Origin: Candidatus Omnitrophota bacterium
GTDB taxonomy: Bacteria > Omnitrophota > Gorgyraeia > Duberdicusellales > 4484-171
DNA length: 64,000 nucleotides
Direction of reading: 5' to 3'
Assembly: GCA_018826075.1 (NCBI GenBank)
Contig: JAHKAJ010000024.1
Coordinates: 145,694 to 209,693, forward strand
Shown: positions 1 through 64,000 of the stretch, one piece after another
Layout of the letters: each line of letters begins with the position of its first letter
How positions within the stretch are numbered: the first letter of the stretch is position 1
The notes under the pieces: generated by a model
Databases searched by the model: none
Told to the model about the DNA's origin: nothing
What the model saw: only the letters and a program-made list of their open reading frames with translations
Made by a program: the position numbers and the translations under genes

Positions 1-70
1 GATCTTTAAGCTCGACAGCTACGATCGCCCCGACAATCATGAAAATCAATAAAAGATAAAGTTCCAGCAT
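1..70 (-). CDS. Partial N-terminus of a small hydrophobic NuoK/HyfE-like membrane subunit; it continues beyond the window edge.
   Basis: The reverse complement of 1..70 starts with ATG (cat at 68-70) and translates to MLELYLLLIFMIVGAIVAVELKD, a hydrophobic helix typical of NuoK/HyfE/MnhC. It is preceded by AAGGTG (possible SD). It lies directly downstream of the NuoL-like gene in the same operon. Confidence 0.35.
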   Translation of the reverse strand, partial: MLELYLLLIFMIVGAIVAVELKD

Positions 71-94
71 TTCGAGCACCTTAATTTAACTATC

Positions 95-122
95 CAGCGA
101 GATCCCGGCTACTGCCGGGATA
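95..122. repeat. Palindromic 28-bp repeat, copy 1 (cagcgaGATCCCGGCtactGCCGGGAta): a 7-bp perfect stem with a 4-nt loop.
   Basis: Direct reading: tcccggc / tact / gccggga is a perfect inverted repeat. A cagcga leader and ta trailer are shared with copy 2, which sits 40 bp downstream. Confidence 0.6.
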
Positions 123-134
123 ATTCTATTTATT

Positions 135-162
135 CAGCGAAATCCCGATTACTATCGGGATA
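135..162. repeat. Palindromic 28-bp repeat, copy 2 (cagcgaAATCCCGATtactATCGGGAta): a 7-bp stem with the same tact loop.
   Basis: Same architecture and flanks as copy 1. The stem bases are changed in a compensatory way (ggc/gcc versus gat/atc), which suggests the structure is conserved at the RNA or DNA level. Confidence 0.6.
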
Positions 163-174
163 CATTTTAATTGC

Positions 175-1833
175 CTATCGTAACAAAAGGTAAAAAAGTA
201 TACCCATACCTAAAAGACACCAGGCCAAATAAGTAGACAAAACTCCGTTGTGCAAATAACTTAGAGCGCGATTAAAACCAAAGGTGATCTTACTGCTCAC
301 TTCATAAATATCAAAGATTTTTTTCGCAGCTAACCGGTAAATAATTTTTAGAATGCCGATCTCCTGAACAGTATTGTAAAATTCTGTTCCCGAAATCCGC
401 ATCTGGGGATTATTTTTTAGGTCTTCACCGCCGATAAAAGGATCAGTTTGCCGCAGTTTAGCCACCCGGCCCAGAAAATAAATCAACAAACCGATTACTA
501 TGCTGATAATAAGTAAAATCGTTGCCAAACCGGCACTCCAAAATCCGAAAAATCGTATCGGTTCTAAAATAACCGGAAAGATAAAATGTTTAAGGGGAAC
601 CGCCAAAGCAAAAATTCCGAAAATTAAACATAAAAAGGCTAAAATGACTCCCGGCAGCCACATCAAAATCCCGACCTCCCGGTTTTCTTTCTTGGCCGCT
701 AATTTCCGACCTTGAGCCGGCTGGCCTAAAAATACCGCCTGCAGTAATTTCATAAAACTAGCTAAAGTCAAAGCACTGCCAAACATAGCTGAAATCAGCC
801 AAACTACCCAAAGCTTGCCGCCGGTTTTTGCAGTTTCCAGAATTCCCTGATAGACCATCCATTTAGAAACAAAACCATTAAATGGCGGTATTCCCGAAAT
901 AGCAAAGGCAGCAATTAAAAAAGTAACGAAAGTAACCGGCATGTATTTGGCTAATCCGCCCAACGAATCAAGGTTGGTGGTTTTAGCCTGCTTTTCAACT
1001 GACCCGGCCGAAAAAAACAGACAGGATTTATATATGGCGTGATTTAACATATGAAAAAGCCCGCCGGCAATACCGATGGGGTTGCCGGTGCCGATTCCCA
1101 AAACCATATAGCCGACCTGGCTCACGGCATGATAGCCAAGCAGCCTTTTAAAATCATGCTGGATGAGAGCCATCATCACTGCCGCTACAATAGTGAGACT
1201 GCCGATAAACATTAAAAAGGTATTCATCCCGGAATCAAGACGGAACATCTCCAGGGAAATCCGGGCTAAAAAATATATTCCCAAAAGTTTATCCAAAGAT
1301 GCCGGTAAATACGCTGTAACCGGTGCTGGTGAATCCTCAGCGGCATCAGGAACCCAGGTATGAAAAGGCATTGCTCCGGCTTTGGCAAAAGCTCCGGCTG
1401 CCAGGCAAAGATAAGCAATCACTGCCAGTTTAGAAGTCAAGGGTATCGAAATCAGATCCATTTCAAACAAACCGGTGAGTTTCCAGACAAGACTGATCCC
1501 TAAAAGCATTAAAACATCAGTTCCGCCGATTAAGATAAAAGCCTTCTTGGCCGTAGCCGGCGTATTCTCGTTTTTGCCAAAACCGATCAAAAGATACAGC
1601 AGCAGCCCTAAAAATCCCCAAAAAACCATAAATAAAATCAAGTTGTTGGCAAAAACTGCGCCTAAAGAAGCGATTAGAGTGAGGCCTATGTAGAGGTAGT
1701 ACTGAGGGGTCCTTTTTTCTGAACGCATATACCCCATAGAATAGACAGTCACCAGGATAGAAAAAAACCAGACGAATATCCCCACAAATATCGATAAATT
1801 GTCAAAACGGAAATATTCCTGAAACAAACTCAT
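175..1833 (-). CDS. Antiporter-like membrane subunit of an energy-converting hydrogenase (NuoL/NuoM/NuoN/MnhD/HyfB family), 552 aa.
   Basis: It is a multi-TM protein. Conserved NuoL/HyfB-like blocks are present (WVPDA...SPAPVTAYL, GYHAVSQVGYMVLGIG, FHMLNHAIYKSCLFFSAGS). Its start overlaps the stop of the hydrogenase large subunit gene (1830..1833). Confidence 0.8.
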   Translation of the reverse strand: MSLFQEYFRFDNLSIFVGIFVWFFSILVTVYSMGYMRSEKRTPQYYLYIGLTLIASLGAVFANNLILFMVFWGFLGLLLYLLIGFGKNENTPATAKKAFILIGGTDVLMLLGISLVWKLTGLFEMDLISIPLTSKLAVIAYLCLAAGAFAKAGAMPFHTWVPDAAEDSPAPVTAYLPASLDKLLGIYFLARISLEMFRLDSGMNTFLMFIGSLTIVAAVMMALIQHDFKRLLGYHAVSQVGYMVLGIGTGNPIGIAGGLFHMLNHAIYKSCLFFSAGSVEKQAKTTNLDSLGGLAKYMPVTFVTFLIAAFAISGIPPFNGFVSKWMVYQGILETAKTGGKLWVVWLISAMFGSALTLASFMKLLQAVFLGQPAQGRKLAAKKENREVGILMWLPGVILAFLCLIFGIFALAVPLKHFIFPVILEPIRFFGFWSAGLATILLIISIVIGLLIYFLGRVAKLRQTDPFIGGEDLKNNPQMRISGTEFYNTVQEIGILKIIYRLAAKKIFDIYEVSSKITFGFNRALSYLHNGVLSTYLAWCLLGMGILFYLLLR

Positions 1834-3041
1834 TTTATACCTTTTGTACGGGCGGCAAATTTGCCGCCCCTACTTTTAATTTTCTCGGTTTTAGCTTGTG
1901 AGAGCCTAACTAAATCCTCACCATTATAAAGTTTTTTACCCTTTTGATTAACCACAGCCATTCTTTCAGTACAACAGTAACAAGGATCGATTGCCGCCAG
2001 GATTATAGTTGCATCGGAAATCGTCTCGCCGACCACAGTCGCTTTATAGGTCGGCAGATTCATAAAAGTTGGGGCTCGTATTTTATGGCGGGCCGGGCGG
2101 TTAGTCCCGTCGCTTTTTACATAGTGAAAACATTCACCCCTTGGCGCTTCGATCTGGCCGATACCTTCTCCGGGAGGTATGTTTTTAATATTAGCGTCGA
2201 TTTCAGTATCCGGCAAGCTTAAAAGACAGCGCTTAACCATGTCTATCGATTGAAAAGTCTCTAAAATCCTTACTACCGCCTTGTCGAAAACATCTCCGTT
2301 GTCAGTGACAATGATATCCCAATTTAAACGGTCATAGGCTCCGTAAGGGCAATCTTTCCTCAAATCCCTGGCGATCCCCGAAGCTCTAGCAGTAGGCCCT
2401 AAGGCACAAAAATTAATTGCCTCCTCTTTAGTTAAAACCCCTACTCCTTTTGTCCGGGCATGCAAAACCGGGTCATCAATGACTGCTTTTTTAAGCATTT
2501 CTAAAGTCGGGATGATTGAATCGATTTTTTTAATCACCCCTGGAATATCTTCTTTCTTGATATCCCGCCTGACGCCACCGGGTTTAAACATGGCGTAATT
2601 ATTCCGATTACCGGAAAGTATTTCCATCACATCAAGTATTTCTTCGCGCAATTTCCAAGCCCACATGTAAACTGTATTGTAACCGAGAAAATGCCCGGCT
2701 AAACCCAACCAGAGAAGGTGCGAATGAATGCGTTCGCCTTCAGCAATAATCGTGCGGATGTATTTGGCTCGCAACGGCACTTCTAAACCGATCACATCTT
2801 CAATTGCCCGGGTGTAAGCATAAGGATGGCTGGTTGAACAGATACCGCAAATTCTTTCTACGGCAAAGGTAGACTGGTCAAAAGTTTTTCGTTCAGAAAG
2901 TTTTTCAATACCCCGGTGGTTATAACCGATTTGGACATCAATATCGATCACAGTCTCCCCGTCAACCGTCAGGGTAAAAAATTCCGGTTCCTCCTGTAAA
3001 GGATGATACGGGCCAATCGGCACTATGGTTCGTTTTCCCAT
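1830..3041 (-). CDS. [NiFe]-hydrogenase large subunit, group 4 (NuoD/EchE/HycE-C-terminal-like). The likely true start is the internal Met (MGKRTIVPIGPYHP).
   Basis: The N-terminal L1 motif RICGICSTSH and C-terminal L2 motif DPCYCCTER (the Ni-Fe ligating cysteines) are both intact, so this is a true hydrogenase, not a Nuo/Ehr paralogue. PIGPYHP matches the NuoD-like N-terminus. About 35 aa lie C-terminal to the DPCxxCxxR motif. The ATG at 3039-3041 overlaps the NuoC-like stop by 1 nt. Confidence 0.85.
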   Translation of the reverse strand: MGKRTIVPIGPYHPLQEEPEFFTLTVDGETVIDIDVQIGYNHRGIEKLSERKTFDQSTFAVERICGICSTSHPYAYTRAIEDVIGLEVPLRAKYIRTIIAEGERIHSHLLWLGLAGHFLGYNTVYMWAWKLREEILDVMEILSGNRNNYAMFKPGGVRRDIKKEDIPGVIKKIDSIIPTLEMLKKAVIDDPVLHARTKGVGVLTKEEAINFCALGPTARASGIARDLRKDCPYGAYDRLNWDIIVTDNGDVFDKAVVRILETFQSIDMVKRCLLSLPDTEIDANIKNIPPGEGIGQIEAPRGECFHYVKSDGTNRPARHKIRAPTFMNLPTYKATVVGETISDATIILAAIDPCYCCTERMAVVNQKGKKLYNGEDLVRLSQAKTEKIKSRGGKFAARTKGIK

Positions 3042-3514
3042 TATAAACCTCGATCCCGAATTGAAGAATCGTCCCACTCTTTATAGTCACGTCTCAACGG
3101 ATAAACCCCTTGCGGCCATTCATCAGGCAAAAGCAGCCGCTTTAACTCCGGATGGCCTTTGAAGTTTACCCCCAGCATTTCGCAGATTTCCCGTTCTATC
3201 CAGTTAGCTCCTTCGAATATCGGAGCTAAAGAATCTATCTCTAATTTGTTCTTTAAAAGTTTTACCCGAAATGAAATCAGGAAATTGATTTCATCAAAAG
3301 TGAAATGATAAAGAATCTCTATGTGCTTATGGGTATCCAGGCCGCTGGCAATATTAAACCGGGCACCCAGATTTTTAAAAACATAGGTAGCAATAACCAC
3401 TAAAGCCTGGGGTTTGATCTCGATGTAGACCCGCTTGGGAGATTTATCAAAAACTTCCAGAATCTCCCCCTTAAAACGTTCACCTATATCTTTTAAAATA
3501 TCGCTTCGATTCAT
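3041..3514 (-). CDS. NuoC/EchD-like hydrogenase subunit (30 kDa subunit family), 157 aa.
   Basis: Its size and position between the NuoB-like and NuoD-like genes fit this family. Conserved C-terminal region: ANWIEREICEMLGVNFKGHPELKRLLLPDEWPQGVYPLRRDY. It is translationally coupled on both sides. Confidence 0.7.
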   Translation of the reverse strand: MNRSDILKDIGERFKGEILEVFDKSPKRVYIEIKPQALVVIATYVFKNLGARFNIASGLDTHKHIEILYHFTFDEINFLISFRVKLLKNKLEIDSLAPIFEGANWIEREICEMLGVNFKGHPELKRLLLPDEWPQGVYPLRRDYKEWDDSSIRDRGL

Positions 3515-3945
3515 TTTTTTTCTGGTTTAGCACTAAGTTTTTCTATTAATTTTACCACTCCGGCGATAATTGCTTCCGGCTTAGGCGGACAGCCTGGAAT
3601 ATATACGTCTACCGGAATAATCTTATCGACCGGCAAAGGGCAGTTATAACTGTGGATAAACATACCTCTGGATAAAGAGCATTCGCCGATCGCCACCACC
3701 ACACAAGGTTTTGGCATCTGTTGGTAAACCTGTTTGATCCGGGGAATGCATTTGCGATTAGCTGAACCGGTGACTAAAAGCACATCGGCATGCCGTATAC
3801 TGCCGGCTAAAAGCATGCCGAATCTTTCCACATCAAACCGGGGAGTCAAACAATCAAGTATCTCAATATCGCAATTATTACAACTTCCGGTAGAAAGATG
3901 AAATACCCAGGGTGACTTTAAAAGTGCTTTTAAGGTTATACTCAT
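3511..3945 (-). CDS. [NiFe]-hydrogenase small subunit, NuoB/EchC-like (proximal 4Fe-4S cluster), 144 aa.
   Basis: The NuoB-family cysteine pattern is present: GSCNNC...(R)KC...GEC...GCPP. Its size and operon context fit a group 4 hydrogenase. Confidence 0.85.
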   Translation of the reverse strand: MSITLKALLKSPWVFHLSTGSCNNCDIEILDCLTPRFDVERFGMLLAGSIRHADVLLVTGSANRKCIPRIKQVYQQMPKPCVVVAIGECSLSRGMFIHSYNCPLPVDKIIPVDVYIPGCPPKPEAIIAGVVKLIEKLSAKPEKK

Positions 3946-4865
3946 AATCCTTTAAGAGCCAGGAAAACCGCCATCATGGCCAGTATGGTCATCGGCCCCC
4001 AGAAAAATCGCATCGCCTGGTCGATCCTAACCCGGGGGTTAGTGTTGCGAATAACCGTTATTAAAGCTACCAATCCCAAATATTTTAATATTCCGTTTAT
4101 CCAGTGGGCCCCGCTCAGGCGAAAACCACCCATAAAGAGAATCATTATAAAGAAAGGCAGGACAAACAACAACATATTTTTCATCAGTTTATATACCGCT
4201 AAAGGGGTACCGGAATATTCGATCAGTGGCCCGCCGACGATTTCGGTCTCGGCTTCCGGAATATCAAAAGGAACCAAAGCTAACTTTGCCTGAACGCACA
4301 TCAGGATAACCAAAAAAGCCAAAAAACCCGACCAACTTCCTAAAATTACGCCGTTCTGAACCTGATAAGTCAAGATCTCGCCTAGGCGCAGAGTAAACCC
4401 ACCTTGAATAACCGGAACTAAAATAGCCAGTAAAAACGGTAATTCATAACTTAGCACCAGTTTCATCTCCCGTGATGAACCGATACTAGCCAGGGGGTTT
4501 GCCGAGGCAAATCCGCCGATAATTATACTTAAGGAAGGTAAGACTAAAAGATAAACTACCACTATGATATCCCCGATAAAGGTCCTCTGAGGATTAAGAC
4601 AGTTAAACCAGAGTATCGTCGAAACCAAAATAACACTGCCTAAACCCAAAAGCGGCGCCGCTAAAAAACTAAACTTTGAAGCTCCCTTAGGAACCATAGT
4701 TTCTTTACCGAGCAGTTTAACTAAATCGATCAACGGTTGTAAAACCGGCGGGCCAACCCGGTATTGAACCCGGGCAGTGACCTTACGGTCAACCCAGCTG
4801 GCGAAAAGCCCGATTAACGCCGTTAAAAAAAATCCGAAAATAATCAGATAAATTAAATAAATCAT
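3942..4865 (-). CDS. NuoH/EchB/HyfC-like integral membrane subunit, 307 aa.
   Basis: It is a multi-TM protein with the position and size of EchB/HycD. Conserved region: PFDIPEAETEIVGGPLIEYSG. Confidence 0.8.
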   Translation of the reverse strand: MIYLIYLIIFGFFLTALIGLFASWVDRKVTARVQYRVGPPVLQPLIDLVKLLGKETMVPKGASKFSFLAAPLLGLGSVILVSTILWFNCLNPQRTFIGDIIVVVYLLVLPSLSIIIGGFASANPLASIGSSREMKLVLSYELPFLLAILVPVIQGGFTLRLGEILTYQVQNGVILGSWSGFLAFLVILMCVQAKLALVPFDIPEAETEIVGGPLIEYSGTPLAVYKLMKNMLLFVLPFFIMILFMGGFRLSGAHWINGILKYLGLVALITVIRNTNPRVRIDQAMRFFWGPMTILAMMAVFLALKGL

Positions 4866-4872
4866 TTATCGC

Positions 4873-5391
4873 TTAAGCCTTTTGGCGAACCCAATGAGTA
4901 GAATGAACTACCAGGTTATCGCCGACTAAAAAAGTATTTTCATTAAGTTCAACATCCGGACCAACCAGCTTCAATGCCCCGTGAGAGCAGGACTTTATAC
5001 AAAGCGGTTCAGTCGCTTCATTACGCCGATTGAGACAAAAATCACAGTTATGGTTAAGGTAAGGAACATGTTCCGGATAAATAGCCCCGTAAGGACAGGC
5101 ATAGGAACAGGATTTACAACTCACGCAGCGCATGTTATGTCTGGTCAATAGCTTATCGTTCTCCTTTTGCTGTTCCAAGGCCTCGTAGGGGCAAGAATTA
5201 ACGCAATGCGGCTCATCGCAGCGGCGGCAGACTAAAGCATAGGTTGCCAGCTCGACCACCGAGATTATACCGTTGTTGATCGGCTCCTGGCTGTGATAAA
5301 AATAACTGCATTGGATATCGCAGTCCTGGCATTTTCCGGCGGCGCAGATATCCAAATCCACAAACAGGCGTTTATCTTTAGTCGAATCCAT
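4873..5391 (-). CDS. Poly-ferredoxin-like 4Fe-4S electron-transfer subunit (HycB/HydN/NuoI-like), 172 aa.
   Basis: It has 16 Cys arranged in about four cluster-binding motifs (CxxCxxCxxxC, CRRCDEPHCVNSCP, CVSCKSCSYACP, CDFC...CIKSC). Confidence 0.75.
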   Translation of the reverse strand: MDSTKDKRLFVDLDICAAGKCQDCDIQCSYFYHSQEPINNGIISVVELATYALVCRRCDEPHCVNSCPYEALEQQKENDKLLTRHNMRCVSCKSCSYACPYGAIYPEHVPYLNHNCDFCLNRRNEATEPLCIKSCSHGALKLVGPDVELNENTFLVGDNLVVHSTHWVRQKA

Positions 5392-5394
5392 AAA

Positions 5395-6219
5395 TCAATC
5401 CCAAATACTAGGAAAATTTTTTATTTTGTCATAGGTAAATACCGGACCATCTTTACAGGCATAATAAGTTCCCAGCCGACAATGCCCGCATTTACCGATT
5501 CCACAAGACATGTTTTTTTCCATCGAAAGATAAATATTTTTTTCTTTAAATCCCAATTCCAGCAGTTTTTTAGTTGAAAATTTCATAGCGATCGGCGGGC
5601 CGCAGACAACCGCGATAGCCCTGGGGTAATCCATATCTAAATCATCCAGGATCGTAGTGACTACGCCTACGTTACCCTTCCAGGTGGGATCACCCTTATC
5701 CACAGTAAGCCTTAAGTTTAAATCATCTCTTTTGGCCCAGCCGTCTATTTCATTTCGGTACAATAATTCCTGGGGGTTTTTGCAGCCGCCGCGAAAGGAT
5801 AATTTTTTAAACTCACCGCTGCGAGAAAAAAATTCATACATCAAACTGCGCAACGGCGCCAGGCCGCAGCCGCCGCCGACCACAGCGATCTCTTTGCCTT
5901 TGAACTCGTCTATCGGGTAACCAGCGCCAAAAGGGCCCCTTACGCCGATAGTGTCGCCTTTTTTCAGCTCATGGATCCGGGCGGTGACTTTACCTACTTT
6001 CATCACCGTCACTTCCATTTCCTCGCGCAAAGAAGGCCGTGAAGACGGCGTAAACGGAGCCTCACCGACCCCGGGAACAGTCACCTCGATGAATTGGCCG
6101 GTTTTAAAACCAAACGGTTCGGCCGGCCGAAAACGAATAGTCTTGATAGTCGGGGTTTCGGTTATTGCCTCTAAAACTTTTGCTTCGATCGAACGGTAAG
6201 GATTATCGACTTTTTGCAT
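5395..6219 (-). CDS. FAD/NAD(P)H-binding oxidoreductase with a C-terminal 2Fe-2S cluster (PyrK / sulfhydrogenase gamma HydG / AsrB family), 274 aa.
   Basis: Ferredoxin-NADP-reductase-like fold motifs are present (RFRPAEP...GQFIEV, GGGCGLAPLRSL). The C-terminal CGIGKCGHCRLG...C cluster motif is typical of PyrK/HydG/AsrB. Confidence 0.75.
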   Translation of the reverse strand: MQKVDNPYRSIEAKVLEAITETPTIKTIRFRPAEPFGFKTGQFIEVTVPGVGEAPFTPSSRPSLREEMEVTVMKVGKVTARIHELKKGDTIGVRGPFGAGYPIDEFKGKEIAVVGGGCGLAPLRSLMYEFFSRSGEFKKLSFRGGCKNPQELLYRNEIDGWAKRDDLNLRLTVDKGDPTWKGNVGVVTTILDDLDMDYPRAIAVVCGPPIAMKFSTKKLLELGFKEKNIYLSMEKNMSCGIGKCGHCRLGTYYACKDGPVFTYDKIKNFPSIWD

Positions 6220-7237
6220 TGTCTACTAATTTTTTTAAAACTTTTCTAATATCAATCTTAGCCGGACAGGCTGATATACAACGGCCACATCCAGTGCAGG
6301 CAAATTCAGCTGCTACTTTGGGAAAAAAATCAAACTTTTTCTCAAAACGATTGCGCAGGCGCATCCAAAGTTTTTCGCGGGGATTAGCTCCGCCGGCAAC
6401 CCGGGCGAAATCTTTGATCATACAAGAATCCCAGATTCTTAAACGTTCCATTTGAGCATCGTTTTGCTGGTCATACAAAAGAAAACAATGGCAAGTAGGA
6501 CAAATCGTATTACAAGCCCCGCACTCAACACAAGCCTCAGCTTCCTCACTCCAGATCTCGCTCTCAAAGCCTTTTTCAACTACCCCTTTAAAAGACTCCT
6601 GGTTGGACAGGCCATTGCTTTTTACCTGAACCTCTACCTCACGGAATATTTTTTCCCGTCTGCGGTTACGGGTAGACATCAGGTCTTCCCGGGGCTGACG
6701 GAAAAACAAAGTATATTTTTCCACGATCCTCTTGCCTTTGCTCGAGCCGATCTCCACTAAATACCCCTCATCTACCGAAGAAAGGTTAAGGTCAAAATTC
6801 ATCTGGGGATAAGGTTTTAAACCCAAAGCAGTACAAAAACAACTCTCGATCACTGAAGTACAATCAGCCGAAATGACTAGGTTAGCCTCACGCAGCTTAA
6901 GATAGAACGGATCTTGATAATCATGGTTACTAAAAACATAGTCCTGAATCTTAAAACCTTTTAGATCACAGGCTTTTACCCCGACGATGGCAAAAGGTCT
7001 TTCAAGCCTTTGGGGGATTTTTTGGCTAAAGCCGGAAGCTACCCGTTCGCGGGCTCTAAAGAAAAAAGACTTTAACGGTTCAAAAGCCCGGACTTCTCCC
7101 ACCAGATAGTCAGCGCCGGCAGCAGTAAACTTCTGGTAAAAACGCTGCTGACCCTTTTTCACCGGGACAAAAACTTCGTAATCTTTCTTTAAACTTACTA
7201 AAAATTTTGAAAAATTTTCCGAAGAGATGTAATACAT
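6203..7237 (-). CDS. Iron-sulfur subunit of the AsrA / sulfhydrogenase beta (HydB) family, 344 aa.
   Basis: It has two CxxCxxCxxxCP ferredoxin motifs (CVECGACNTICPTCHC and CTGCGRCISACPAKID). Its size and pairing with the PyrK/AsrB-like gene immediately downstream fit this family. It is the first gene of the operon. Confidence 0.7.
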   Translation of the reverse strand: MYYISSENFSKFLVSLKKDYEVFVPVKKGQQRFYQKFTAAGADYLVGEVRAFEPLKSFFFRARERVASGFSQKIPQRLERPFAIVGVKACDLKGFKIQDYVFSNHDYQDPFYLKLREANLVISADCTSVIESCFCTALGLKPYPQMNFDLNLSSVDEGYLVEIGSSKGKRIVEKYTLFFRQPREDLMSTRNRRREKIFREVEVQVKSNGLSNQESFKGVVEKGFESEIWSEEAEACVECGACNTICPTCHCFLLYDQQNDAQMERLRIWDSCMIKDFARVAGGANPREKLWMRLRNRFEKKFDFFPKVAAEFACTGCGRCISACPAKIDIRKVLKKLVDNAKSR

Positions 7238-7281
7238 ACCGGTTTTTATTTTCAGCGTATTTTTTCGGTTATCAGCTTACT

Positions 7282-7299
7282 TTGTGAATAAAATCACAA
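7282..7299. promoter_or_regulatory. Perfect palindromic operator cTTTGTGAataaaaTCACAAAg (TGTGA-N6-TCACA, CRP/FNR type). It also fits a Rex-type site, TTGTGAA-N4-aTCACAA, with one mismatch.
   Basis: Direct reading: an 8-bp perfect inverted repeat with a 6-bp AT spacer. Its centre is about 53 nt upstream of the first hydrogenase-operon start codon (7237). It lies between the predicted -10 element and the start codon. Confidence 0.45.
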
Positions 7300-7314
7300 A
7301 GCAAATTAGAGGCT

Positions 7315-7343
7315 AAATTAACATAAATGCCCCTGGTTGTCAA
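7315..7343 (-). promoter_or_regulatory. Sigma70-like promoter for the hydrogenase operon: -35 TTGACA (7338..7343) and -10 TAATTT (7315..7320) with a 17-bp spacer.
   Basis: Read on the minus strand. The consensus -35 and spacing are exact. It sits in the only sizeable intergenic gap (7238..7353), between the LPS operon stop and the hydrogenase operon start. Confidence 0.4.
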
Positions 7344-7353
7344 GAATAATTAT

Positions 7354-8400
7354 TCAGGTTTTGGCTAAAAGCAAAAAGGCTTTTTCGGCCACCTGTTCAG
7401 GGGTGATGTTTTGCAAGCAAAGAAAACCTTTTTGACAATTATGGGCAAGACAAACCAAACATCCGGCGTCCCCGTGCAGATAAACCGACGACTTGCCTTG
7501 AGGCATCCAGCGTAACGGCGAAAGACCGGGATCTTTACGCCCAAAAATCGAGATTACCGGCACATTCAAGCTGGCAGCAATATGTACTGGTCCAGAATCG
7601 TTAGAAATAAACAGGGCCGCCCGCTTAAACAAAGCTCCCAGCTCAGGGATATTGAGTTTTCCCCGAAAATCAATAATTTCATTCTCCTTTACCAACCGGT
7701 CAGCAAACCCGCTCTCTTCCTTAGAAGTGACCGCGATCATCGGTAAATCGACCTTTGCTTTAAGGATCTTAACCAACTCCGAAAAATAGTTTTCCGGCCA
7801 GCGTTTCGAAGGGCAAGACGCTGAAGGATGAATAACTATAAATCTAGTATTTTTAGCTATTCCAGCCTGATTAAGCCTTTCATCCACCCCTGTTTGGGCC
7901 TGGGAAGAAACCGGAAAATAAATCTTTTTATCCTCGACTGGTATATTTAAATAGCGCAAAATATCTAAATTATATTCCAACTCATGTTTCTTGCCTTCCT
8001 GTTTGCGATGGGGTATTCGGTCAGTAAGCAGCCAACCCATTTTTTTTATCCAGCCTACCCTTCTGGGTATTCCGGCTAAAAACACAATCAAATGTGCTCG
8101 GTCAGTCGGATGAAGAACAATAGCTAAGTCAAATTTTTTGGTTTTTAAAGCCGCGGCGAATCTTAAAATCCCCCAAAGGCCTTTTTCCCGGATCTGCTTA
8201 TCGCAAACAATGACCTCATCCAAATAAGGATTACCTAAAAGAACATCCTTGGTATAAGGCCGGCAGATAAAAGCGATATGGGCTTTAGGATAAGCCAGCC
8301 GTAAATTTTTTATCACCGGAGTAGAAAGAATAACATCTCCTAAACGGTCAGTCCTGACAATCAATATCCGTTTAAACTGGTTATTCATAACTTTTAACAA
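7354..8400 (-). CDS. GT9 family glycosyltransferase (ADP-heptose:LPS heptosyltransferase, RfaF/WaaF-like), 348 aa.
   Basis: The N-terminus ILIVRTDRLGDVILSTPVIKNL and the spacing of the ...GNPYLDEVI block are typical of heptosyltransferases. The GT-B C-terminal half includes NDSGPVHIAASLNVP. Confidence 0.75.
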   Translation of the reverse strand: MLKVMNNQFKRILIVRTDRLGDVILSTPVIKNLRLAYPKAHIAFICRPYTKDVLLGNPYLDEVIVCDKQIREKGLWGILRFAAALKTKKFDLAIVLHPTDRAHLIVFLAGIPRRVGWIKKMGWLLTDRIPHRKQEGKKHELEYNLDILRYLNIPVEDKKIYFPVSSQAQTGVDERLNQAGIAKNTRFIVIHPSASCPSKRWPENYFSELVKILKAKVDLPMIAVTSKEESGFADRLVKENEIIDFRGKLNIPELGALFKRAALFISNDSGPVHIAASLNVPVISIFGRKDPGLSPLRWMPQGKSSVYLHGDAGCLVCLAHNCQKGFLCLQNITPEQVAEKAFLLLAKT

Positions 8401-9319
8401 GCATGGCTTCGGTAGCCTGTAAAACTTCCCCTGGGTCTATCTTCATATACTCAAGACGAGCCTGGTAATCTTTCTCTTTAAGGTCAGCTTGCAGTATATC
8501 TTTTCTAGTCAAGACCGAAAAATTTTCTGACCAGGGACCATATCGCTTGGGATTGCTTGGCCCGAAAAGGGCGACTATCGGTAGCTGGAGATAACTGCCC
8601 AAGTGCATAATGCTTGAATCAACGCATAAAAGTAAACGGGCATAATTTTTAAGTAAAAAATAAACCTCATCCATCTGAGTCTTTCCCACCAGGTCAACAA
8701 CTCCCGACAACGACAAAATATCCTTATAGAAAACGCGTTCCTCGGTAAGCCCGAGAATGGCCAAACAATACTTTTTACTCAATGGCTCAATAACCCGGCG
8801 CAAGTATTCGTAAGGATACTGTTTAAGACGCTCTTTAGAAGCGCAAGCCACGAATATCGATGGTTTTAAGTTTAGGCTGCGGTATTTTTCTGACTGCTCC
8901 TCGCTTAATAAAAATTGGCTGGCTGATTCAGCCGGCCGGGGGGCGATTTTATCGATCAACTCTAAATATTCATCCTTGATATGTTGGGTTTTAGGCCAAT
9001 AGCGCAAGGATGATGTTTTCCGTTTAACTCCCAGGACAAAAGGAAGCAGAGTATTTTTTAGATCAGCCATTACTGTATATTTCCCCCTTAAACTTAAAGC
9101 AAAATTTAGTTTTTGTTTAAACGACCAGGTTTTATCAAAAACCACTACCTCATCAAGACAATTGTTCTTAAGGAGAAAGTCTTTAGTTTTTGAAGAAACG
9201 ATTGCGGTGATTCTTGCCTGCGGGTAATTTGTTTTCAGGCGGTCCAGGACCGGCAAGCCGATAATCGCATCGCCCAAGTTAGTAGGAAAATTTATCAGGA
9301 TATCTTCAGACATCTTCAA
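8381..9319 (-). CDS. GT9 family glycosyltransferase (heptosyltransferase paralogue), 312 aa.
   Basis: LGDAIIGLPVLDRLK...LDEVVVFDK N-terminal heptosyltransferase signature; the C-terminal block is CVDSSIMHLGSYLQLPIVALFGPSNP. Confidence 0.65.
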   Translation of the reverse strand: MKMSEDILINFPTNLGDAIIGLPVLDRLKTNYPQARITAIVSSKTKDFLLKNNCLDEVVVFDKTWSFKQKLNFALSLRGKYTVMADLKNTLLPFVLGVKRKTSSLRYWPKTQHIKDEYLELIDKIAPRPAESASQFLLSEEQSEKYRSLNLKPSIFVACASKERLKQYPYEYLRRVIEPLSKKYCLAILGLTEERVFYKDILSLSGVVDLVGKTQMDEVYFLLKNYARLLLCVDSSIMHLGSYLQLPIVALFGPSNPKRYGPWSENFSVLTRKDILQADLKEKDYQARLEYMKIDPGEVLQATEAMLVKSYE

Positions 9320-10316
9320 TCCGTTTTTTGATCAGATTTATGACTTCTTCAACAGTAATACTGCTCAGGCAGCGATTATCCCGGCAATCAACCTGATAAC
9401 AGGGTATCGGACAGACTGAATCCTTCTGGATGACTACAACTTTTTCGCCGCGCGGCCCAGTTACTTCTTTAGCGGTCGGCCCGAATAAAACTATAGTTAA
9501 AACTCCTAAACCAGCCGCTAAGTGGGCTGGGCCGGAATCATTGGAAATAAAAATCCGGCTGTTGGTCATCAAAGCGCCAAGCTGTTTAAGGTTGGTGGTT
9601 CCCGAGAAATCATAGGCTTTACCTTCCATCCTGGAAATAACTTCCTGAATGACTTTTTTTTCTTTTTCGGTCCCGATAAAAACAACTGCGGCCTTATATT
9701 GTTTAATTAAAAAATCAGCCAGGCGGCTAAAATTAGCAGCCGGCCAGCGTTTAGGTTGCCAGTTTGCCGAAGGGTTTATCCCAACAATGAAACTGTGGTT
9801 TTGCCTTAAGGGGGCCAACCTCAAGGTTAGCTCATCCTGGACTGACGGCGGTATAAAAAAATCAGGATTTTTTTTATTTATTTCTATGCCTTGAGCCTCA
9901 AATAAGTTTAAATAATAATCCTGGCGGTGAATTGGTAAACTTTCAGGCGAAACCATCTCGGTTAAAACTAAATAATTCTTGAGGCGCCGGTAGCCGATGC
10001 GCGTTTTCATGCCGGCTAAACAACAGATCAAAGCCCTAGTGAATGAACGATGGATAAGAAATACCGTGTCAAAGTTTCTTTTTTTCAAAAACCGGATAAA
10101 TCTCAATTTAGCGATCAGTGACTTTTGTTCACCTTTTTCATCAAAAACAATCACCTCGTCGATGTAAGGATTATCCTGGAAAACCCCCTGGACCCTTAAA
10201 GGAGCCATTACCGCCAAGTAAGCCGAAGGTATTTTATCCTTGATCGCCCGGAAAACCGGCGTAGCCATAAGTGCATCGCCCAGCCAGTTTACGGTCACTA
10301 CTAAAATCCGTTTCAT
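9306..10316 (-). CDS. GT9 family glycosyltransferase (heptosyltransferase I/II-like), 336 aa.
   Basis: MKRILVVTVNWLGDALMATPVFRAIK...IDEVIVFD; the C-terminal block is SNDSGPAHLAAGLGVLTIVLFGPT. Confidence 0.75.
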   Translation of the reverse strand: MKRILVVTVNWLGDALMATPVFRAIKDKIPSAYLAVMAPLRVQGVFQDNPYIDEVIVFDEKGEQKSLIAKLRFIRFLKKRNFDTVFLIHRSFTRALICCLAGMKTRIGYRRLKNYLVLTEMVSPESLPIHRQDYYLNLFEAQGIEINKKNPDFFIPPSVQDELTLRLAPLRQNHSFIVGINPSANWQPKRWPAANFSRLADFLIKQYKAAVVFIGTEKEKKVIQEVISRMEGKAYDFSGTTNLKQLGALMTNSRIFISNDSGPAHLAAGLGVLTIVLFGPTAKEVTGPRGEKVVVIQKDSVCPIPCYQVDCRDNRCLSSITVEEVINLIKKRIEDV

Positions 10317-11081
10317 TTAATAGGGTTTTTTGGGTTTTCGCAAGGCATTATAAAAACCGCTTAGTTTAGCCCAAAGATTTATACCCAGGTCGCGGTTGGT
10401 AATCTTAATTCTTCTTAACGCAAAGCGATCAAGATTTTTGGACAAACCTCTATTGGTAGTACAAGCACAGAGATAGCCAGAAGCCTCCACTTCTTTCAAA
10501 GTTTCCTGATCGTAACCACCCATAGTATAAGACATCGTTTCGACATTCCGGGAAAATAAGTTTTCCAAAACTATTTTTGAGTTTCCGACTTCATAGCTAA
10601 GTTCTCGGCCTTTCAAACCAGGAAGATAAGCTTCAGTTATGGTGTGGGAACCGATGCTGATTTTGGGATTTCTTAGGGCTTGGCTGATTTCGGCTCTGGA
10701 TAAATAACCGGGAGAGTTTAATTTATCCACAATAATAAAAAAAGTAGCCGGAAGATCAAGCTCAGCCAATATCGGGAAAGCTACCAAATTATCGCCATGT
10801 CCGTCATCAAAAGTTAAAACTATAGTTTTTCTGAAAAGCCGGCGGCCGTCTTTTAATGCTTGGCAATAATCCCTGAGACTGATCACTTTATATCGGTGTT
10901 TAGCGATATATTCCATCTGCTTTGAAAAAACTTTCGGGTCAACGGCCACGTAGCTATCGACCCGAGCAGCATCAAGCGAATGATACATTAAGATCGGAGT
11001 TTCATAATTCAGGTTGAGATAAACGTAAAAAGAAAGAAACATGGCTAAAAAAATAACAATCAGGACAAGGATCTTTTTCAT
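10317..11081 (-). CDS. Polysaccharide deacetylase (NodB-homology domain) with an N-terminal membrane anchor, 254 aa.
   Basis: An N-terminal TM helix is present. The TFDDGHGDN motif and a downstream His-containing block are typical of carbohydrate esterase family 4 (CE4). Confidence 0.7.
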   Translation of the reverse strand: MKKILVLIVIFLAMFLSFYVYLNLNYETPILMYHSLDAARVDSYVAVDPKVFSKQMEYIAKHRYKVISLRDYCQALKDGRRLFRKTIVLTFDDGHGDNLVAFPILAELDLPATFFIIVDKLNSPGYLSRAEISQALRNPKISIGSHTITEAYLPGLKGRELSYEVGNSKIVLENLFSRNVETMSYTMGGYDQETLKEVEASGYLCACTTNRGLSKNLDRFALRRIKITNRDLGINLWAKLSGFYNALRKPKKPY

Positions 11082-12151
11082 TCAAGGATCTCCTGGTGTA
11101 CTTTTAAGGTTTCCAAAGCCATTTGAGTCAAGGAAAATTGGAAAACATCTTCGGCGGCAGCAGTAACGATTTTTTCCCGCAGAGAGTCATCAGACATGAC
11201 CTCCTCGATCGCCGCGGCCAAAGCATAGGGTTCATAATTGTAAAATAAAATCCCATTTTCCCGGCTGCGGATGATTTCCGGAATTCCTCCGGTGCAATAA
11301 CCGATAACCGGGACTTTTTTAGCAAAAGCTTCGATTACCGAATAACCAAAACCTTCCTTAGCTGATGGGACTATCAATAAATCGATCAAATCAAGAAACT
11401 GTCCTGGCGGCAATACTAAAAACCGTACCTGCTGGCCCAAATTTTCAGCCGCCAGGAGTTTTTCCAACTTTTCTTTCAGCTTTCCTTCTCCGGAAATTAC
11501 TAGATAAATATTTTTGTAACGGTCCAGGAGTTTTTTCATTGCTTCTACGGCCAGAAAATGGCCCTTTTCCTGAGAAACTCTGCCGAGGATCCCGATCAGA
11601 AAATCTCCGGCTGAAAAACCCTGGTCTTGTTTACGGCATTGGCCGGGAAAAAACTCATCAAGATCGACCCCGTTGTAAACCACCCGGATCTTCTTTTCCG
11701 AAATCCATAGATCCCGAATCAGGTGGCGCCTGACTTTTTTGCTGACCGCGATTGATAAAACTCCTGAAAAGGGAAAAAATCTTCTAAACAGGCCGGGCCG
11801 GTAAAAACCGTGATAAACCGAAAGATAAGGAACTTTTAAAAAACAATAGATCAATCCCCCTAAAAATTGAGTCACCCGGGTGTTACTATGGACAATATCG
11901 ATTTTCTCCTCAAGGATCATTTTCTTAATAAACAAAAAAGAAACCCAAACTTTCATGCTGGCAATTGATTTTGTTTTTATCGGGATAGTTTTATGTACTG
12001 CCCCGGAATTTTCCAGGATTTCTACCCAGTCGCCGCCGCTGGAAGCTACCAAAACCCGATGGCCCTGCTTGATCAATCCCTTGGACAAATTTAAAACATA
12101 GCGGGAAATTCCACCGGGATTCAGATGCGTAGCTAAAATCAATACGTTCAT
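11078..12151 (-). CDS. GT4 (group 1) glycosyltransferase, 357 aa.
   Basis: The N-terminus ILATHLNPGGISRYVLNLSKGL and the C-terminal SAKEGFGYSVIEAFAKKVPVIGYCTGG (the EX7E-like region of GT-B retaining transferases) support this call. Confidence 0.75.
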   Translation of the reverse strand: MNVLILATHLNPGGISRYVLNLSKGLIKQGHRVLVASSGGDWVEILENSGAVHKTIPIKTKSIASMKVWVSFLFIKKMILEEKIDIVHSNTRVTQFLGGLIYCFLKVPYLSVYHGFYRPGLFRRFFPFSGVLSIAVSKKVRRHLIRDLWISEKKIRVVYNGVDLDEFFPGQCRKQDQGFSAGDFLIGILGRVSQEKGHFLAVEAMKKLLDRYKNIYLVISGEGKLKEKLEKLLAAENLGQQVRFLVLPPGQFLDLIDLLIVPSAKEGFGYSVIEAFAKKVPVIGYCTGGIPEIIRSRENGILFYNYEPYALAAAIEEVMSDDSLREKIVTAAAEDVFQFSLTQMALETLKVHQEILE

Positions 12152-14205
12152 TATTTCAATATTTCCTTAATCTTGTTAAAAACTGCCTGAGGGGTTATTT
12201 TTCCCAGACAAAGACTTTGGTCAGAAAACTTACATTTTGGTTTATAACAAAAAGAACAGGGCAGATTTTCGGAAAATACAGTAAGACTAGGGTCAGGAAC
12301 TGTGTGCCGTTTAGGGTCAGTCGGCCCAAAAAGAGCGATCACCTTAAGGCCCAGGCTTTGAGCCAGGTGCAAAGTAGCTGTATCTGGAGTAATAAAAATC
12401 TTAAGTTTAGCTAAAACTCCTGCTATTTCCCCCAGGGCAGTCTTACCGCAAAGATTGATCAGACGCAAACCGGCTGATTTTTCAATCGCTTCAGCCACTA
12501 TCTTCGCTGCCGGTTCACCGATCAGAACGACCTTTGCCTCCGGGAGATTTTTCTGAATCAAATTTACTAAATGTTTTATCTGATCGGGAGACCAGTTTTT
12601 AGAACTCCAGCGGGCAGAAGCCGACAGATTTATTCCGATTAATTCTCCTTGCTCAAGCAGGCCTTTAGCTGGCTCTTTACGTTCCCAAAAAACCAGTTTT
12701 TTCTCGCTGATCCTGACTCCCAACAATTGCAGGATCTTTTCCTGCGAATCGAGTGGTCCTATTTTTCGATCATAGGCAATACTCTTAGTCAAAAGCCTTC
12801 CCCAACGCAGACGATAGCCGAAAGAAAAACGGCTAAAACTCAGGAAAGCTATCAGGTGTGAGCTGCGGTTATTTTGTAAATCAATAATATAATCAAAACT
12901 CGCCCGGCGTAAAGCTTTGGAAATCTTATTAATATTGCCTATTCTCTTATAACCGTCATCCATAGCGACAATTTCGTCAATATACGGGCAATCGCATAAA
13001 AAAGAATAGTATTTCTTTAAAGTCAAAAGGGTGATTTTGGCCTGCGGATACGCCTCACGTAACGCCTTCAAAGAAGGTAAGCTTAAAATAATATCCCCCA
13101 GGGAAGAAAACTTGATCACCAGAATATTTAGACTCTCGATCGTTTCCTGATAAACTTTCTTAGTTAAATCCAAACAGTACTGAAGATTATAGCTCTGCTC
13201 GACTTTGCGACGGGCCTTAAGGGTCAATTCAGTGGCATATTGGGGATTTTTTATTATTTTTAGCATAGCTTCGGCAATGCCGCCAGGATTTTTAGGCTCG
13301 ACCAAAATCCCATCCTTACCGTTTTCGATTATTTCTTTAAAACCTCCGAGATTACTGGCAATCACCGGAACCCCACAGGCAAAGCCTTCGATAGCCACCC
13401 TGCCGAAAGACTCCTCGATCACCGAAGGAGCAACTAAGATCCGGGCATCGCTTAAAACATTCTCCACGTCTTTATGGAAACCGCAAAATTCAACATTGTA
13501 ATTCAGGGAAAAACGCCGAACCATACTTTTTAAATAATCCAAATAACGTAATTTTGACTTGTCGGCTGAACCGATTATTTTCAATTTAAAATAGGGATTA
13601 AACCTTACTACTTTTTTAAACGCCTCAATTAAAAATTCATAACCCTTAGTCGGCGAAATCCGGCCCATACTGACGATCAGATTACTCTCCTGGCGTTTAG
13701 AGTAATCACGAAAAGTAAACTTATCCAAATCCACCCAACGCTGGACAATCCTGATCTTTTTTTCAGGAACTCCAAAACTATCCTTCATGTGCCGAGCCAC
13801 CAGTTTGGAAGGACAAATCACGTATTTACCCCAACCCATGACCTCGCTGGAAAGCGGGCTCTTATAAACTCCGTGGGCAGTAGTGACAAACTGAGTATTC
13901 GTTTTACGGGTTGCAAAAAAACTCAGCCAGGCCGGCACCCGGCTGCGGGCATGGACAATATCGATATTTTCCTTAGCAATAATCGCTTTCAGGCTTTTGA
14001 TATGCAACAAGCTTAAAGGTGACTTACGGTGTACGGCAAGCTGGTAATGCTTGATCCCCAATTTTTCCAATTCTTCAGTAAGCCGGCCGCCGGAACTGAC
14101 TACGATATTTTCAATACCCCGGGATTTAAAAAACTTGACCAAGTCCATAACCCCTCTCTCGGTACCGCCGATATTCATAGCCGGAAGGATCTGCATTACC
14201 CTCAT
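12151..14205 (-). CDS. In-frame two-domain glycosyltransferase: N-terminal GT4 (about 1-355) fused to C-terminal GT9 heptosyltransferase-like (about 360-684).
   Basis: GT4 N-terminus: MRVMQILPAMNIGGTERGVMDL...EESFGRVAIEGFACGVPVIASNLGG. This is followed by ILVIKFSSLGDIILSLPSLKALREAYPQAKITLL and the heptosyltransferase C-terminal block TPDTATLHLAQSLGLKVIALFGPTDP. There is no stop or frameshift between the domains. Confidence 0.75.
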   Translation of the reverse strand: MRVMQILPAMNIGGTERGVMDLVKFFKSRGIENIVVSSGGRLTEELEKLGIKHYQLAVHRKSPLSLLHIKSLKAIIAKENIDIVHARSRVPAWLSFFATRKTNTQFVTTAHGVYKSPLSSEVMGWGKYVICPSKLVARHMKDSFGVPEKKIRIVQRWVDLDKFTFRDYSKRQESNLIVSMGRISPTKGYEFLIEAFKKVVRFNPYFKLKIIGSADKSKLRYLDYLKSMVRRFSLNYNVEFCGFHKDVENVLSDARILVAPSVIEESFGRVAIEGFACGVPVIASNLGGFKEIIENGKDGILVEPKNPGGIAEAMLKIIKNPQYATELTLKARRKVEQSYNLQYCLDLTKKVYQETIESLNILVIKFSSLGDIILSLPSLKALREAYPQAKITLLTLKKYYSFLCDCPYIDEIVAMDDGYKRIGNINKISKALRRASFDYIIDLQNNRSSHLIAFLSFSRFSFGYRLRWGRLLTKSIAYDRKIGPLDSQEKILQLLGVRISEKKLVFWERKEPAKGLLEQGELIGINLSASARWSSKNWSPDQIKHLVNLIQKNLPEAKVVLIGEPAAKIVAEAIEKSAGLRLINLCGKTALGEIAGVLAKLKIFITPDTATLHLAQSLGLKVIALFGPTDPKRHTVPDPSLTVFSENLPCSFCYKPKCKFSDQSLCLGKITPQAVFNKIKEILK

Positions 14206-14207
14206 AG

Positions 14208-16013
14208 TTAAATTAGCTCCTCTATGGCTTTACCAACCTTTTCTTTATTCTTAGCAAAAATCTGGCAAGAACGTAAAACGATCGACTCAAAATCATAGGG
14301 TTTTTCTAAAAAACTGACTTCATTGCCTATCGATTCAAGAAATACCTTATGTTTGTCGCCTTCCTGGCCTAAGCTGACACAAACTGTCGATGGATTAATG
14401 GCTATACTTTCGGAAATCATCGAAATGCTGTCAGTGGTAATAAAAGCTACTTCAGCCAAAGCCACAAACCCTTCAAAAACAAAATCAAAATTTTGCCGGT
14501 TGGCCAAAACACAAGCTGCAGTTTGCTTAAAATCCTTAAGTTCTTTTTCGATCAACTTCTCGGCCGCAGGCGGCGTGCGCCGCGAGCTGCTCAAGAGTAT
14601 TTGATAATTATTTTTTTCGGCAAAGTCTTTTACTTTGGAAATAAAAACTTTTAGGTTTTCAAAAAATTCCTGTTTATTCAGTAATGGCCCGCCGATAAAA
14701 AATGAAATCTTTTTACCTTCGGGCAGGCCGAAAAGATCTTTGCATTGGCTTATTTTTTCTTCCAAATTTTCCGGATAACAAAGAGCACCTTTGATCGCGA
14801 CAGCCCGGGGCCCGGGAATCCGGTCATGTTCAGGAATAACCGCTAAGTCAAATTTTCGCAACGGTACATTCGGCCGTAAGATAACCACTGATTTTGCGCC
14901 CAAATAAGAAGCCAATAATTTATTTGCCGGTGCGGCAATGCTGCCGGCACTGATCACTAAATCAGCACAAACGCTATCCAGAGCCCGCCAGGTTTTCTTA
15001 TCTACCACCCAGGAAAGCAGTCTTCCTGAAAATAAACAGTGACGGCTAACGCAGGTTGCAAAAAGGTCAGCCAAAAAACGGTGGAATTGACTACGATATC
15101 TGATTTCGATGGTCCGGCTGCGGATCAGCTTCTTTCTTTCCGACAATAACCGCAACAGCGAACGCGATTGTTTAAAGTGGCCGAGTTTTCGATCGGTCAG
15201 GATCACGATATCACGGTTCAATTTACGTTTAAAACGTTTGTAATACCAAAAATATTCCCAGGGATACTTCCTTAAATAATCTTCGTAAATCTTATTCAAC
15301 GACTGAAGGATCTCTTCGTCGCTCTTTCCCGAAGGGTCTATCGGCTTTCCGATCTCGCTGACGTGATGAGTCAGGTTTTTCCGGTAACAAAAATCCGGAT
15401 ATATTTTTTTATTGAATTTTTTTGCCAGGTAGACCGAACCGCGCGGAGTAGGGACTAAATGCGAGAAAAACTCGACTACTGGTGCGTCTTTTTCAGCGCC
15501 ATGATCGATGACTATGCCGATCAAGTGATCGTTCTTTAAATAACGGATCAACTCCTTGATCGAAAAAACCACATTGATCTTTCCCTCGACCCTCACTTCG
15601 TTTAAAAACCGGTCGAGTTCCTTGTTTTTCTGTTCCTTGGCGAAAATAGCAAAAGTCCGGCGATGGGCAAAAAGAGATATCGCAGTTTCCCAATTACCGG
15701 CATGGATCCCGACAAAAATCCCGCCGTCGGGAGTGATGTTTTCTTCCCCCTTGATAGTCACAAAGGGATAGATCCTCGGTGCGATAAGGTTTTCAATGAC
15801 ATCCAAAACCAGGTAATGGAAACTTCGCTTCAAAATAGCGTGCAGTTCCTGATAAGACTTTTCAGGAAAAGCCAGCTTAATGTTGCGGAAAGCCACCCGG
15901 CGCTTACGGCGATGATAATAAAAAATCAGCCCGATAAACTTTGCCAAAGCATAGATGACCCAAAAAGGAGCTTTAAGCAACATTCGCTGAAGTAACTTAC
16001 AAAAATTATACAT
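14208..16013 (-). CDS. Lipid A secondary acyltransferase (LpxL/LpxM family, about 1-260) fused to a roughly 330-aa C-terminal domain resembling DUF1022 / ELM1-like (predicted GT-B-like).
   Basis: The N-terminus has a TM helix plus an HX4E-type acyltransferase motif (GIHAGNWE). The C-terminal domain begins DIVILTDRKLGHFKQSRSLL, reminiscent of the [IV]L[ST]D.[KR].GH..Q start of bacterial ELM1/DUF1022 proteins. The domain assignment is from memory, without a database search. Confidence 0.5.
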   Translation of the reverse strand: MYNFCKLLQRMLLKAPFWVIYALAKFIGLIFYYHRRKRRVAFRNIKLAFPEKSYQELHAILKRSFHYLVLDVIENLIAPRIYPFVTIKGEENITPDGGIFVGIHAGNWETAISLFAHRRTFAIFAKEQKNKELDRFLNEVRVEGKINVVFSIKELIRYLKNDHLIGIVIDHGAEKDAPVVEFFSHLVPTPRGSVYLAKKFNKKIYPDFCYRKNLTHHVSEIGKPIDPSGKSDEEILQSLNKIYEDYLRKYPWEYFWYYKRFKRKLNRDIVILTDRKLGHFKQSRSLLRLLSERKKLIRSRTIEIRYRSQFHRFLADLFATCVSRHCLFSGRLLSWVVDKKTWRALDSVCADLVISAGSIAAPANKLLASYLGAKSVVILRPNVPLRKFDLAVIPEHDRIPGPRAVAIKGALCYPENLEEKISQCKDLFGLPEGKKISFFIGGPLLNKQEFFENLKVFISKVKDFAEKNNYQILLSSSRRTPPAAEKLIEKELKDFKQTAACVLANRQNFDFVFEGFVALAEVAFITTDSISMISESIAINPSTVCVSLGQEGDKHKVFLESIGNEVSFLEKPYDFESIVLRSCQIFAKNKEKVGKAIEELI

Positions 16014-16018
16014 CGTAG

Positions 16019-17038
16019 TTATAGTTTTCCGGCTAACTTAGTTTGTAAAACTTCAATAAAGCCTTTACTATTTTCGATCTCGACAGTTATTTCCATGACT
16101 ATGATATTCAAACGTTTTTCTCCTAAAGGAAAATGATATTTGTCTTTAGCGGTAATTATCAGATCGGAAATCCCCGCTGACAACAATCCATCCTCTAACT
16201 TAAGGTATTCGGCAGCCTTCAACTGGTAATGATCAGGGTAGACGATTTTACGGGAAATATCCAGCCCAGATTGCTGCAACTTGTTGAAAAATCCCTCCGG
16301 GTATCCGATGGCGGTAAAAGCAGCTGTTTCTTTACCCTTAAGCCAGTTTAGGTCAACCGGGTTGGCCGCTAAATCAAAAAACCCTTTAACTTGATAACCG
16401 GAAAAAAACAACCGACTTTGCGGTGAAAACTTATTGATCAAGTCCGAAATCTGCGCCCGGTCGAAGAGCTCATCAGAGTAGTTGACTACGATGATGTCGG
16501 CTCGCTTAAGCGAACTTAAAGGTTCCCGAAAAATCCAAGCCGGTATCAGCCGGGGTTTATTCCTAAATTCACGCGCGCCCATGACCACCAAATCAACGGT
16601 CCTCTTTAAACGGCGGTATTGAAATCCATCGTCAAGAATAAACAATTCAAAATCAGAGTCCAGTTTCCTGGCTAAGCCCAAACGGTCAGGCGAAGAAAAA
16701 ACTTTAGAACCGGCCTCTAGGAGCAGTTTTCCTTCATCTTCACCGTAACCCCGCCGCAAAATCGCGGTTTTAAACTGTTGGCAAAATTGCTCTCTTAACC
16801 AGATGACTAAAGAAGTCTTTCCCGAACCGGCCCAGGAAATATTGCCCACACTGATAACTTTACTTTGAGCCCACCAGGACGGAAAGATTCCCCAATCGTA
16901 AAAAAAGTTGCGCAAGTAAACTGCCAGCCAGTAAAGCCCGGAAAGAAGACAAAGAAAACCGTAGGCGATCCGCCGGGGAAGATTTCTTGGATTGGCTTCC
17001 AGTAAGTTAAGATAGCTCTGTTTTATTCTAAGCATCAT
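16019..17038 (-). CDS. lpxK: Tetraacyldisaccharide 4'-kinase.
   Basis: An N-terminal TM helix is present, with the P-loop VGNISWAGSGKT and a size of 339 aa. It lies between waaA and lpxL as in many lipid A clusters. Confidence 0.8.
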   Translation of the reverse strand: MMLRIKQSYLNLLEANPRNLPRRIAYGFLCLLSGLYWLAVYLRNFFYDWGIFPSWWAQSKVISVGNISWAGSGKTSLVIWLREQFCQQFKTAILRRGYGEDEGKLLLEAGSKVFSSPDRLGLARKLDSDFELFILDDGFQYRRLKRTVDLVVMGAREFRNKPRLIPAWIFREPLSSLKRADIIVVNYSDELFDRAQISDLINKFSPQSRLFFSGYQVKGFFDLAANPVDLNWLKGKETAAFTAIGYPEGFFNKLQQSGLDISRKIVYPDHYQLKAAEYLKLEDGLLSAGISDLIITAKDKYHFPLGEKRLNIIVMEITVEIENSKGFIEVLQTKLAGKL

Positions 17039-18332
17039 GAGTGCTTTTTTTTAACGACTGTAAAACTATTCCTAAGTTCTTCTCCAGGCTTTTCCTTTCC
17101 TGCTGAAAAACTTCCTGGCATTTATGGTTTAGATTCTTACGTAATGCCTCATCCTTGACCAGGCGCATCAACGCCTGGCGTAATTCCTGGCGGTCAGCTA
17201 CTTTAAGCCCGGCGCCTTTTTCCAGGACTACTTCTTCGACATCCAAAAAATTATCCATATGCGGCCCGAAAATCGTGGGTTTACCAAAATAAATCGGCTC
17301 CAGAATATTATGCCCACCGTTGGCTGAAAGGCTTCCACCGACAAAACAAATATCAGCCAGGCCGTAAAAATAGATCAACTCTCCGATCGTATCCAGGATA
17401 AAAACGATCTTTCGCTTTTTAGTGATGTCTTCAGAAAAATATTCCGGCACCTGGCTGATCTTAAACGGTAGAAAACCTTTGGAGCGGATGAGCCGGGCAA
17501 CCTGGTTTACTCTTTCCGGATGCCGGGGAGCGATCAGGAATTTAAAATCACCCGAAGATTCTGTAATATCCTGATAAACTTGAAGCAGGATTTCCTCCTC
17601 GGCCGGATGGGTGCAACCGGCAACAAAAAGAAGGCTCCCCCCAGGCTTAAGCACCGGTTCATAACTATTCTTGATCGTTAAAGCTATCTGCTGGTCGATT
17701 ATAATACTTTCAAATTTCATGTTGCCGCTGACGATGATCTTTTCTTTATCAGCCCCCAGGTAAGTAAAACGCTTTTTATACATCTGGTTTTGAACCGCAA
17801 TATAATCGCATTTATTGATTATTTTGGCCAGAAACGGTTTGATCAACTTGTAACGCTTAAAAGCCCGGTCAGAGATCCTGCCGTTAATGATCAGGATCGG
17901 TATCTTCTTTTTTTGCAGCTGGGAAAAAAGATTCGGCCAAATCTCAGTTTCCACGGCAATAAAGATTATCGGTCGGAAAACTTTTATAAAATGCCTCACG
18001 ATCCAGGATGTATCCAGGGGGAAAAATACGATTTGCGCGCAATGAGAATATTTTTGCCGGGCGACTTTGTTGCCGGTCAAAGTAGTAGTTGAGATCACAA
18101 TCGGTGCAAGGTAGTTTTCTTTGATCTTACGGATCAAATTTCCAATCGCATTAGCCTCGCCTACGCTGACTACCTGGATCCAGATAACTTCTTTACCGAC
18201 GGTATTTTTTATCCAACCCAATTTCTGGCCTAAAGCTTTCAAAGTTGTTTTCCGGCGCCAGATATAAACCGGTAAATAGGCCAGAAACCCTAAAAAAAAC
18301 AAACAATCATATAAAAAAAGTAAGATCTTCAT
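17028..18332 (-). CDS. waaA: 3-deoxy-D-manno-octulosonic acid (Kdo) transferase.
   Basis: 434 aa with an N-terminal membrane anchor. The KdtA N-domain is ...VWIQVVSVGEANAIGNLI and the C-terminal GT-B domain includes GGSLSANGGHNILEP. Confidence 0.8.
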   Translation of the reverse strand: MKILLFLYDCLFFLGFLAYLPVYIWRRKTTLKALGQKLGWIKNTVGKEVIWIQVVSVGEANAIGNLIRKIKENYLAPIVISTTTLTGNKVARQKYSHCAQIVFFPLDTSWIVRHFIKVFRPIIFIAVETEIWPNLFSQLQKKKIPILIINGRISDRAFKRYKLIKPFLAKIINKCDYIAVQNQMYKKRFTYLGADKEKIIVSGNMKFESIIIDQQIALTIKNSYEPVLKPGGSLLFVAGCTHPAEEEILLQVYQDITESSGDFKFLIAPRHPERVNQVARLIRSKGFLPFKISQVPEYFSEDITKKRKIVFILDTIGELIYFYGLADICFVGGSLSANGGHNILEPIYFGKPTIFGPHMDNFLDVEEVVLEKGAGLKVADRQELRQALMRLVKDEALRKNLNHKCQEVFQQERKSLEKNLGIVLQSLKKSTHDA

Positions 18333-19210
18333 TTTGCCCGCGGATGTGCTTTTAAATATACGTTTTTTAATGAATCAATGGTCAAATGGGTATAGATTTG
18401 AGTCGAGGATATCGTCGAATGCCCCAAGAGTTCCTGCACACTTCGCAGATCTGCCCCCCGGTTTAAAAGATGAGTAGCAAAGGAATGCCGAAAGGTGTGC
18501 GGTGAAACATGAAGGGTTAAAGCTGCTTTTTTCATATATTTAGTAATAATCCCTCTGACCCCCCGGTCAGTTAAAGCCTGAGAGCGCTTATTGATAAATA
18601 AAGCCTGGGAATTATCCAAACGGGCATCCAAGTATTGCTTAAGACAGTTTATTGCCGGTTCACCCAGAGGCAGAAGGCGTTCTTTACGGCCCTTACCCTT
18701 GACTTTTACCATGCCGCCGATCAGATCGACCCCGTCTCTTTTTAAAGCCATCATCTCCGAGATCCGGGCGCCGGTGGAATAAAGGAATTCCAACATTGCC
18801 TTATCCCTTAAAACCAATACTCCGTCACCTTTGGGCAGATCTAAAACTTGTCCGACCTCTTTTTCGGTTAAAAACTTAGGCAGGGGCTTATCCAGGCGCG
18901 GATAAATCAAAGAAGCCGCCGGATTATTTTTAGCGATACCCTCCCGAACAATGAATTTAAAAAAACTTTTTAAAGTCGAGATCTTTCGGGAAAGAGTCCG
19001 TTTATTCAGTTTTTTTTCGCTTAAAACCCCTAGGAATTTACGCAGAATAAAATAGTCGATATTCTTAATATCCTGGCAGGTGCGTGAATCAAGAAACCCT
19101 GAAAATTCCCGTAGATCCCGCTGATAGTTAGAAATAGTATGCGGAGAATAATTTTTCTCGATTTCCAGATAATTTAAAAACTTATCGATATAGTATGAAA
19201 ATGAATCCAT
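18329..19210 (-). CDS. xerC: Tyrosine site-specific recombinase XerC/XerD (CodV-like). The start is trimmed to the internal Met MDSFSYY.
   Basis: The N-terminal core-binding domain is LEIEKNYSPHTISNYQRDLREF. The catalytic residues are R..(ARISE), H-x-x-R (HTFRHSFATHLL), and HSTISSTQIYTH carrying the Tyr. It follows the dprA-topA-xer order seen with B. subtilis smf-topA-(trmFO)-codV. Confidence 0.8.
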   Translation of the reverse strand: MDSFSYYIDKFLNYLEIEKNYSPHTISNYQRDLREFSGFLDSRTCQDIKNIDYFILRKFLGVLSEKKLNKRTLSRKISTLKSFFKFIVREGIAKNNPAASLIYPRLDKPLPKFLTEKEVGQVLDLPKGDGVLVLRDKAMLEFLYSTGARISEMMALKRDGVDLIGGMVKVKGKGRKERLLPLGEPAINCLKQYLDARLDNSQALFINKRSQALTDRGVRGIITKYMKKAALTLHVSPHTFRHSFATHLLNRGADLRSVQELLGHSTISSTQIYTHLTIDSLKNVYLKAHPRAK

Positions 19211-19229
19211 GTTCTTAACTTCTCTTGAC

Positions 19230-21191
19230 CTATTCCTGATCCTCTTCTGAAGTATTCTCAACCCCGGGAAGATTACGGCTGGTATAGGTGCATTTGGGAA
19301 AACTACTGCAGCCAAAGAAAACCTGGCCGCGTTTATTGCGCCGCTCGACCAATTTACCCTCTTTACATTGCGGACAAACTACATCGGTAGTTATACTTTC
19401 AGCGTATTTACATTTTGGAAAATGCTCGCAACTTAAAAAGCGGCCCTTTCGCGACCATTTAATGATCATCCGGCCGCTGCATTTGGTACAATGTTTGTCC
19501 GAGTACTCGATTTCCTTTTGGGCCTGGCTTAAAGAATCCTCAACCCGCTGTTTAAACTGGGGGTAAAAATCTGTTAAGATCTTGTGCCACTCAATACTGC
19601 CGCGCTCGACTTCATCCAGTTTCTCTTCCATTAAAGCGGTAAAACCGTCATTCATCACCTGGGGAAAAAACTCCTCCAGCAGTTTGATCACCTTTATCCC
19701 CAGGTCAGTGGGGATAAAACTGCGCCTTTCCCGGCGGGCATAATTTCGCTTGATCAAAGTGAAGATTATCGGAGCATAAGTCGACGGCCGGCCAATACCT
19801 TTTTCTTCAAGCAAGCGCACCAGTGATGCGTCATTGTAGCGGGCCGGAGGCTTAGTGGTATGTTCGGTCAGTTGAAAATCTTCATTAACCAGCTTCTGGC
19901 CTTCTTGAAGTTTAGGCAAGGGGTTGTCGGACTCAGAATCAAAAACTTTAAGATAGCCAGGAAAAACCACCCTTCGGCCGTCAGCCGAGAATTCGGAATT
20001 ATCAGAAACAATGACCGCTTTCTGCTGTTCCAAAAGCGCTTCTTTCATTGTAGTCGCCAGGAAACGGCGCCAGATCAACTCATAGAGTTTTAACTCATCT
20101 TCGGAAAGATGTGCTGCCAAGTCCTGAGGTTTTCGGTAAATGCTGGTGGGCCGGATCGCTTCATGAGCCAGCTGGGCGCCTTTTTTCTTTTTATAATGGT
20201 ATTCTTTTTCAGCCAGATATTCTTTTCCGAAATTTTCAGTAATAAACTCTTTGGCTTCGCTGCGGGCCTTAGGGCTGACATGAAAAGAATCAGTACGCAT
20301 ATAAGTGATCAAACCAGTGCTTTCCTCGTTGACCTGGATACCTTCATAAAGCTTTTGAGCCAGCATCATGGTCTTTTGGGCTGAAAACCTAAGTTTATTA
20401 AAGGCGTCTTGCTGTAAAAGCGAAGTTATATAAGGTGACGGCGGTTTGCGGGAGATATTACGCCGGGTCAAGGCCTTGACTGTAAATTCCTGGCCACGAA
20501 TATCGGAAATACATTTTTCAGCTTCCTGACGGTGGTCAAAAATTCCCTTTTTGCCTTTATATTTAGTAAGTTTAGCTTTAAGGCTTTCCTGGGCAGCTTT
20601 AAACTGAGCCAGGACCGAATAAGTAGTCTGGGGCAAAAACAGCCCGATCTCTTTTTCCCGTTCAACAACAAATTTTAAAGCGATCGACTGGACTCTTCCG
20701 GCCGAAAGCCCCCGGACGATCTTCTTCCATAACAACGGTGAAAGATTGTAGCCGACAATCCTATCCAGGACCCGTCGGGCGATCTGGGAGTTAACTTTAT
20801 CCAAATCCAGGCTTCCCGGATGTTTGAAAGCAACCTTTAAAGCCTCGGAAGTTATTTCATGAAAAACTACCCGGCTGAATTTTGAATTTTTGTCGGCGAT
20901 CTGTTCCTTGATGTGCCAGCTTATGGCCTCGCCTTCCCGGTCAGGGTCGGTAGCCAGATAGATGATTTTTTTATTCTTGGCTTTTTTCTTTAATTGGCTG
21001 ACTACTTTTTCTTTTCCCGAGATCACCCGGTACTTTGGCTCAAAGTTATTTTCCACATCTACCGAGATCTTATTGGCCGGTAAATCCACCAGATGGCCCA
21101 TCGAAGATACCACTTCATAATCCGGGCCGAGAATCGAAGAAATAGTCTTTGCTTTTGTCGGTGACTCAACAATAACCAAGTATTTGCTCAT
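19230..21191 (-). CDS. topA: DNA topoisomerase I (type IA) with C-terminal zinc ribbons. The start is trimmed to MSKYLVIVESPTKAKTI.
   Basis: The Toprim N-terminus is VIVESPTKAKTI. The active-site region is LITYMRTDS. There are two C-terminal C4 zinc-ribbon motifs (CTKCSGRM...CEHFPKC; CPQCKEG...CSSFPKC). Confidence 0.9.
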   Translation of the reverse strand: MSKYLVIVESPTKAKTISSILGPDYEVVSSMGHLVDLPANKISVDVENNFEPKYRVISGKEKVVSQLKKKAKNKKIIYLATDPDREGEAISWHIKEQIADKNSKFSRVVFHEITSEALKVAFKHPGSLDLDKVNSQIARRVLDRIVGYNLSPLLWKKIVRGLSAGRVQSIALKFVVEREKEIGLFLPQTTYSVLAQFKAAQESLKAKLTKYKGKKGIFDHRQEAEKCISDIRGQEFTVKALTRRNISRKPPSPYITSLLQQDAFNKLRFSAQKTMMLAQKLYEGIQVNEESTGLITYMRTDSFHVSPKARSEAKEFITENFGKEYLAEKEYHYKKKKGAQLAHEAIRPTSIYRKPQDLAAHLSEDELKLYELIWRRFLATTMKEALLEQQKAVIVSDNSEFSADGRRVVFPGYLKVFDSESDNPLPKLQEGQKLVNEDFQLTEHTTKPPARYNDASLVRLLEEKGIGRPSTYAPIIFTLIKRNYARRERRSFIPTDLGIKVIKLLEEFFPQVMNDGFTALMEEKLDEVERGSIEWHKILTDFYPQFKQRVEDSLSQAQKEIEYSDKHCTKCSGRMIIKWSRKGRFLSCEHFPKCKYAESITTDVVCPQCKEGKLVERRNKRGQVFFGCSSFPKCTYTSRNLPGVENTSEEDQE

Positions 21192-21196
21192 TATAT

Positions 21197-22081
21197 TTAG
21201 TTTACCTCCAATTGGGCAAAATTCAGGTTTAGCTCTTCGATAATGTCCTCCAAACAATCCACTAATTTAGCGCCTTGTTTGATCAACTGATGAGTTCCCT
21301 TGCTCATCAAAGAATCAGCTCCTCCAGGCAAAGCAAACACTTCCCGGTTCTGTTCGCAGGCTAAACGGGCGGTGATTAAAGCCCCGCTTCTCTGGGCAGC
21401 TTCCACCACTAAAACTCCCCTGGTCAGCCCGCTGACAATCCGGTTTCTCCGGGGAAAATTATCCGGATGAGGCAAAACCCCCAAGGGAAATTCTGAAACT
21501 ACTGCTCCGGACTCGACGATCTGGTTAAACAACCGGGTATTTTCTTTAGGATAAACATTCAGCAATCCGCTGCCTAAAACCGCAACTGTCCGGCCGTTTT
21601 TTAAGGCCGCCTGGTGAGTAGCAGTATCAATACCCCGGGCTAAACCGGAAACAATGCCGATCCCCAACTTGGAAAGTTCAGTTGAATATTTTCCGGCTAA
21701 ACTCAACCCATAGGCACTGGCTTTACGGCTGCCGACAATCGCCAGAAGATATTTATTTAAAACTGAGAGATCTCCTTTAACATATAAGACTAACGGCGGA
21801 TGGCTGATCTCTTTGAGCAAATCCGGATATTGCGCATCAAAAATATCTAAACAGTTGACTTTGTGTTTTTCAATTAAGCCCATTTCTTGATCTAGGCGAC
21901 GCAGGATTTTAGGGCTTAGGACGGCTTCGATGTCAGCGGCAGTCAAAGAACCCACCCGGCTTAAATCAGAATAACCAGCTTCTAAGATCAGGTCAGGGTC
22001 AGGAAAAACCTTGATTACATCAATAATCTTTTTTCCTGAAAAGTTTAAAAGATTTAATAACAGCGATCCTTTCTTAGGCAT
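21197..22081 (-). CDS. dprA: DNA processing protein A (Smf/DprA).
   Basis: The Rossmann-like DprA core is IVGSRKASAYGLSLA...IVSGLARGIDTATHQAAL...TVAVLGSGL. It lies immediately upstream of topA. Confidence 0.85.
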   Translation of the reverse strand: MPKKGSLLLNLLNFSGKKIIDVIKVFPDPDLILEAGYSDLSRVGSLTAADIEAVLSPKILRRLDQEMGLIEKHKVNCLDIFDAQYPDLLKEISHPPLVLYVKGDLSVLNKYLLAIVGSRKASAYGLSLAGKYSTELSKLGIGIVSGLARGIDTATHQAALKNGRTVAVLGSGLLNVYPKENTRLFNQIVESGAVVSEFPLGVLPHPDNFPRRNRIVSGLTRGVLVVEAAQRSGALITARLACEQNREVFALPGGADSLMSKGTHQLIKQGAKLVDCLEDIIEELNLNFAQLEVN

Positions 22082-22584
22082 TATTCATCCAGGATCTTTT
22101 TGATCTTAACCGCCACTTCCTCAGGCTTAAGGCCATCAGTATTGACCTGATGCTCTGCCTGTTCATAACAGAACTTTCTTTTTTCTAATAACTCTTTGAT
22201 TGTTTTTAACCGATTGTTAACCTTAAGCAGCGGACGACAAATATGTTTTTCAGTCCGTTGTTCGATGACCTCCGGCGATGCCGTAAGACAGATCAACAAC
22301 CCGCTGTTTTTAAGCAAAGTCAGATTAGCCGGATCGCAAACCAGGCCGCCGCCGCAGCTAACTACTAAATCAGCCTTTAAGGCTAGCTTTCTAAGCAGCT
22401 CCTGTTCAAGGCTCCGAAAATATACTTCGCCTTCTTCAGCGAAGATCTGGAGAATGGTTTTCCCCTGGCTTTTTTCGATCAAAGCATCCATCTCCACAAA
22501 CTCCCGGCCCAGTTGCTCAGCCAGAAGCCTGCCGACCAGGCTCTTGCCAGTCCCCATAAACCCCACTATATATATGTTTTTCAT
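22081..22584 (-). CDS. aroK: Shikimate kinase.
   Basis: 167 aa with Walker A GFMGTGKS, a LID region and typical shikimate kinase length. Confidence 0.8.
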   Translation of the reverse strand: MKNIYIVGFMGTGKSLVGRLLAEQLGREFVEMDALIEKSQGKTILQIFAEEGEVYFRSLEQELLRKLALKADLVVSCGGGLVCDPANLTLLKNSGLLICLTASPEVIEQRTEKHICRPLLKVNNRLKTIKELLEKRKFCYEQAEHQVNTDGLKPEEVAVKIKKILDE

Positions 22585-22628
22585 AGGCTTAGCGCTCCTA
22601 AATACGATGTGCTATATAGGTAAGTAGT

Positions 22629-22656
22629 ATTATCAGAGATTTAAGAAAATTGTCAA
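22629..22656 (-). promoter_or_regulatory. Sigma70-like promoter upstream of aroK: -35 TTGACA (22651..22656), a 16-bp spacer, and -10 GATAAT (22629..22634).
   Basis: Read on the minus strand, in the 131-bp gap between the acyl-CoA dehydrogenase stop and the aroK start. Confidence 0.35.
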
Positions 22657-22715
22657 GGCAGGATTATAAAAGACTTGAAAAGGCTGGGGTGATTTGAGTG
22701 GGACCTGTCCCCAAT

Positions 22716-23879
22716 TTATTTGCCGTACTTTTTGATCAGTTCTAAGCCGATGATGTTGCGCTGGATTTGGTTAGTGCCTTCATAGATCTGGGTGATTTTT
22801 GCATCACGCATGAATTTTTCAATCGGGTAATCGCGCATATAACCGTAACCGCCGTAGATCTGAACGGCATTAGTAGTCACTTCCATGGCCACATCCGAAG
22901 CAAACATCTTAGCCGCGGCTGAAGCAGTTCCAACATCTTTTAAGCCCCGGTCGACCATTCCAGCACAGGCATAGACTAAGCTGCGGGCAGCTTCAGTCTT
23001 GGTCGCCATATCCGCCAGCATCCACTGAATGCCCTGAAAAGAGCTTATCGGCTTACCGAACTGCACTCTTTGGTGAGCATACTGGGTAGCCAACTCCAAA
23101 GCTCCTTGAGCAATACCCACTGCCTGAGCTGCCACTCCCGGACGAGACTGGTCAAATGTCTTCATCGTAGCAATAAAACCGATACCTTCACGATTACCCA
23201 AAAGATTCTCCTTGGGCACTTTAGCATCATTAAAAATCAGTTCTCCGGTCGATGAAGCCCGGATACCTAATTTTTCTTCCTTTTTCCCGAAAGTAAATCC
23301 CGGGGTCCCTTTCTCTACGATAAAGGCCGAAACTCCCCGGGGGCCTCTGGCTTTATTAGTAACGGCGATTATAGTATAGATCTGAGCATCTCCGCCATTG
23401 GTAATAAAATGTTTAGTCCCGTTTAAAATGTAGTGATCACCGTCTTTTTTAGCCGTAGTCTTGACTGCTGCCGCATCAGAACCAGCTTCCGGTTCAGTCA
23501 GGCCAAAGGCAGCCAGATGTTTTCCTGAAGCAATATCCGGCAAATACTTTTTCTTCTGCTCTTCGGTCCCGAACAAAAGGATCGGAAACATACCTAAAAA
23601 CGATGCAGCATAAGCAGTAGCCACGCCTCCATCGACCCGGGATATCTCCTCGGTAGCAATGCACAATTCGAGCAACCCTGTGCCCATGCCTCCGTAGGCC
23701 TCAGGAATACAGAGTGAAAAAAGGTCTGACTTGCCAAGAGTCTTGATAATCTCAGCCGGAAATTCTTCCTTTTCATCCAACTCCCGCGAAAACGGACGGA
23801 TCTTTTCTTCAGCTATCTGACGGCACAACTGGCGTAACATTTTCTGATCTTCAGTATGATTGTAATCAACAAGAAACAT
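22716..23879 (-). CDS. Acyl-CoA dehydrogenase (short/medium-chain, butyryl-CoA dehydrogenase-like), 387 aa.
   Basis: The ACAD signatures include the YGGYGYMRDYPIEKFMRDAKITQIYEGTNQIQR C-terminus (catalytic Glu region) and the FAD-binding middle domain. Confidence 0.85.
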   Translation of the reverse strand: MFLVDYNHTEDQKMLRQLCRQIAEEKIRPFSRELDEKEEFPAEIIKTLGKSDLFSLCIPEAYGGMGTGLLELCIATEEISRVDGGVATAYAASFLGMFPILLFGTEEQKKKYLPDIASGKHLAAFGLTEPEAGSDAAAVKTTAKKDGDHYILNGTKHFITNGGDAQIYTIIAVTNKARGPRGVSAFIVEKGTPGFTFGKKEEKLGIRASSTGELIFNDAKVPKENLLGNREGIGFIATMKTFDQSRPGVAAQAVGIAQGALELATQYAHQRVQFGKPISSFQGIQWMLADMATKTEAARSLVYACAGMVDRGLKDVGTASAAAKMFASDVAMEVTTNAVQIYGGYGYMRDYPIEKFMRDAKITQIYEGTNQIQRNIIGLELIKKYGK

Positions 23880-23902
23880 AGTTTTCCTCCTATCGGTAAA
23901 TT

Positions 23903-24358
23903 TTATTTAACCTTTAAAATGACCGCATGCTCGCAGCAGTTAGGGAAAGATAAACAATTAATACAGTCACTCCAGATCTTATGCGGTAACTCTTTACGGT
24001 CTATCTCTTTAAACCCGAGTTTCTTAAAAAACTCTGGAACAAAAGTCAAAGCAAAAATATTCTTTACCCCTAGTTTTGCGGCTTCCTGGATGCACTTTTT
24101 AACCAGTTGGCGGCCAACGCCCCTAGACTGCATTTTTTTAGTCACCACTAATGATTTAATCTCACCCAGATCTTCCCAACCGACCACTGAAAGCCCACAG
24201 CAACCGACGATCCGCTGGCCTTGAACATAAACCCAGAAATCGCGGATGTTCTCATAAACATAGTTCAAAGAACGTTCAAGAAGCCGGCCTTTTTTAGCCC
24301 AGGCATTGATCAGCTGCTGAATCTCTTTACTATCGGATAAAGTCGCTTTGCGTATCAT
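23903..24358 (-). CDS. GNAT family N-acetyltransferase, 151 aa.
   Basis: The acetyl-CoA binding motif A is VVTKKMQSRGVGRQLVKKCIQEA (Q/RxxGxG/A). Its size is typical. Confidence 0.7.
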   Translation of the reverse strand: MIRKATLSDSKEIQQLINAWAKKGRLLERSLNYVYENIRDFWVYVQGQRIVGCCGLSVVGWEDLGEIKSLVVTKKMQSRGVGRQLVKKCIQEAAKLGVKNIFALTFVPEFFKKLGFKEIDRKELPHKIWSDCINCLSFPNCCEHAVILKVK

Positions 24359-24987
24359 TGGAAAAAGAAGGTCAGACCGGCTAAATACATTTTAGCATCA
24401 ATCCCTCGGTTAGGCGCCTTGATGCTGGCATTGGAAAGATGACGATGGCGGTATTCACAACTTAAAGCCAGGTTTTCTTTTAAATAGAAATGCAAGCCTG
24501 CTGCCCCCTGCGGTAGAAAATTCCATTGGGTAGACTGCTCTTCGGTATCTTGAGTCATATAGATTAAGCCTACGCCTCCTTTAAGATAAGGTTGCAAGCG
24601 TGGGTGTAGCGGAAAGGCATATTCAAATAAAAAGTTTGAGCCTAGTTCAACATTCCCGGAAGGGCGAGTAGAAAGGTTAACGAATGGTTCGAGGATAAAG
24701 TCGAAACGACCTTTGGTGTGAAGGCCAAACTTAGACAGAATTGGCCTGCCATCATAACCCAAGGAAACCAGCATCGATATCCCCCGATTATCATGCTCGG
24801 ACTTCATATCTTCATCAAGAAACCCGGTAAAAAAACCGATAGCGTGCAACCCTTCTCCGCCGGAAGTTGATTCAACCTTTTCGGCCACCGGAGATTTTTC
24901 CAATAAGTCCAAAGTTTTACCGACATCGGCAAAAGCCAATCCGGAACTGATCAAAAACCCCAGTAATAATAAGGTAATTTTTTTCAT
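24355..24987 (-). CDS. Outer-membrane beta-barrel protein, lipid A deacylase PagL-like (acyloxyacyl hydrolase family), 210 aa.
   Basis: A signal peptide is present (MKKITLLLLGFLISSGLAFA). It ends in a C-terminal aromatic residue (…LAGLTFFFQ). An HxSN motif (HRHLSNAS) matches the PagL catalytic His/Ser dyad context. Confidence 0.45.
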   Translation of the reverse strand: MKKITLLLLGFLISSGLAFADVGKTLDLLEKSPVAEKVESTSGGEGLHAIGFFTGFLDEDMKSEHDNRGISMLVSLGYDGRPILSKFGLHTKGRFDFILEPFVNLSTRPSGNVELGSNFLFEYAFPLHPRLQPYLKGGVGLIYMTQDTEEQSTQWNFLPQGAAGLHFYLKENLALSCEYRHRHLSNASIKAPNRGIDAKMYLAGLTFFFQ

Positions 24988-25028
24988 GCGGTATTATTAT
25001 AACTAAAAACTTTTTAAAATGCAACTTT

Positions 25029-26261
25029 TTATTGAAACAATAAAGGAATGATCTCGGAGATGGTCGGGTGGATAAAAAGAGATTGCTTCAAATCATCCAG
25101 CTTTAAACCGTTTTTTATGGCCAGCGAAACGGTATTGATCAATTCAGCGGCAGTTTCGGAAATAATCCCGGCCCCGATTATTTTTCCCTGTTGATCGACC
25201 AAGACTTTTATATACCCGTCAGTGTCACCGTAAACATAGCTGGATGAGAATCTTAAAAAATTGGACTTGATGATAGTGATTTTGATCCCCCTGGCCTCAG
25301 CCTCTTTTTCCAACAGGCCGACCCGGGCAATTTGGGGTTTGGAAAAAACCGCTTCCGGAAGGCCGAAGTAATCTTCTCTGATATTTTTTCCAGTTATGTT
25401 TTTAACACAAAGATTACCCTGATATTCGGCAACATAAGCCAAAAGTTTTTTACCGGTGACATCTCCACAGGCATAAATATGTCCCTGGGAACTGCGTAAA
25501 TATTCATCAGTCCTGATCCAGCCCTGTTTATCGATTGAAACTTGCGAATTTTCTATATTTAAACTATCCAGGTTAGCGGTTCTTCCAGTAGCTGAAACTA
25601 CCAGGCCGAATCGGTCAAAATCAAATTTAGCTGAGTCAACTCCGGTTTCAATAACTATGCCCCGTTTTTCCAAAATAACCCGCAGGCGCCGGGTAAGCTG
25701 TGAATCAAAACCTAATAAGATATCGTCTTCTTTTTCGATCAGGCGGACGCGTTTACCCAAACTATTTAACAAAGATGCTAATTCTATACCGATATAACCT
25801 GCTCCGACGATCAAAACCTGATCAGCTAAATCCGGCCGGCTAAAAATCTCCTCAGCCAAAACAACACTACCTGACTTAAAAATATTTTTCGGGACTGAAC
25901 CAGAGGCAATAATGATATTTTTAGCCGAAAATTTACTGCCTTTACAATCCAAGGTATTTTTATCCTGGAAAACCACCTGGCCAAAAACAATGTCTAAACC
26001 GTTTTTTTTTAAAGAATCTATAAGCGGTGATTTGATTTTTCCGATGGTTTCTTTTAACTGGGCTTTGAGTTGGCTCCAGGATTGGCCGGATTTAGAATTA
26101 TGAAGAAGAAATTTAGTGGGAATGCATCCCCGGTTAAGGCAGGTTCCGCCAAAGCTGTCCTGGCTACGCTCAAACAATACAGTTTTCAAGCCAGCGCTTC
26201 TGGCAGCCCTGGCCGCAGCAATACCAGCTGGCCCGGCTCCAATAATCGCTAGATCGTACAT
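25029..26261 (-). CDS. Pyridine nucleotide-disulfide oxidoreductase of the dihydrolipoamide dehydrogenase / glutathione reductase class, compact at 410 aa.
   Basis: FAD motif IIGAGPAGIAAA; redox-active disulfide GGTCLNRGCIPTK; NAD motif LIVGAGYIGIELA; C-terminal dimerisation domain. Confidence 0.75.
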   Translation of the reverse strand: MYDLAIIGAGPAGIAAARAARSAGLKTVLFERSQDSFGGTCLNRGCIPTKFLLHNSKSGQSWSQLKAQLKETIGKIKSPLIDSLKKNGLDIVFGQVVFQDKNTLDCKGSKFSAKNIIIASGSVPKNIFKSGSVVLAEEIFSRPDLADQVLIVGAGYIGIELASLLNSLGKRVRLIEKEDDILLGFDSQLTRRLRVILEKRGIVIETGVDSAKFDFDRFGLVVSATGRTANLDSLNIENSQVSIDKQGWIRTDEYLRSSQGHIYACGDVTGKKLLAYVAEYQGNLCVKNITGKNIREDYFGLPEAVFSKPQIARVGLLEKEAEARGIKITIIKSNFLRFSSSYVYGDTDGYIKVLVDQQGKIIGAGIISETAAELINTVSLAIKNGLKLDDLKQSLFIHPTISEIIPLLFQ

Positions 26262-27166
26262 TCTTTAAAAAGTTTTGCCGACTTTTCTAAAGCTAAACGC
26301 TCTTTTTTAGTCAATTCGACTTCTACAATTTTAGCAATCCCCTGGCGATTGATCAAACAGGGAACTCCCAGACAAACGTCTTTTAAACCGTATTCCCCGT
26401 TAAGTAAACTAGAAACCGGCAAAAGTTCATTTTTATCGTAAGCAATAGCCTCGATCAATTTTAAGCAGGCAGCTGCCGGCCCAAAGCGGGCGCTGCCCTT
26501 CTTTAGAAACCCGACTATTTCAGCTCCCCGTTGTTTGACCCTCTCCTGGACGGCTTTAAGATTATTTTCATCTAAAACCGAACCAAGCTCTTTGGTAGCT
26601 AAACTTACCCGTTGGGGCTCAACGATCATATCAGGGCTATGAGCTCCATAGACAAAACCACTCATCGATGACACCGCGACTCCGGTCAAGTTGTAAAGAA
26701 TATTGAACAGGCGGTTAGTGTCTAAAGACGAACCCATGCCGATGACTTTTCGGCGGTCAAAACCAAATTCACTGGCTACCAGGTAAGTGATAAGATCCAG
26801 GGGGTTGGTAACTACGATGATTATTGCCGAGCCGGAATTTTTCTTGACCTTAGCGGCTACATCCCTGACCACACCCGAATTCATCTTTAACAGATCCTGA
26901 CGGCTCATCCCCTTTTGGCGGGCAAACCCGGCAGTGATAACCACCAGGTCAGAATCTTTGATTGCCGAAAAATCGCTACTGCCGGAGATCTTAGTCCCGA
27001 ATTTAAATGCTCCCCGGCAATCTTCTAAATCCAAACACAAGCCGGCGGCCAAATCCTGATCGATATCTATGAATACTAACTCATTGAATGACAGCTGGTT
27101 AAGCAGCATAGCCCCTAAACTAGAGCCAACTCCTCCGGCACCGATTATCGAAATTTTATTGATCAT
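26249..27166 (-). CDS. L-lactate/malate dehydrogenase family, 305 aa.
   Basis: NAD-binding motif KISIIGAGGVGSS...IDID. The catalytic-loop context and length are typical of the Ldh/Mdh family. Confidence 0.75.
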   Translation of the reverse strand: MINKISIIGAGGVGSSLGAMLLNQLSFNELVFIDIDQDLAAGLCLDLEDCRGAFKFGTKISGSSDFSAIKDSDLVVITAGFARQKGMSRQDLLKMNSGVVRDVAAKVKKNSGSAIIIVVTNPLDLITYLVASEFGFDRRKVIGMGSSLDTNRLFNILYNLTGVAVSSMSGFVYGAHSPDMIVEPQRVSLATKELGSVLDENNLKAVQERVKQRGAEIVGFLKKGSARFGPAAACLKLIEAIAYDKNELLPVSSLLNGEYGLKDVCLGVPCLINRQGIAKIVEVELTKKERLALEKSAKLFKECTI

Positions 27167-27177
27167 AGGCTTAAAAT

Positions 27178-28272
27178 TTAAAGCAACTCCTTTATCCTGT
27201 GGGCAACTGCCAAAGCAGTTTCCTTGGTTCCCACGGCAGTCGGATCATCACGATGCGGCTTTAGATCATAGGTGACATCCTTGCCTTCGCCAACCACATC
27301 GGAAACCGCTCGGGTCAAGATCTCGGCTTTTTTAGTTTCGCCCAGATAATCAAGCATCAGGGCAGCTGACAAGATCGTGGCCATCGGGTTGACTTTATTT
27401 TTACCGGTATATTTAGGAGCGCTTCCGTGAGTCGGTTCGAAAACCGCTATTTTTTCACCGATATTTGCTCCGGCAGCTAGACCTAAACCGCCGATCAAAC
27501 CAGCTCCTAAATCCGACATTATATCGCCGTAAAGATTGGGCAGCACTAAAATGTCAAAATTTTTAGGAACCCGGACTAACTGCATCGAAAGATTGTCGAC
27601 TATTACATCATTGTAGTCGAGCTTTCCCTTGAATTTTTCAGCCACTTCATAAAAAGTATCCAAAAACAGGCCGTCGGTATATTTCATGATATTGGCTTTA
27701 TGCACACAAGTCACTTTTTTTCGCTTATGCTTTACGGCGTAATTCAAGGCAAACTCGGCGATCCTTCGTGAACCAAAAGCTGATATCGGTTTTATTGAGA
27801 TCGCGCTGTCCGGGCGCACTTTTCTATCAGACTGCGAATTTATTGTTTTGATCACCTCGGCAGCTTCCTTGCTTTGCGCGGCAAATTCAACTCCGGCGTA
27901 CAGATCCTCGGTATTCTCTCTCATGATTATAATATCGACATCCTTATGCAGGGCCTGCGGATTTTGAAGAGATTTAACCGGCCTAAGACAGACATAGAGG
28001 TCAAAATGCTGCCGGATAGCCACATTTACCGAACGAAATCCCTTGCCGACCGGAGTAGTAATCGGGCCTTTAAGAGCAACTTTGTTTCTTTCGATTGAAG
28101 CTAAAGTGTCTTCTGGAAGCAACTGGCCGTATTTGTTTAAAGCGCACTCACCGGCATCTTTCTTTTCCCAATCAATAGCTACCCCCAAAGCATCAATACA
28201 GATCAAAGCAGCATCAGTCACCTCTGGGCCAATACCATCGCCAGGGATCAAAGTAACTTTATAACTCATCAA
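27178..28272 (-). CDS. Isocitrate/3-isopropylmalate dehydrogenase family (beta-decarboxylating dehydrogenase), 364 aa; it is IDH-like in its conserved blocks.
   Basis: LIPGDGIGPEV N-terminus. TTPVGKGFRSVNVAIRQHFDLYVCLRPV closely resembles the Icd substrate-binding block, and GDIMSDLGAGLIGGLG is also present. It lies next to leuD, so a LeuB role cannot be excluded. Confidence 0.6.
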   Translation of the reverse strand: MMSYKVTLIPGDGIGPEVTDAALICIDALGVAIDWEKKDAGECALNKYGQLLPEDTLASIERNKVALKGPITTPVGKGFRSVNVAIRQHFDLYVCLRPVKSLQNPQALHKDVDIIIMRENTEDLYAGVEFAAQSKEAAEVIKTINSQSDRKVRPDSAISIKPISAFGSRRIAEFALNYAVKHKRKKVTCVHKANIMKYTDGLFLDTFYEVAEKFKGKLDYNDVIVDNLSMQLVRVPKNFDILVLPNLYGDIMSDLGAGLIGGLGLAAGANIGEKIAVFEPTHGSAPKYTGKNKVNPMATILSAALMLDYLGETKKAEILTRAVSDVVGEGKDVTYDLKPHRDDPTAVGTKETALAVAHRIKELL

Positions 28273-28762
28273 ATCCTTTGTGTTTTTTGAGATAGTTCAA
28301 AATACCTCCGCAACCAACCAGTTCTTTGCGAAAATTATCCCAGGGGTTAAACTCGACCTGGGTACTGTTAGTCGTATCGGTGATCCGGCCTTTATCAAAA
28401 TCAATAGTTATCCGGTCTGCTTCCTGCAAGTTATCAGTATTCGCCTCAACCAGGGATAAGCCGATATTAAAGGCATTGCGGTAAAAAATCCGGGCAAAAC
28501 TTTTAGCAACCACACAAACGATACCGGCCTCTTTTATCACCCAGGGAGCCTGTTCCCGCGAAGAACCCATGCCAAAATTGGCTCCGGCCGCGATTATTGA
28601 TTCCCCGGGAGTGAGTTCCTTAAAAAAACCCGGACGAATATCCTCAAATAGATATTCAGCCAGTTTCTTCATGTCGGTAATCGCGAATTTGTAACGCCCG
28701 GAGATTATCCAGTCGGTATTAATATTGTCGCTAAACTTAAAAACTTTACCCTCAATAATCAC
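28259..28762 (-). CDS. leuD: 3-isopropylmalate dehydratase / (homo)aconitase small subunit. The start is trimmed to GTG (VIIEGKVFKF); the ORF track opens at a TTG.
   Basis: Swivel-domain signature: KVFKFSDNINTDWII...GANFGMGSSREQAPWVIKEAGI. There is no in-frame ATG near the conserved N-terminus, and the upstream TTG lies inside a GC hairpin. Confidence 0.65.
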   Translation of the reverse strand: MIIEGKVFKFSDNINTDWIISGRYKFAITDMKKLAEYLFEDIRPGFFKELTPGESIIAAGANFGMGSSREQAPWVIKEAGIVCVVAKSFARIFYRNAFNIGLSLVEANTDNLQEADRITIDFDKGRITDTTNSTQVEFNPWDNFRKELVGCGGILNYLKKHKGFDEL

Positions 28763-28778
28763 TAATACCTCGTATTTC

Positions 28779-28798
28779 GGGCGAGGCAAGCCTCGCCC
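28779..28798. other. GC-rich intercistronic stem-loop GGGCGAGGcaagCCTCGCCC (8-bp stem) between pilT and leuD.
   Basis: Direct reading. It is not followed by a U-tract on the transcribed (minus) strand, so it is unlikely to be an intrinsic terminator. It is a candidate RNA stability or processing element. Confidence 0.5.
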
Positions 28799-28815
28799 CT
28801 ACAGTAACGTGTAAT

Positions 28816-29865
28816 TTAAAGGCTTTCAAACTCAGCCATATTCTTGACTTTACGTAAAGCAGTTTCCTTAGTGATAATTTTCTTTTTGTAGAGGCCTTTA
28901 AGGTATTTGTCCATGGTGTGCATGCCGTATTGGCCACCCATTTGAAGCAACGAAGGGATTTGGGCAATGTCATTTTCCCGGATAAGATTGCGAATACCCG
29001 GAGTAGAAACCATGACCTCAGTGGCCAAAACCCTTCCTTCGCCGTCAGCCCGGGGAAGCAGAACTTGGGATAAAACTCCCTGCAAGCATTCAGCCAGCTG
29101 AACAGTAACCTGACGCTGTTGATGCGGTGGAAAAACATCGATAATCCTTTGGACGGTTTGAGGAGCATCAGGAGTATGCAAAGTAGCTAAGACCAAATGC
29201 CCGGTTTCAGCGGCAGTAAGCGTGGTAGAAATAGTATCCAAGTCACGCATTTCTCCGACCACTATTACGTCCGGATCCTGACGCAGAATCCGCTTTAAGG
29301 CTTCGGGAAACGAATGGGTATCAGAATAAACTTCCCGCTGTTTGATGATGCTTTTTTTATTGGTGTAAATAAACTCGATAGGGTCTTCGATGCAAATAAC
29401 CATCTCTTCCCGCTCATTATTGATATAGTCGATCATTGAGGCTAAAGTGGTACTTTTTCCAGTTCCGGTCGGCCCGGTTACCAGGACTAAACCATTAGGC
29501 CGTTTAAGAAAATCATACACTACATCCGGCAGCCCCAAATCCTTAATTGAAGGGATAATCATCGGCACCCGGCGCAAAGCCGCTTCAACATTTCCTTTCT
29601 GGATATGGACATTCACCCGGAAACGGTCCATTTTCGGCAAAGCAAAGGAAAAATCCAATTCCCGGTCCCGTTCAAACATCGACTTTTGCTCATTGTTCAA
29701 CATGCTATAGACCAGGTCTTTGGCTTCTTCACGATTAAGCGACGGAAAATCAGTAATGCAAAGCTTTCCGTCTATACGTAAGATCGGAGGATTACTTACG
29801 GTAAGATGTAAATCGCTGGCTTTACTTTCCTGAGCCAATTTGAGAAGTGTATTTATATCGTTCAT
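28816..29865 (-). CDS. pilT: Type IV pilus retraction ATPase (twitching motility protein).
   Basis: 349 aa. Walker A GPTGTGKSTT; Asp box VICIEDPIEF; Walker B/His-box context DVIVVGEMRD...LVLATLHT; PilT-type C-terminus. Confidence 0.85.
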   Translation of the reverse strand: MNDINTLLKLAQESKASDLHLTVSNPPILRIDGKLCITDFPSLNREEAKDLVYSMLNNEQKSMFERDRELDFSFALPKMDRFRVNVHIQKGNVEAALRRVPMIIPSIKDLGLPDVVYDFLKRPNGLVLVTGPTGTGKSTTLASMIDYINNEREEMVICIEDPIEFIYTNKKSIIKQREVYSDTHSFPEALKRILRQDPDVIVVGEMRDLDTISTTLTAAETGHLVLATLHTPDAPQTVQRIIDVFPPHQQRQVTVQLAECLQGVLSQVLLPRADGEGRVLATEVMVSTPGIRNLIRENDIAQIPSLLQMGGQYGMHTMDKYLKGLYKKKIITKETALRKVKNMAEFESL

Positions 29866-31127
29866 CTTGAACCTCCTTTTATAAACTTTCGTGGATCAGT
29901 AATTTTTCCGGAAATCGCCGAAGCTACTACCGTAGCCGGTGAAGCTAAGTAAATAAAACTATTGGGATTGCCCATTCTTCCCTTAAAATTGCGGTTTGCC
30001 GTTGAGATAACCACTTCCTGATCAGCCGGAACTCCCTGGTGAGTACCCACGCAAGGCCCGCAGCCAGCCGGTAAAATAATCGCCCCGGATTCGATAAACA
30101 CCCGCAAAATCCCTTTCTTCAAAGCTGCTAAAAATATCCTCTGGGAAGCCGGTGCAACCAGTAGTTTTACTCCTGAGGCTACTTTATGCCCCTTGATGAT
30201 TTTAGCGGCGATCTCTAAATCCTCTAACCGGCCGTTGGTACAAGTACCCAGAAAAGCCTGGTCGATCTTGACCTTGCCCAGGCTTTCAGCGGTTGAGCCG
30301 TTATCAACACTATGCGGCTTAGCAACATAAGGTGACATTTTAGAAACATCAAACTCGATCACCTTTTCATACTTACAGTCCTTATCAGGATAGACGTCTT
30401 GATATTTTTTCAGGCCTAAACCCTTAAGATAACTGCCGACTTTTTTATCGGGAGCGATTATGCCGCACTTGGCCCCGAATTCAATAGTCATATTAGTGAC
30501 TGTCAAGCGGGCGTCGATCGACATTTTATTAATGGCTTCACCGGAAAATTCCACTGCCTTATAGGTAGCGCCGTTCGAACCCAGCTTATGAATAATATAC
30601 AGGATAACATCTTTACTGTAAACACCTTTAGGAAGTTTTCCCTTGACGATAATCTTTAAAGTTTGGGGGACTTTAAACCAATTCTTTCCAGTAGTCAGAG
30701 CTACCGCCAGATCGGTTGACCCCATGCCAAAAGCTGCCGCGCCCAAAGCTCCGGCGGTTGAAGTATGTGAATCAGCCCCCAGGATAAGGGCGCCGGGATA
30801 AACAAACCCCTCTTCGATCACCAGTTGATGCGAAATACCGCAGCCGACATCAAAAAATAGATTTTTGTTGGCTTTGGAAAAATTGCGCATTTTTGAATGG
30901 ACCTGTGATACCCCTAAGCTGGGTGAAGGGCTGGAATGGTCGATAAACATCGCATATTTTTTAGGCCGGATGACCGGTCGTTGAAACTTAGTGATACTGT
31001 CGACGACTAAAGCGCTGGTGCCGTCCTGAGAAAAACAAAAATCCAACCGGCAAATACCGACATCGCCGCTGGCCAGCGAACGGCCGGCGTGCCGGGTAAG
31101 TATTTTTTCAATTATGGTTTTAGCCAT
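29862..31127 (-). CDS. leuC: 3-isopropylmalate dehydratase / (homo)aconitase large subunit (short LeuC type), 421 aa.
   Basis: Aconitase-family Fe-S ligand and substrate blocks are present: GADSHT, LGTCTNGR, ILPAGCGPCVG, STANRNFKGRMG. Confidence 0.8.
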   Translation of the reverse strand: MAKTIIEKILTRHAGRSLASGDVGICRLDFCFSQDGTSALVVDSITKFQRPVIRPKKYAMFIDHSSPSPSLGVSQVHSKMRNFSKANKNLFFDVGCGISHQLVIEEGFVYPGALILGADSHTSTAGALGAAAFGMGSTDLAVALTTGKNWFKVPQTLKIIVKGKLPKGVYSKDVILYIIHKLGSNGATYKAVEFSGEAINKMSIDARLTVTNMTIEFGAKCGIIAPDKKVGSYLKGLGLKKYQDVYPDKDCKYEKVIEFDVSKMSPYVAKPHSVDNGSTAESLGKVKIDQAFLGTCTNGRLEDLEIAAKIIKGHKVASGVKLLVAPASQRIFLAALKKGILRVFIESGAIILPAGCGPCVGTHQGVPADQEVVISTANRNFKGRMGNPNSFIYLASPATVVASAISGKITDPRKFIKGGSR

Positions 31128-32288
31128 TTACTTGCCAAGCTCAGTTAAAAAAACCTTTATCCGTTCTATACCTTTACTGATCTGTTGATTGCTGGTGGCG
31201 AAACTCATCCTCACAAAACCGGAGATACCGAAAGAGTCGGCCGGGATGCAGGAAACTAAATGCTTCTCTAAAATTTGGGTGGCGAAATCAGAGGCATTAA
31301 GGCCGGTCGAGCTGATGTCACAAAAAAGATAAAACGTCCCCTGGGGTTTTATCGGATCGAGCTCCGGGCATTCCTTTAACCCCTTCCAGATGATATCGCG
31401 GCGCTCCTGAAATATTGCCTGCACTTTTTTCGGCCACTGCTGGTCCTTAAAAGCGCTAAAAGCGGCGTTCTGAGATATCGAACAAGCACAGGAAGTAGTA
31501 TGATCAATTATTTTGGAAGCTTGTTCAGAAACCTCATCAGGGGCCGATAAATATCCCAGCCGCCATCCGGTCATCGAAAAAGTTTTTGAAAAACCATTAA
31601 TGGTTATAGTCTTTTTGGCAGCATCGGCCAATGAAGCAAAACTGGTATGCTCAAGCGAATCATAAGATAATACTTCATAGATCTCGTCGCTGATAACAAA
31701 AATATCCCTATCCTTGACCACCTGATAGATCTCTTCCAACTCTTTTCGGGAAAAAGTAAGGCCGGTAGGATTATTAGGATAATTAAGAATCAAAACTTTA
31801 GTTTTAGCAGTTATTGCTTTGGCTAAGCTGGCGGGAGTGATTTTGAAATCGTCTTCTTTTAAGCCTTTAAGAAATTTAGGTTTTGCTCCGCAAAGCTGGA
31901 CCATTTCCGGATAACTTACCCAATAAGGCGAAGGGATAATCACTTCATCGCCGCTTTGAACCAGCGTAAGCAAAGCTACATAAATCGCATATTTTGCTCC
32001 GGAAGTAACGATGACGTTCTGGGCTTGGGCCGGAATATTATTTTCAGTCCGCAATTTAGCGGCAATAGCTTCCCGGAGAGCCGGTATTCCGCAGGAAGGA
32101 GTGTATTTGGTAAGGCCAGAGGCTAAGGCCTGGCGGGCCTGGTCTTTAATGAATTCCGGGGTGTCAAAATCCGGTTCCCCGGCGGCAAAATTTACCACAT
32201 CTTTACCTTCAGCTATAAGTTTTTTAGTTAAAGCGGTTATCTTTAAAGTAGCGGACTTATTTAAAGCTGTTACTTGAGGATTAATCAT
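31128..32288 (-). CDS. Class I/II pyridoxal-phosphate aminotransferase (aspartate aminotransferase-like), 386 aa.
   Basis: Fold-type I blocks are present: VNFAAGEPDFDTP, NPTGLTFSRKELEE, and the Lys region GFSKTFSMTGWRLGY. Confidence 0.8.
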   Translation of the reverse strand: MINPQVTALNKSATLKITALTKKLIAEGKDVVNFAAGEPDFDTPEFIKDQARQALASGLTKYTPSCGIPALREAIAAKLRTENNIPAQAQNVIVTSGAKYAIYVALLTLVQSGDEVIIPSPYWVSYPEMVQLCGAKPKFLKGLKEDDFKITPASLAKAITAKTKVLILNYPNNPTGLTFSRKELEEIYQVVKDRDIFVISDEIYEVLSYDSLEHTSFASLADAAKKTITINGFSKTFSMTGWRLGYLSAPDEVSEQASKIIDHTTSCACSISQNAAFSAFKDQQWPKKVQAIFQERRDIIWKGLKECPELDPIKPQGTFYLFCDISSTGLNASDFATQILEKHLVSCIPADSFGISGFVRMSFATSNQQISKGIERIKVFLTELGK

Positions 32289-32316
32289 CTTAAATAATAC
32301 AGTAACGATTTAAGAT

Positions 32317-32829
32317 TTACTTCGAAGTATCGCGTTCTTTTTTGAAAATCTTGCGCACTCCGGAAATCAAGCCTTTCTTCGGCTGTTCGGTTTTCTTCTC
32401 CGGGGAAACCACGGCTGTGCTTTCAGCGGTTTTTGCCTTGGCCTGTTTAGTTTTAGAAGTTTTCTTTTTAGGCTCGAGTTTAGTCAACTCCAAAAGCGAA
32501 AGTGGAGCTCCATCGCCCTTGCGTACCGCAAGCTGGGCGATCCGGGTATAGCCTCCGGATATGGCCTTAAACCGCGGCGCAACTACTTCGAAAATCCGTT
32601 TAACCAATAAATGATCGCCTAATTTTTTATAAACCAGACGGCGGGAAGCCAAATCATTAGCCTTGGCTTTAGTGATCAGTTTATCAACTTCGGCGCGTAA
32701 ATATTTGGCCCGGGAAGTCGTAGTAATGATCCGTTCGTTAATAAACACGGCCCGCAGCAAGGATTTTATCAAAGCCAGCCTTTGGTTCCGGGAACGAGAA
32801 AATTTTTCGCTTTTTTTTAGGTGCCTCAT
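32317..32829 (-). CDS. rplQ: 50S ribosomal protein L17 with a roughly 45-aa Lys-rich C-terminal extension.
   Basis: The L17 core (RKLGR-like region, ...VYKKLGDHLLVKRIFEVVAPRF) is followed by the tail KKKTSKTKQAKAKTAES...KKERDTSK. It is the last gene of the alpha operon, after rpoA. Confidence 0.85.
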   Translation of the reverse strand: MRHLKKSEKFSRSRNQRLALIKSLLRAVFINERIITTTSRAKYLRAEVDKLITKAKANDLASRRLVYKKLGDHLLVKRIFEVVAPRFKAISGGYTRIAQLAVRKGDGAPLSLLELTKLEPKKKTSKTKQAKAKTAESTAVVSPEKKTEQPKKGLISGVRKIFKKERDTSK

Positions 32830-33815
32830 TTTGAACCCGTAAGTTTATTCCGGTCGATCTTCATTCCGAAAGATATACCCATGGTTTTAAGTAAAGCCCC
32901 GACTTCATTAAGCGATTTTTTACCGAAATTACGATAGGAAAGTATTTCCGGTTCGGTCTTCTCCACCAAGTCAGCCAAGGTTTTGATATTAGCCTCTCTC
33001 AAGCAGTTAGCGCTGCGCACTGATAACTCCAGTTCGGAAACCGGAATTTTAAGCTTTTCATAAAGAGCCGCTTCTTCAGGGGTAAGTTCTTCAAAATCAT
33101 CCTCGGGAAGCTCTCCCAAAGTAAAGAAAAGCTCTAAATGCTTGCTCATTACTTTGGCAGCGTAAATCAAAGCTTCTTTGGGCTCAATACTGGCATTAGT
33201 AAATATATCCAGGATCAGCTTATCGTAATCAGTGCGTTTGCCGACCCGGGTATTCTCAACCTTAAAGGCCACTCGTTTAACCGGGGTAAAAATCGAATCT
33301 ATCGGTATCACCCCTAACGGCATGCCTTCACGTTTATTTATCTCTGCCGGAACAAATCCCCGGCCCCGTCCGACTTCCATTTCGATTTCCAGCTTGGACT
33401 TTTTTGAAGTCAAAGTGGCAATATGCAGATCTGGGTTAATCACCTCGATAGTCTCGTTAGTGACTACGTCTTTTGCGGTAACCTTCTTTTCACCTTCAGC
33501 TTTGATGTAGATTTTTTTGGGAGTGCGCGAGTACGACCGTAAAACCAGATTTTTAATGTTGAGGATGATTTCCGGTATGTCTTCAAAAACTCCCTCGATG
33601 CTTGAAAATTCATGAGCCACGCCTTCGATCTTTATCGAAGTAACTGCTGTGCCTTCTATTGAAGAAAGCAGGACCCGGCGAAGAGCATTGCCCAAGGTTA
33701 CACCGTAACCCCTTTCCAGAGGTTCAGCGATAATTTTTCCGTAAGTCGGACTGTAACTTTCTTGTTCGACTATTACTCGTTTTGGAAATTGGAAATCCCT
33801 CCAGGTTATCCCCAT
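32826..33815 (-). CDS. rpoA: DNA-directed RNA polymerase subunit alpha.
   Basis: 329 aa. The N-terminal domain and a C-terminal domain carrying a helix-hairpin-helix (LELSVRSANCLREANIKTLADL) are present. The rpsD-rpoA-rplQ order is canonical. Confidence 0.9.
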   Translation of the reverse strand: MGITWRDFQFPKRVIVEQESYSPTYGKIIAEPLERGYGVTLGNALRRVLLSSIEGTAVTSIKIEGVAHEFSSIEGVFEDIPEIILNIKNLVLRSYSRTPKKIYIKAEGEKKVTAKDVVTNETIEVINPDLHIATLTSKKSKLEIEMEVGRGRGFVPAEINKREGMPLGVIPIDSIFTPVKRVAFKVENTRVGKRTDYDKLILDIFTNASIEPKEALIYAAKVMSKHLELFFTLGELPEDDFEELTPEEAALYEKLKIPVSELELSVRSANCLREANIKTLADLVEKTEPEILSYRNFGKKSLNEVGALLKTMGISFGMKIDRNKLTGSK

Positions 33816-33833
33816 CTTTTTACCCCCTAAATT

Positions 33834-34466
33834 TTACTTTGAATACAATTCAACGATCAACTGTTCGTTGATCGAAACGGCTAGGTCTTCTTTTTCAGGA
33901 AGCCGCACGATCTTTATCGAAAGATTATCCTTGTCTACTTGAATCCAAACCGGGCTGCTGCGCTCTTTAGCGCTGATCTCGTGATTATCTCTAATGCCCT
34001 GTTTGATGCTGTCTTTGGCTTTTATCTCAATGGTCTCCCCTTCACGAACAATATAAGAAGGGATATCAGCTCGTTTTCCGCCGATAAATACAAAACCGTG
34101 CCGGACGATCTGCCGGGCCTGGTTACGCGAAAGAGCAAACAAGGAACGGAAAATAACATTATCGATCCGCCGCTCCAGAAGCTGGATCAAAACTCTTCCG
34201 GTAGCCCCTTTAGACTTACTGGCCAGGCGAAAAAATCGTGCGAACTGCCTCTCAAGCATACCGTAGATCTGCTTTACTTTTTGTTTTTCCCTTAACTGCA
34301 AAGCATAATAGCTTGATTTTGGTTTTCGCTGATTGTGGTGCATTCCCGGCGGAGTCGGCCGCTTAGCATACGAACACTTCTCGGTAATGCAGCGCGGGCC
34401 CTTTAAAAACAATTTCATATCCGCTCTTCGGCACAATCGGCACTTTGCTTCTAAATATCTTCCCAT
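33834..34466 (-). CDS. rpsD: 30S ribosomal protein S4 (zinc-ribbon type N-terminus).
   Basis: CRLCRR...C...C N-terminus; S4 RNA-binding domain; 210 aa. Confidence 0.85.
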   Translation of the reverse strand: MGRYLEAKCRLCRRADMKLFLKGPRCITEKCSYAKRPTPPGMHHNQRKPKSSYYALQLREKQKVKQIYGMLERQFARFFRLASKSKGATGRVLIQLLERRIDNVIFRSLFALSRNQARQIVRHGFVFIGGKRADIPSYIVREGETIEIKAKDSIKQGIRDNHEISAKERSSPVWIQVDKDNLSIKIVRLPEKEDLAVSINEQLIVELYSK

Positions 34467-34489
34467 CCTCTTATCTCCTTATGGTTATT

Positions 34490-34882
34490 CTAAACCCGGC
34501 GTTTTTTCTTAGGGCGGCAGCCGTTATGCGGCACCGGTGTAATATCTTTTATTCTTTTAACGCTTAGGCCGGCAGCCTGTAAAGACCGAATAGCTGATTC
34601 CCGGCCGGGACCAGGGCCTTTTACCAACACTTCCAGTTCACGCAACCCCATATCTCTGGCTTCCCGGGCAACCTGCATCGAAGCAACCTGGGCAGCATAA
34701 GGTGTAGATTTTTTTGCGCCCTTAAACCCGACTTTTCCGGCAGAACACCAGGCTAAAACGTTACCTTTCATATCGCTGATCGAAATTATGGTATTATTAA
34801 ATGTAGCTTTGATGTGTGCTACTCCGATAGTTGATACTAGCTGAAGTTTTTTCTTTTTCTCTTTACGTTTACTTTTTGCCAT
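34490..34882 (-). CDS. rpsK: 30S ribosomal protein S11.
   Basis: 130 aa with highly conserved S11 blocks ([23 protein letters not shown]). Confidence 0.9.
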
Positions 34883-34891
34883 TTATGCTCC

Positions 34892-35260
34892 TTAAGCTTT
34901 GATTCCGCCTACCCGAGGCCGCGGGCCCTTGCGGGTACGGGCATTACATTTTGTCCTCTGGCCGCGTACCGGTAATCCTTTTTTATGCCGCGAGCCTCGA
35001 TAAGAATTAATATCGATAAGCCGGCGGATATTCTGGGCGATTTCCCGGCGTAACTCACCCTCGATCCGATAATTAGCCTGGACATAAGTTGCGATCTGGG
35101 AAATCTCTTCATCGCTTAATTCCGAAGCCCGTTTTTCCGGATCTATCTTTACCTTATTCAAAATCTCCAGGGCTCTGACCGGGCCGATTCCGTAAACATA
35201 ACGCAAGGAAATCTTGATTTTTTTATTTTTCGGAATATCTACACCAAAAATTCTTGGCAT
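34892..35260 (-). CDS. rpsM: 30S ribosomal protein S13.
   Basis: [15 protein letters not shown]...[17 protein letters not shown]. Confidence 0.9.
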
Positions 35261-35270
35261 TATACCTCCT

Positions 35271-35384
35271 CTATCCTTGGCGCTGTTTGTGCTTAGGGTT
35301 CTTACAAATAACCCTAACCACTCTTTTACGCCTGATTATTTTACACTTATCACAAATCTTCTTTATTGATGCTCTGACTTTCAT
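35271..35384 (-). CDS. rpmJ: 50S ribosomal protein L36 (zinc ribbon). It is not in the ORF track because it is 37 aa long.
   Basis: Manual translation of the minus strand gives [37 protein letters not shown], the canonical L36 with a C-x2-C...C...H zinc site. It lies between infA and rpsM. Confidence 0.85.
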
Positions 35385-35395
35385 CTTAACTCCGC

Positions 35396-35614
35396 CTATT
35401 TGTGCCGGTAAGTGATCCGGCCGCGTGCCAAATCATAAGGAGAAAGTTCCACTTTTACCTTGTCGCCGGGAAGGATCCTGATGAAATGCATCCGCATTTT
35501 TCCCGAAACATGCGCCAAAACAATATGCCCGTTTTCAAGTTTAACCCGAAACATGGCATTAGGTAAAGTTTCAGCTATTTCTCCCTCGACCTCTATTAAA
35601 TCTTCTTTAGCCAT
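35396..35614 (-). CDS. infA: Translation initiation factor IF-1.
   Basis: 72 aa, [13 protein letters not shown]...[16 protein letters not shown], a highly conserved S1-like fold. Confidence 0.9.
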
Positions 35615-35617
35615 AAT

Positions 35618-36364
35618 CTATTTCGTAAGTATCCAAGGCCCCCGGTCGGTTATCGCCACCGTATGTTCAAAATGAGCCGCTAAGGAATTATCTTCGGTCC
35701 TGGCTGTCCAGCCGTCGTCTAAAATTTCCACCTCGTAACTACCAGCTGAAACCATCGGTTCAACGGCAATTGCAAAACCGCTGGCTAATTTCGGGCCGGA
35801 ATTTTTCTCGCCGAAGTTAGGCACCTCCGGCGGAACATGTAAAGCCCGTCCAATCCCATGGCCGACGAAACGTCGGATAACCGAGAATCCGTTATCTTCA
35901 ACCGTTTTTTGCACGGCTGAACTCACATCGCCCAAATGATTTCCCGGTTTAAGCCGGCTGATACCGGCAACTAACGATTTCAAAGTAACCCGCGCTAATT
36001 TGCGCGCTAAAGGGCTGGCCTTACCAACCAGATAAGTACGGGCCGTGTCCACAAACAACCCTTTGTATTTTATGCCCAGGTCAATACTAACCAGGTCACC
36101 GTTTGAGATCTTTCGTCCGGAAGGTATACCGTGTATTACCTCTTCGTTGACCGAAACGCAAAGCGAAGCCGGATAGCCCATAAAACCTTTAAAGGCCGGC
36201 TCCATGCCCGGATATTTCTCGAGTTCTCGCTCAAAGAAAACCTCGATATCCTTAGTGGTCCGCCCGGGTCTGATAAAAAAACCTAAACTCTTAAGTATCT
36301 TCGAGGCGACTTTGCCGGATTTACGCATCAAAGTCATCTCCTCAAAAGTTAACGGTTCGTTCAT
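35618..36364 (-). CDS. map: Methionine aminopeptidase type I.
   Basis: 248 aa with metal-ligand blocks (D...D...H...E...E) in a pita-bread fold. The adk-map-infA order is canonical. Confidence 0.85.
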   Translation of the reverse strand: MNEPLTFEEMTLMRKSGKVASKILKSLGFFIRPGRTTKDIEVFFERELEKYPGMEPAFKGFMGYPASLCVSVNEEVIHGIPSGRKISNGDLVSIDLGIKYKGLFVDTARTYLVGKASPLARKLARVTLKSLVAGISRLKPGNHLGDVSSAVQKTVEDNGFSVIRRFVGHGIGRALHVPPEVPNFGEKNSGPKLASGFAIAVEPMVSAGSYEVEILDDGWTARTEDNSLAAHFEHTVAITDRGPWILTK

Positions 36365-36990
36365 CTCACTTCTAATTTTATCTTTTCAAAGACCTCATCC
36401 TTGTCAGCGTTGCCGTCAAGTTTAAAAAGCTTTCCTTGTTTCTGGTAAAAATCTATCAATTGAGCGCTTTCCTTCAAAAACACTTCCCAACGCCTGAGAA
36501 TAACCTCAGGGGTATCGTCCTTACGCTGGGTAAGATCGCCGCCGCAAAGATCACAAAAGCCTTCTTCCTTAGGCGGCATATTTTTCAAATGGTAATTGGC
36601 GCCGCAGGATTTACAAACTATTCTTTTAGAAAGACGCTCGATGACCGTATCCCGGTTAGCCTCAAGGTAGATAAACCGGTCAATGTCAATATTGTGTTTT
36701 TTTAAAATTTCAGCTAAAGTTTTAGCTTGGGTGAGATTGCGCGGATATCCATCAAGGATAAAACCGCCGGATTTAACATGACTTTCGATGACTCTGGCTA
36801 CCAGTTCATCAGATACCAGAAGCCCCTTCTCCATATACCCTTTGACCTCCTGGCCCAGCGGGCTATTTTCCTTGACTTCACTGCGTAATATATCCCCCAA
36901 AGATATTCGGATCAGATTAAATCTCTCGCTCAGGATTATCGCCTGAGTTCCTTTTCCTGACCCCGGGGCTCCGAATAAAACTAAATTCAT
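36361..36990 (-). CDS. adk: Adenylate kinase with a zinc-binding LID.
   Basis: P-loop GAPGSGKGTQ; LID carrying the Cys4 set CKSCGANYH...CDLCGG. Confidence 0.9.
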   Translation of the reverse strand: MNLVLFGAPGSGKGTQAIILSERFNLIRISLGDILRSEVKENSPLGQEVKGYMEKGLLVSDELVARVIESHVKSGGFILDGYPRNLTQAKTLAEILKKHNIDIDRFIYLEANRDTVIERLSKRIVCKSCGANYHLKNMPPKEEGFCDLCGGDLTQRKDDTPEVILRRWEVFLKESAQLIDFYQKQGKLFKLDGNADKDEVFEKIKLEVR

Positions 36991-38342
36991 CTTCTCCCCT
37001 TTAAGCTGCCGCCTTTAATAAAACCGTCATAGTGGCGTATCAGCAGCTGGCCTTCGATCTGTTTCATCGTATCTAAAACCACACCGACCATGATCAAAAG
37101 CGTGGTCCCGCCAAACAGCGAAGCTAGACCATAAGAAGGAACTCTAAACAGATACATGATCAAATTGGGAAAAATTGCAATCATAGCGATATATAATGCA
37201 CCGATAAAAACAATCCGGGTAGTCACAAAATCAATATATTGAGCGGTGGGAGTCCCTGGCCTGATCCCGGGAATAAAGCCGCCGTTACGTTTCAAATTGT
37301 TGGCTAATTCCAAAGGGTTAAACACCATGGCCGTATAAAAATACATAAAAAACATGATCAGCCCGACATAAATAAAATTATACCAAAGACCTCTTTGCTG
37401 AAATATGCCTTGTAAAAAAGAAAAAAACCTGACTGATTTAGGCAAAAACATACTTAGGGTCGCCGGAAAAGCTAAAACGCTTGAGGCAAAAATTATGGCG
37501 ATAACTCCTGACATGTCTACCTTTATCGGCAAATACTGTGTGGCTCCTCCATAGACCTTGCGGCCGATGATCCGTTTGCCGTACTGAATAGGGATCCGGC
37601 GTTGAGCCTGGGTAAACAGAACTACTGCGGCAATGGTCAAAAACCAGACTACGGCTAAAGTGACGATGACCGGAGTGGAAATCTGACGCTTAGCAATATC
37701 AAACGGCGAATAAAGAATCCATAACTGATTGATCGATGAGGGAATACGGGAAATAATACTGGCGGTGATAATTATTGATATGCCGTTGCCGATTCCCCGC
37801 TCTTGGATCTGTTCACCCAGCCACATAATAAAAACTGTTCCAGCGGTAAGAGTGGCGATGGTAGTAAAAGTAAACAGAATCCCGGGATTGGGTACAATAG
37901 AAATACCTTTAAAATTATTGGGATTAGAAAGCCAAAGCGAAAGAAACAACCCTTGAACACCGCAAAGGACAAAAGTCAAATAACGGGTATACTGGTTGAT
38001 TTTTTCATAACCGGCTTTACCTTCCTTGGCTAAACGCTCCAGGACCGGGATGATGTTGACCAAAAGCTGCATAATGATCGAAGCTGAAATGTAAGGCATA
38101 ATCCCTAAAGCAAAAATGCTTAGACGGGTAAGAGCTCCGCCGGTAAACAAATTGACCATACTGAGAATAGTCTGGCCTTGAGTCTTAGCGATCATGTCAA
38201 AAAACTGGCTTAAAGCTGCGGTATCTACCCCGGCAGTGGGAATAAAGCACCCGGCCCGGTAAACCACTAATAAAGACAAAGTAATAGCAATCTTTTTTCT
38301 AAGCTCTTCAATCTTGAAAACGTTGCTTATCGATTTAAACAC
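36987..38342 (-). CDS. secY: Preprotein translocase subunit SecY.
   Basis: 451 aa, 10-TM topology, conserved SecY blocks (GIMPYISASII..., GGTTLLIMVGV). Confidence 0.9.
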   Translation of the reverse strand: MFKSISNVFKIEELRKKIAITLSLLVVYRAGCFIPTAGVDTAALSQFFDMIAKTQGQTILSMVNLFTGGALTRLSIFALGIMPYISASIIMQLLVNIIPVLERLAKEGKAGYEKINQYTRYLTFVLCGVQGLFLSLWLSNPNNFKGISIVPNPGILFTFTTIATLTAGTVFIMWLGEQIQERGIGNGISIIITASIISRIPSSINQLWILYSPFDIAKRQISTPVIVTLAVVWFLTIAAVVLFTQAQRRIPIQYGKRIIGRKVYGGATQYLPIKVDMSGVIAIIFASSVLAFPATLSMFLPKSVRFFSFLQGIFQQRGLWYNFIYVGLIMFFMYFYTAMVFNPLELANNLKRNGGFIPGIRPGTPTAQYIDFVTTRIVFIGALYIAMIAIFPNLIMYLFRVPSYGLASLFGGTTLLIMVGVVLDTMKQIEGQLLIRHYDGFIKGGSLKGRR

Positions 38343-38782
38343 TCAGCGACTCCTCCTTGAGATTCGATAAGCTCTTTAGCCTTGGCTGAAAAAGCATCGG
38401 CTTTGATTTTAGCTTTCTTTTTAAATTCATTGCCAAATTTAGCTAATATTTTAACCGGCCGGTCATTATCCTTGATCAGGTTCAACTTCTCTAAAACTTC
38501 CGGAGTGATCTCTTCAACTGAGCCTGCCCTTTTCTGAATATCGCATAAATTCACTAATTGATATTCTTTCGGCCGCAGCGCGGTAAATCCTCTTTTGGGT
38601 AAAGTGCGGGCAAACGGCAGATTTCCGCCGCGAAAACCGATGTAGGGAAGTACCTTGCCTTTACGCTGGCCGGCACCTTTATGGCCACGCCCGGAAGTTT
38701 TGCCGCTGCCGGAACCGGTTCCCCGGCCAAGCCGGTGCGGCTTCTTGTTTTTTACTTTTACTCTTAAGTCTGATAAATTCAT
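38327..38782 (-). CDS. rplO: 50S ribosomal protein L15.
   Basis: Gly/Arg-rich N-terminus RLGRGTGSGSGKTSGRGHKG typical of L15. It lies directly after rpsE with only a 3-nt gap, so there is no rpmD. Confidence 0.85.
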   Translation of the reverse strand: MNLSDLRVKVKNKKPHRLGRGTGSGSGKTSGRGHKGAGQRKGKVLPYIGFRGGNLPFARTLPKRGFTALRPKEYQLVNLCDIQKRAGSVEEITPEVLEKLNLIKDNDRPVKILAKFGNEFKKKAKIKADAFSAKAKELIESQGGVAECLNR

Positions 38783-38785
38783 AAG

Positions 38786-39337
38786 TTATCCTTTTAAATT
38801 CGCAAGCCCCTGGAAAGTCGCTTTAACTACATTTATCTGGTTAGTTGAATTGCCCAAATTTTTAGTCAAAATATCTTTTATACCGGCACATTCGCATATT
38901 GCTCTTACCGGTGAAGAAGCGATAACTCCGGTTCCTTCAGCCGCTGGCTTAAGCAGCATCTGGACTGCGCCGAAACAACCGACGATTCGATGCGGTATGG
39001 TTGTTCCTTTCTTTTTAATCGGCCGAATAGTTTTTTTAGCTTTACTGATGCCTTTACGTATTGCATCGGCCACTTCATTGGCCTTGCCCAAAGCAAAACC
39101 AGCGCTGCCGGTGCCGTCTCCGACCACCACTAAAGCCGAAAACCCCATATTTTTACCACCTTTGGTAACCTTGGTGGTCCGGTTGATAAAAAGGACTTTT
39201 TCAATAAAAGCGCTGTCGCTGTCCCCGCGGCGAGATTGATCCCTTCGGCGCGGACCCTGGCCTCTCCTTTTGTCGGGAGAAAAACCCGCCGTTACCATCC
39301 CTTTAGGTATATCTTTTTTATTGGTATCTTGGTTCAA
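38786..39337 (-). CDS. rpsE: 30S ribosomal protein S5 with an Arg-rich N-terminal extension of about 40 aa.
   Basis: S5 core [43 protein letters not shown]...; the N-terminal extension is MNQDTNKK...RRGDSDS. Confidence 0.85.
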
Positions 39338-39687
39338 AACTTTAACCCTCCTTCCCGAGCTCCCTGGGCCAAGTTTTCAACCCGGCCATGATATTTATAG
39401 CCGCTGCGGTCAAAAGCCACAGCCTTGACCCCCAATTTGAGTGCCTGGGCAGCTATTAGTTTTCCTAGCTCCTTAGCCGCTTCCTTGTTAGCCGAGCTGA
39501 TTTTTTTATCCTTAAAATCCTTGCCCAAAGTAGAACAGCCGGTAATCACCTTATGCTGGCCGTCATCAATAACTTGGGCATAAATATGTTTTTTACTTCT
39601 AAATACAACCAGCCGCGGTGTTTGGGCTGTACCTTTCATCTTCTTAGTAATCCTTTTGTGCCTACGAAATCTGGAAATCTTTTTCAT
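39334..39687 (-). CDS. rplR: 50S ribosomal protein L18.
   Basis: 117 aa, conserved L18 C-terminus; canonical spc order. Confidence 0.85.
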
Positions 39688-39688
39688 C

Positions 39689-40231
39689 TTATTGTTTAGC
39701 TAAAGCTTTCCCAAGTTTTTTTCGTACTTCTTCACCGCGGTAGCGGATACCTTTCCCCTTGTAAGGCTCCGGCGGAAAGACTCGACGTACGTTAGCGGTA
39801 AACTCACCGACTTTTTGTTTATCGATACCTTCTACGATGATCATATTATTTCCCGAACAGGTGACTTTCAAACCTTCGGGGACTTCCATCTCCACCGGAT
39901 GCGAATATCCCACGTTCAGCAGGAGATTTTTCTCCTTCATCTGGGCTTTGTAGCCGACGCCGATTATATCCAGCTCCCGCCTATACCCTTTAGTCACCCC
40001 TTCAATCATGTTGTTGATCAGCATCCGTATCGTCCCATGCAAAGACTTCAGTGCTTTTGAATCGTTCGCCCGTTTGACGGTTAAGGAATCTGCGGTTATT
40101 TCCAGGTTGATTCCTTGCGGAATATTCAACTCTAATTTATTTTTAGCCGCTTCAACGATACAGCGGCCAGACTCAAAAACCACCTTAACCCCTTTTGGTA
40201 TTTCTAATATTTTTTGGCCTATTCTTGACAT
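39689..40231 (-). CDS. rplF: 50S ribosomal protein L6. The start is trimmed to MSRIGQKI.
   Basis: Two-domain L6 fold. The N-terminus is MSRIGQKILEIPKGVKV (compare E. coli MSRVAKAPV...). The trimmed start leaves a 10-nt gap after rpsH. Confidence 0.85.
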   Translation of the reverse strand: MSRIGQKILEIPKGVKVVFESGRCIVEAAKNKLELNIPQGINLEITADSLTVKRANDSKALKSLHGTIRMLINNMIEGVTKGYRRELDIIGVGYKAQMKEKNLLLNVGYSHPVEMEVPEGLKVTCSGNNMIIVEGIDKQKVGEFTANVRRVFPPEPYKGKGIRYRGEEVRKKLGKALAKQ

Positions 40232-40241
40232 AATTAAACCT

Positions 40242-40637
40242 TTACCAGACCATCCCGATGACTTCACCGCCCAAACCCTTTTCTCTGGCTTCTTTATCAG
40301 TAAACATGCCTTCGGGCGTGGAAACTATAGTTACTCCGTAACCATTCAAAGCCCTGGGGACAGCGTCGCGTTTTACATAGATCCGCCTTCCCGGTTTGGA
40401 AATTTTCTTAATCTGGCCGATAATTCCTTTTTTGTTCTGATATTTAAGGTAAACTTTGATCTTTCGAAAACCTTCTAAATCTACTTCCTTGAAATTTTCC
40501 AGGTAACCTTCCCTTTTTAAGATATCACAGATTTTAACCAAAGAATTAGAATAAGGAATATAAGTTTCTTCCTGCTTAGCCCGGGAAGCATTTCTGATTA
40601 CGGTAAAGGCATCGCTTATAGTATCGGTTCTGCTCAT
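40242..40637 (-). CDS. rpsH: 30S ribosomal protein S8.
   Basis: 131 aa, MSRTDTISDAFTVIRNA... conserved S8. Confidence 0.9.
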   Translation of the reverse strand: MSRTDTISDAFTVIRNASRAKQEETYIPYSNSLVKICDILKREGYLENFKEVDLEGFRKIKVYLKYQNKKGIIGQIKKISKPGRRIYVKRDAVPRALNGYGVTIVSTPEGMFTDKEAREKGLGGEVIGMVW

Positions 40638-40659
40638 TATCGGCTCCGTTTTTTAATTT

Positions 40660-40854
40660 TTACCAACTGGCTTTCTTAACGCCGGGAATCAAACCCTGCC
40701 AAGCCAACTCCCGAAAACAAATCCGGCAAAGCTCAAAATCCCGCATGTATCCACGCGGCCGGCCGCAACAACGGCAGCGGTTATGACGACGGGTGGAAAA
40801 TTTTACTTTGATTTTCTCCCTTTTCCATTTTTCGATTTTAGATGTGCTAGCCAC
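40660..40854 (-). CDS. rpsN: 30S ribosomal protein S14 type Z (zinc-binding, short form).
   Basis: About 61-64 aa with [20 protein letters not shown] as the C4 zinc motif of S14-Z. It lies between rplE and rpsH. Confidence 0.85.
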
Positions 40855-40868
40855 TACTGTCTCCGTTT

Positions 40869-41465
40869 TTAAATATTTTGTTTGCGAAAAGGAAATCCAA
40901 ACGAGTCAAGAAGATCCCTGGCTTCCTGATCGGTCTTGGCGCTGGTATTGATAGTGATATTCATGCCTTGGGTCCTGGCTATTTTATCCAGGTTGATTTC
41001 GGGAAAAATGTTCTGTTCAGAAAGCCCAAAGGTATAATTTCCCCTTCCGTCAAAAGAATTTGCCGGAAAACCCCGAAAGTCACGGATCCGCGGCGAAGCC
41101 ACAGTGATAAAACGATCCAAAAACTCATACATCATCGCCCGCCTTAAGGTTACGCAACAGCCGATCGGAACGCCTTCTTTTAGTTTAAAATTTGAGATCG
41201 GTTTACGCGAACGACAAATCTTGGGTTTCTGGCCGGTGATCACGCCCAGCTCCTCGGCGCACTGCTCAATAATTTTAGCATCCTGGGTTGCCTGACCCAC
41301 CCCCATATTCACCACGATCTTGATCAGGCGCGGCACGGCTAAGTCATTCTTGTAGCCGTGTTTCTGGCGTAACTTTGAGACTATCTGATTACGATAGAGC
41401 TCAAGATAACGCGGAAGGTTTTTTTCCTTGGCTTCTTTCATTGGTTTTAAATCAGCTTCTGACAT
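40869..41465 (-). CDS. rplE: 50S ribosomal protein L5.
   Basis: 198 aa, conserved L5 blocks. Confidence 0.9.
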
Positions 41466-41761
41466 TTTTTACAAATTCTCACTTTAGTTTTATCGTCGGA
41501 GATTTTTACTGAAAATCTTACCCCCCGGGCGCAGCTTGAGCAAAACAGTAATACTTTTGAAACGTTTATCGCCACCGGAACTTCCCGCAGGCCGCCCTGC
41601 TCGGCTTCCGAACGCCGACGGATATGTTTTTTCATTATATTGATGCCTTCGACAATAACCCTTTTATCGGTAAGGTCAACCGTCAAGACCTTGCCACTTT
41701 TGCCTTTGTCCTTACCGGACATCACCATGACCTTATCGCCTTTTTTTATGCCTAAGCTCAT
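41447..41761 (-). CDS. rplX: 50S ribosomal protein L24, with a C-terminal Cys-containing extension.
   Basis: KOW motif (IKKGDKVMVMSGKDKGKSGKV). The C-terminus carries CSSC...C..C, a possible zinc-ribbon-like tail. Confidence 0.8.
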   Translation of the reverse strand: MSLGIKKGDKVMVMSGKDKGKSGKVLTVDLTDKRVIVEGINIMKKHIRRRSEAEQGGLREVPVAINVSKVLLFCSSCARGVRFSVKISDDKTKVRICKKCQKLI

Positions 41762-42127
41762 TTATATGACCTCGGGAGCTAAAGACAAAATCTTGCTGAA
41801 CCGGTGTCTTAATTCGCGGGCCACCGGGCCAAAGACTCGGGTAGCTCTGGGGTTACCCTGTTTATCGATAATCACGCAGGCATTACGGTCAAACCTGACC
41901 GCTAAGCCGTCTTTGCGCTTAATCGGAAAATGAGTCCGTACAACCACTGCCCGCACTACTTCGCCTTTTTTTACCGTACCATTAGGAATCGCTTCTTTGA
42001 CGCTGGCTGAAATCACATCTCCGATATCAGCATGGTCTTTATTTTTTTTACCGATAACTCCGATAAAACCTACTTTCTTAGCTCCGCTATTATCTGCTAC
42101 ATCCAGCCGCGAACGAACATAGATCAT
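41762..42127 (-). CDS. rplN: 50S ribosomal protein L14.
   Basis: 121 aa, [18 protein letters not shown]... conserved. Confidence 0.9.
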
Positions 42128-42363
42128 TTTATAATCTCCAATAACCTGAAATGTTTATCCTTTGAATATGGCCGTGATTCGACTATCCTCACCTGATCGC
42201 CGATTTTTGCCTGATTAGTTTCATCGTGAGCCTTGTATTTTTTCCGGCGCGAACGCGGGCTTCCATAAACCTGATGAGCCACCCTATCCTTGACCAATAC
42301 GGTTATGGTTTTGTCGCTCTTGTCGGCTGTGACCACCCCTTGAAAAATCCTTGCTTTACTCAC
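42124..42363 (-). CDS. rpsQ: 30S ribosomal protein S17.
   Basis: 79 aa, OB-fold, conserved [16 protein letters not shown]. Confidence 0.85.
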
Positions 42364-42365
42364 AA

Positions 42366-42554
42366 TTAGCTCCTTGTTCTCTGATTAATAACCGTATGAA
42401 TACGGGCAATATCTTTTTTAAGCTGCTTGAAACGATGGGGTTTTTCAACCCCGCTGCGGCGCTTAAACCCCAATTCCATAAGCTGTTTATCTAGCTCATT
42501 AAGCTTAGTTTTAAGTTCTTCCTTGGATAGCCCCTGTAAATCTTTTAACTTCAT
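42366..42554 (-). CDS. rpmC: 50S ribosomal protein L29.
   Basis: 62 aa, conserved helical L29; it lies between rplP and rpsQ. Confidence 0.8.
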
Positions 42555-42961
42555 CTTTTCCTAGTAACAAACATGGTTTTAAACGGAAGCTTATAAGCCA
42601 CCAACCGGAAAGACTCCCTGGCATAATCTTCGGGGATACCGCCTAATTCAAAAACTACCGTTCCTCGCCGAATCACTGCCACCCAGCCTTCCACTTCACC
42701 CTTACCTTTACCCTGCCTTGACTCGGCCGGTTTTTTAGTTATCGGTTTATCGGGAAATACCCGTATCCAAAGCTTACCTCCCCGGCGCAACCTTCGAGTA
42801 AGGATTATCCTGACTGTCTCAATCTGATTATTTTTAAGCCAGTGCGACTCCAAAGCCTTTATTCCGTATTCGCCAAAAGCAACCGTTGAACCGGAAACTG
42901 CCAGGCCTTTAAGCCTTCCCCGTTGAGATTTACGATATTTTACCCTTTTGGGAATTAACAT
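42551..42961 (-). CDS. rplP: 50S ribosomal protein L16.
   Basis: 136 aa, MLIPKRVKYRKSQRGRLKG conserved N-terminus. Confidence 0.9.
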   Translation of the reverse strand: MLIPKRVKYRKSQRGRLKGLAVSGSTVAFGEYGIKALESHWLKNNQIETVRIILTRRLRRGGKLWIRVFPDKPITKKPAESRQGKGKGEVEGWVAVIRRGTVVFELGGIPEDYARESFRLVAYKLPFKTMFVTRKR

Positions 42962-42964
42962 TTT

Positions 42965-43648
42965 TTAACCGTTGTTTTCCGGGTTTTGATCAGCCGGATT
43001 AATTAAATAACTTCCTAGATTCTTTATACCTTTATACACCCAGACCTTGACCCCGATCGTTCCATAAGTGGTCTTAGCTACTGAAAATCCGTAATCAATA
43101 TCCGCCCTGAATGTCTGCAAGGGAACCTTCCCGTGTTTGTAGGTTTCCTGACGAGCGATTTCCGCTCCGCCCAGGCGTCCGGAACAACGTATTTTTATGC
43201 CTTCAGCACCTAGAGAAGTGGCCTGTTGTATGGCCCGCTTCATGGCCCGGCGAAAATTAACCCGTTTCAACAGCTGGAAACCGATCAATTCGGCAATCAA
43301 TTGGGCGTCGCAGGCTGGCTCAATGACCTCCTCAACGTCAATGATGATCTCTTTTTTAGTCAGATTGCCAAGTTCCCGCTTAAGGAACTCGATATCCTGT
43401 CCACGCCGGCCGATGACTACTCCCGGACGAGAAGTCTTAATCCTTATCCGGACAACCGTCTGAGACACCCTTTCAATAACTATCGTAGCTATTGTCCCTT
43501 TAGGGTAATTATCCTTGACCGTATCGCGAATCCGCAAATCCTCTTCTAAAAAATCGGCAAACTCGCTCTTTTTTAAACAAAACCAGCGGGAAAGCCAATC
43601 TTTACCAAAACCGATCCTTAAAATATACGGGTGTACTTTTTGTCCCAT
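42965..43648 (-). CDS. rpsC: 30S ribosomal protein S3.
   Basis: 227 aa, KH domain plus S3 C-terminal domain; conserved MGQKVHPY start. Confidence 0.9.
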   Translation of the reverse strand: MGQKVHPYILRIGFGKDWLSRWFCLKKSEFADFLEEDLRIRDTVKDNYPKGTIATIVIERVSQTVVRIRIKTSRPGVVIGRRGQDIEFLKRELGNLTKKEIIIDVEEVIEPACDAQLIAELIGFQLLKRVNFRRAMKRAIQQATSLGAEGIKIRCSGRLGGAEIARQETYKHGKVPLQTFRADIDYGFSVAKTTYGTIGVKVWVYKGIKNLGSYLINPADQNPENNG

Positions 43649-43656
43649 ATTTTACC

Positions 43657-44016
43657 TTATTTTGTTTTTCCTTTTTTGACTAATTTTTCCGGGCTATCCA
43701 GTTCTACTACAATATGCGAGGTACGTTTTCTCACCGGCGTTGCCCGGCCAAAAGAAGCCGCCCGATACCGTTTAAGGGTCGGCCCGGAATTAGCGATCAT
43801 TTTGGATATAAAAAGCTTATCCTCGTCATAACCTTTGATTTTGGCATTGGCTAAGGCCGAGTGAAGAACTTTCTTTAAGTGGCCAGCCGCCTTTTTATTA
43901 AAATGGTTAAGCTCAACCAAAGCCTGTTTTGCATTCCTGCCTTTAAACAGGATGCTGACCAGCCTGACTTTGGTCGGCGAAATCCGAATATATTTTCCTT
44001 CTGCTTTTGCTACCAT
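43657..44016 (-). CDS. rplV: 50S ribosomal protein L22.
   Basis: 119 aa, conserved ...ISPTKVRLV... Confidence 0.85.
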   Translation of the reverse strand: MVAKAEGKYIRISPTKVRLVSILFKGRNAKQALVELNHFNKKAAGHLKKVLHSALANAKIKGYDEDKLFISKMIANSGPTLKRYRAASFGRATPVRKRTSHIVVELDSPEKLVKKGKTK

Positions 44017-44021
44017 AATAA

Positions 44022-44309
44022 CTACTTCTTCTGGATTGCCTTCTTAGCTTTGATTCCTCCATGCTGGCGGAAAGTCCGGGTGGCGGCAAACTCGCCCAGG
44101 CGGTGACCGACCATCGACTCAGTGACAAAAACCGGCACATGTTTCTTCCCGTCATGCACCGCAAAAGTAAGGCCGACAAACTCCGGAACGATCATCGAAC
44201 TACGCGACCAGGTTTTGATCGCCTTACGATCGTTGGATTTTTTTGCCAGCTGGGCTTTTTTTAACAGCTTCAACTCGATATAGGGGCCTTTTTTTAAGGA
44301 ACGGCTCAT
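44022..44309 (-). CDS. rpsS: 30S ribosomal protein S19.
   Basis: 95 aa, [18 protein letters not shown]... and [29 protein letters not shown] are highly conserved. Confidence 0.9.
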
Positions 44310-45157
44310 TATCTAACCCTCTTTTTTGCTCTACGTTTTACAATATATTTATTGCTGAATTTTTTGCGTTTCCTGGTCTTATAACCTTTAGTCGGTTTAC
44401 CCCAGGGAGTGACCGGATGCGGATTACCCTGTCCGGCTTTACCTTCACCGCCTCCATGCGGATGGTCTACTGGATTCATAGCCACACCTCTGACTTTGGG
44501 ACGCTGGCCCAGCCAGCGTACCCGGCCGGCCTTTCCGTGGACAAATGAAGAATGTTCGATCAGGCCGATTTGGCCGACAGTTGCCCGACATTCACTTTTT
44601 AAAAGACGTATCTCACCCGAAGGCATGCGCAACTGCGCCATATCCCCTTCTTTACCCATCAACTGAGCCCAGTTGCCGGCACTGCGGACCAAAACTCCTC
44701 CCCGGCCAGGCATTAATTCCAAATTATGGACAAAGGTACCCATCGGGATATGTTTTAACTTCATCGAATTACCCGGTTTTATATCCACCTGTTCGTCAAA
44801 AGAACTGACTATTTTGTCTCCGACTTTTAATTTATCCGGCCAAATAATATAACGGCGTTCTTTATCGAAATATTCAACCAGAGCGATCCGGGCGCTGCGA
44901 TTAGGATCATACTCAATAGTTAAAACTTCTGCCAATTGATCAAATTTATCACGCTTATAATCGATTATCCGGTATCTTTGTTTGCTGCCGCCGCCGCGAT
45001 GCCGGGACGTTACCCGGCCGCGGTTGTTACGCCCGCCGGATTTCTTCAAACTGACCAAGAGCGATTTTTCAGGATAATCGCGGGTAATTTCGGCAAAATC
45101 CGAAATAGCCTTAAACCGCAAGGAAGGAAGCATTGGTCTGAATTTTTTTACACCCAT
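44309..45157 (-). CDS. rplB: 50S ribosomal protein L2.
   Basis: 282 aa; the C-terminus has the conserved His/Gly-rich block [17 protein letters not shown]. Confidence 0.9.
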
Positions 45158-45166
45158 AATTAAACT

Positions 45167-45457
45167 CTAAATTAACTTTATTTCAAAACCCTCACGCAAA
45201 GTAACAATCGCCTTTTTCCAGGAAGCAGTTTTTCCCGGCTGGTTAGAGCGGACCCTTTTTGTCTTACCCTTGACTATCATCGTCGCCACTTTGCTGACTT
45301 TTACCTTATAAACTGACTCTACTGCTTTTTTTATCTCGATTTTATTGGCTTCCCGGTCGACCCAAAAAGAATATTTGCGAAAAATAACCTCCCGGCTGGA
45401 TTTTTCAGTGATCAACGGTGACCGGATTATCGAATAATCTCCTTTTAAGCCAGGCAT
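45167..45457 (-). CDS. rplW: 50S ribosomal protein L23.
   Basis: 96 aa; canonical position between rplD and rplB. Confidence 0.85.
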   Translation of the reverse strand: MPGLKGDYSIIRSPLITEKSSREVIFRKYSFWVDREANKIEIKKAVESVYKVKVSKVATMIVKGKTKRVRSNQPGKTASWKKAIVTLREGFEIKLI

Positions 45458-46185
45458 TTTTTAATCCTCTCTTCTACGGTCTTAAGCGCATCCTTAGTCA
45501 TGACTAATCTTTTACAATCAAGAACGTCGATGGTCGGAATATTAAGGGCTTGAGAAACTTTTAATTTCGCCAAATTATTACTCGCCAACTTAAGGTTATT
45601 TTCTAAATCCTTGACCACCAAGCGTACTTTTTCCTGATTAAGTTTAAGTTTTTTAATGATCTCGGCCAGTTTCTTTGTCTTGTGGGAAACTAAAGGCACC
45701 TCTTCCAAAACCATAATTTCGGCATCCCTTAATTTAGCATTCAGGGCACTTTTAAGCGCCAGGGCTTTCATCTTTTTCGGCATATCTTTATAGAATGAAT
45801 GCGGTTTCGGGCCAAAAGCCACTCCGCCGCCCCTCCACACCGGGTTACGCGAAGAACCAAACCTTGCCCGGCCGGTTCCCTTCTGCCGCCAGGGTTTTTT
45901 ACCACCACCGGAGACATCACCCCGGGTCTTGCTTGAGGCTAACCCCATCCGCTGATTTCCCTGATAGATCACCACTGCCTGATGCATCAGCTGCATATTG
46001 ATCGTACCGTCAAAGACTTCCGGGTCTAAATCAAACTGGGAAACCTTTTTGCCATCAATATTCAAAACCCCTAAACTTAAAGCCTTATCGCTTTCAACCT
46101 TCGGCGATTTGGCTTTTTTAGTTCGTTTAGGCGTAAGAGCCTTTTTCACTTTCTTCTTAGGAGCTGTTTTTTTAGCGGTGGCCAT
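45445..46185 (-). CDS. rplD: 50S ribosomal protein L4 with a Lys-rich N-terminal extension of about 35 aa.
   Basis: The L4 core includes WRQKGTGRARFGS.RNPVWRGGGVAFGPKP. The N-terminal tail is MATAKKTAPKKKVKKALTPKRTKKAKSPK. Confidence 0.85.
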   Translation of the reverse strand: MATAKKTAPKKKVKKALTPKRTKKAKSPKVESDKALSLGVLNIDGKKVSQFDLDPEVFDGTINMQLMHQAVVIYQGNQRMGLASSKTRGDVSGGGKKPWRQKGTGRARFGSSRNPVWRGGGVAFGPKPHSFYKDMPKKMKALALKSALNAKLRDAEIMVLEEVPLVSHKTKKLAEIIKKLKLNQEKVRLVVKDLENNLKLASNNLAKLKVSQALNIPTIDVLDCKRLVMTKDALKTVEERIKKCLA

Positions 46186-46189
46186 AAAA

Positions 46190-46843
46190 TTAATTTACCT
46201 TTTTAAGGCAGACTACTGTCCCCTTGGGCCCGGGAACGCAGCCCGATATAAAAATAAGATTTCTGTCTTTATCTACTTTTTTCACGGTTAAATTCTTGGT
46301 GGTCCTGAACTTATTACCCATATGCCCGGGCATATGCAAACCCTTGATTATCCTTGAAGGATACGCCGAAGACCCGGCTGAACCAATACGCCTATGTGAA
46401 GTTGAACCGTGAGTTCGTGGCCCACCACGCCAACCATACCGCTTCATTCCCCCGGCAAATCCCTTTCCTTTAGTTTTTGAGCGAACGTCAACTGTATCGC
46501 CTTCTTTAAATATATCGACCCCCAATTGACGAACCCCTTGGGTTTTATCCTCAGAGGAAAGAAAACCCAAATCTGCCCCTGGCTCAACGGTAACTTCCCT
46601 TAACAGTTTGTAAGCCGGGATACCCAGCTTTTTAAAATATCCGGACAGCGGCTTTTTTATTTTCAAGCTTTTTTTATCGCTCAGCTTAAAACAAGCCACC
46701 TGGACTTTGTTTTTAGTCGGATAATTCATCTTCCGGAGCAAATATACCGGTTCAACCTCAAGAAGGGTCACCGGACAGAGATTGCCCTCAGCGTCAAAAC
46801 TTTGAGTCATCCCCAGTTTTTTTCCGTAAATCTCTCTGATCAT
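46190..46843 (-). CDS. rplC: 50S ribosomal protein L3.
   Basis: 217 aa with conserved L3 blocks (GMTQSF..., ...GKGFAGGMKRYGW). Confidence 0.9.
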   Translation of the reverse strand: MIREIYGKKLGMTQSFDAEGNLCPVTLLEVEPVYLLRKMNYPTKNKVQVACFKLSDKKSLKIKKPLSGYFKKLGIPAYKLLREVTVEPGADLGFLSSEDKTQGVRQLGVDIFKEGDTVDVRSKTKGKGFAGGMKRYGWRGGPRTHGSTSHRRIGSAGSSAYPSRIIKGLHMPGHMGNKFRTTKNLTVKKVDKDRNLIFISGCVPGPKGTVVCLKKVN

Positions 46844-46942
46844 AAATTCACTTCGTCAATAACGAAGCCCTTTCACGAATCACATCGAACACCACGAACC
46901 ACTCGTGGTAATCCGTCTCATTCTCGTGATAAAAGCCCGGTT
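46844..46942 (-). ncRNA. Structured 99-nt intercistronic leader between rpsJ and rplC; a candidate cis-regulatory r-protein leader.
   Basis: The minus-strand RNA contains the nested hairpins CCACGAguggUUCGUGG and CUUCGuuauugaCGAAG, plus a longer-range pairing AUCACGAg...UUCGUGAa. rpsJ and rplC are normally adjacent or overlapping, so a 99-nt spacer is unusual. Confidence 0.35.
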
Positions 46943-47251
46943 TTACACTTCCTGCTTAATCGCTACATTTACTCCTGCCGGCAGGTTCAACTTTCGTAAA
47001 GCATCTATGGTCTTGGCGGTAGGATTATCTAGATCAATGATCCTCTTGTGAATCGCCAACATAAACTGCTCGCGCGACTTCTTGTCGATGTTCGTCGAAC
47101 GATTAACGGTGTAGATCTTCTTCTTAGTCGGTATCGGTATCGGCCCGTTAACCTTTGCTCCGGTGCGCAAAGCCACCTCAGTAATATCCTGCGCTGACTG
47201 ATCAAGGATCCGGTGGTCAAAAGCTTTTAGTTTTATTCGCAATTTAAGCAT
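46943..47251 (-). CDS. rpsJ: 30S ribosomal protein S10.
   Basis: 102 aa, [19 protein letters not shown]... canonical S10. Confidence 0.9.
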
Positions 47252-47262
47252 AATAGTTAAAT

Positions 47263-48486
47263 TTATTCGATAATCTCGGTGATTACTCCTGCTCCTACGG
47301 TTCGGCCGCCTTCACGGATAGCAAACCTTAATTCTTTCTCGGCGGCTACCGGCTGAATCAGCGTGATTTCTACGTCTAAGTTATCGCCGGGCATAACCAT
47401 TTCAACGCCCTCAGGCAATTTACAGGTTCCAGTCACATCAGTGGTGCGGAAATAAAATTGGGGCCGGTAACCGGAAAAAAAAGGAGTATGCCTGCCGCCT
47501 TCCTCTTTCTTCAAGGCGTAAACTTTAGTCTTAAACTTAGTGTGAGGAGTGATTGAGCCGCTTTTAGCCATAACCATTCCCCGTTCAACGTCATTCTTCT
47601 CAACTCCCCGTAAAAGTAAGCCTACGTTGTCTCCGGCTTGGCCTTCATCAAGAAGTTTTCTGAACATTTCCACGCCGGTAACTACAGTCTTTTTAATCTC
47701 TGGGTGTATTCCTACCATTTCAACTTCTTCGCCAACTTTAACCTTTCCCCGTTCGATTCTGCCAGTAACAACTGTTCCCCGGCCGGAAATAGTAAACACA
47801 TCTTCTATAGCCATAAGGAAAGGTTTTTCTGTCTCTCTTTTGGGAGTAGGAATATAATCATCTATGGCTTTCATCAAATCAATAATAGATTTGCAATTCG
47901 GGCAATCATCCTTACCGCAACCGCAGTGCATGGCTTTTGTAGCTGAACCTCTGATAACCGGGGTTTCCTTACGGGGAAATTCATATTTAGCAAGTAAATC
48001 TCTCACTTCTTCTTCTACCAGGTCGACTAATTCCATATCGTCCATAAGATCGACCTTATTAATAAACACCGCAATTGCCGGAACGTTTACCTGCCGAGCC
48101 AAAAGTACGTGCTCTCTAGTTTGAGGCATTGGTCCGTCAACAGCTGATACCACCAGGATCGCTCCATCCATCTGGGCAGCGCCGGTGATCATATTTTTAA
48201 TATAGTCAGCATGCCCCGGACAATCAATATGAGCATAGTGACGTTTTTCAGTTGCGTATTCCACGTGTGAAATCGCTATAGTCAAAATTTTAGTATCGTC
48301 TCTGCGCCCTTGGGCTTCCGATGCCCTGGCTACTTGATCATAACTGATAAAAGTAGCTAGCCCTTTTCCCTGGAGAACTTTAGTTATTGCTGAAGTAAGC
48401 GTAGTTTTACCATGATCTACGTGGCCGATAGTTCCAATGTTAACATGGGGTTTGGCCCTTACAAACTTTTCCTTTCCCATCTCCAC
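47263..48486 (-). CDS. tuf: Elongation factor Tu, carrying an unusual Cys4 insertion ([12 protein letters not shown]) after the G5 (SAxK) motif.
   Basis: [19 protein letters not shown] and SATK G-motifs are present. Domains II and III are highly conserved. The insertion spans residues 187-198 (nt 47893..47928). Confidence 0.95.
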
Positions 48487-48508
48487 ACCTCCTTAATTCA
48501 CTCTTATT

Positions 48509-50596
48509 TTATACACCTAATATTTTTGCCAATAATTCGTCAGGCACCTTCTCATAATATGAAGGTTCTATTGTATAAGAGGCTCTGCCTTGTGTCAAGT
48601 TCCTAAGTGCGTCAGCATAATTGAAAGCTTCTGAAAGCGGGACGTCGGCACTGACTATCCGTAAGTTCTTGCGTTCCTTAATACTGGAGATTTTGCCCCG
48701 GCGGGAATTCAGATCACCGATAACCTGGCTCGAATATTCAGCCGGTACTATCACCTCCAAGCTCATTATCGGTTCTAAGATCACCGGTCCGGCTTTGCGC
48801 AAGGCCTCTTTAATTGCCAATTCGGCAGCTACTTTAAAACTCAGCTCCGAAGAATCAACATCATGGTATGAGCCATCGATCAAAGTTACTTTTATATCCA
48901 CTACCGGGTATCCACCTAAGATTCCACTCTCTACAGCCTCCTCAATGCCTTCTTTGACTGCCGGAATGTATTCCTTAGGGATAACACCGGATTTTATTTT
49001 TGATTCAAAAACAATTCCCTGTCCTTTGCTTAAGGGTTCTAAAATAATCACTACGTGCCCGTATTGGCCTCTTCCGCCGGTCTGCTGAATAAATTTACCG
49101 ACGGCTTCAACCTTACGGGTAACGGTTTCTTTATAGGCAACCTGAGGTTTTCCGATCTTAGCTAAAACATTAAATTCGCGAATCAACCGGTCAACCATTA
49201 TTTCCAGGTGCAACTGGCCCATTCCGGAAATTATATTCTGGCCGGTTTCTTTATTATAATTGATCTTAAATGAGGGGTCCTCGTCAGCCAGTTTTCGCAA
49301 AGCATCAAATAGCTTGTCCTGATCAGCCTGAGTCTTAGGCTCAATTGCCAAAGAGACAACCGGCTGGGGAAATTTTATCGCTTCTAAAACCAGCGAATGC
49401 CGGCTGTCACAAAGAGTATCGCCGGTAGTGGTATTTTTTAAGCCTACCAAACAGATTATATCCCCAGCCTGGGCTTGAGGAACGTTTTCCTGTTTATTAG
49501 CATGCATCCTGATAATCTTAGAAATCTTTTCTTTTTCATCCTTAGTCGCATTGTAGATAGTCGAAGAAACCGTGACCTTTCCCGAATAAACCCGAGTATA
49601 AAACAGTTTACCGACAAAAGGATCAGTAAAAACTTTAAAACACAAACCGCAAAACCCGGCTCCCAGATCGGCCTCGATAACTTTTTCTTCGCCGGATTTT
49701 AAAATTACCCCTTTGATCGGCACTGTCTCGATCGGAGAAGGCAGATATTCGCAGATCGCGTTAAGCAACAATTGGACCGCCTTGTTCTTGAGTGCCGAAC
49801 CGCAAACGACCGGCACGAACTTATTAGCGATCACATATTTACGGATCGCCGCGGTTATCTCCTCCTGGTCAACGCCCTGGCCGTCAATTATTTTATGCAT
49901 AAAAGCATCGTCAAGCTCAGCCAGTTTTTCAATCAAATGTTCTCTTTGCTTAGCGGCAGCTTCCTTGAGGTCTTGAGGGATCTCGTCTTCCTTGACTTCT
50001 TGGCCGAATTCACCCTGGTTATATACCGCACGCATTTTAATCAAATCGATCACTCCCAGAAAATCATCATCTTTATATATCGGTAAGGTGACCGGAGCCA
50101 GGGGCACAGCTAATTTTTCTTTCATCTCCGAAAGCACTCCCAAAAAGTCAACACCGACCCGGTCCATCTTATTAATAAAAGCGATCCGGGGAACCTGGTA
50201 ACGGTCAGCTTGATGCCAAACTGTCTCCGACTGAGGTTGAACCCCGCCGACCCCGCAAAAAATAACTACCACTCCATCCAAGACTTTAAGCGAACGTTCG
50301 ACTTCGACCGTAAAATCAATATGGCCGGGAGTGTCGATAATATTGATCTGGAAATCTTTCCACTGGCAATAAGTAGCCGCGCTGGTGATAGTAATACCGC
50401 GTTCACGTTCCTGGATCATCCAGTCGGTCACCGTGGTCCCTTCATGAACCTCGCCTACCTTATGGGTTTTTCCGGCATAGTAAAGTATCCGTTCGGTAGT
50501 GGTGGTCTTACCGGCATCGATATGGGCGATAAAGCCGATATTGCGTATTTTTTCCAATCCTTGGGTTTTCTTCATAAGTTCAACTGTTGCAATCAC
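48509..50596 (-). CDS. fusA: Elongation factor G.
   Basis: 695 aa with the G domain [12 protein letters not shown]...DTPGHIDF...NKMD and domains II-V conserved. Confidence 0.95.
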
Positions 50597-50614
50597 TATT
50601 TTCTATCCTGTAAA

Positions 50615-50642
50615 GTAGGGGCGTATAATTATTCGCCCCTAC
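50615..50642. other. GC-rich stem-loop GTAGGGGCG-(10 nt AT loop)-CGCCCCTAC between rpsG and fusA.
   Basis: Direct reading: a 9-bp perfect inverted repeat in the 57-nt rpsG-fusA spacer. On the transcribed strand it is followed only by UUUAC, a weak U-tract. It may be an attenuator or processing site. Confidence 0.45.
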
Positions 50643-50653
50643 GCACATTCTTT

Positions 50654-51121
50654 TTAGTATTTAAAATGGGCAAAAGCTTTATTGGCGTCTGCCATTTTGT
50701 GAGTATCTTCTTTTTTCTTGATCGCCGAGCCTTCCTGTTTGTAGGCAGCGATTATTTCTTCAGCCAGCTTCTCTTCCATGGGCTTGCCTTTTTTCTTGAG
50801 TGAAAAATCTTTCATCCAGCGAAGAGCAATGGTCATTCCTTTTTCTTTAGGCACTTCTAAAGGAACCTGATAAGTCGCTCCGCCGATCCGGCGCGGTTTG
50901 ACCGCCATCCGGGGACGGGCATTCTCCAAGGCCGTAAAAAATACCTTCAAGGGATCTTCCTTTAACTTGTCGGCAATAAGATCCAAAGTATTATAGACTA
51001 TTTTTTGAGCGGTACTTTTTTTCCCGTCACGCATAATAATGGTAATAAAACTACCGATCTCTTCGGAATCAAACTTAGGGTCTCTTTTTACTTCTCGTTT
51101 TGGCGCTTGTCTTCTTCTCAT
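50654..51121 (-). CDS. rpsG: 30S ribosomal protein S7.
   Basis: 155 aa, MRRRQAPKREV... conserved S7. Confidence 0.9.
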   Translation of the reverse strand: MRRRQAPKREVKRDPKFDSEEIGSFITIIMRDGKKSTAQKIVYNTLDLIADKLKEDPLKVFFTALENARPRMAVKPRRIGGATYQVPLEVPKEKGMTIALRWMKDFSLKKKGKPMEEKLAEEIIAAYKQEGSAIKKKEDTHKMADANKAFAHFKY

Positions 51122-51142
51122 CGTCGCTTGGCTCCTCTTGTG

Positions 51143-51514
51143 TTATTTAGGCCGTTTAGCCCCGTATTTCGAACGTGAGCGTTTTCGGTTTTGTACACCC
51201 TGACAATCAAGGGTACCTCTGACAATATGATAACGCACTCCCGGAAGGTCCTTGACTCTTCCGCCCCGGACTAAAGTTATCGAATGTTCCTGAAGATTGT
51301 GGCCTTCTCCGGGAATATAAGCAGTAACTTCCTCCCCATTGGTCAAACGGACCCTGGCTATTTTACGCAAAGCCGAATTGGGTTTTTTCGGGGTCATTGT
51401 CCGCACCTGGATGCAAACTCCCCGGCGCTGGGGGCAACCGTGCAAAGCCGGGGACTTGCCCCTTTTGTGTTTTAAAATCCTTGATTTTCGTATCAGCTGT
51501 CTTATGGTTGGCAT
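51143..51514 (-). CDS. rpsL: 30S ribosomal protein S12.
   Basis: 123 aa, [12 protein letters not shown]...[10 protein letters not shown] highly conserved. Confidence 0.95.
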
Positions 51515-54500
51515 TTTTCCACTCCAGTATCTCGATACCGCCTTAAACCGGTTCCTGCAGGTATAAGGTGGCCGACGATAACATTTTCTTTTAATCCCTG
51601 TAATTTATCAATTTTTCCGGCAGTAGCTGCTTCGGCTAGGATACGGGTGGTTTCCTGAAAGCTGGCTGCCGAAATAAAACTTTTAGTGCTTAGAGAAGCC
51701 TTGGTAATACCCAGCAACAGCGGAGAAGCTGTAGCCGGACGGCCGTCTTTCTTGATTATCTTCTCATTTTCTTTTCTAAAATCCCATTTATCCACTCCCT
51801 CACCGGGAAGAAATTCACTGTCGCCGGGGTCAATGATCTTGACCTTTTTAAGCATCTCTCTGATGATCACTTCGATATGTTTATCATTGATCCTTACTCC
51901 CTGAAGCCGGTAAATTTCCTGTATCTCGTTGACCAAATGTTCCTGTAAAACTTTATCGCCGCAAACCCTCAAGATATCCTGCAAGATTATCGGCCCTTCA
52001 GTCAACTGCTGGCCGGCAATTACCTGGTCACCGCGATAGACTATCGGGTGAGTGCCGGCCGGAATAGCATATTCTCTTTTCATCCCGGTCGGACTGCGGA
52101 CAATTACGTTTCGCTCTCCGGCAACTTCAGCAAATTCAATAAACCCGTCGATTTCACTGATAACTGCCGGGCTTTTAGGATGCCGAGCCTCAAAAAGCTC
52201 AGCCACCCGGGGTAAACCTCCGGTGATATCGCGGGTTTTAGCCACCAAGCGGGGAGTTTTGGCGATGATATCTCCGGATTCGACTTTGCTGCCTTCCTCC
52301 AACATTATATGGGCTCCGGTAGGCAAAGGGTAGATACCCAAAACTTCTTCCTGATCCGATACGATCAAGATCTGAGGATGATAATCGCCTTTAAATTCTA
52401 CAACTACCCGTTCTTTTCTACCGGTAGTAACATTCATTTCCTCTTGAATGGTGATCTTATCGACAATATCTTCGTATTTGACTTTACCGGCCACTTCGCC
52501 TAAGATCGGTGAAGAATAAGGATCCCATCTTACAAAAATCTTATCCTTTTCTATTTTTGTATCTTCAACAGCAAAAATCGATGCACCTTGAGGAACCGGA
52601 TTGCGCTGCAGCTCCCGGCCCACTTCATCGTTGATGCTGATCATTCCGTTACGGTTTAAAACCACAAAATATTTACCCTTGGAAACTACCTTAAGGTTAT
52701 GATATCTTACTGTTCCGACTTCCCTAGCCTTGATAAAAGCCCGTTCGGCGACTCGCGAAGCAGTTCCACCAATATGAAAAGTCCTCATGGTCAACTGGGT
52801 GCCCGGCTCACCGATAGACTGAGCGGCAATAATACCTACTGCTTCGCCGATCTCTACCGGTTTTCGGGCCGCCAGATTAAGGCCGTAACATTTAATACAG
52901 ACTCCTCTTTCTGACTCACAAGTCAAAACACTTCTGATCCGGATTTTTTCTAAACCCAAACGTTCTATCATTTCGGCGGTTTCTTCGTTGATCGCTTCGC
53001 CGGCCTTAACAATAAGCTCATCACTGACTACATCCATCACATTATCCAAAGCCACTCTGCCGATGATTCTTTCTCTTAAGGTAACAACTACATCTTCACC
53101 TTCAACAATCTCGGCAACGGTGATCCCGTTCACCGTTCCGCAATCTTCTTCAATGATGATCACTTCCTGGGCTACGTCTACCAGTCGCCGAGTAAGATAC
53201 CCGGCGTCAGCGGTTTTAAGAGCGGTATCAGCCAAACCTTTACGGGCACCGTGAGTAGAAATAAAAAATTCCAGAACCGTCAAGCCCTCTTTAAAATTTG
53301 AAGTAATCGGGATCTCAATAATCTCGCCCGAAGGCTTAGCCATCAGGCCGCGCATTCCGGCTAACTGCCTTACCTGAAGTTTGGAACCCCGGGCGCCGGA
53401 ATCAGCCATCATAAAAACCGGGTTATGTTTATCCATATTCTTAAATACGTAATCGGAAACCCGGTCAGTGGTCCTGGTCCAGACATCGATGATCTTATTA
53501 TGCCGTTCGCGCTCAGTGATAATCCCTTTGCGGTATTGATCGTCTACTTTTCCTAATTCGCTATTAGCTTCGTCGATGCACTCCTGCTTTTGTTCAGGAA
53601 TAACTAAGTCGTCGACCGAAATACTGATGCCTCCTAAAGTGGCATAAGCAAACCCTAAATCCTTTATTTTGTCTAAAAGTTCGATGACTTCGCTATGGCC
53701 AAAAGATTTATAGCATTCGCTGATGATCTCGGAAACTTTTCCTTTACTAAGCAGTTCGTTAACAAAGCGAAATCCTTTTGGGAGAATTTGATTAAAAATA
53801 ACCCTTCCGGCAGTTGTCTCGGTAAGTTTCTTTTCCTCGTTTTCAACTATCCGCAGCTTAATCTGGGCATGAAGATCGAGCTCCTCATCCTGATAAGCAG
53901 TTATTACCTCGTCGGCATTGGAAAAAATCAGGCCTTCGCCTTTAGTCTTGGATTTTTCTAAGGTTAGATAACGGCAGCCGATGATCATATCCTGGCTGGG
54001 AGCAATGACCGGCCGGCCGTCAGAAGGCGAAAAGATGTTATTCACCGAAAGCATGAGGATTTTTGCCTCAGCCTGGGCCTCTAAAGATAAGGGTAAGTGA
54101 ACTGCCATCTGGTCACCATCAAAATCGGCGTTAAAAGCGGCGCAGACCAAAGGATGTAATTTTATAGCTTTACCTTCGACTAAAACCGGATAAAAAGCCT
54201 GAATGCTTAGGCGATGCAGAGTCGGTGCACGGTTTAACAAAACCGGATGTCCTTTGATCACTCCTTCCAGGATATCCCAAACCTCAACCCTGGCCCGTTC
54301 AACCATTCTCCGGGCACCTTTTATGGTATGAACAAAACCTTTTTCACGTAGTTTCTTAATAATAAACGGCTCAACCAGTTCTAAAGCCATCTGTTTAGGT
54401 ATGCCGCACTGATAAAGCCGCAGTTCCGGACCGACCACGATAACGCTTCTGCCGGAATAATCTACACGCTTACCCAAAAGATTCTGCCGAAAACGGCCTT

Positions 54501-55473
54501 GTTTTCCCTTAAGCATGTCCGAAAGGCTTTTTAGCGGCCGGTTCTGAGGGCCCATCACCGGGCGGCCATGGCGTCCGTTCTCCAAAACCGCATCTACAGC
54601 TTCCTGGAGCATTCTTTTTTCATTACGGATGATTATATCCGGAGCTCCCAGGGAGATCAGTTTTCTTAAACGGTTGTTCCGGTTGATCACCCGACGGTAT
54701 AAATCATTAAGATCTGAAGAAGCAAAACGTCCCCCTTCCAAAGGAACCAAGGGACGCAGATCCGGTGGGATCACCGGCAAGACATCTAAAACAAACCACT
54801 GAGACTCATTGCCGGAACGCCGCAGATCTTCGACTATCTTTAAACGCTTGAGATAACGCTTATTGACTCCGATTTTTCCCTTTTCAATGCTCTTGCGGAT
54901 AGATTTACTTAACTTATTAAGATCGATCGCCTCAAGAAGTTCTTTTATCGCTCCGGCTCCGATAGAAACTTTAAACTCTTTTCCGTATTTATCCAATCCT
55001 TGGCGGTACTCGCCTTCGGAAAGAAGCTGTAGTTTTTTAAAAGGGGTAGTTCCCGGATCGATGACCACATACTCTTCGTAATAGATGATTTTTTCCAACT
55101 GTTTTATGCTTAAATCCAACACTGCCCCGATCCTTGAAGGAAGGACTTTGAAAAACCAAATATGAGTACAAGGAGCTGCCAATTCAATAGTGCCCATTCG
55201 CTGGCGGCGGACCGAAGAATGAGAAATCTCCACTCCGCAACGATCGCATTTAGCGCCTTTGAACTTTATCCCTTTAAGTTTTCCGCAATGGCATTCCCAG
55301 TCTTTGGTCGGCCCGAAAATCTTTTCGCAGAACAACCCGTCTTTTTCCGGCTTTAAAGTCCGATAGTTGAGAGTCTCAGCTTTCTTTATTTCACCGGAAG
55401 ACCAGCTGCGGATCACCTGCGGCGAAGCTAACTTAATACTGATGTGGTCAAAAAAACCAACTTCTTCGATCAT
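51502..55473 (-). CDS. rpoC: DNA-directed RNA polymerase subunit beta'.
   Basis: 1323 aa. N-terminal zinc-binding CHCGK...C..C and the NADFDGD active site are present, with conserved regions A-H. Confidence 0.95.
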
Positions 55474-55484
55474 TTATACTCCTG

Positions 55485-58400
55485 TTATTTAGGCTCTTTT
55501 TCAGCCCGGACATCCAGGCACAACCCCTGCAACTCTTTTATCAAAACGTTAAATGACTCAGGCACCGAAGGATGAAACTTCTGCTCACCCCTGACTATGG
55601 CTTCGTAGATCCTGGTCCTTCCTTCAACGTCATCGCTCTTAACCGTCAGCATCTCCTGAAGAGTGAAGGCGGCTCCATAAGCTTCCAAAGCCCAAACTTC
55701 CATTTCACCAAAACGCTGGCCGCCGAATTGAGCCTTACCGCCTAAGGGCTGTTGGGTGATCAAAGAATACGGCCCAATAGCCCTAGCGTGGATCTTATCG
55801 TCAACCATATGAACCAGTTTCATTATATACATATAGCCTAAACCGATCTTCTGGCCAAACGGCTTTCCAGTATAGCCGTCAAAAAGTTCAACCTTACCGT
55901 CGGTAGGCAACTCGGCTTTTTTAAGCATCTCGCGGACATCTTCTTCTTTGGCTCCGTCGAAAACCGAGGAAATTACCCGCAGCCCCAGTTTTTTAGCGGC
56001 GTAACCTAAATGCATTTCCAAAAGCTGGCCGACATTCATCCTCGAAGGAACCCCCAGAGGATTCAACAGCAAATCTAAAGGTGTCCCGTCTTCTAAAAAC
56101 GGCATATCCTCTTCGGGTAAAATCTTAGAAATAACTCCTTTGTTTCCGTGGCGGCCGGAAAGTTTATCACCGGCGGAGATCTTTCGCTTCATGGCCACAA
56201 AAACTACCACTCTTTTTAAAACTCCAGCCGGAAGTTCATCACCTTTTTTTATTTTAGCAATCTCTAATTCCCGTTCTATAGCCAGTTCATTAAGCCGTTC
56301 ATCATAGATATTCATCGTAGCTCTGGCTTCTTCATTCTCTTCGCAATCAGCGGGATTGATCCGGGATTCGCTTTTACCCAAAATAGCGCTTAAGCGCCGG
56401 ATTTTTTCCCGCTCCAGCAATTCCTTTTCCTCGTCGTAATACCGTTCGATTTCTTTTATCCGTTTCAACTCTTCAGTTTTTTCTTTTTTGGGACGACGAC
56501 CCCGGTCTTTACGCTGGAAAACTTCCACTTCGGTAACCACCCCGTAAATACCCGGGGGAACTCGTAACGAAGTATCTTTTACATCAGCGGCTTTTTCACC
56601 AAAGATAGCCCTAAGCAGCCTCTCCTCGGGAGAAAGCTCTTTCTCGGTTTTAGGAGTTACCCTTCCGACCAAAATATCATCGGGCATCACCTCAGCGCCG
56701 ATCCTAACCACGCCGGTCTCATCAAGGTTATTCAAAACATCATCTCCGACGTTAGGTATATCCCGGGTAATTTCCTCATTACCCAAGCGGGTTTCGCGGG
56801 CTTCGATCTCAAAACGTTCGATATGCAAAGAAGTTAAAATATCATCTTTAACTAAACGTTCGCTGATAATAATAGCATCTTCAAAGTTATACCCACGCCA
56901 GGGCAGGAACCCTACTAAAATATTAGTTCCCAAAGCTAACTCTCCGCCTTGAGTGGCCATTCCATCAGCAATGATAGTACCTTTACGTATTTCATCGCCT
57001 TTATTCACCAATGGACGTTGGTTGATACAGGTATCGGCGTTAGAACGCGAGAATTTTTTCAACTTATAAGTAAAATTATCTATGGTTACCGAATCAGCGC
57101 TTATATTGGTCACTTTTCCCGACTCTTTACTGACCAACATAACGCCGGTATCCCGAGCCACTTTTTCCTCTACTCCGGTACCGACCAAGGGAGCTTGAGG
57201 AAACATCAATGGTACGGCCTGACGCTGCATGTTTGAACCCATCAACGCACGATTAGCATCATCATGTTCGAGAAAAGGGATCATCGCCGCTGAAACAGAA
57301 ATGATCTGTTGAGGGGAGATATCCATATATTCGATATCGCGCGGTTTACACTTGGGAAATTTTCCTTTAAGCCGGGCATAAATCTCAGTGTCCCTGATCT
57401 TACCGTCATCGGAAATATTACCTGAGACTTGAGCAATAGTCCTATTTTCCTCTTCGTCGCTCATCAAATAATCTACCTTATCCTGGACTACTCCGTTTTC
57501 GACTTTTCGATAAGGCGTAGTAAGAAAACCCAAGGGATTGATCCGGGAATAACTAGTCAGGGAAGAAAGCAAACCGATGTTAGCTCCTTCAGGAGTTTCA
57601 ATCGGGCAGATTTTTCCGTAATGGGTAGGATGAACGTCCCTGACTTCAAAACCGGCCCGCTCACGGGAAAGGCCACCCGGGCCCATGGCTGAAAGGCGCC
57701 GTTTATGAGTGAGCTCTGCCAGAGGATTAGTCTGATCCATAAATTGAGAAAGCGGCGAACGGGCAAAGAAATCCTGAATCTGAGTAGAAAAAGCCCTTGA
57801 GTTGATCAAATGCTGGATCGAAAAATCATTAGAGGAAATCAATGAATACCTCTCCATAAAAGTCCGCTCCACCCGCAAAAGCCCCACTCTTACCTGATGC
57901 TGGATAAGCTCACCGATAAGCTTAACCCGACGATTGGAAAGATGATCAATGTCATCGGTTTCCCGTTTACCGGCTTTAACCATCAACAAAGCTTTGATAA
58001 TCTCGATCACCGAGGCTAAATCCAAAGTCCGCTTGCTTAAGGGAAGTTCCATCCCCATTTTTTTATTGACTATATAACGTCCGACTTTGCCTAAGTCATA
58101 GCGGCGGTCGTCTAAAAACATCCGCTTGAATACTTCCTTAGCCGCTTCTAAAGTTATCGGCTCGGTAGGACGCATCTTTTTATAAAAATCCAGGTAAGCC
58201 TCTTCTTTATTGGTAGTCGAATCTTTTTTAACCGTATTGACTATTTCCGGATAAGGTTTGTCGGAAAATTTAGCATAGATCTCATCATTAGAAGATAAAC
58301 CGAGGATTCTCAAAACCTGAGTTGCCGGAAAGGTTTTTCGCCGGTCGATAATAGCAGTCAGAGTATCGTTGATATCGGTTCTGAATTCCAGCCAATACCC

Positions 58401-58901
58401 CCGGTAGGGAATAATTCTGGCATAATAAATACGTTTTCCGGTAGGATGCAATTCCTCTTCGATAAATATCCCCGGGGAACGCTGTAGCTGGCTGATGATC
58501 GCTCTTTCATCACCGTTTATTATAAAGGAAGCAGTCTCAGTCATCAAGGGAATGTCGCCGAGATAGATCTCCTGCTCCTTGACCGATCCCGAAGGATCAA
58601 CCAAACGCAAGCGGACTCGTAAAGAGGCAGCATAGGTCTGAGAACGCCGTTTACATTCCTCAACGCCATAGCGCGGCCGGCTTAAACTATAGGAAACATA
58701 TTCAAGACGGTATTGTTTATCCGGACTCTCCATCGGGAAAACTTCCTGGAGAATCTCCTGGAGGCCGACCGGTTTTCGTTTTTCCGGCACGATATTAGCC
58801 TGGAGAAATTCCTGGAAAGAACGGATCTGGTGCTCAAGAAGATGCGGCATGGACACGTTCTTTTTAATCCTGGCAAACGATAGCTTTTTGTCTTTCTTCA
58901 C
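55485..58901 (-). CDS. rpoB: DNA-directed RNA polymerase subunit beta.
   Basis: 1138 aa, a compact form without large lineage-specific insertions. Conserved Rif-cluster regions and the C-terminal GQRFGEMEVWALEAYGAA are present. Confidence 0.95.
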   Translation of the reverse strand: MKKDKKLSFARIKKNVSMPHLLEHQIRSFQEFLQANIVPEKRKPVGLQEILQEVFPMESPDKQYRLEYVSYSLSRPRYGVEECKRRSQTYAASLRVRLRLVDPSGSVKEQEIYLGDIPLMTETASFIINGDERAIISQLQRSPGIFIEEELHPTGKRIYYARIIPYRGYWLEFRTDINDTLTAIIDRRKTFPATQVLRILGLSSNDEIYAKFSDKPYPEIVNTVKKDSTTNKEEAYLDFYKKMRPTEPITLEAAKEVFKRMFLDDRRYDLGKVGRYIVNKKMGMELPLSKRTLDLASVIEIIKALLMVKAGKRETDDIDHLSNRRVKLIGELIQHQVRVGLLRVERTFMERYSLISSNDFSIQHLINSRAFSTQIQDFFARSPLSQFMDQTNPLAELTHKRRLSAMGPGGLSRERAGFEVRDVHPTHYGKICPIETPEGANIGLLSSLTSYSRINPLGFLTTPYRKVENGVVQDKVDYLMSDEEENRTIAQVSGNISDDGKIRDTEIYARLKGKFPKCKPRDIEYMDISPQQIISVSAAMIPFLEHDDANRALMGSNMQRQAVPLMFPQAPLVGTGVEEKVARDTGVMLVSKESGKVTNISADSVTIDNFTYKLKKFSRSNADTCINQRPLVNKGDEIRKGTIIADGMATQGGELALGTNILVGFLPWRGYNFEDAIIISERLVKDDILTSLHIERFEIEARETRLGNEEITRDIPNVGDDVLNNLDETGVVRIGAEVMPDDILVGRVTPKTEKELSPEERLLRAIFGEKAADVKDTSLRVPPGIYGVVTEVEVFQRKDRGRRPKKEKTEELKRIKEIERYYDEEKELLEREKIRRLSAILGKSESRINPADCEENEEARATMNIYDERLNELAIERELEIAKIKKGDELPAGVLKRVVVFVAMKRKISAGDKLSGRHGNKGVISKILPEEDMPFLEDGTPLDLLLNPLGVPSRMNVGQLLEMHLGYAAKKLGLRVISSVFDGAKEEDVREMLKKAELPTDGKVELFDGYTGKPFGQKIGLGYMYIMKLVHMVDDKIHARAIGPYSLITQQPLGGKAQFGGQRFGEMEVWALEAYGAAFTLQEMLTVKSDDVEGRTRIYEAIVRGEQKFHPSVPESFNVLIKELQGLCLDVRAEKEPK

Positions 58902-58960
58902 TTATCCTCCTCAATTCCTTCTGACAATAATTCAGAAGGTCGATTTCTGATCTCGCCTTT

Positions 58961-58991
58961 GGATAAACAAAAAACTCAGTAAAGATTTACT
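58961..58991 (-). terminator. Putative rplL-rpoB attenuator: a short AT-rich hairpin overlapping the rplL stop, followed by a U-tract (GAGUUUUUUGUUUAUCC).
   Basis: Read on the minus strand: AGUAA-agau-UUACU followed by UUUUUUGUUU. The stem is weak (5 bp, AT-rich), so confidence is low. An additional 8-bp hairpin CCTTCTGAcaataaTTCAGAAGG lies at 58925..58947. Confidence 0.3.
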
Positions 58992-59367
58992 TTAATTCTA
59001 CCGTGGCGCCGGCTGCTTCCAATTTTTTCTTGACTTCTTCGGCTTCTTCCTTAGAAACATTCTCTTTGACTGTCTTGGGAGCCGAATCAGCAAGATCCTT
59101 GGCTTCTTTTAATCCCAAATCAGTTACTGCCCGGATTTCTTTGATCACCGCGATCTTGTTTCCGCCGACTGAAAGCAGAACTACATTGAAAGAAGTCTTG
59201 ACTTCTTCCTCTTCGGCTGCGGCTCCCGGAACACCTGCCTGGGCCATGGCCATTGCCGGTGCAGAAGCGCTCACTCCGAATTTCTCTTCGCAAGCCTTCA
59301 CTAACTCGGAAAGTTCAAGCACGGTCATCTCTTCAACCATTTTTAAAATATCCTGCACGTTTGACAT
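58987..59367 (-). CDS. rplL: 50S ribosomal protein L7/L12.
   Basis: 126 aa, an Ala/Glu-rich flexible hinge and a conserved C-terminal domain (...[40 protein letters not shown]). Confidence 0.95.
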
Positions 59368-59377
59368 AAAACCCTCC

Positions 59378-59935
59378 TCACTTTTTATCTGTCTGTTCTT
59401 TGGCTTTTCTCACTTCCTCGACTGCCCAAACAAATTTTAAAATTACCTGATTTAAACAGCGGGCAAAACCGGATATCGGAGCAGCCAAGCCGGAAACCGC
59501 CATTCCCAGGAGAATCTCCCGGGAAGGAAGTTTAGCCATAGCCTGCACTTCTTTAGCGCTTAATTTTTTAGAATCGATCTGGGCCCCTTTAACTTCAAGC
59601 AGTTCACTTTCCTTGGCAAAATCAACTATTGCCTTGCAGGCTTCAACCAGATCTTTCTCGTAGACTAAAACAGCCCCAGTCTCTTTTTTATCCAGCAGGC
59701 CTTCCTGATCAGTCCAGCCTAGATCATCAAACACCCGCTTAAACAAAGTATTTTTAGTCACCAGAACTTTAGCCCCGACTTTAGTCAGGTTATTACGCAG
59801 TTGATTGAAGCTAAAAGCTTCGACCTTATTAAAACTGACAAAAAAACAACCGTTAGCCTGGCTGATCTCTTCTTTCAAATCCTTAGCCATGCGTTCCCGG
59901 ACCAGGAACCCTATTTTTTTGACTTCTTTAATCAT
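59378..59935 (-). CDS. rplJ: 50S ribosomal protein L10.
   Basis: 185 aa; canonical position between rplA and rplL. Confidence 0.85.
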
Positions 59936-60638
59936 TTTTGAATCCTAGATTTTTTGCCTGCACATCGATCCTGACTGAGGGGCTCATGGTGGTAGAAACA
60001 TAAATACTTTTTAGAAAATCGCCTTTTAAGCTTTGAGGCCGGACACTGACCAAAGCATCGATAAAAGCCGATATGTTTTCGTTGAGCGCCTGTTTATCAA
60101 AAGAGATCTTACCTACACCGACATGGATACAGCCAAGTTTATCCACCCGGAAATCGATTTTGCCGCGCTTGGCTTCAGCCACAGCATAAGCCACATTTTC
60201 GGTGACTGTCCCGGTCTTTGGCGATGGCATCAACCCGCGGGGGCCTAAAAATTTTCCCAATTTACTTACCGACCGCATCATCGAAGGAGTCGAGACACAA
60301 CATCCGAAATCAGTCCAGCCGTCATTTAAAATTTTATTAATGATGTCTTCAGAACCGATATAATCTGCTCCGGCCTCTTTGGCATCTTTTTCCTTCTCGG
60401 ACTCGCAAAAAACTAAAACTTTTATGGTTTTACCGGTGCCGTGCGGTAGAACTACCGACCCTCTGACCATCTGATCTGAAAGCTTAGGGTCAATGCCGAG
60501 TTTTCCGCTGATCTCCACAGTTTCATCAAACTTATGATGAGGCATACTTTTTAATATTTCCACAGCCTCCTTGAGAGGATAAACTTGATCTTCGTTAACC
60601 AGTTTTTTTGCTTCTAAATATAATTTTGCGCGTTTCAT
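59928..60638 (-). CDS. rplA: 50S ribosomal protein L1.
   Basis: 236 aa with conserved L1 blocks. It overlaps the rplJ start by 8 nt. Confidence 0.9.
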   Translation of the reverse strand: MKRAKLYLEAKKLVNEDQVYPLKEAVEILKSMPHHKFDETVEISGKLGIDPKLSDQMVRGSVVLPHGTGKTIKVLVFCESEKEKDAKEAGADYIGSEDIINKILNDGWTDFGCCVSTPSMMRSVSKLGKFLGPRGLMPSPKTGTVTENVAYAVAEAKRGKIDFRVDKLGCIHVGVGKISFDKQALNENISAFIDALVSVRPQSLKGDFLKSIYVSTTMSPSVRIDVQAKNLGFKND

Positions 60639-60645
60639 TATGGCC

Positions 60646-61080
60646 TCAAACTACTTTTATCCCGCAACTTCTGGCTGTACCTTCAACGATCCGAACAGCC
60701 GCTTCTAAATCGGCGGTATTTAAATCCGGCATTTTTTCTTTAGCGATCTCCAACACCTGGGCTTTAGTCACCTGGCCAATGATCTCTTTGCCGGCCAGAG
60801 AACTGGCTTTAGCTAAATTAGCTGCCCGCTTTAATAAAAAAGAAACCGGGGGAGTCTTAGTTATGAAATCATAAGACTTATCTTCGTAAAGGCTTATGAT
60901 CACCGGAAGGATCACCCCTTCTTTCTGTTTAGTGACGTCATTAAAAGCTTTACAAAACTGACCGGGGTTTATTCCGTGCTGGCCTAAGGCCGGCCCTACC
61001 GGCGGCATAGCTGTAGCCGCTCCGGCGGGAATCTGCAATTTTATCTGGGTAATCAGTTTTTTCTTTTTCTTTTTAGCCAT
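60646..61080 (-). CDS. rplK: 50S ribosomal protein L11. The start is trimmed to MAKKKKKK.
   Basis: [35 protein letters not shown] is the canonical L11 N-domain. The longer ORF upstream overlaps nusG and is not supported. Confidence 0.9.
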
Positions 61081-61081
61081 A

Positions 61082-61609
61082 TTAGATCTTCTCCACTTGC
61101 CAGAATTCCAGCTCAACCGGAGTAGTCCGGCCAAAAATAGAAGCGCTGACTTTTAGCTTGCCTTTATCCGGATAAACTTCCTCGACTGTACCATTAAAGT
61201 TTATAAACGGGCCTTCCACCACTCTGACACTTTCACCTTTTTCAAAACTCACCTTAGGGGCAGGCTTAGCCTTGCTTTCTTCAGCTTTGGCGAAAATCCT
61301 GTCAACTTCTTCCTGGGATATCGGTGAAGGTTTGCGGCGAGGTCCGATAAAAGCGGTAATCCCGGGGGTTTTTCGCACAAACAACCAGGAATCATCGTTC
61401 ATTTCCATGCGGATGAGAATATAGCCGGGGAAAAATTTACGCTCAAGAACCCGTTTCTTGCCCAGCTTGACTTCGGTAATCTGTTCTTTGGGAATAATTA
61501 CCTCATCGATAAGTTCCTGGTAATTATGGGCTTTGATTCGCGCCTGGAGGTTATTTCTAGCCTGGTCTTCAGCGCCGCTAAGCGTATGTAAAATATACCA
61601 CTGCTTCAT
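61082..61609 (-). CDS. nusG: Transcription termination/antitermination factor NusG. The start is trimmed to MKQWYILHT.
   Basis: NGN domain [12 protein letters not shown]...; the KOW domain is at the C-terminus (…[18 protein letters not shown]…). The ATGA overlap with the secE stop fits a trimmed start at 61609. Confidence 0.9.
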
Positions 61610-61800
61610 TTTAAAATCAGCTGGATTAAATTCGACATCCCGATGTCGACCGCAAAGATATAAACCGTTAGGATAACCGAAACTATGACCACTAGCCAAG
61701 CCGCAGAAATCAATTCTTGGCGGCTGGACCAATTAACTTTTTTCAGTTCGTCGTTTACTTCTCTAAAAAACGCCGGTATTCGTTTTAGCTTATTAATCAT
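61606..61800 (-). CDS. secE: Preprotein translocase subunit SecE.
   Basis: 64 aa with a single C-terminal TM helix (AAWLVVIVSVILTVYIFAVD). The position tRNA-Trp, secE, nusG is canonical. Confidence 0.8.
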   Translation of the reverse strand: MINKLKRIPAFFREVNDELKKVNWSSRQELISAAWLVVIVSVILTVYIFAVDIGMSNLIQLILK

Positions 61801-61826
61801 TTAAAATAATTGTTGCTATCTAAAAG

Positions 61827-61900
61827 CAGGCGAGGCAGGAGTTGAACCTGCAACCCCCGGTTTTGGAGACCGGTGCTCTAGCCAATTGAGCTACTCGCCT
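61827..61900 (-). tRNA. tRNA-Trp (anticodon CCA).
   Basis: Manual fold: acceptor AGGCGAG/CUCGCCU, D-stem GCUC/GAGC, anticodon stem CCGGU/ACCGG with loop CUCCAAA, T-arm GCAGG-UUCAACU-CCUGC. The 74-nt gene has no encoded CCA. Confidence 0.85.
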
Positions 61901-61968
61901 AATCTAGAACCGGTAATCTCCCTACCCACTATTTAATCAAATAGCAGTTAAGCCGCCGCCTAAATAGA

Positions 61969-62121
61969 CTACGGCTTGGCTTCTTTATGTTCAGTATGCT
62001 TACGTTCAAATCGACAGTACTTCTTAATCGTAGCTTTCTCCGGATGCTTACGTTTATTTTTAGTCAAATAGTAATTCTTCCGTTTGCAGACAGTACAGGT
62101 TAAGGCGATTAACTCTCTCAT
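61969..62121 (-). CDS. rpmG: 50S ribosomal protein L33 (zinc-binding type). It is absent from the ORF track because it is 50 aa long.
   Basis: Manual translation gives MRELIALTCTVCKRKNYYLTKNKRKHPEKATIKKYCRFERKHTEHKEAKP, with the C-x2-C...C-x-F..H pattern typical of L33. Confidence 0.8.
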   Translation of the reverse strand: MRELIALTCTVCKRKNYYLTKNKRKHPEKATIKKYCRFERKHTEHKEAKP

Positions 62122-62206
62122 AATATTTAAATAATAAAAAAGCGAAGAGCCTAAAAAACCCCCGCCCCACTTTTGTGGTCTTCTTGAAAATCCCTATTGT
62201 CTATTA

Positions 62207-62279
62207 AGCCCACGACCAGAATCGAACCGGTGACCTCTTCGTTACCAACGAAGTGCTCTACCGACTGAGCTACGTGGGC
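62207..62279 (-). tRNA. tRNA-Thr (anticodon GGU).
   Basis: Manual fold: acceptor GCCCACG/CGUGGGC, D-arm GCUC-AGUCGGU-AGAGC, anticodon stem CUUCG/CGAAG with loop UUGGUAA, T-arm ACCGG-UUCGAUU-CUGGU. Confidence 0.85.
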
Positions 62280-62349
62280 GATTTATCTTAGTATATAAAT
62301 ACTATTAGAAAACTAAAAGACCTAACGATGTTACTATAAAGTTATTTTT

Positions 62350-62378
62350 TGTCAAGAAAAAAATAAAAAATTTTTCAG
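62350..62378 (-). promoter_or_regulatory. Candidate strong promoter for the tRNA-Thr/rpmG/tRNA-Trp/secE transcription unit: -35 TTGACA (62350..62355) preceded by an A/T-rich UP-like tract (62356..62378).
   Basis: Read on the minus strand: AAAAATTTTTTATTTTTTTC-TTGACA. A clean -10 at 17-bp spacing is not evident; the candidates are TATAGT or TATACT nearer the tRNA. This is a partial call. Confidence 0.3.
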
Positions 62379-62385
62379 GCGGTCT

Positions 62386-64000
<1,615 letters not shown>

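What the first reader, a model, noticed from the sequence alone, without database searches (positions are those of the whole stretch)
1..7237. Chimeric energy-converting [NiFe]-hydrogenase operon: an Ech-like group-4 core joined to an AsrAB / sulfhydrogenase-type NAD(P)H-binding beta/gamma module
Nine tightly overlapping (translationally coupled) minus-strand genes run in this order: an AsrA/HydB-like Fe-S subunit, a PyrK/HydG/AsrB-like FAD-NAD(P)H-2Fe2S subunit, a polyferredoxin, a NuoH-like subunit, a NuoB-like small subunit, a NuoC-like subunit, a NuoD-like large subunit, a NuoL-like antiporter subunit, and a NuoK/HyfE-like subunit that runs off the window.

The large subunit keeps both Ni-Fe cysteine pairs (CGICSTSH and DPCYCCTER), so this is a real hydrogenase rather than an Ehr/Nuo relic. 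The beta/gamma pair is the diaphorase module that in cytosolic group 3b sulfhydrogenases and in anaerobic sulfite reductase couples to NAD(P)H.

Taken together, the gene content predicts a membrane-bound, ion-translocating hydrogenase that exchanges electrons directly with NAD(P)(H). This would be an Ech/Hyf-type pump wired to a pyridine-nucleotide module instead of ferredoxin or formate. I do not recognise this architecture as one of the described group 4 subtypes.

The large subunit also has a roughly 35-aa tail after DPCxxCxxR, which implies endopeptidase-dependent maturation. No hyp or maturation protease genes are in the window.
Basis: partly seen in the sequence, partly recalled or inferred. 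Interest (0 to 1): 0.75.

Follow-up and report, generated by a model that had tools for sequence, protein, structure and literature searches.

The report
Hun-type membrane hydrogenase operon, Rex-controlled
The first 7.3 kb of the window hold the front half of a 'hun' operon, a 16-subunit membrane hydrogenase of Omnitrophota and other anaerobes that has been named but never tested biochemically; it carries a flavin/NAD(P)H-type entry module and, as shown here, a binding site for the NADH-sensing repressor Rex.

Summary
The genes are real and in the stated order. Three labels need correcting. The core is Mrp-Mbh-type, not Ech-like. The ninth gene is MbhD/E-like, not NuoK/HyfE-like, and follows a 104-nt spacer. 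The large-subunit tail is 43 aa.

The novelty claim fails. This is the hun operon (hunA-hunH plus the start of hunI) named by Glass et al. (bioRxiv 10.1101/536078). They reported it in Atribacteria, Omnitrophica, Elusimicrobia and cultured Kosmotoga, with the same CGIC/CYCC signature and a HydDB group 4g call. A Saganbacteria paper also noted it.

In 57 of 58 related loci with enough flank, hunA-hunB-hunC sit directly before the core; the 58th has a frameshifted hunB. No AsrC-like sulfite reductase gene lies next to it.

Published models assume ferredoxin as donor. HunB keeps invariant FAD, NAD(P) and 2Fe-2S motifs. HunC and HunP wire it to the core as HycB and HycF do in formate hydrogenlyase. 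A Rex operator (7282-7299) precedes hunA and recurs at the 5' end of 26 related operons.

Rex also controls ferredoxin-dependent hydrogenases, so the donor stays open. Interest is moderate; the gene cluster is already known.

The parts
7315..7343 (-). Candidate promoter of the operon: TTGACA (7343-7338), 17-nt spacer, TAATTT (7320-7315)
   Evidence: Read directly. The -35 hexamer is perfect. The -10 matches only 3 of 6, so the tool's own scan did not list it. Inferred, not shown.
7282..7299 (-). Rex operator TTGTGATTTTATTCACAA, an 18-bp palindrome that begins 62 nt upstream of the hunA ATG (44 nt lie between the site and the ATG)
   Evidence: It has one mismatch to the consensus TTGTGAANNNNTTCACAA (consensus cited in PMC6391272). 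It is the only match in the 64-kb window. The same site lies upstream of hunA in 13 related loci, and upstream of a rex gene that precedes hunA in 13 more. Only 5 matches lie elsewhere in about 1 Mb.
6203..7237 (-). hunA: HydB/ShyB/AsrA-like Fe-S subunit (344 aa)
   Evidence: Pfam Fer4_22 1e-30. NCBIfam ShyB 192, HydB 165, AsrA 138 bits, all below cut-offs. PDB best match is P. furiosus sulfhydrogenase I beta, 9nez_B, 3e-44. Cys motifs are conserved in 60 orthologues.
5395..6219 (-). hunB: HydG/AsrB/PyrK-like FAD + NAD(P) + [2Fe-2S] subunit (274 aa)
   Evidence: Pfam FAD_binding_6, NAD_binding_1 and DHODB_Fe-S_bind. PDB 9nez_C 6e-58. The motifs APFTPSS, GGGxGxAP, CGPP and CGxGxCGHC...C are invariant or nearly so in 65 orthologues.
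4873..5391 (-). hunC: HycB/CooF-type ferredoxin, 16 Cys, enough for four [4Fe-4S] clusters (172 aa)
   Evidence: Pfam Fer4_11 2e-15. Best PDB matches are HDCR HycB4 (1e-10), HycB3 and FHL HycB.
3942..4865 (-). hunD: NuoH/MbhM-like membrane subunit (307 aa)
   Evidence: Pfam NADHdh 2e-66.
3511..3945 (-). hunE: NuoB/MbhJ-like small subunit (144 aa)
   Evidence: Pfam Oxidored_q6 3e-28. The cluster Cys residues are invariant.
3041..3514 (-). hunF: NuoC/MbhK-like subunit (157 aa)
   Evidence: Pfam Complex1_30kDa 4e-26.
1830..3041 (-). hunG: [NiFe] large subunit (403 aa from ATG 3041; the ORF extends to GTG 3077). L1 is RICGICSTSH and L2 is DPCYCCTER, followed by a 43-aa C-terminal extension
   Evidence: PDB MbhL 6cfw_L 3.5e-90 and HycE 7z0s_E 4.6e-83. 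Both motifs are invariant in 82 sequences. The tail MAVVNQKGKK resembles the HycE tail MTVVDVRKKK.
175..1833 (-). hunH: MbhH/NuoL/MrpD-like antiporter subunit (552 aa)
   Evidence: Pfam Proton_antipo_M 1e-58. It matches the NuoL models only from about position 77 onward.
71..174 (-). 104-nt hunH-hunI spacer with two hairpins, each with an 8-bp stem (142-160 and 102-120)
   Evidence: The spacer and hairpins are absent from all 81 related loci. In L001 the gap between these two genes is 7 nt.
1..70 (-). 5' end of hunI (MbhD/MbhE-like), which runs off the window
   Evidence: MLELYLLLIFMIVGAIVAVELKD compared with L001 MFELYILLIFMIVGAIVAVELKD. The L001 protein carries Pfam MbhD + MbhE.

Best explanation
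Window 1-7343 is the promoter-proximal half of a hun operon. It comprises hunA to hunH and the first 23 codons of hunI.

The encoded Hun complex is an Mrp-Mbh-type, complex-I-like group-4 [NiFe]-hydrogenase. In relatives the operon continues with MnhB-, MrpC-, MrpD-, MrpE-, MrpF- and MrpG-like genes, a HycF/NuoI-like Fe-S subunit (HunP), and then hycI and hypA.

Proposed electron path (inferred from homology): NAD(P)H, then FAD and [2Fe-2S] in HunB, then the [4Fe-4S] clusters of HunA, then four clusters in HunC, then two in HunP, then the single cluster of HunE, then the Ni-Fe site of HunG. The path is reversible. The HunD/HunH/Mrp membrane arm couples it to H+/Na+ movement.

NAD(P)H to H2 is uphill or near equilibrium (E0' about -320 mV against -414 mV; established values). 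The likely physiological mode in a fermenter is therefore H2 evolution from NAD(P)H, assisted by inward ion flow or by very low H2. The reverse mode would be an H2-driven, ion-pumping NAD(P)+ reductase.

Transcription is repressed by Rex and released when NADH/NAD+ rises.

Shown: gene content, order, motifs, conservation and the Rex site. Inferred: substrate, direction, ion coupling.
For: Identity as hun:
- Same gene order, 16-gene layout and CGIC/CYCC signature as described in 10.1101/536078.
- The syntenic Omnitrophota relative L001 shows the full set.
- 57 of 58 loci with at least 2.5 kb upstream of hunD have hunA-hunB-hunC. 47 of 51 loci with enough downstream flank have hunH to hunP.

NAD(P)H link:
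- HunB matches the gamma subunit of the NADP-coupled group 3b enzyme (9nez_C 6e-58; 3b is 'NADP-coupled' in HydDB).
- Its FAD, NAD(P) and 2Fe-2S motifs are invariant across phyla, so they are under selection.
- P. furiosus Mbh takes ferredoxin without any such module.

Wiring: HunP resembles HycF/NuoI/MbhN and HunC resembles HycB. HunAB therefore sits where FdhF sits in formate hydrogenlyase.

Redox control:
- The Rex operator at 7282-7299 is the only one in the window.
- It recurs at the 5' end of 26 related hun operons.
- A rex gene that passes NCBIfam cut-offs (258 bits against 126) flanks many of these operons.

Ecology: Omnitrophota MAGs were each reported to carry a single hydrogenase type, 3b, 3d, A3 or 4g. 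By established classification the first three are NAD(P)-linked.
Against: - There is no biochemical evidence for any Hun enzyme.
- The only paper that names the complex proposes ferredoxin as donor. Group 4g is annotated as putatively ferredoxin-coupled.
- Rex also represses the ferredoxin-dependent membrane [NiFe]-hydrogenase of C. bescii, so Rex control does not prove direct NADH use.
- Rex sites were found mainly in Omnitrophota-type loci. They were absent upstream of hunA in all but one (L066, a 2-mismatch match) of the Fermentibacteria, Aegiribacteria, Hydrogenedentota and Spirochaetota loci.
- NAD(P)H-driven H2 evolution cannot power outward ion pumping, which is the usual role of an Mrp-Mbh enzyme.
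- A HunP/MbhN-like subunit that could dock ferredoxin is retained.
- NADH versus NADPH specificity cannot be read from the sequence.
Confidence: 0.5

Rival explanations
1. Published model: Hun is a ferredoxin-oxidising, H2-evolving H+/Na+ pump. HunABC act only as an Fe-S wire that accepts electrons from reduced ferredoxin. NAD(P)H is not a substrate.
For: Glass et al. propose this. HydDB lists group 4g as putatively ferredoxin-coupled. The closest solved large subunit is the ferredoxin-dependent P. furiosus MbhL. Ferredoxin to H2 is exergonic enough to pump ions. Rex control is compatible with it.
Against: This model leaves the strictly conserved FAD and NAD(P) motifs of HunB unexplained. Mbh itself needs no such module. 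The premise that AsrAB take electrons from ferredoxin is asserted in that paper, not shown. The gamma homologue in group 3b enzymes is the NADPH site.
Confidence: 0.27
2. Three-way hub: Hun takes electrons from both ferredoxin (at HunP/HunC/HunA) and NAD(P)H (at HunB). It would act as a membrane-bound confurcating-like hydrogenase, or as an ion-coupled ferredoxin:NAD(P)+ oxidoreductase with H2 as an overflow valve.
For: Both a HycF/MbhN-like subunit and an FNR-like subunit are conserved. Using both donors would solve the thermodynamic problem of making H2 from NADH. Rex control fits a redox-balancing role.
Against: No subunit resembles a known bifurcating flavoprotein such as NfnB/GltD, HydB/NuoF or EtfAB. 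HunB is PyrK/NfnA-like, which is not the bifurcating site (established knowledge). The idea is purely speculative.
Confidence: 0.18
3. hunAB are a separate AsrAB-type sulfite or sulfur reductase unit, or a separate operon, that merely lies next to a hydrogenase.
For: NCBIfam's best hit for HunB is AsrB (238.6 bits). P. furiosus sulfhydrogenase has S0-reductase activity in vitro (noted in HydDB).
Against: - No AsrC or siroheme gene lies nearby. The genes upstream are LPS-core genes, and none is present in L001.
- The AsrA and AsrB scores are below cut-off (138 against 323; 239 against 289).
- Among 20 sampled nearest HunA relatives, none reaches the AsrA cut-off, and all score higher on one of the two 3b beta models (ShyB or HydB) than on AsrA.
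- The junctions hunA/hunB (17-nt overlap), hunB/hunC (3-nt gap) and hunC/hunD (7-nt gap) are tight.
- The order is conserved in 57 of 58 loci across several phyla, with one Rex-controlled 5' end.
Confidence: 0.03

Closest known systems
Hun supercomplex (hunA-P) of Atribacteria and other subsurface bacteria (Glass et al., bioRxiv 10.1101/536078)
   Same: Same gene order: AsrA-like, AsrB-like, Fe-S, NuoH, NuoB, NuoC, large subunit, antiporter, Mrp genes, Fe-S. Same CGIC/CYCC Ni-Fe motifs. The same phylum (Omnitrophica) is listed among carriers.
   Different: Nothing structural. The differences here are the 104-nt hairpin spacer between hunH and hunI, an 8-aa longer HunG tail, and the Rex operator, which that paper does not mention. 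The paper proposes ferredoxin as donor; the evidence here leans towards NAD(P)H.
Saganbacteria RX5A 'enigmatic' Mrp-Mbh-type group 4 hydrogenase (Matheus Carnevali et al. 2019, PMC6349859)
   Same: Hydrogenase and Mrp subunits together with cooF-like, asrA-like and asrB-like genes, read as an 'oxidoreductase module'. Its nearest relatives are stated to be in Zixibacteria and Omnitrophica.
   Different: The Saganbacteria version also has an FdhH-like molybdopterin gene. None is present here or in the 81 loci examined.
Pyrococcus furiosus Mbh (group 4d, PDB 6cfw)
   Same: Closest solved large subunit (3.5e-90). Shares Mrp-type membrane modules, including MbhD/E, MnhB, NuoK-like and MbhH-like subunits, and an MbhN/NuoI-like Fe-S subunit.
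   Different: Mbh has 14 subunits, takes ferredoxin directly at MbhN, and has no HycB-like, HydB-like or HydG-like subunits. The gene order is reversed: in mbh the Mrp genes come first (established knowledge).
E. coli formate hydrogenlyase (group 4a, PDB 7z0s) and Mrp-linked formate/CO-respiring complexes (group 4b)
   Same: The same modular logic applies: a group-4 core, then a HycF-type subunit, then a HycB/CooF-type wire, then a soluble catalytic input module. The HycE tail resembles the HunG tail.
   Different: The input module is FdhF or CooS in those enzymes. Here it is a flavin/NAD(P)-type beta/gamma pair.
Group 3b NADP-coupled hydrogenase (sulfhydrogenase I, PDB 9nez), beta and gamma subunits
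   Same: HunA matches the beta subunit (3e-44) and HunB matches the gamma subunit (6e-58). The FAD, NAD(P) and 2Fe-2S motifs are retained.
   Different: In 3b enzymes the partner is a soluble alpha/delta group-3 hydrogenase. Here it is a membrane-bound group-4 core. The scores lie far below the ShyB/HydB/HydG equivalog cut-offs.
Respiratory complex I (Nuo)
   Same: Homologous Q-module and P-module subunits (NuoB, C, D, H, I, K, L/M/N). If the NAD(P)H reading holds, both also have a pyridine-nucleotide input.
   Different: The input module is not homologous to NuoEFG. The acceptor is H+ at a Ni-Fe site rather than quinone.

Membership tests
[NiFe]-hydrogenase group 4 | Large subunit of the NuoD type with the four Ni-Fe cysteine ligands (L1 CxxC, L2 CxxC) | tested here: met
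   Pfam Complex1_49kDa + NiFeSe_Hases. RICGICSTSH and DPCYCCTER align with the ligands of MbhL and HycE and are invariant in 82 sequences.
[NiFe]-hydrogenase group 4 | NuoB-type small subunit with one [4Fe-4S] site, plus NuoC- and NuoH-like partners | tested here: met
   Pfam Oxidored_q6, Complex1_30kDa and NADHdh. The NuoB Cys residues are conserved.
Hun complex (hunA-P) | Gene order AsrA-like, AsrB-like, Fe-S, NuoH, NuoB, NuoC, large subunit, antiporter, then Mrp genes and a final Fe-S subunit | tested here: met
   hunA to hunH and the start of hunI are in the window. The remainder was seen in the syntenic relative L001 and in 47 of 51 loci. The window itself ends at hunI.
Hun complex (hunA-P) | L2 motif CYCC instead of the usual CxxC with a non-Cys residue at position 3 | tested here: met
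   DPCYCCTER. The signature is stated and is invariant.
HydDB group 4g | Assignment by the HydDB classifier or sequence-similarity network | not testable with these tools
   HydDB is not available here. The literature assigns HunG and the Omnitrophota Mrp-linked enzymes to 4g, and states that HunG is distant from other 4g sequences.
Ech-type hydrogenase (group 4e) | Six subunits, a single antiporter-like subunit, no Mrp module | tested here: not met
   An MbhH-like gene is followed by an MbhD/E-like gene in the window. Relatives add MnhB, MrpC, a second antiporter subunit, and MrpE, F and G.
Group 3b sulfhydrogenase | Group-3 alpha/delta hydrogenase subunits encoded with the beta/gamma pair | tested here: not met
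   The only hydrogenase subunits present are group-4 type. ShyA and HydA scores are 49 and 33 bits against cut-offs of 700 and 880.
Anaerobic sulfite reductase AsrABC | AsrC siroheme subunit adjacent; AsrA and AsrB above the TIGR02910 and TIGR02911 cut-offs | tested here: not met
   No AsrC lies in the neighbourhood. AsrA scores 137.7 against 323 and AsrB 238.6 against 288.6.
Rex regulon | 18-bp operator TTGTGAANNNNTTCACAA in the promoter region, conserved in orthologous operons | tested here: met
   7282-7299, one mismatch, the sole match in the window. It recurs at 26 related hun 5' ends, with 5 matches elsewhere in about 1 Mb. Actual binding was not tested.
HycI-dependent maturation | C-terminal extension after the L2 Arg, and a dedicated endopeptidase gene | tested here: inconclusive
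   A 43-aa extension begins MAVVNQKGKK, similar to HycE. hycI is absent from the window but follows the operon in L001 and in most loci. Cleavage itself is not testable here.

The most novel reading that the evidence does not exclude
Hun is a complex-I-like respiratory enzyme that acquired a pyridine-nucleotide entry module (HydB/HydG-type) independently of NuoEFG. It would work as an ion-coupled NAD(P)H:H+ oxidoreductase. It would either use the ion gradient to push NADH electrons onto protons in fermenters that have no other hydrogenase, or pump ions during H2-dependent NAD(P)+ reduction. Its expression would be set by the NADH/NAD+ sensor Rex.
Probability: 0.4. Interest if true: 0.7.

Novelty: already known. 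Interest (0 to 1): 0.35.

Why it matters
Hun-type large subunits are about 80-90% identical across Omnitrophota, Atribacterota, Fermentibacterota, Hydrogenedentota, Spirochaetota and Elusimicrobiota. At least 591 stretches in the GTDB species-representative collection of genomes encode a relative. The enzyme is therefore probably a major route of H2 metabolism in anoxic sediments, digesters and the deep subsurface.

Metabolic reconstructions currently book it as a ferredoxin-driven ion pump. If it in fact exchanges electrons with NAD(P)H, energy yields, syntrophy thresholds and H2 budgets for these uncultured phyla would need revising.

It would also be a second, independent way in which a complex-I-type machine acquired an NADH input. 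Hun is reported in cultured Kosmotoga, so the question can be tested directly.

Tried and rejected
1. 'Ech-like' was rejected once the relative's full operon showed a complete Mrp module.
2. A separate AsrAB(C) sulfite reductase was rejected. There is no AsrC, scores fall below cut-off, and synteny is strict.
3. I looked for the molybdopterin (FdhH-like) insertion reported between hunB and hunC. None occurs in the 81 loci; the largest gap is about 500 nt.
4. The apparent loss of hunB in L033 turned out to be frameshifts.
5. Sampling 20 of the 150 nearest 50%-identity cluster representatives of HunA showed a broad, unnamed HydB/ShyB-like family with no bona fide AsrA. No context is retrievable for these proteins, so the origin of the module stays unresolved.
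6. Literature searches for biochemical work on Hun, on Kosmotoga or Atribacter hydrogenases, and for the sulfhydrogenase I structure paper found nothing usable.
7. Rfam found no RNA family at the hairpin spacer.
8. The tool's promoter scan did not list the TTGACA-17-TAATTT pair because its -10 criterion is not met.
9. NADH versus NADPH preference: I compared HunB with the sulfhydrogenase I gamma subunit around the end of strand beta2. A conserved Lys aligns with an Arg, which is too weak to support a call.
10. The genome-contig scan kept only the best 80 loci, so I could not verify Kosmotoga myself.

Full report
**What is in the sequence**

Eight complete minus-strand ORFs fill window 7237-175. 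A ninth starts at 70 and runs off the edge. Pfam and NCBIfam give the following:
- a Fer4_22 protein of the HydB/ShyB/AsrA family
- an FNR-like FAD/NAD/[2Fe-2S] protein of the HydG/AsrB/PyrK family
- a 16-Cys Fer4_11 ferredoxin
- NuoH-, NuoB- and NuoC-like subunits
- a NuoD-type [NiFe] large subunit
- a NuoL/MbhH-like antiporter subunit

Seven junctions are overlaps or gaps of at most 7 nt. The large subunit carries RICGICSTSH and DPCYCCTER. These align residue for residue with the Ni-Fe ligands of P. furiosus MbhL (6cfw_L, 3.5e-90) and E. coli HycE (7z0s_E). The observation therefore stands.

Four details need correcting. The ninth gene is MbhD/MbhE-like, not NuoK/HyfE-like. A 104-nt spacer, not an overlap, separates it from the gene before it. 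The large subunit probably starts at ATG 3041, because homologues are 389-399 aa. Its tail after the L2 arginine is 43 aa.

**Source and surroundings**

The nearest large subunits are 80-90% identical and come from Omnitrophota MAGs. The rest of the window is ordinary chromosome: LPS-core genes directly upstream, then topA, secY, EF-Tu, EF-G, rpoB, rpoC, ligA and two tRNAs. No hycI, hyp or rex gene lies in the window.

A syntenic Omnitrophota contig (L001) has the same LPS genes upstream and shows what lies beyond the window edge. After the MbhD/E-like gene come MnhB-, NuoK/MrpC-, MrpD-, MrpE-, MrpF- and MrpG-like genes. Then follow a 203-aa HycF/NuoI/MbhN-like Fe-S protein, hycI, hypA, a HypC-radical-SAM fusion and rex. 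The enzyme is therefore Mrp-Mbh-type, not Ech-like.

**Conservation**

A scan of the GTDB species-representative collection of genomes found at least 591 stretches encoding a relative. The best 80 loci come from MAGs whose record titles name Omnitrophota, Atribacterota, Elusimicrobiota, Spirochaetota, Fermentibacteria/Aegiribacteria and Hydrogenedentota, among others. Their large subunits are 78-90% identical to the window's.

Of 58 loci with at least 2.5 kb upstream of the NuoH-like gene, 57 have the beta, gamma and Fer4_11 genes directly in front. The exception (L033) has the gamma gene broken by frameshifts. Of 51 loci with enough downstream sequence, 47 have the whole membrane arm and the final Fe-S gene on the same strand.

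The beta/gamma pair is therefore an integral, conserved part of the unit and not a neighbour by accident. No AsrC-like gene is nearby.

**It is already described**

Glass et al. (bioRxiv 10.1101/536078) named exactly this 16-gene cluster hun. HunA and HunB are AsrA/AsrB-like, HunC is an Fe-S protein, and HunD, E and F are NuoH-, NuoB- and NuoC-like. HunG is the large subunit, HunH to HunO form the antiporter/Mrp module, and HunP is an Fe-S protein.

They reported it in Atribacteria, Firmicutes, Omnitrophica, Elusimicrobia and Bacteroidetes MAGs and in cultured Kosmotoga. They noted the CGIC/CYCC signature seen here. HydDB placed HunG in group 4g, although distant from other 4g sequences.

Matheus Carnevali et al. 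(PMC6349859) had earlier described an 'enigmatic' Mrp-Mbh-type enzyme in Saganbacteria. Its nearest relatives are in Omnitrophica, and it has cooF-, asrA- and asrB-like genes read as an oxidoreductase module. Williams et al. (PMC8542988) list group 4g, Mrp-linked hydrogenases in Omnitrophota. [quoted passage not shown]

**How it probably works**

The published model routes ferredoxin electrons through HunABC to the Ni-Fe site. It mentions neither NAD(P)H nor Rex. Three results here bear on that model.

First, HunB is a full FNR-type module. Its nearest solved relative is the gamma subunit of P. furiosus sulfhydrogenase I (9nez_C, 6e-58), from the NADP-coupled group 3b. Its FAD motif (APFTPSS), NAD(P) motif (GGGxGxAP), CGPP and 2Fe-2S cysteines are invariant or nearly so in 65 orthologues from several phyla. 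A ferredoxin-only wire would not need them.

Second, HunP resembles HycF/NuoI/MbhN and HunC resembles HycB. HunAB therefore occupies the position that the formate dehydrogenase holds in formate hydrogenlyase, as an input or output module at the end of an Fe-S wire.

Third, an 18-bp Rex operator (TTGTGATTTTATTCACAA, 7282-7299) begins 62 nt upstream of hunA, just downstream of a TTGACA-17-TAATTT pair. It is the only match in the window. The 81 related loci were scanned over about 1 Mb. In 13 of them a match lies upstream of hunA. In 13 more it lies upstream of a rex gene that directly precedes hunA. Only 5 matches lie elsewhere. The rex assignment passes NCBIfam cut-offs.

Rex releases repression when NADH/NAD+ rises (PMC6391272). 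This fits an enzyme that disposes of NADH-derived electrons better than one that makes NADH.

**Caveats**

Rex also represses the ferredoxin-dependent membrane [NiFe]-hydrogenase of C. bescii, so the operator shows redox control and not the donor. Rex sites were absent upstream of hunA in all but one (L066, a 2-mismatch match) of the Fermentibacteria, Aegiribacteria, Hydrogenedentota and Spirochaetota loci.

Thermodynamics (established values) also matter. NADH to H2 is +18 kJ/mol under standard conditions and near equilibrium at about 10 Pa H2, so it cannot drive outward pumping. An NAD(P)H-linked Hun would have to consume ion-motive force to evolve H2, or pump only in the H2-uptake direction. 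A mixed use of ferredoxin and NAD(P)H is not excluded.

I put the NAD(P)H-linked reading at about 0.5, ferredoxin-only at about 0.27, a dual-donor hub at about 0.18, and an independent AsrAB unit at about 0.03.

**Origin of the beta/gamma pair**

HunA scores 192 bits on ShyB, 165 on HydB and 138 on AsrA. HunB scores 239 on AsrB, 217 on a 'hydrogenase gamma' model and 189 on HydG. All are below cut-off.

An exhaustive search of 1.84 billion cluster representatives found 810 clusters at E <= 1e-30. Twenty sampled from the top 150 all look like HunA itself: each scores higher on one of the two 3b beta models (ShyB or HydB) than on AsrA, and none reaches a curated cut-off. The pair therefore belongs to a large, unnamed HydB/HydG-like family and not to bona fide AsrAB. 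The tools gave no context for those proteins, so I could go no further.

**Verdict**

The operon is a real, single, conserved hydrogenase unit with a pyridine-nucleotide-type module, but it is Mrp-Mbh-type and already named Hun (group 4g by HydDB).

This analysis adds the conserved Rex operator, the invariance of the HunB cofactor motifs, and the FHL-like wiring through HunC and HunP. Together they make NAD(P)H coupling a serious alternative to the published ferredoxin model. The question is open and can be tested in Kosmotoga. Interest is moderate (0.35).

Noticed in passing
window 102-120 and 142-160 (spacer 71-174): Two copies of a roughly 40-nt repeat, each forming an 8-bp hairpin with loop AGTA: ATCCCGAT-AGTA-ATCGGGAT and ATCCCGGC-AGTA-GCCGGGAT. 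Compensatory changes between the copies preserve the stem. They sit between hunH and hunI. Neither occurs elsewhere in the window, in any of the 81 related loci, or in Rfam. On the opposite strand they score as terminator-like. They could be an mRNA processing or stability element, or a small inserted repeat.
   Followed up: partly
L001 18361-19692 (orthologues in L010, L013, L014, L018, L025, L029, L036, L037, L045, L055): A 443-aa fusion of a HypC/HupF chaperone domain with a HydE-like radical SAM enzyme (TIGR03956 248.9 bits against a cut-off of 254.6). It follows hycI-hypA at the 3' end of hun operons. In L001 it is followed by rex and a second radical SAM/BATS gene. A [FeFe]-maturase-like enzyme fused to a [NiFe] chaperone is unusual, particularly next to a hydrogenase with an extra Cys in L2.
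   Followed up: no
L069, L076, L034, L047, L074 (Spirochaetota-labelled): A variant layout. The HycF-like hunP and hycI follow hunG directly. In L069 and L076 the antiporter/Mrp genes are transcribed divergently upstream of hunA.
   Followed up: no
L016 6505-16489 (CP070780.1, closed Omnitrophota MAG chromosome): rex and hunA to hunG are present, but unrelated genes (a radical SAM enzyme and membrane proteins) follow hunG instead of hunH to hunP. This is either a split operon or an assembly join near the start of the record.
   Followed up: partly
L018 11159-13003: An extra antiporter-like gene of about 1.8 kb lies between hunG and hunH in one Omnitrophota locus.
   Followed up: no
window 3042-3077: The mechanical ORF for the large subunit starts at GTG 3077, inside the NuoC-like gene. 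Homologue lengths and the 1-nt stop/start overlap seen in L001 point to ATG 3041 as the real start.
   Followed up: yes
window 12151-16013: Two fused LPS-related proteins lie upstream. One is a 684-aa GT4 glycosyltransferase joined to a GT9 heptosyltransferase. The other is a 601-aa lipid A acyltransferase joined to an ELM1-like domain.
   Followed up: no
L046 771-809, L049 4899-4937, L081 181-219: Where rex precedes hunA, some loci carry two adjacent Rex-box matches 21 nt apart upstream of rex. This suggests autoregulation through tandem operators.
   Followed up: no

Follow-up and report, generated by a model that had tools for sequence, protein, structure and literature searches.

A predicted Rex operator behind the promoter of a membrane-bound [NiFe] hydrogenase operon in an Omnitrophota genome

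A perfect palindrome located behind a sigma70-type promoter in the 64 kb stretch of Omnitrophota DNA analysed here (hereafter the window) is very probably, on sequence evidence, the operator of the NADH/NAD+-sensing repressor Rex, through which a hydrogenase operon would be controlled. A Rex operator at an NAD(P)H-linked hydrogenase had been suggested by the first-pass annotation of this DNA, and the suggestion is now supported by the conservation footprint of the site, by the enrichment of similar boxes upstream of orthologous genes, by the linkage of these boxes to rex genes, and by the presence of a Rex gene in the host genome. The control system itself is well known, and the site described here is a clear but ordinary example of it, with a mechanism that is not of a new kind.

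The site lies in a 116-nt gap (positions 7238-7353), the only one to separate the glycosyltransferase genes from those for the hydrogenase. The upstream neighbour is a GT9 heptosyltransferase gene (7354..8400, minus strand; Pfam Glyco_transf_9), the last gene of an LPS-core cluster and outside the regulated unit. Its stop codon (TGA, 7356-7354 on the minus strand) is 10 nt ahead of the -35 element, and no terminator-like site was found on the minus strand between this stop codon and the promoter. On the other side of the gap, the first gene of the hydrogenase operon starts with an ATG at 7237 (minus strand). No Shine-Dalgarno-like sequence was detected ahead of this ATG (window 7238-7250, aaaaaccggtATG), nor ahead of the corresponding start codon in the related locus L006 (gatactaATG). 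All of the genes in the window (1-64000) are on the minus strand and the GC skew is uniformly negative; besides the hydrogenase and LPS-core genes, the window carries topoisomerase I, leu/TCA-type genes, the ribosomal protein clusters, rpoBC, nusG, and ligA.

The promoter of the hydrogenase operon has a -35 hexamer TTGACA at 7338..7343 (minus strand), which was read from the sequence and is identical at 6/6 positions in L006. It is followed by a 17-nt spacer, accaggggcatttatgt, in which a TG at 7323-7322 creates a TGn-type extended -10 element, TGtTAATTT, at 7315..7323 (minus strand; hexamer at 7320-7315; 9/9 in L006). The hexamer TAATTT matches TATAAT at only 3/6 positions, which is why the TTGACA-17-TAATTT promoter is absent from the list produced by a generic promoter scan. 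We nevertheless consider the promoter credible because it combines a perfect -35, a 17-nt spacing, a TGn extension, and conservation. Transcription is predicted to start at 7307..7309 (minus strand), given the position of the -10 element and the usual distance of 6-8 nt. A second promoter-like match, TTCACA-18-AAAAAT, is present at 7259-7288 (minus strand). Its -35 is formed by the right half-site of the operator, and L006 has the AAAAT of this match in the corresponding place. If this second promoter is real, its -35 would be occluded by Rex.

The palindrome, CTTTGTGAttttatTCACAAAG, is 22 bp long (7280..7301), perfect, and made up of 8-bp arms around a 6-nt centre (CTTTGTGA-N6-TCACAAAG), with 13 nt separating it from the end of TAATTT. 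Within it, the predicted Rex operator core, TTGTGATTTTATTCACAA (7282..7299), begins 15 nt past the promoter and sits at approximately +9 to +26 relative to the predicted start. The core matches TTGTGA-N6-TCACAA at 12/12 positions and has one mismatch to the Rex consensus TTGTGAANNNNTTCACAA, at box position 7, where a T is found instead of an A. This consensus has been given for Rex operators of Firmicutes, Thermotogae, Actinobacteria, and Thermus (Ravcheev et al. 2012, as cited in PMC6391272). The first-pass annotation had described a single intergenic gap between the LPS and hydrogenase genes, the arrangement of TTGACA-17-TAATTT followed by a 22-bp perfect palindrome, and one mismatch to TTGTGAA-N4-TTCACAA. 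The gap is indeed the only one, the coordinates and description of the promoter and palindrome are exact on the minus strand, and motif comparison returns the same single mismatch. Its placement of the palindrome at about +7 to +28 likewise agrees with our reading, becoming about +8 to +29 if transcription starts approximately 7 nt past the -10 element.

The motif TTGTGA-N6-TCACAA has one match in the 64 kb window, compared with none in 100 dinucleotide shuffles. The shorter motif TGTGA-N6-TCACA, with up to one mismatch allowed, has two matches compared with 0.71 expected in the window, and its sole exact match is at 7283-7298. Weaker matches to the Rex half-sites (9-10/12; e.g., at 5030, 28285, and 41457) were rejected as candidate sites, as they are no more frequent than expected by chance and fall within genes or at ribosomal protein genes. 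A scan of approximately 74 kb of the host genome revealed no further good Rex box besides 7282-7299.

The first gene of the operon (6203..7237, minus strand; Pfam Fer4_22) encodes a 4Fe-4S protein homologous to the beta subunit of sulfhydrogenase I, with a match to the Pyrococcus furiosus sulfhydrogenase 1 subunit beta (PDB 9nez_B) at E 3.4e-44. It is followed by a gene for an FAD/NAD(P)H-binding subunit (5395..6219, minus strand; Pfam FAD_binding_6, NAD_binding_1, and DHODB_Fe-S_bind) that is homologous to the gamma subunit of sulfhydrogenase I (PDB 9nez_C, E 6.1e-58). The remainder of the operon in the window (175..5391, minus strand) encodes, according to Pfam, a ferredoxin-like protein and NuoH-like, NuoB-like small, NuoC-like, large, and antiporter-like subunits. 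The [NiFe] large subunit (1830-3077, minus strand) is closest to the P. furiosus Mbh alpha subunit (6cfw_L, E 3.7e-90) and its translation contains both Ni-binding CxxC motifs (RICGICSTSH and DPCYCCTER), while the antiporter-like subunit (Pfam) is encoded at 175-1833 (minus strand). Outside the window the operon continues with genes for Mrp subunits, HycI, and HypA (Pfam). [quoted passage not shown] The enzyme belongs to the 'Mbh-Mrp-oxidoreductase' type of group 4 hydrogenase, which is known from metagenomic surveys (bioRxiv 10.1101/765248), and Mrp-linked group 4g hydrogenases have been reported in Omnitrophota (PMC8542988). The homology of the beta/gamma-like subunits to an NAD(P)H-linked sulfhydrogenase favours the Rex reading of the palindrome.

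To compare the gap with that of a relative we used L006, in which the gene order is shared and the first gene product is 74% identical to that of the window. Together with the -35 (6/6) and the extended -10 (9/9), the Rex core is fully identical in L006 (18/18), compared with 38/83 positions (46%) in the remainder of the gap. The outer C/G pair of the 22-mer differs in L006, which reads gTTTGTGA...TCACAAgc. This variation suggests that the functional unit is the 18-bp core.

A wider scan, using one genome per species, yielded 80 loci with an orthologous first gene (41-68% identity) from several phyla. Boxes were counted in 75 of the 80 loci, namely those in which the 5' end of the orthologous gene is present (752 kb in total), with a threshold of at least 11/12 matches to the Rex half-sites and with the GTGA or GTTA variant allowed. 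The 800 nt preceding the orthologous gene account for 7.4% of the sequence and hold 22 of the 26 boxes that passed this threshold (binomial P = 1.6e-21). At least 30 related loci have an orthologous box. Where no rex gene is adjacent, the loci share the layout of the window, with TTGACA, a spacing of 17-18 nt, a -10 element (often preceded by TGn), and a box 2-36 nt past the -10. The promoter-box layout of the window recurs in eight other lineages: a perfect TTGACA is found in the same relative place in L020, L028, L029, L030, L034, and L009-L011, and a TGn-type extended -10 at the same spacing in L029, L030, and L009-L011. Rex control of the orthologous operon is predicted across MAGs labelled Omnitrophota, Atribacterota, and Spirochaetota. 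Both the box and a neighbouring rex gene are absent from many orthologous loci that are more distantly related, which suggests that Rex control is lineage-specific. In the MAGs labelled Spirochaetota, boxes of the TTGTTAA-N4-TTAACAA type are found upstream of the orthologous hydrogenase gene (L038, at 5462 and 5909; L045, at 2273; L079, at 5202 and 5902), with no adjacent rex; TTGTTAA-N4-TTAACAA is the published clostridial Rex box (PMC5367854).

In approximately 22 loci, a Rex gene of about 210 codons (PF06971 + PF02629) is located directly ahead of the hydrogenase operon. Rex proteins from the related loci match Thermus Rex (3ikt) at E 9e-50. In these rex-headed loci, one or two boxes overlap the -10 element or the start of the rex promoter, and L009-L011 have the box between rex and the operon. 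Where boxes are paired in rex-headed Omnitrophota loci, they are exactly 21 bp apart (start to start), equivalent to two helical turns (L015, 5267/5288; L018, 3943/3964; L025, 771/792; L033, 232/253; L041, 5305/5326).

The window itself does not encode such a regulator. A tblastn search with Rex against the window gave no match, and PF06971, PF00027, and PF13545 are absent from it (Pfam on called genes over approximately 1-55.6 kb and a Pfam scan of the rest), which agrees with the statement in the first-pass annotation that genes for Rex, CRP, and FNR are lacking there. Protein searches with a profile of 13 Rex proteins and with the Atribacterota-type Rex each listed at least 120 near relatives of the query, none of them traceable to the window organism. 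The same annotation had recommended a search for rex outside the window, and this search located a gene on L089, the contig that carries the operon of the window plus 10 kb beyond it (one difference in 11,833 nt), so the genome does encode a Rex, whereas the annotation had named the absence of such a regulator as grounds for refuting its regulatory reading. The host rex gene (L089 18760-19401, on the same strand as the operon) encodes 213 amino acids and belongs to the same gene cluster, approximately 7 kb past position 1 of the window. Its product scores 247 bits against NCBIfam NF003995 (cut-off 126) and 236.5 bits against NF003993 (cut-off 217), and matches Rex chains in the PDB at E ~1e-45.

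The host rex gene stands between a HypC-HydE-like fusion gene and hydG. This stretch (L089 17442-20898, approximately 5.6-9 kb beyond window position 1) places [FeFe]-hydrogenase-type maturases directly after a [NiFe] cluster with HycI and HypA. The fusion protein, of 443 amino acids, has a HypC-like N-terminus (residues 1-76) and a HydE-like radical-SAM part (230 bits, under the HydE cut-off of 254.6), and HydG is clear (441.8 bits). It is unusual to find a HypC-radical-SAM fusion beside a [NiFe] enzyme. Ahead of the hypC-hydE-like gene, a gap of 174 nt that separates it from hypA contains a GC-rich inverted repeat, CCCCGCCCTTTTGG ... CCAAAAGGGCGGGG (L089 17318-17376), which may mark the end of the hydrogenase transcript and is not followed by a T-run. 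Autoregulation of rex is common elsewhere. It is not evident in the host, as no recognisable box lies ahead of rex on L089 and the terminator-like repeat parts hypA from hydE-rex-hydG.

The palindrome could also be read as a site for a regulator of the CRP/FNR family, which would activate or repress the operon on sensing cAMP, oxygen, or some other signal. The TGTGA-N6-TCACA core is exact at 7283-7298. CRP-family proteins occur widely, and another part of the host genome may encode one. However, neither the window nor the adjoining 10 kb contains a CRP/FNR-family gene, and the regulator gene that travels with the box in approximately 22 related loci is rex. CRP/FNR activator sites are centred near -41.5 or -61.5, and the FNR core is TTGAT-N4-ATCAA. 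The site in the window is downstream of the conserved -10 element, with the centre of the box at about +17 relative to the conserved promoter and at about -39 relative to the weaker TTCACA-18-AAAAAT (both starts being predicted). The FNR core is unmatched and its GAT/ATC half-site is absent, so of the 'exact CRP/FNR-family consensus' claimed in the first-pass annotation the CRP part stands and the FNR part does not. The conserved motif also includes the outer TT/AA of the Rex box, and relatives read TTGTGAA-N4-kkyACAA or TTGTTAA-N4-TTAACAA, both of which are published Rex variants (PMC6391272, PMC5367854). Judged from the motif and its neighbourhood, a CRP site is unlikely, with a probability that we would put as very low, and an FNR site does not fit the sequence. 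Under another explanation, the palindrome would be a functionless chance feature of an AT-rich spacer and the operon would be transcribed by read-through from the LPS genes. The lack of a terminator between the GT9 gene and the gap and the shared orientation of the window genes are consistent with this, but it is effectively refuted by the comparative sequence data: the core is kept at 18/18 positions in L006 in a gap that is otherwise 46% identical, and boxes are enriched upstream of the orthologous gene (P ~1e-21). Chance also produced no match in 100 shuffles.

With a start at the predicted place, the transcript would include the palindrome, which might act mainly as a 5'-terminal mRNA hairpin that affects stability or translation, with its likeness to an operator being secondary. 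The UTR has a folding energy of -17.2 kcal/mol (z = -3.46 compared with shuffles) with a 12-pair stem, and complementarity outside the 18-bp core is kept via different bases (C-G in the window, G-C in L006). Against this, the arms show no covariation across 34 distinct boxes (76.5% of cells paired, compared with 79.9% in shuffles), and box positions 6/13 and 7/12 are often unpaired. It is the sequence that is conserved and not the pairing, with G3, G5, A15, and C16 invariant across boxes. A hairpin/covariation model of the box family was rejected since the half-sites vary independently, and their failure to covary suggests that the box is conserved as a target for a protein and not as a hairpin. 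Furthermore, the boxes in rex-headed loci overlap the -10 or the start and are therefore partly untranscribed, and the hairpin in the window is far from the start codon, which it leaves uncovered. A search of 6900-7700 against Rfam gave no match. Overall, we consider a principal role as an RNA hairpin to be improbable. The complementary flanks in the window (7277-7306) and in L006 (9934-9960) would give an RNA stem of 10-12 pairs, and other lineages keep only a single T/A flank outside the core. In the lineage of the window, the transcribed operator may double as a stabilising 5' hairpin, as a smaller and secondary role.

Returning to Rex, we infer that the repressor binds the palindrome and is released from it by NADH. 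When the NADH/NAD+ ratio is low, a Rex dimer on the operator would block transcripts from this promoter. Bound Rex would also stop any read-through out of the LPS genes, which we propose because no terminator parts the gap from these upstream genes. As NADH accumulates, Rex would bind NADH and leave the DNA and the operon would be transcribed, and the induced hydrogenase would let the cell shed surplus reducing equivalents in the form of H2. The cognate Rex would be the one encoded in the same genome, approximately 11.5 kb downstream of the operator, between the HydE-like gene and hydG. EMSA work in Caldicellulosiruptor bescii shows that Rex binds upstream of, and represses, hydG and rex itself as well as the genes of its [NiFe] and [FeFe] hydrogenases (PMC6391272).

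This annotation gives an uncultured phylum a well-supported regulatory prediction, namely that the membrane-bound hydrogenase of this Omnitrophota bacterium is switched on at a high NADH/NAD+ ratio. The recurrence of the predicted control in several candidate phyla supports a coupling between the complex and the pool of pyridine nucleotides through the sulfhydrogenase-like module. It also offers a clue to what the oxidoreductase module of this hydrogenase type does. It is conceivable, though on balance we doubt it, that recurrent Rex control marks the 'Mbh-Mrp-oxidoreductase' as an NADH-relief valve, which would oxidise NAD(P)H, evolve H2, and use or conserve an ion gradient via Mrp. If this were true, the regulog would be a direct handle on the physiological direction of the complex, a direction that we infer here.

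No Rex regulon for Omnitrophota is described in the literature that we searched, and the predicted system closely resembles those known from other bacteria. Both the known Rex operators (ROP sites) and the site in the window are 18-bp inverted repeats with the same half-sites, differing at box position 7, which is T in the window and A in the known consensus. The regulators share a winged-helix N-terminus and a Rossmann NADH domain, and in both cases the operators overlap, or lie just downstream of, the core promoter of targets involved in redox balance. The host differs in that rex is not beside the site. The closest parallel is found in C. bescii and C. saccharolyticus, where Rex boxes likewise precede membrane-bound [NiFe] hydrogenase genes, hydG is in the same regulatory neighbourhood as in the host, and NADH relieves Rex repression (PMC6391272). 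Rex binding, predicted in the window organism, has been shown by EMSA in Caldicellulosiruptor, and the [NiFe] enzyme there is of the ferredoxin-dependent Ech type, whereas that of the window is an Mbh-Mrp enzyme with a sulfhydrogenase beta/gamma-like NAD(P)H module.

The palindrome also shares its 16-bp core, TGTGA-N6-TCACA, with the Escherichia coli CRP site. The flanks are TT/AA in the window and AAA/TTT in the E. coli site, and unlike the latter, the site in the window is, relative to the conserved promoter, in a position typical of a repressor and has no linked CRP-family gene. The box variants of its relatives follow the Rex consensus and not the E. coli CRP consensus. Closer to the host, the rex-first operons of other Omnitrophota (e.g., L014, L015, L019, and L041) contain the orthologous operon, the same box family, and a TTGACA-type promoter, as in the window. 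In these operons rex is the first gene and two boxes 21 bp apart cover the -10 or the start; this overlap with the rex promoter probably makes the operons autoregulated. The lineage of the window and L006 instead have a single box directly before the beta-subunit gene.
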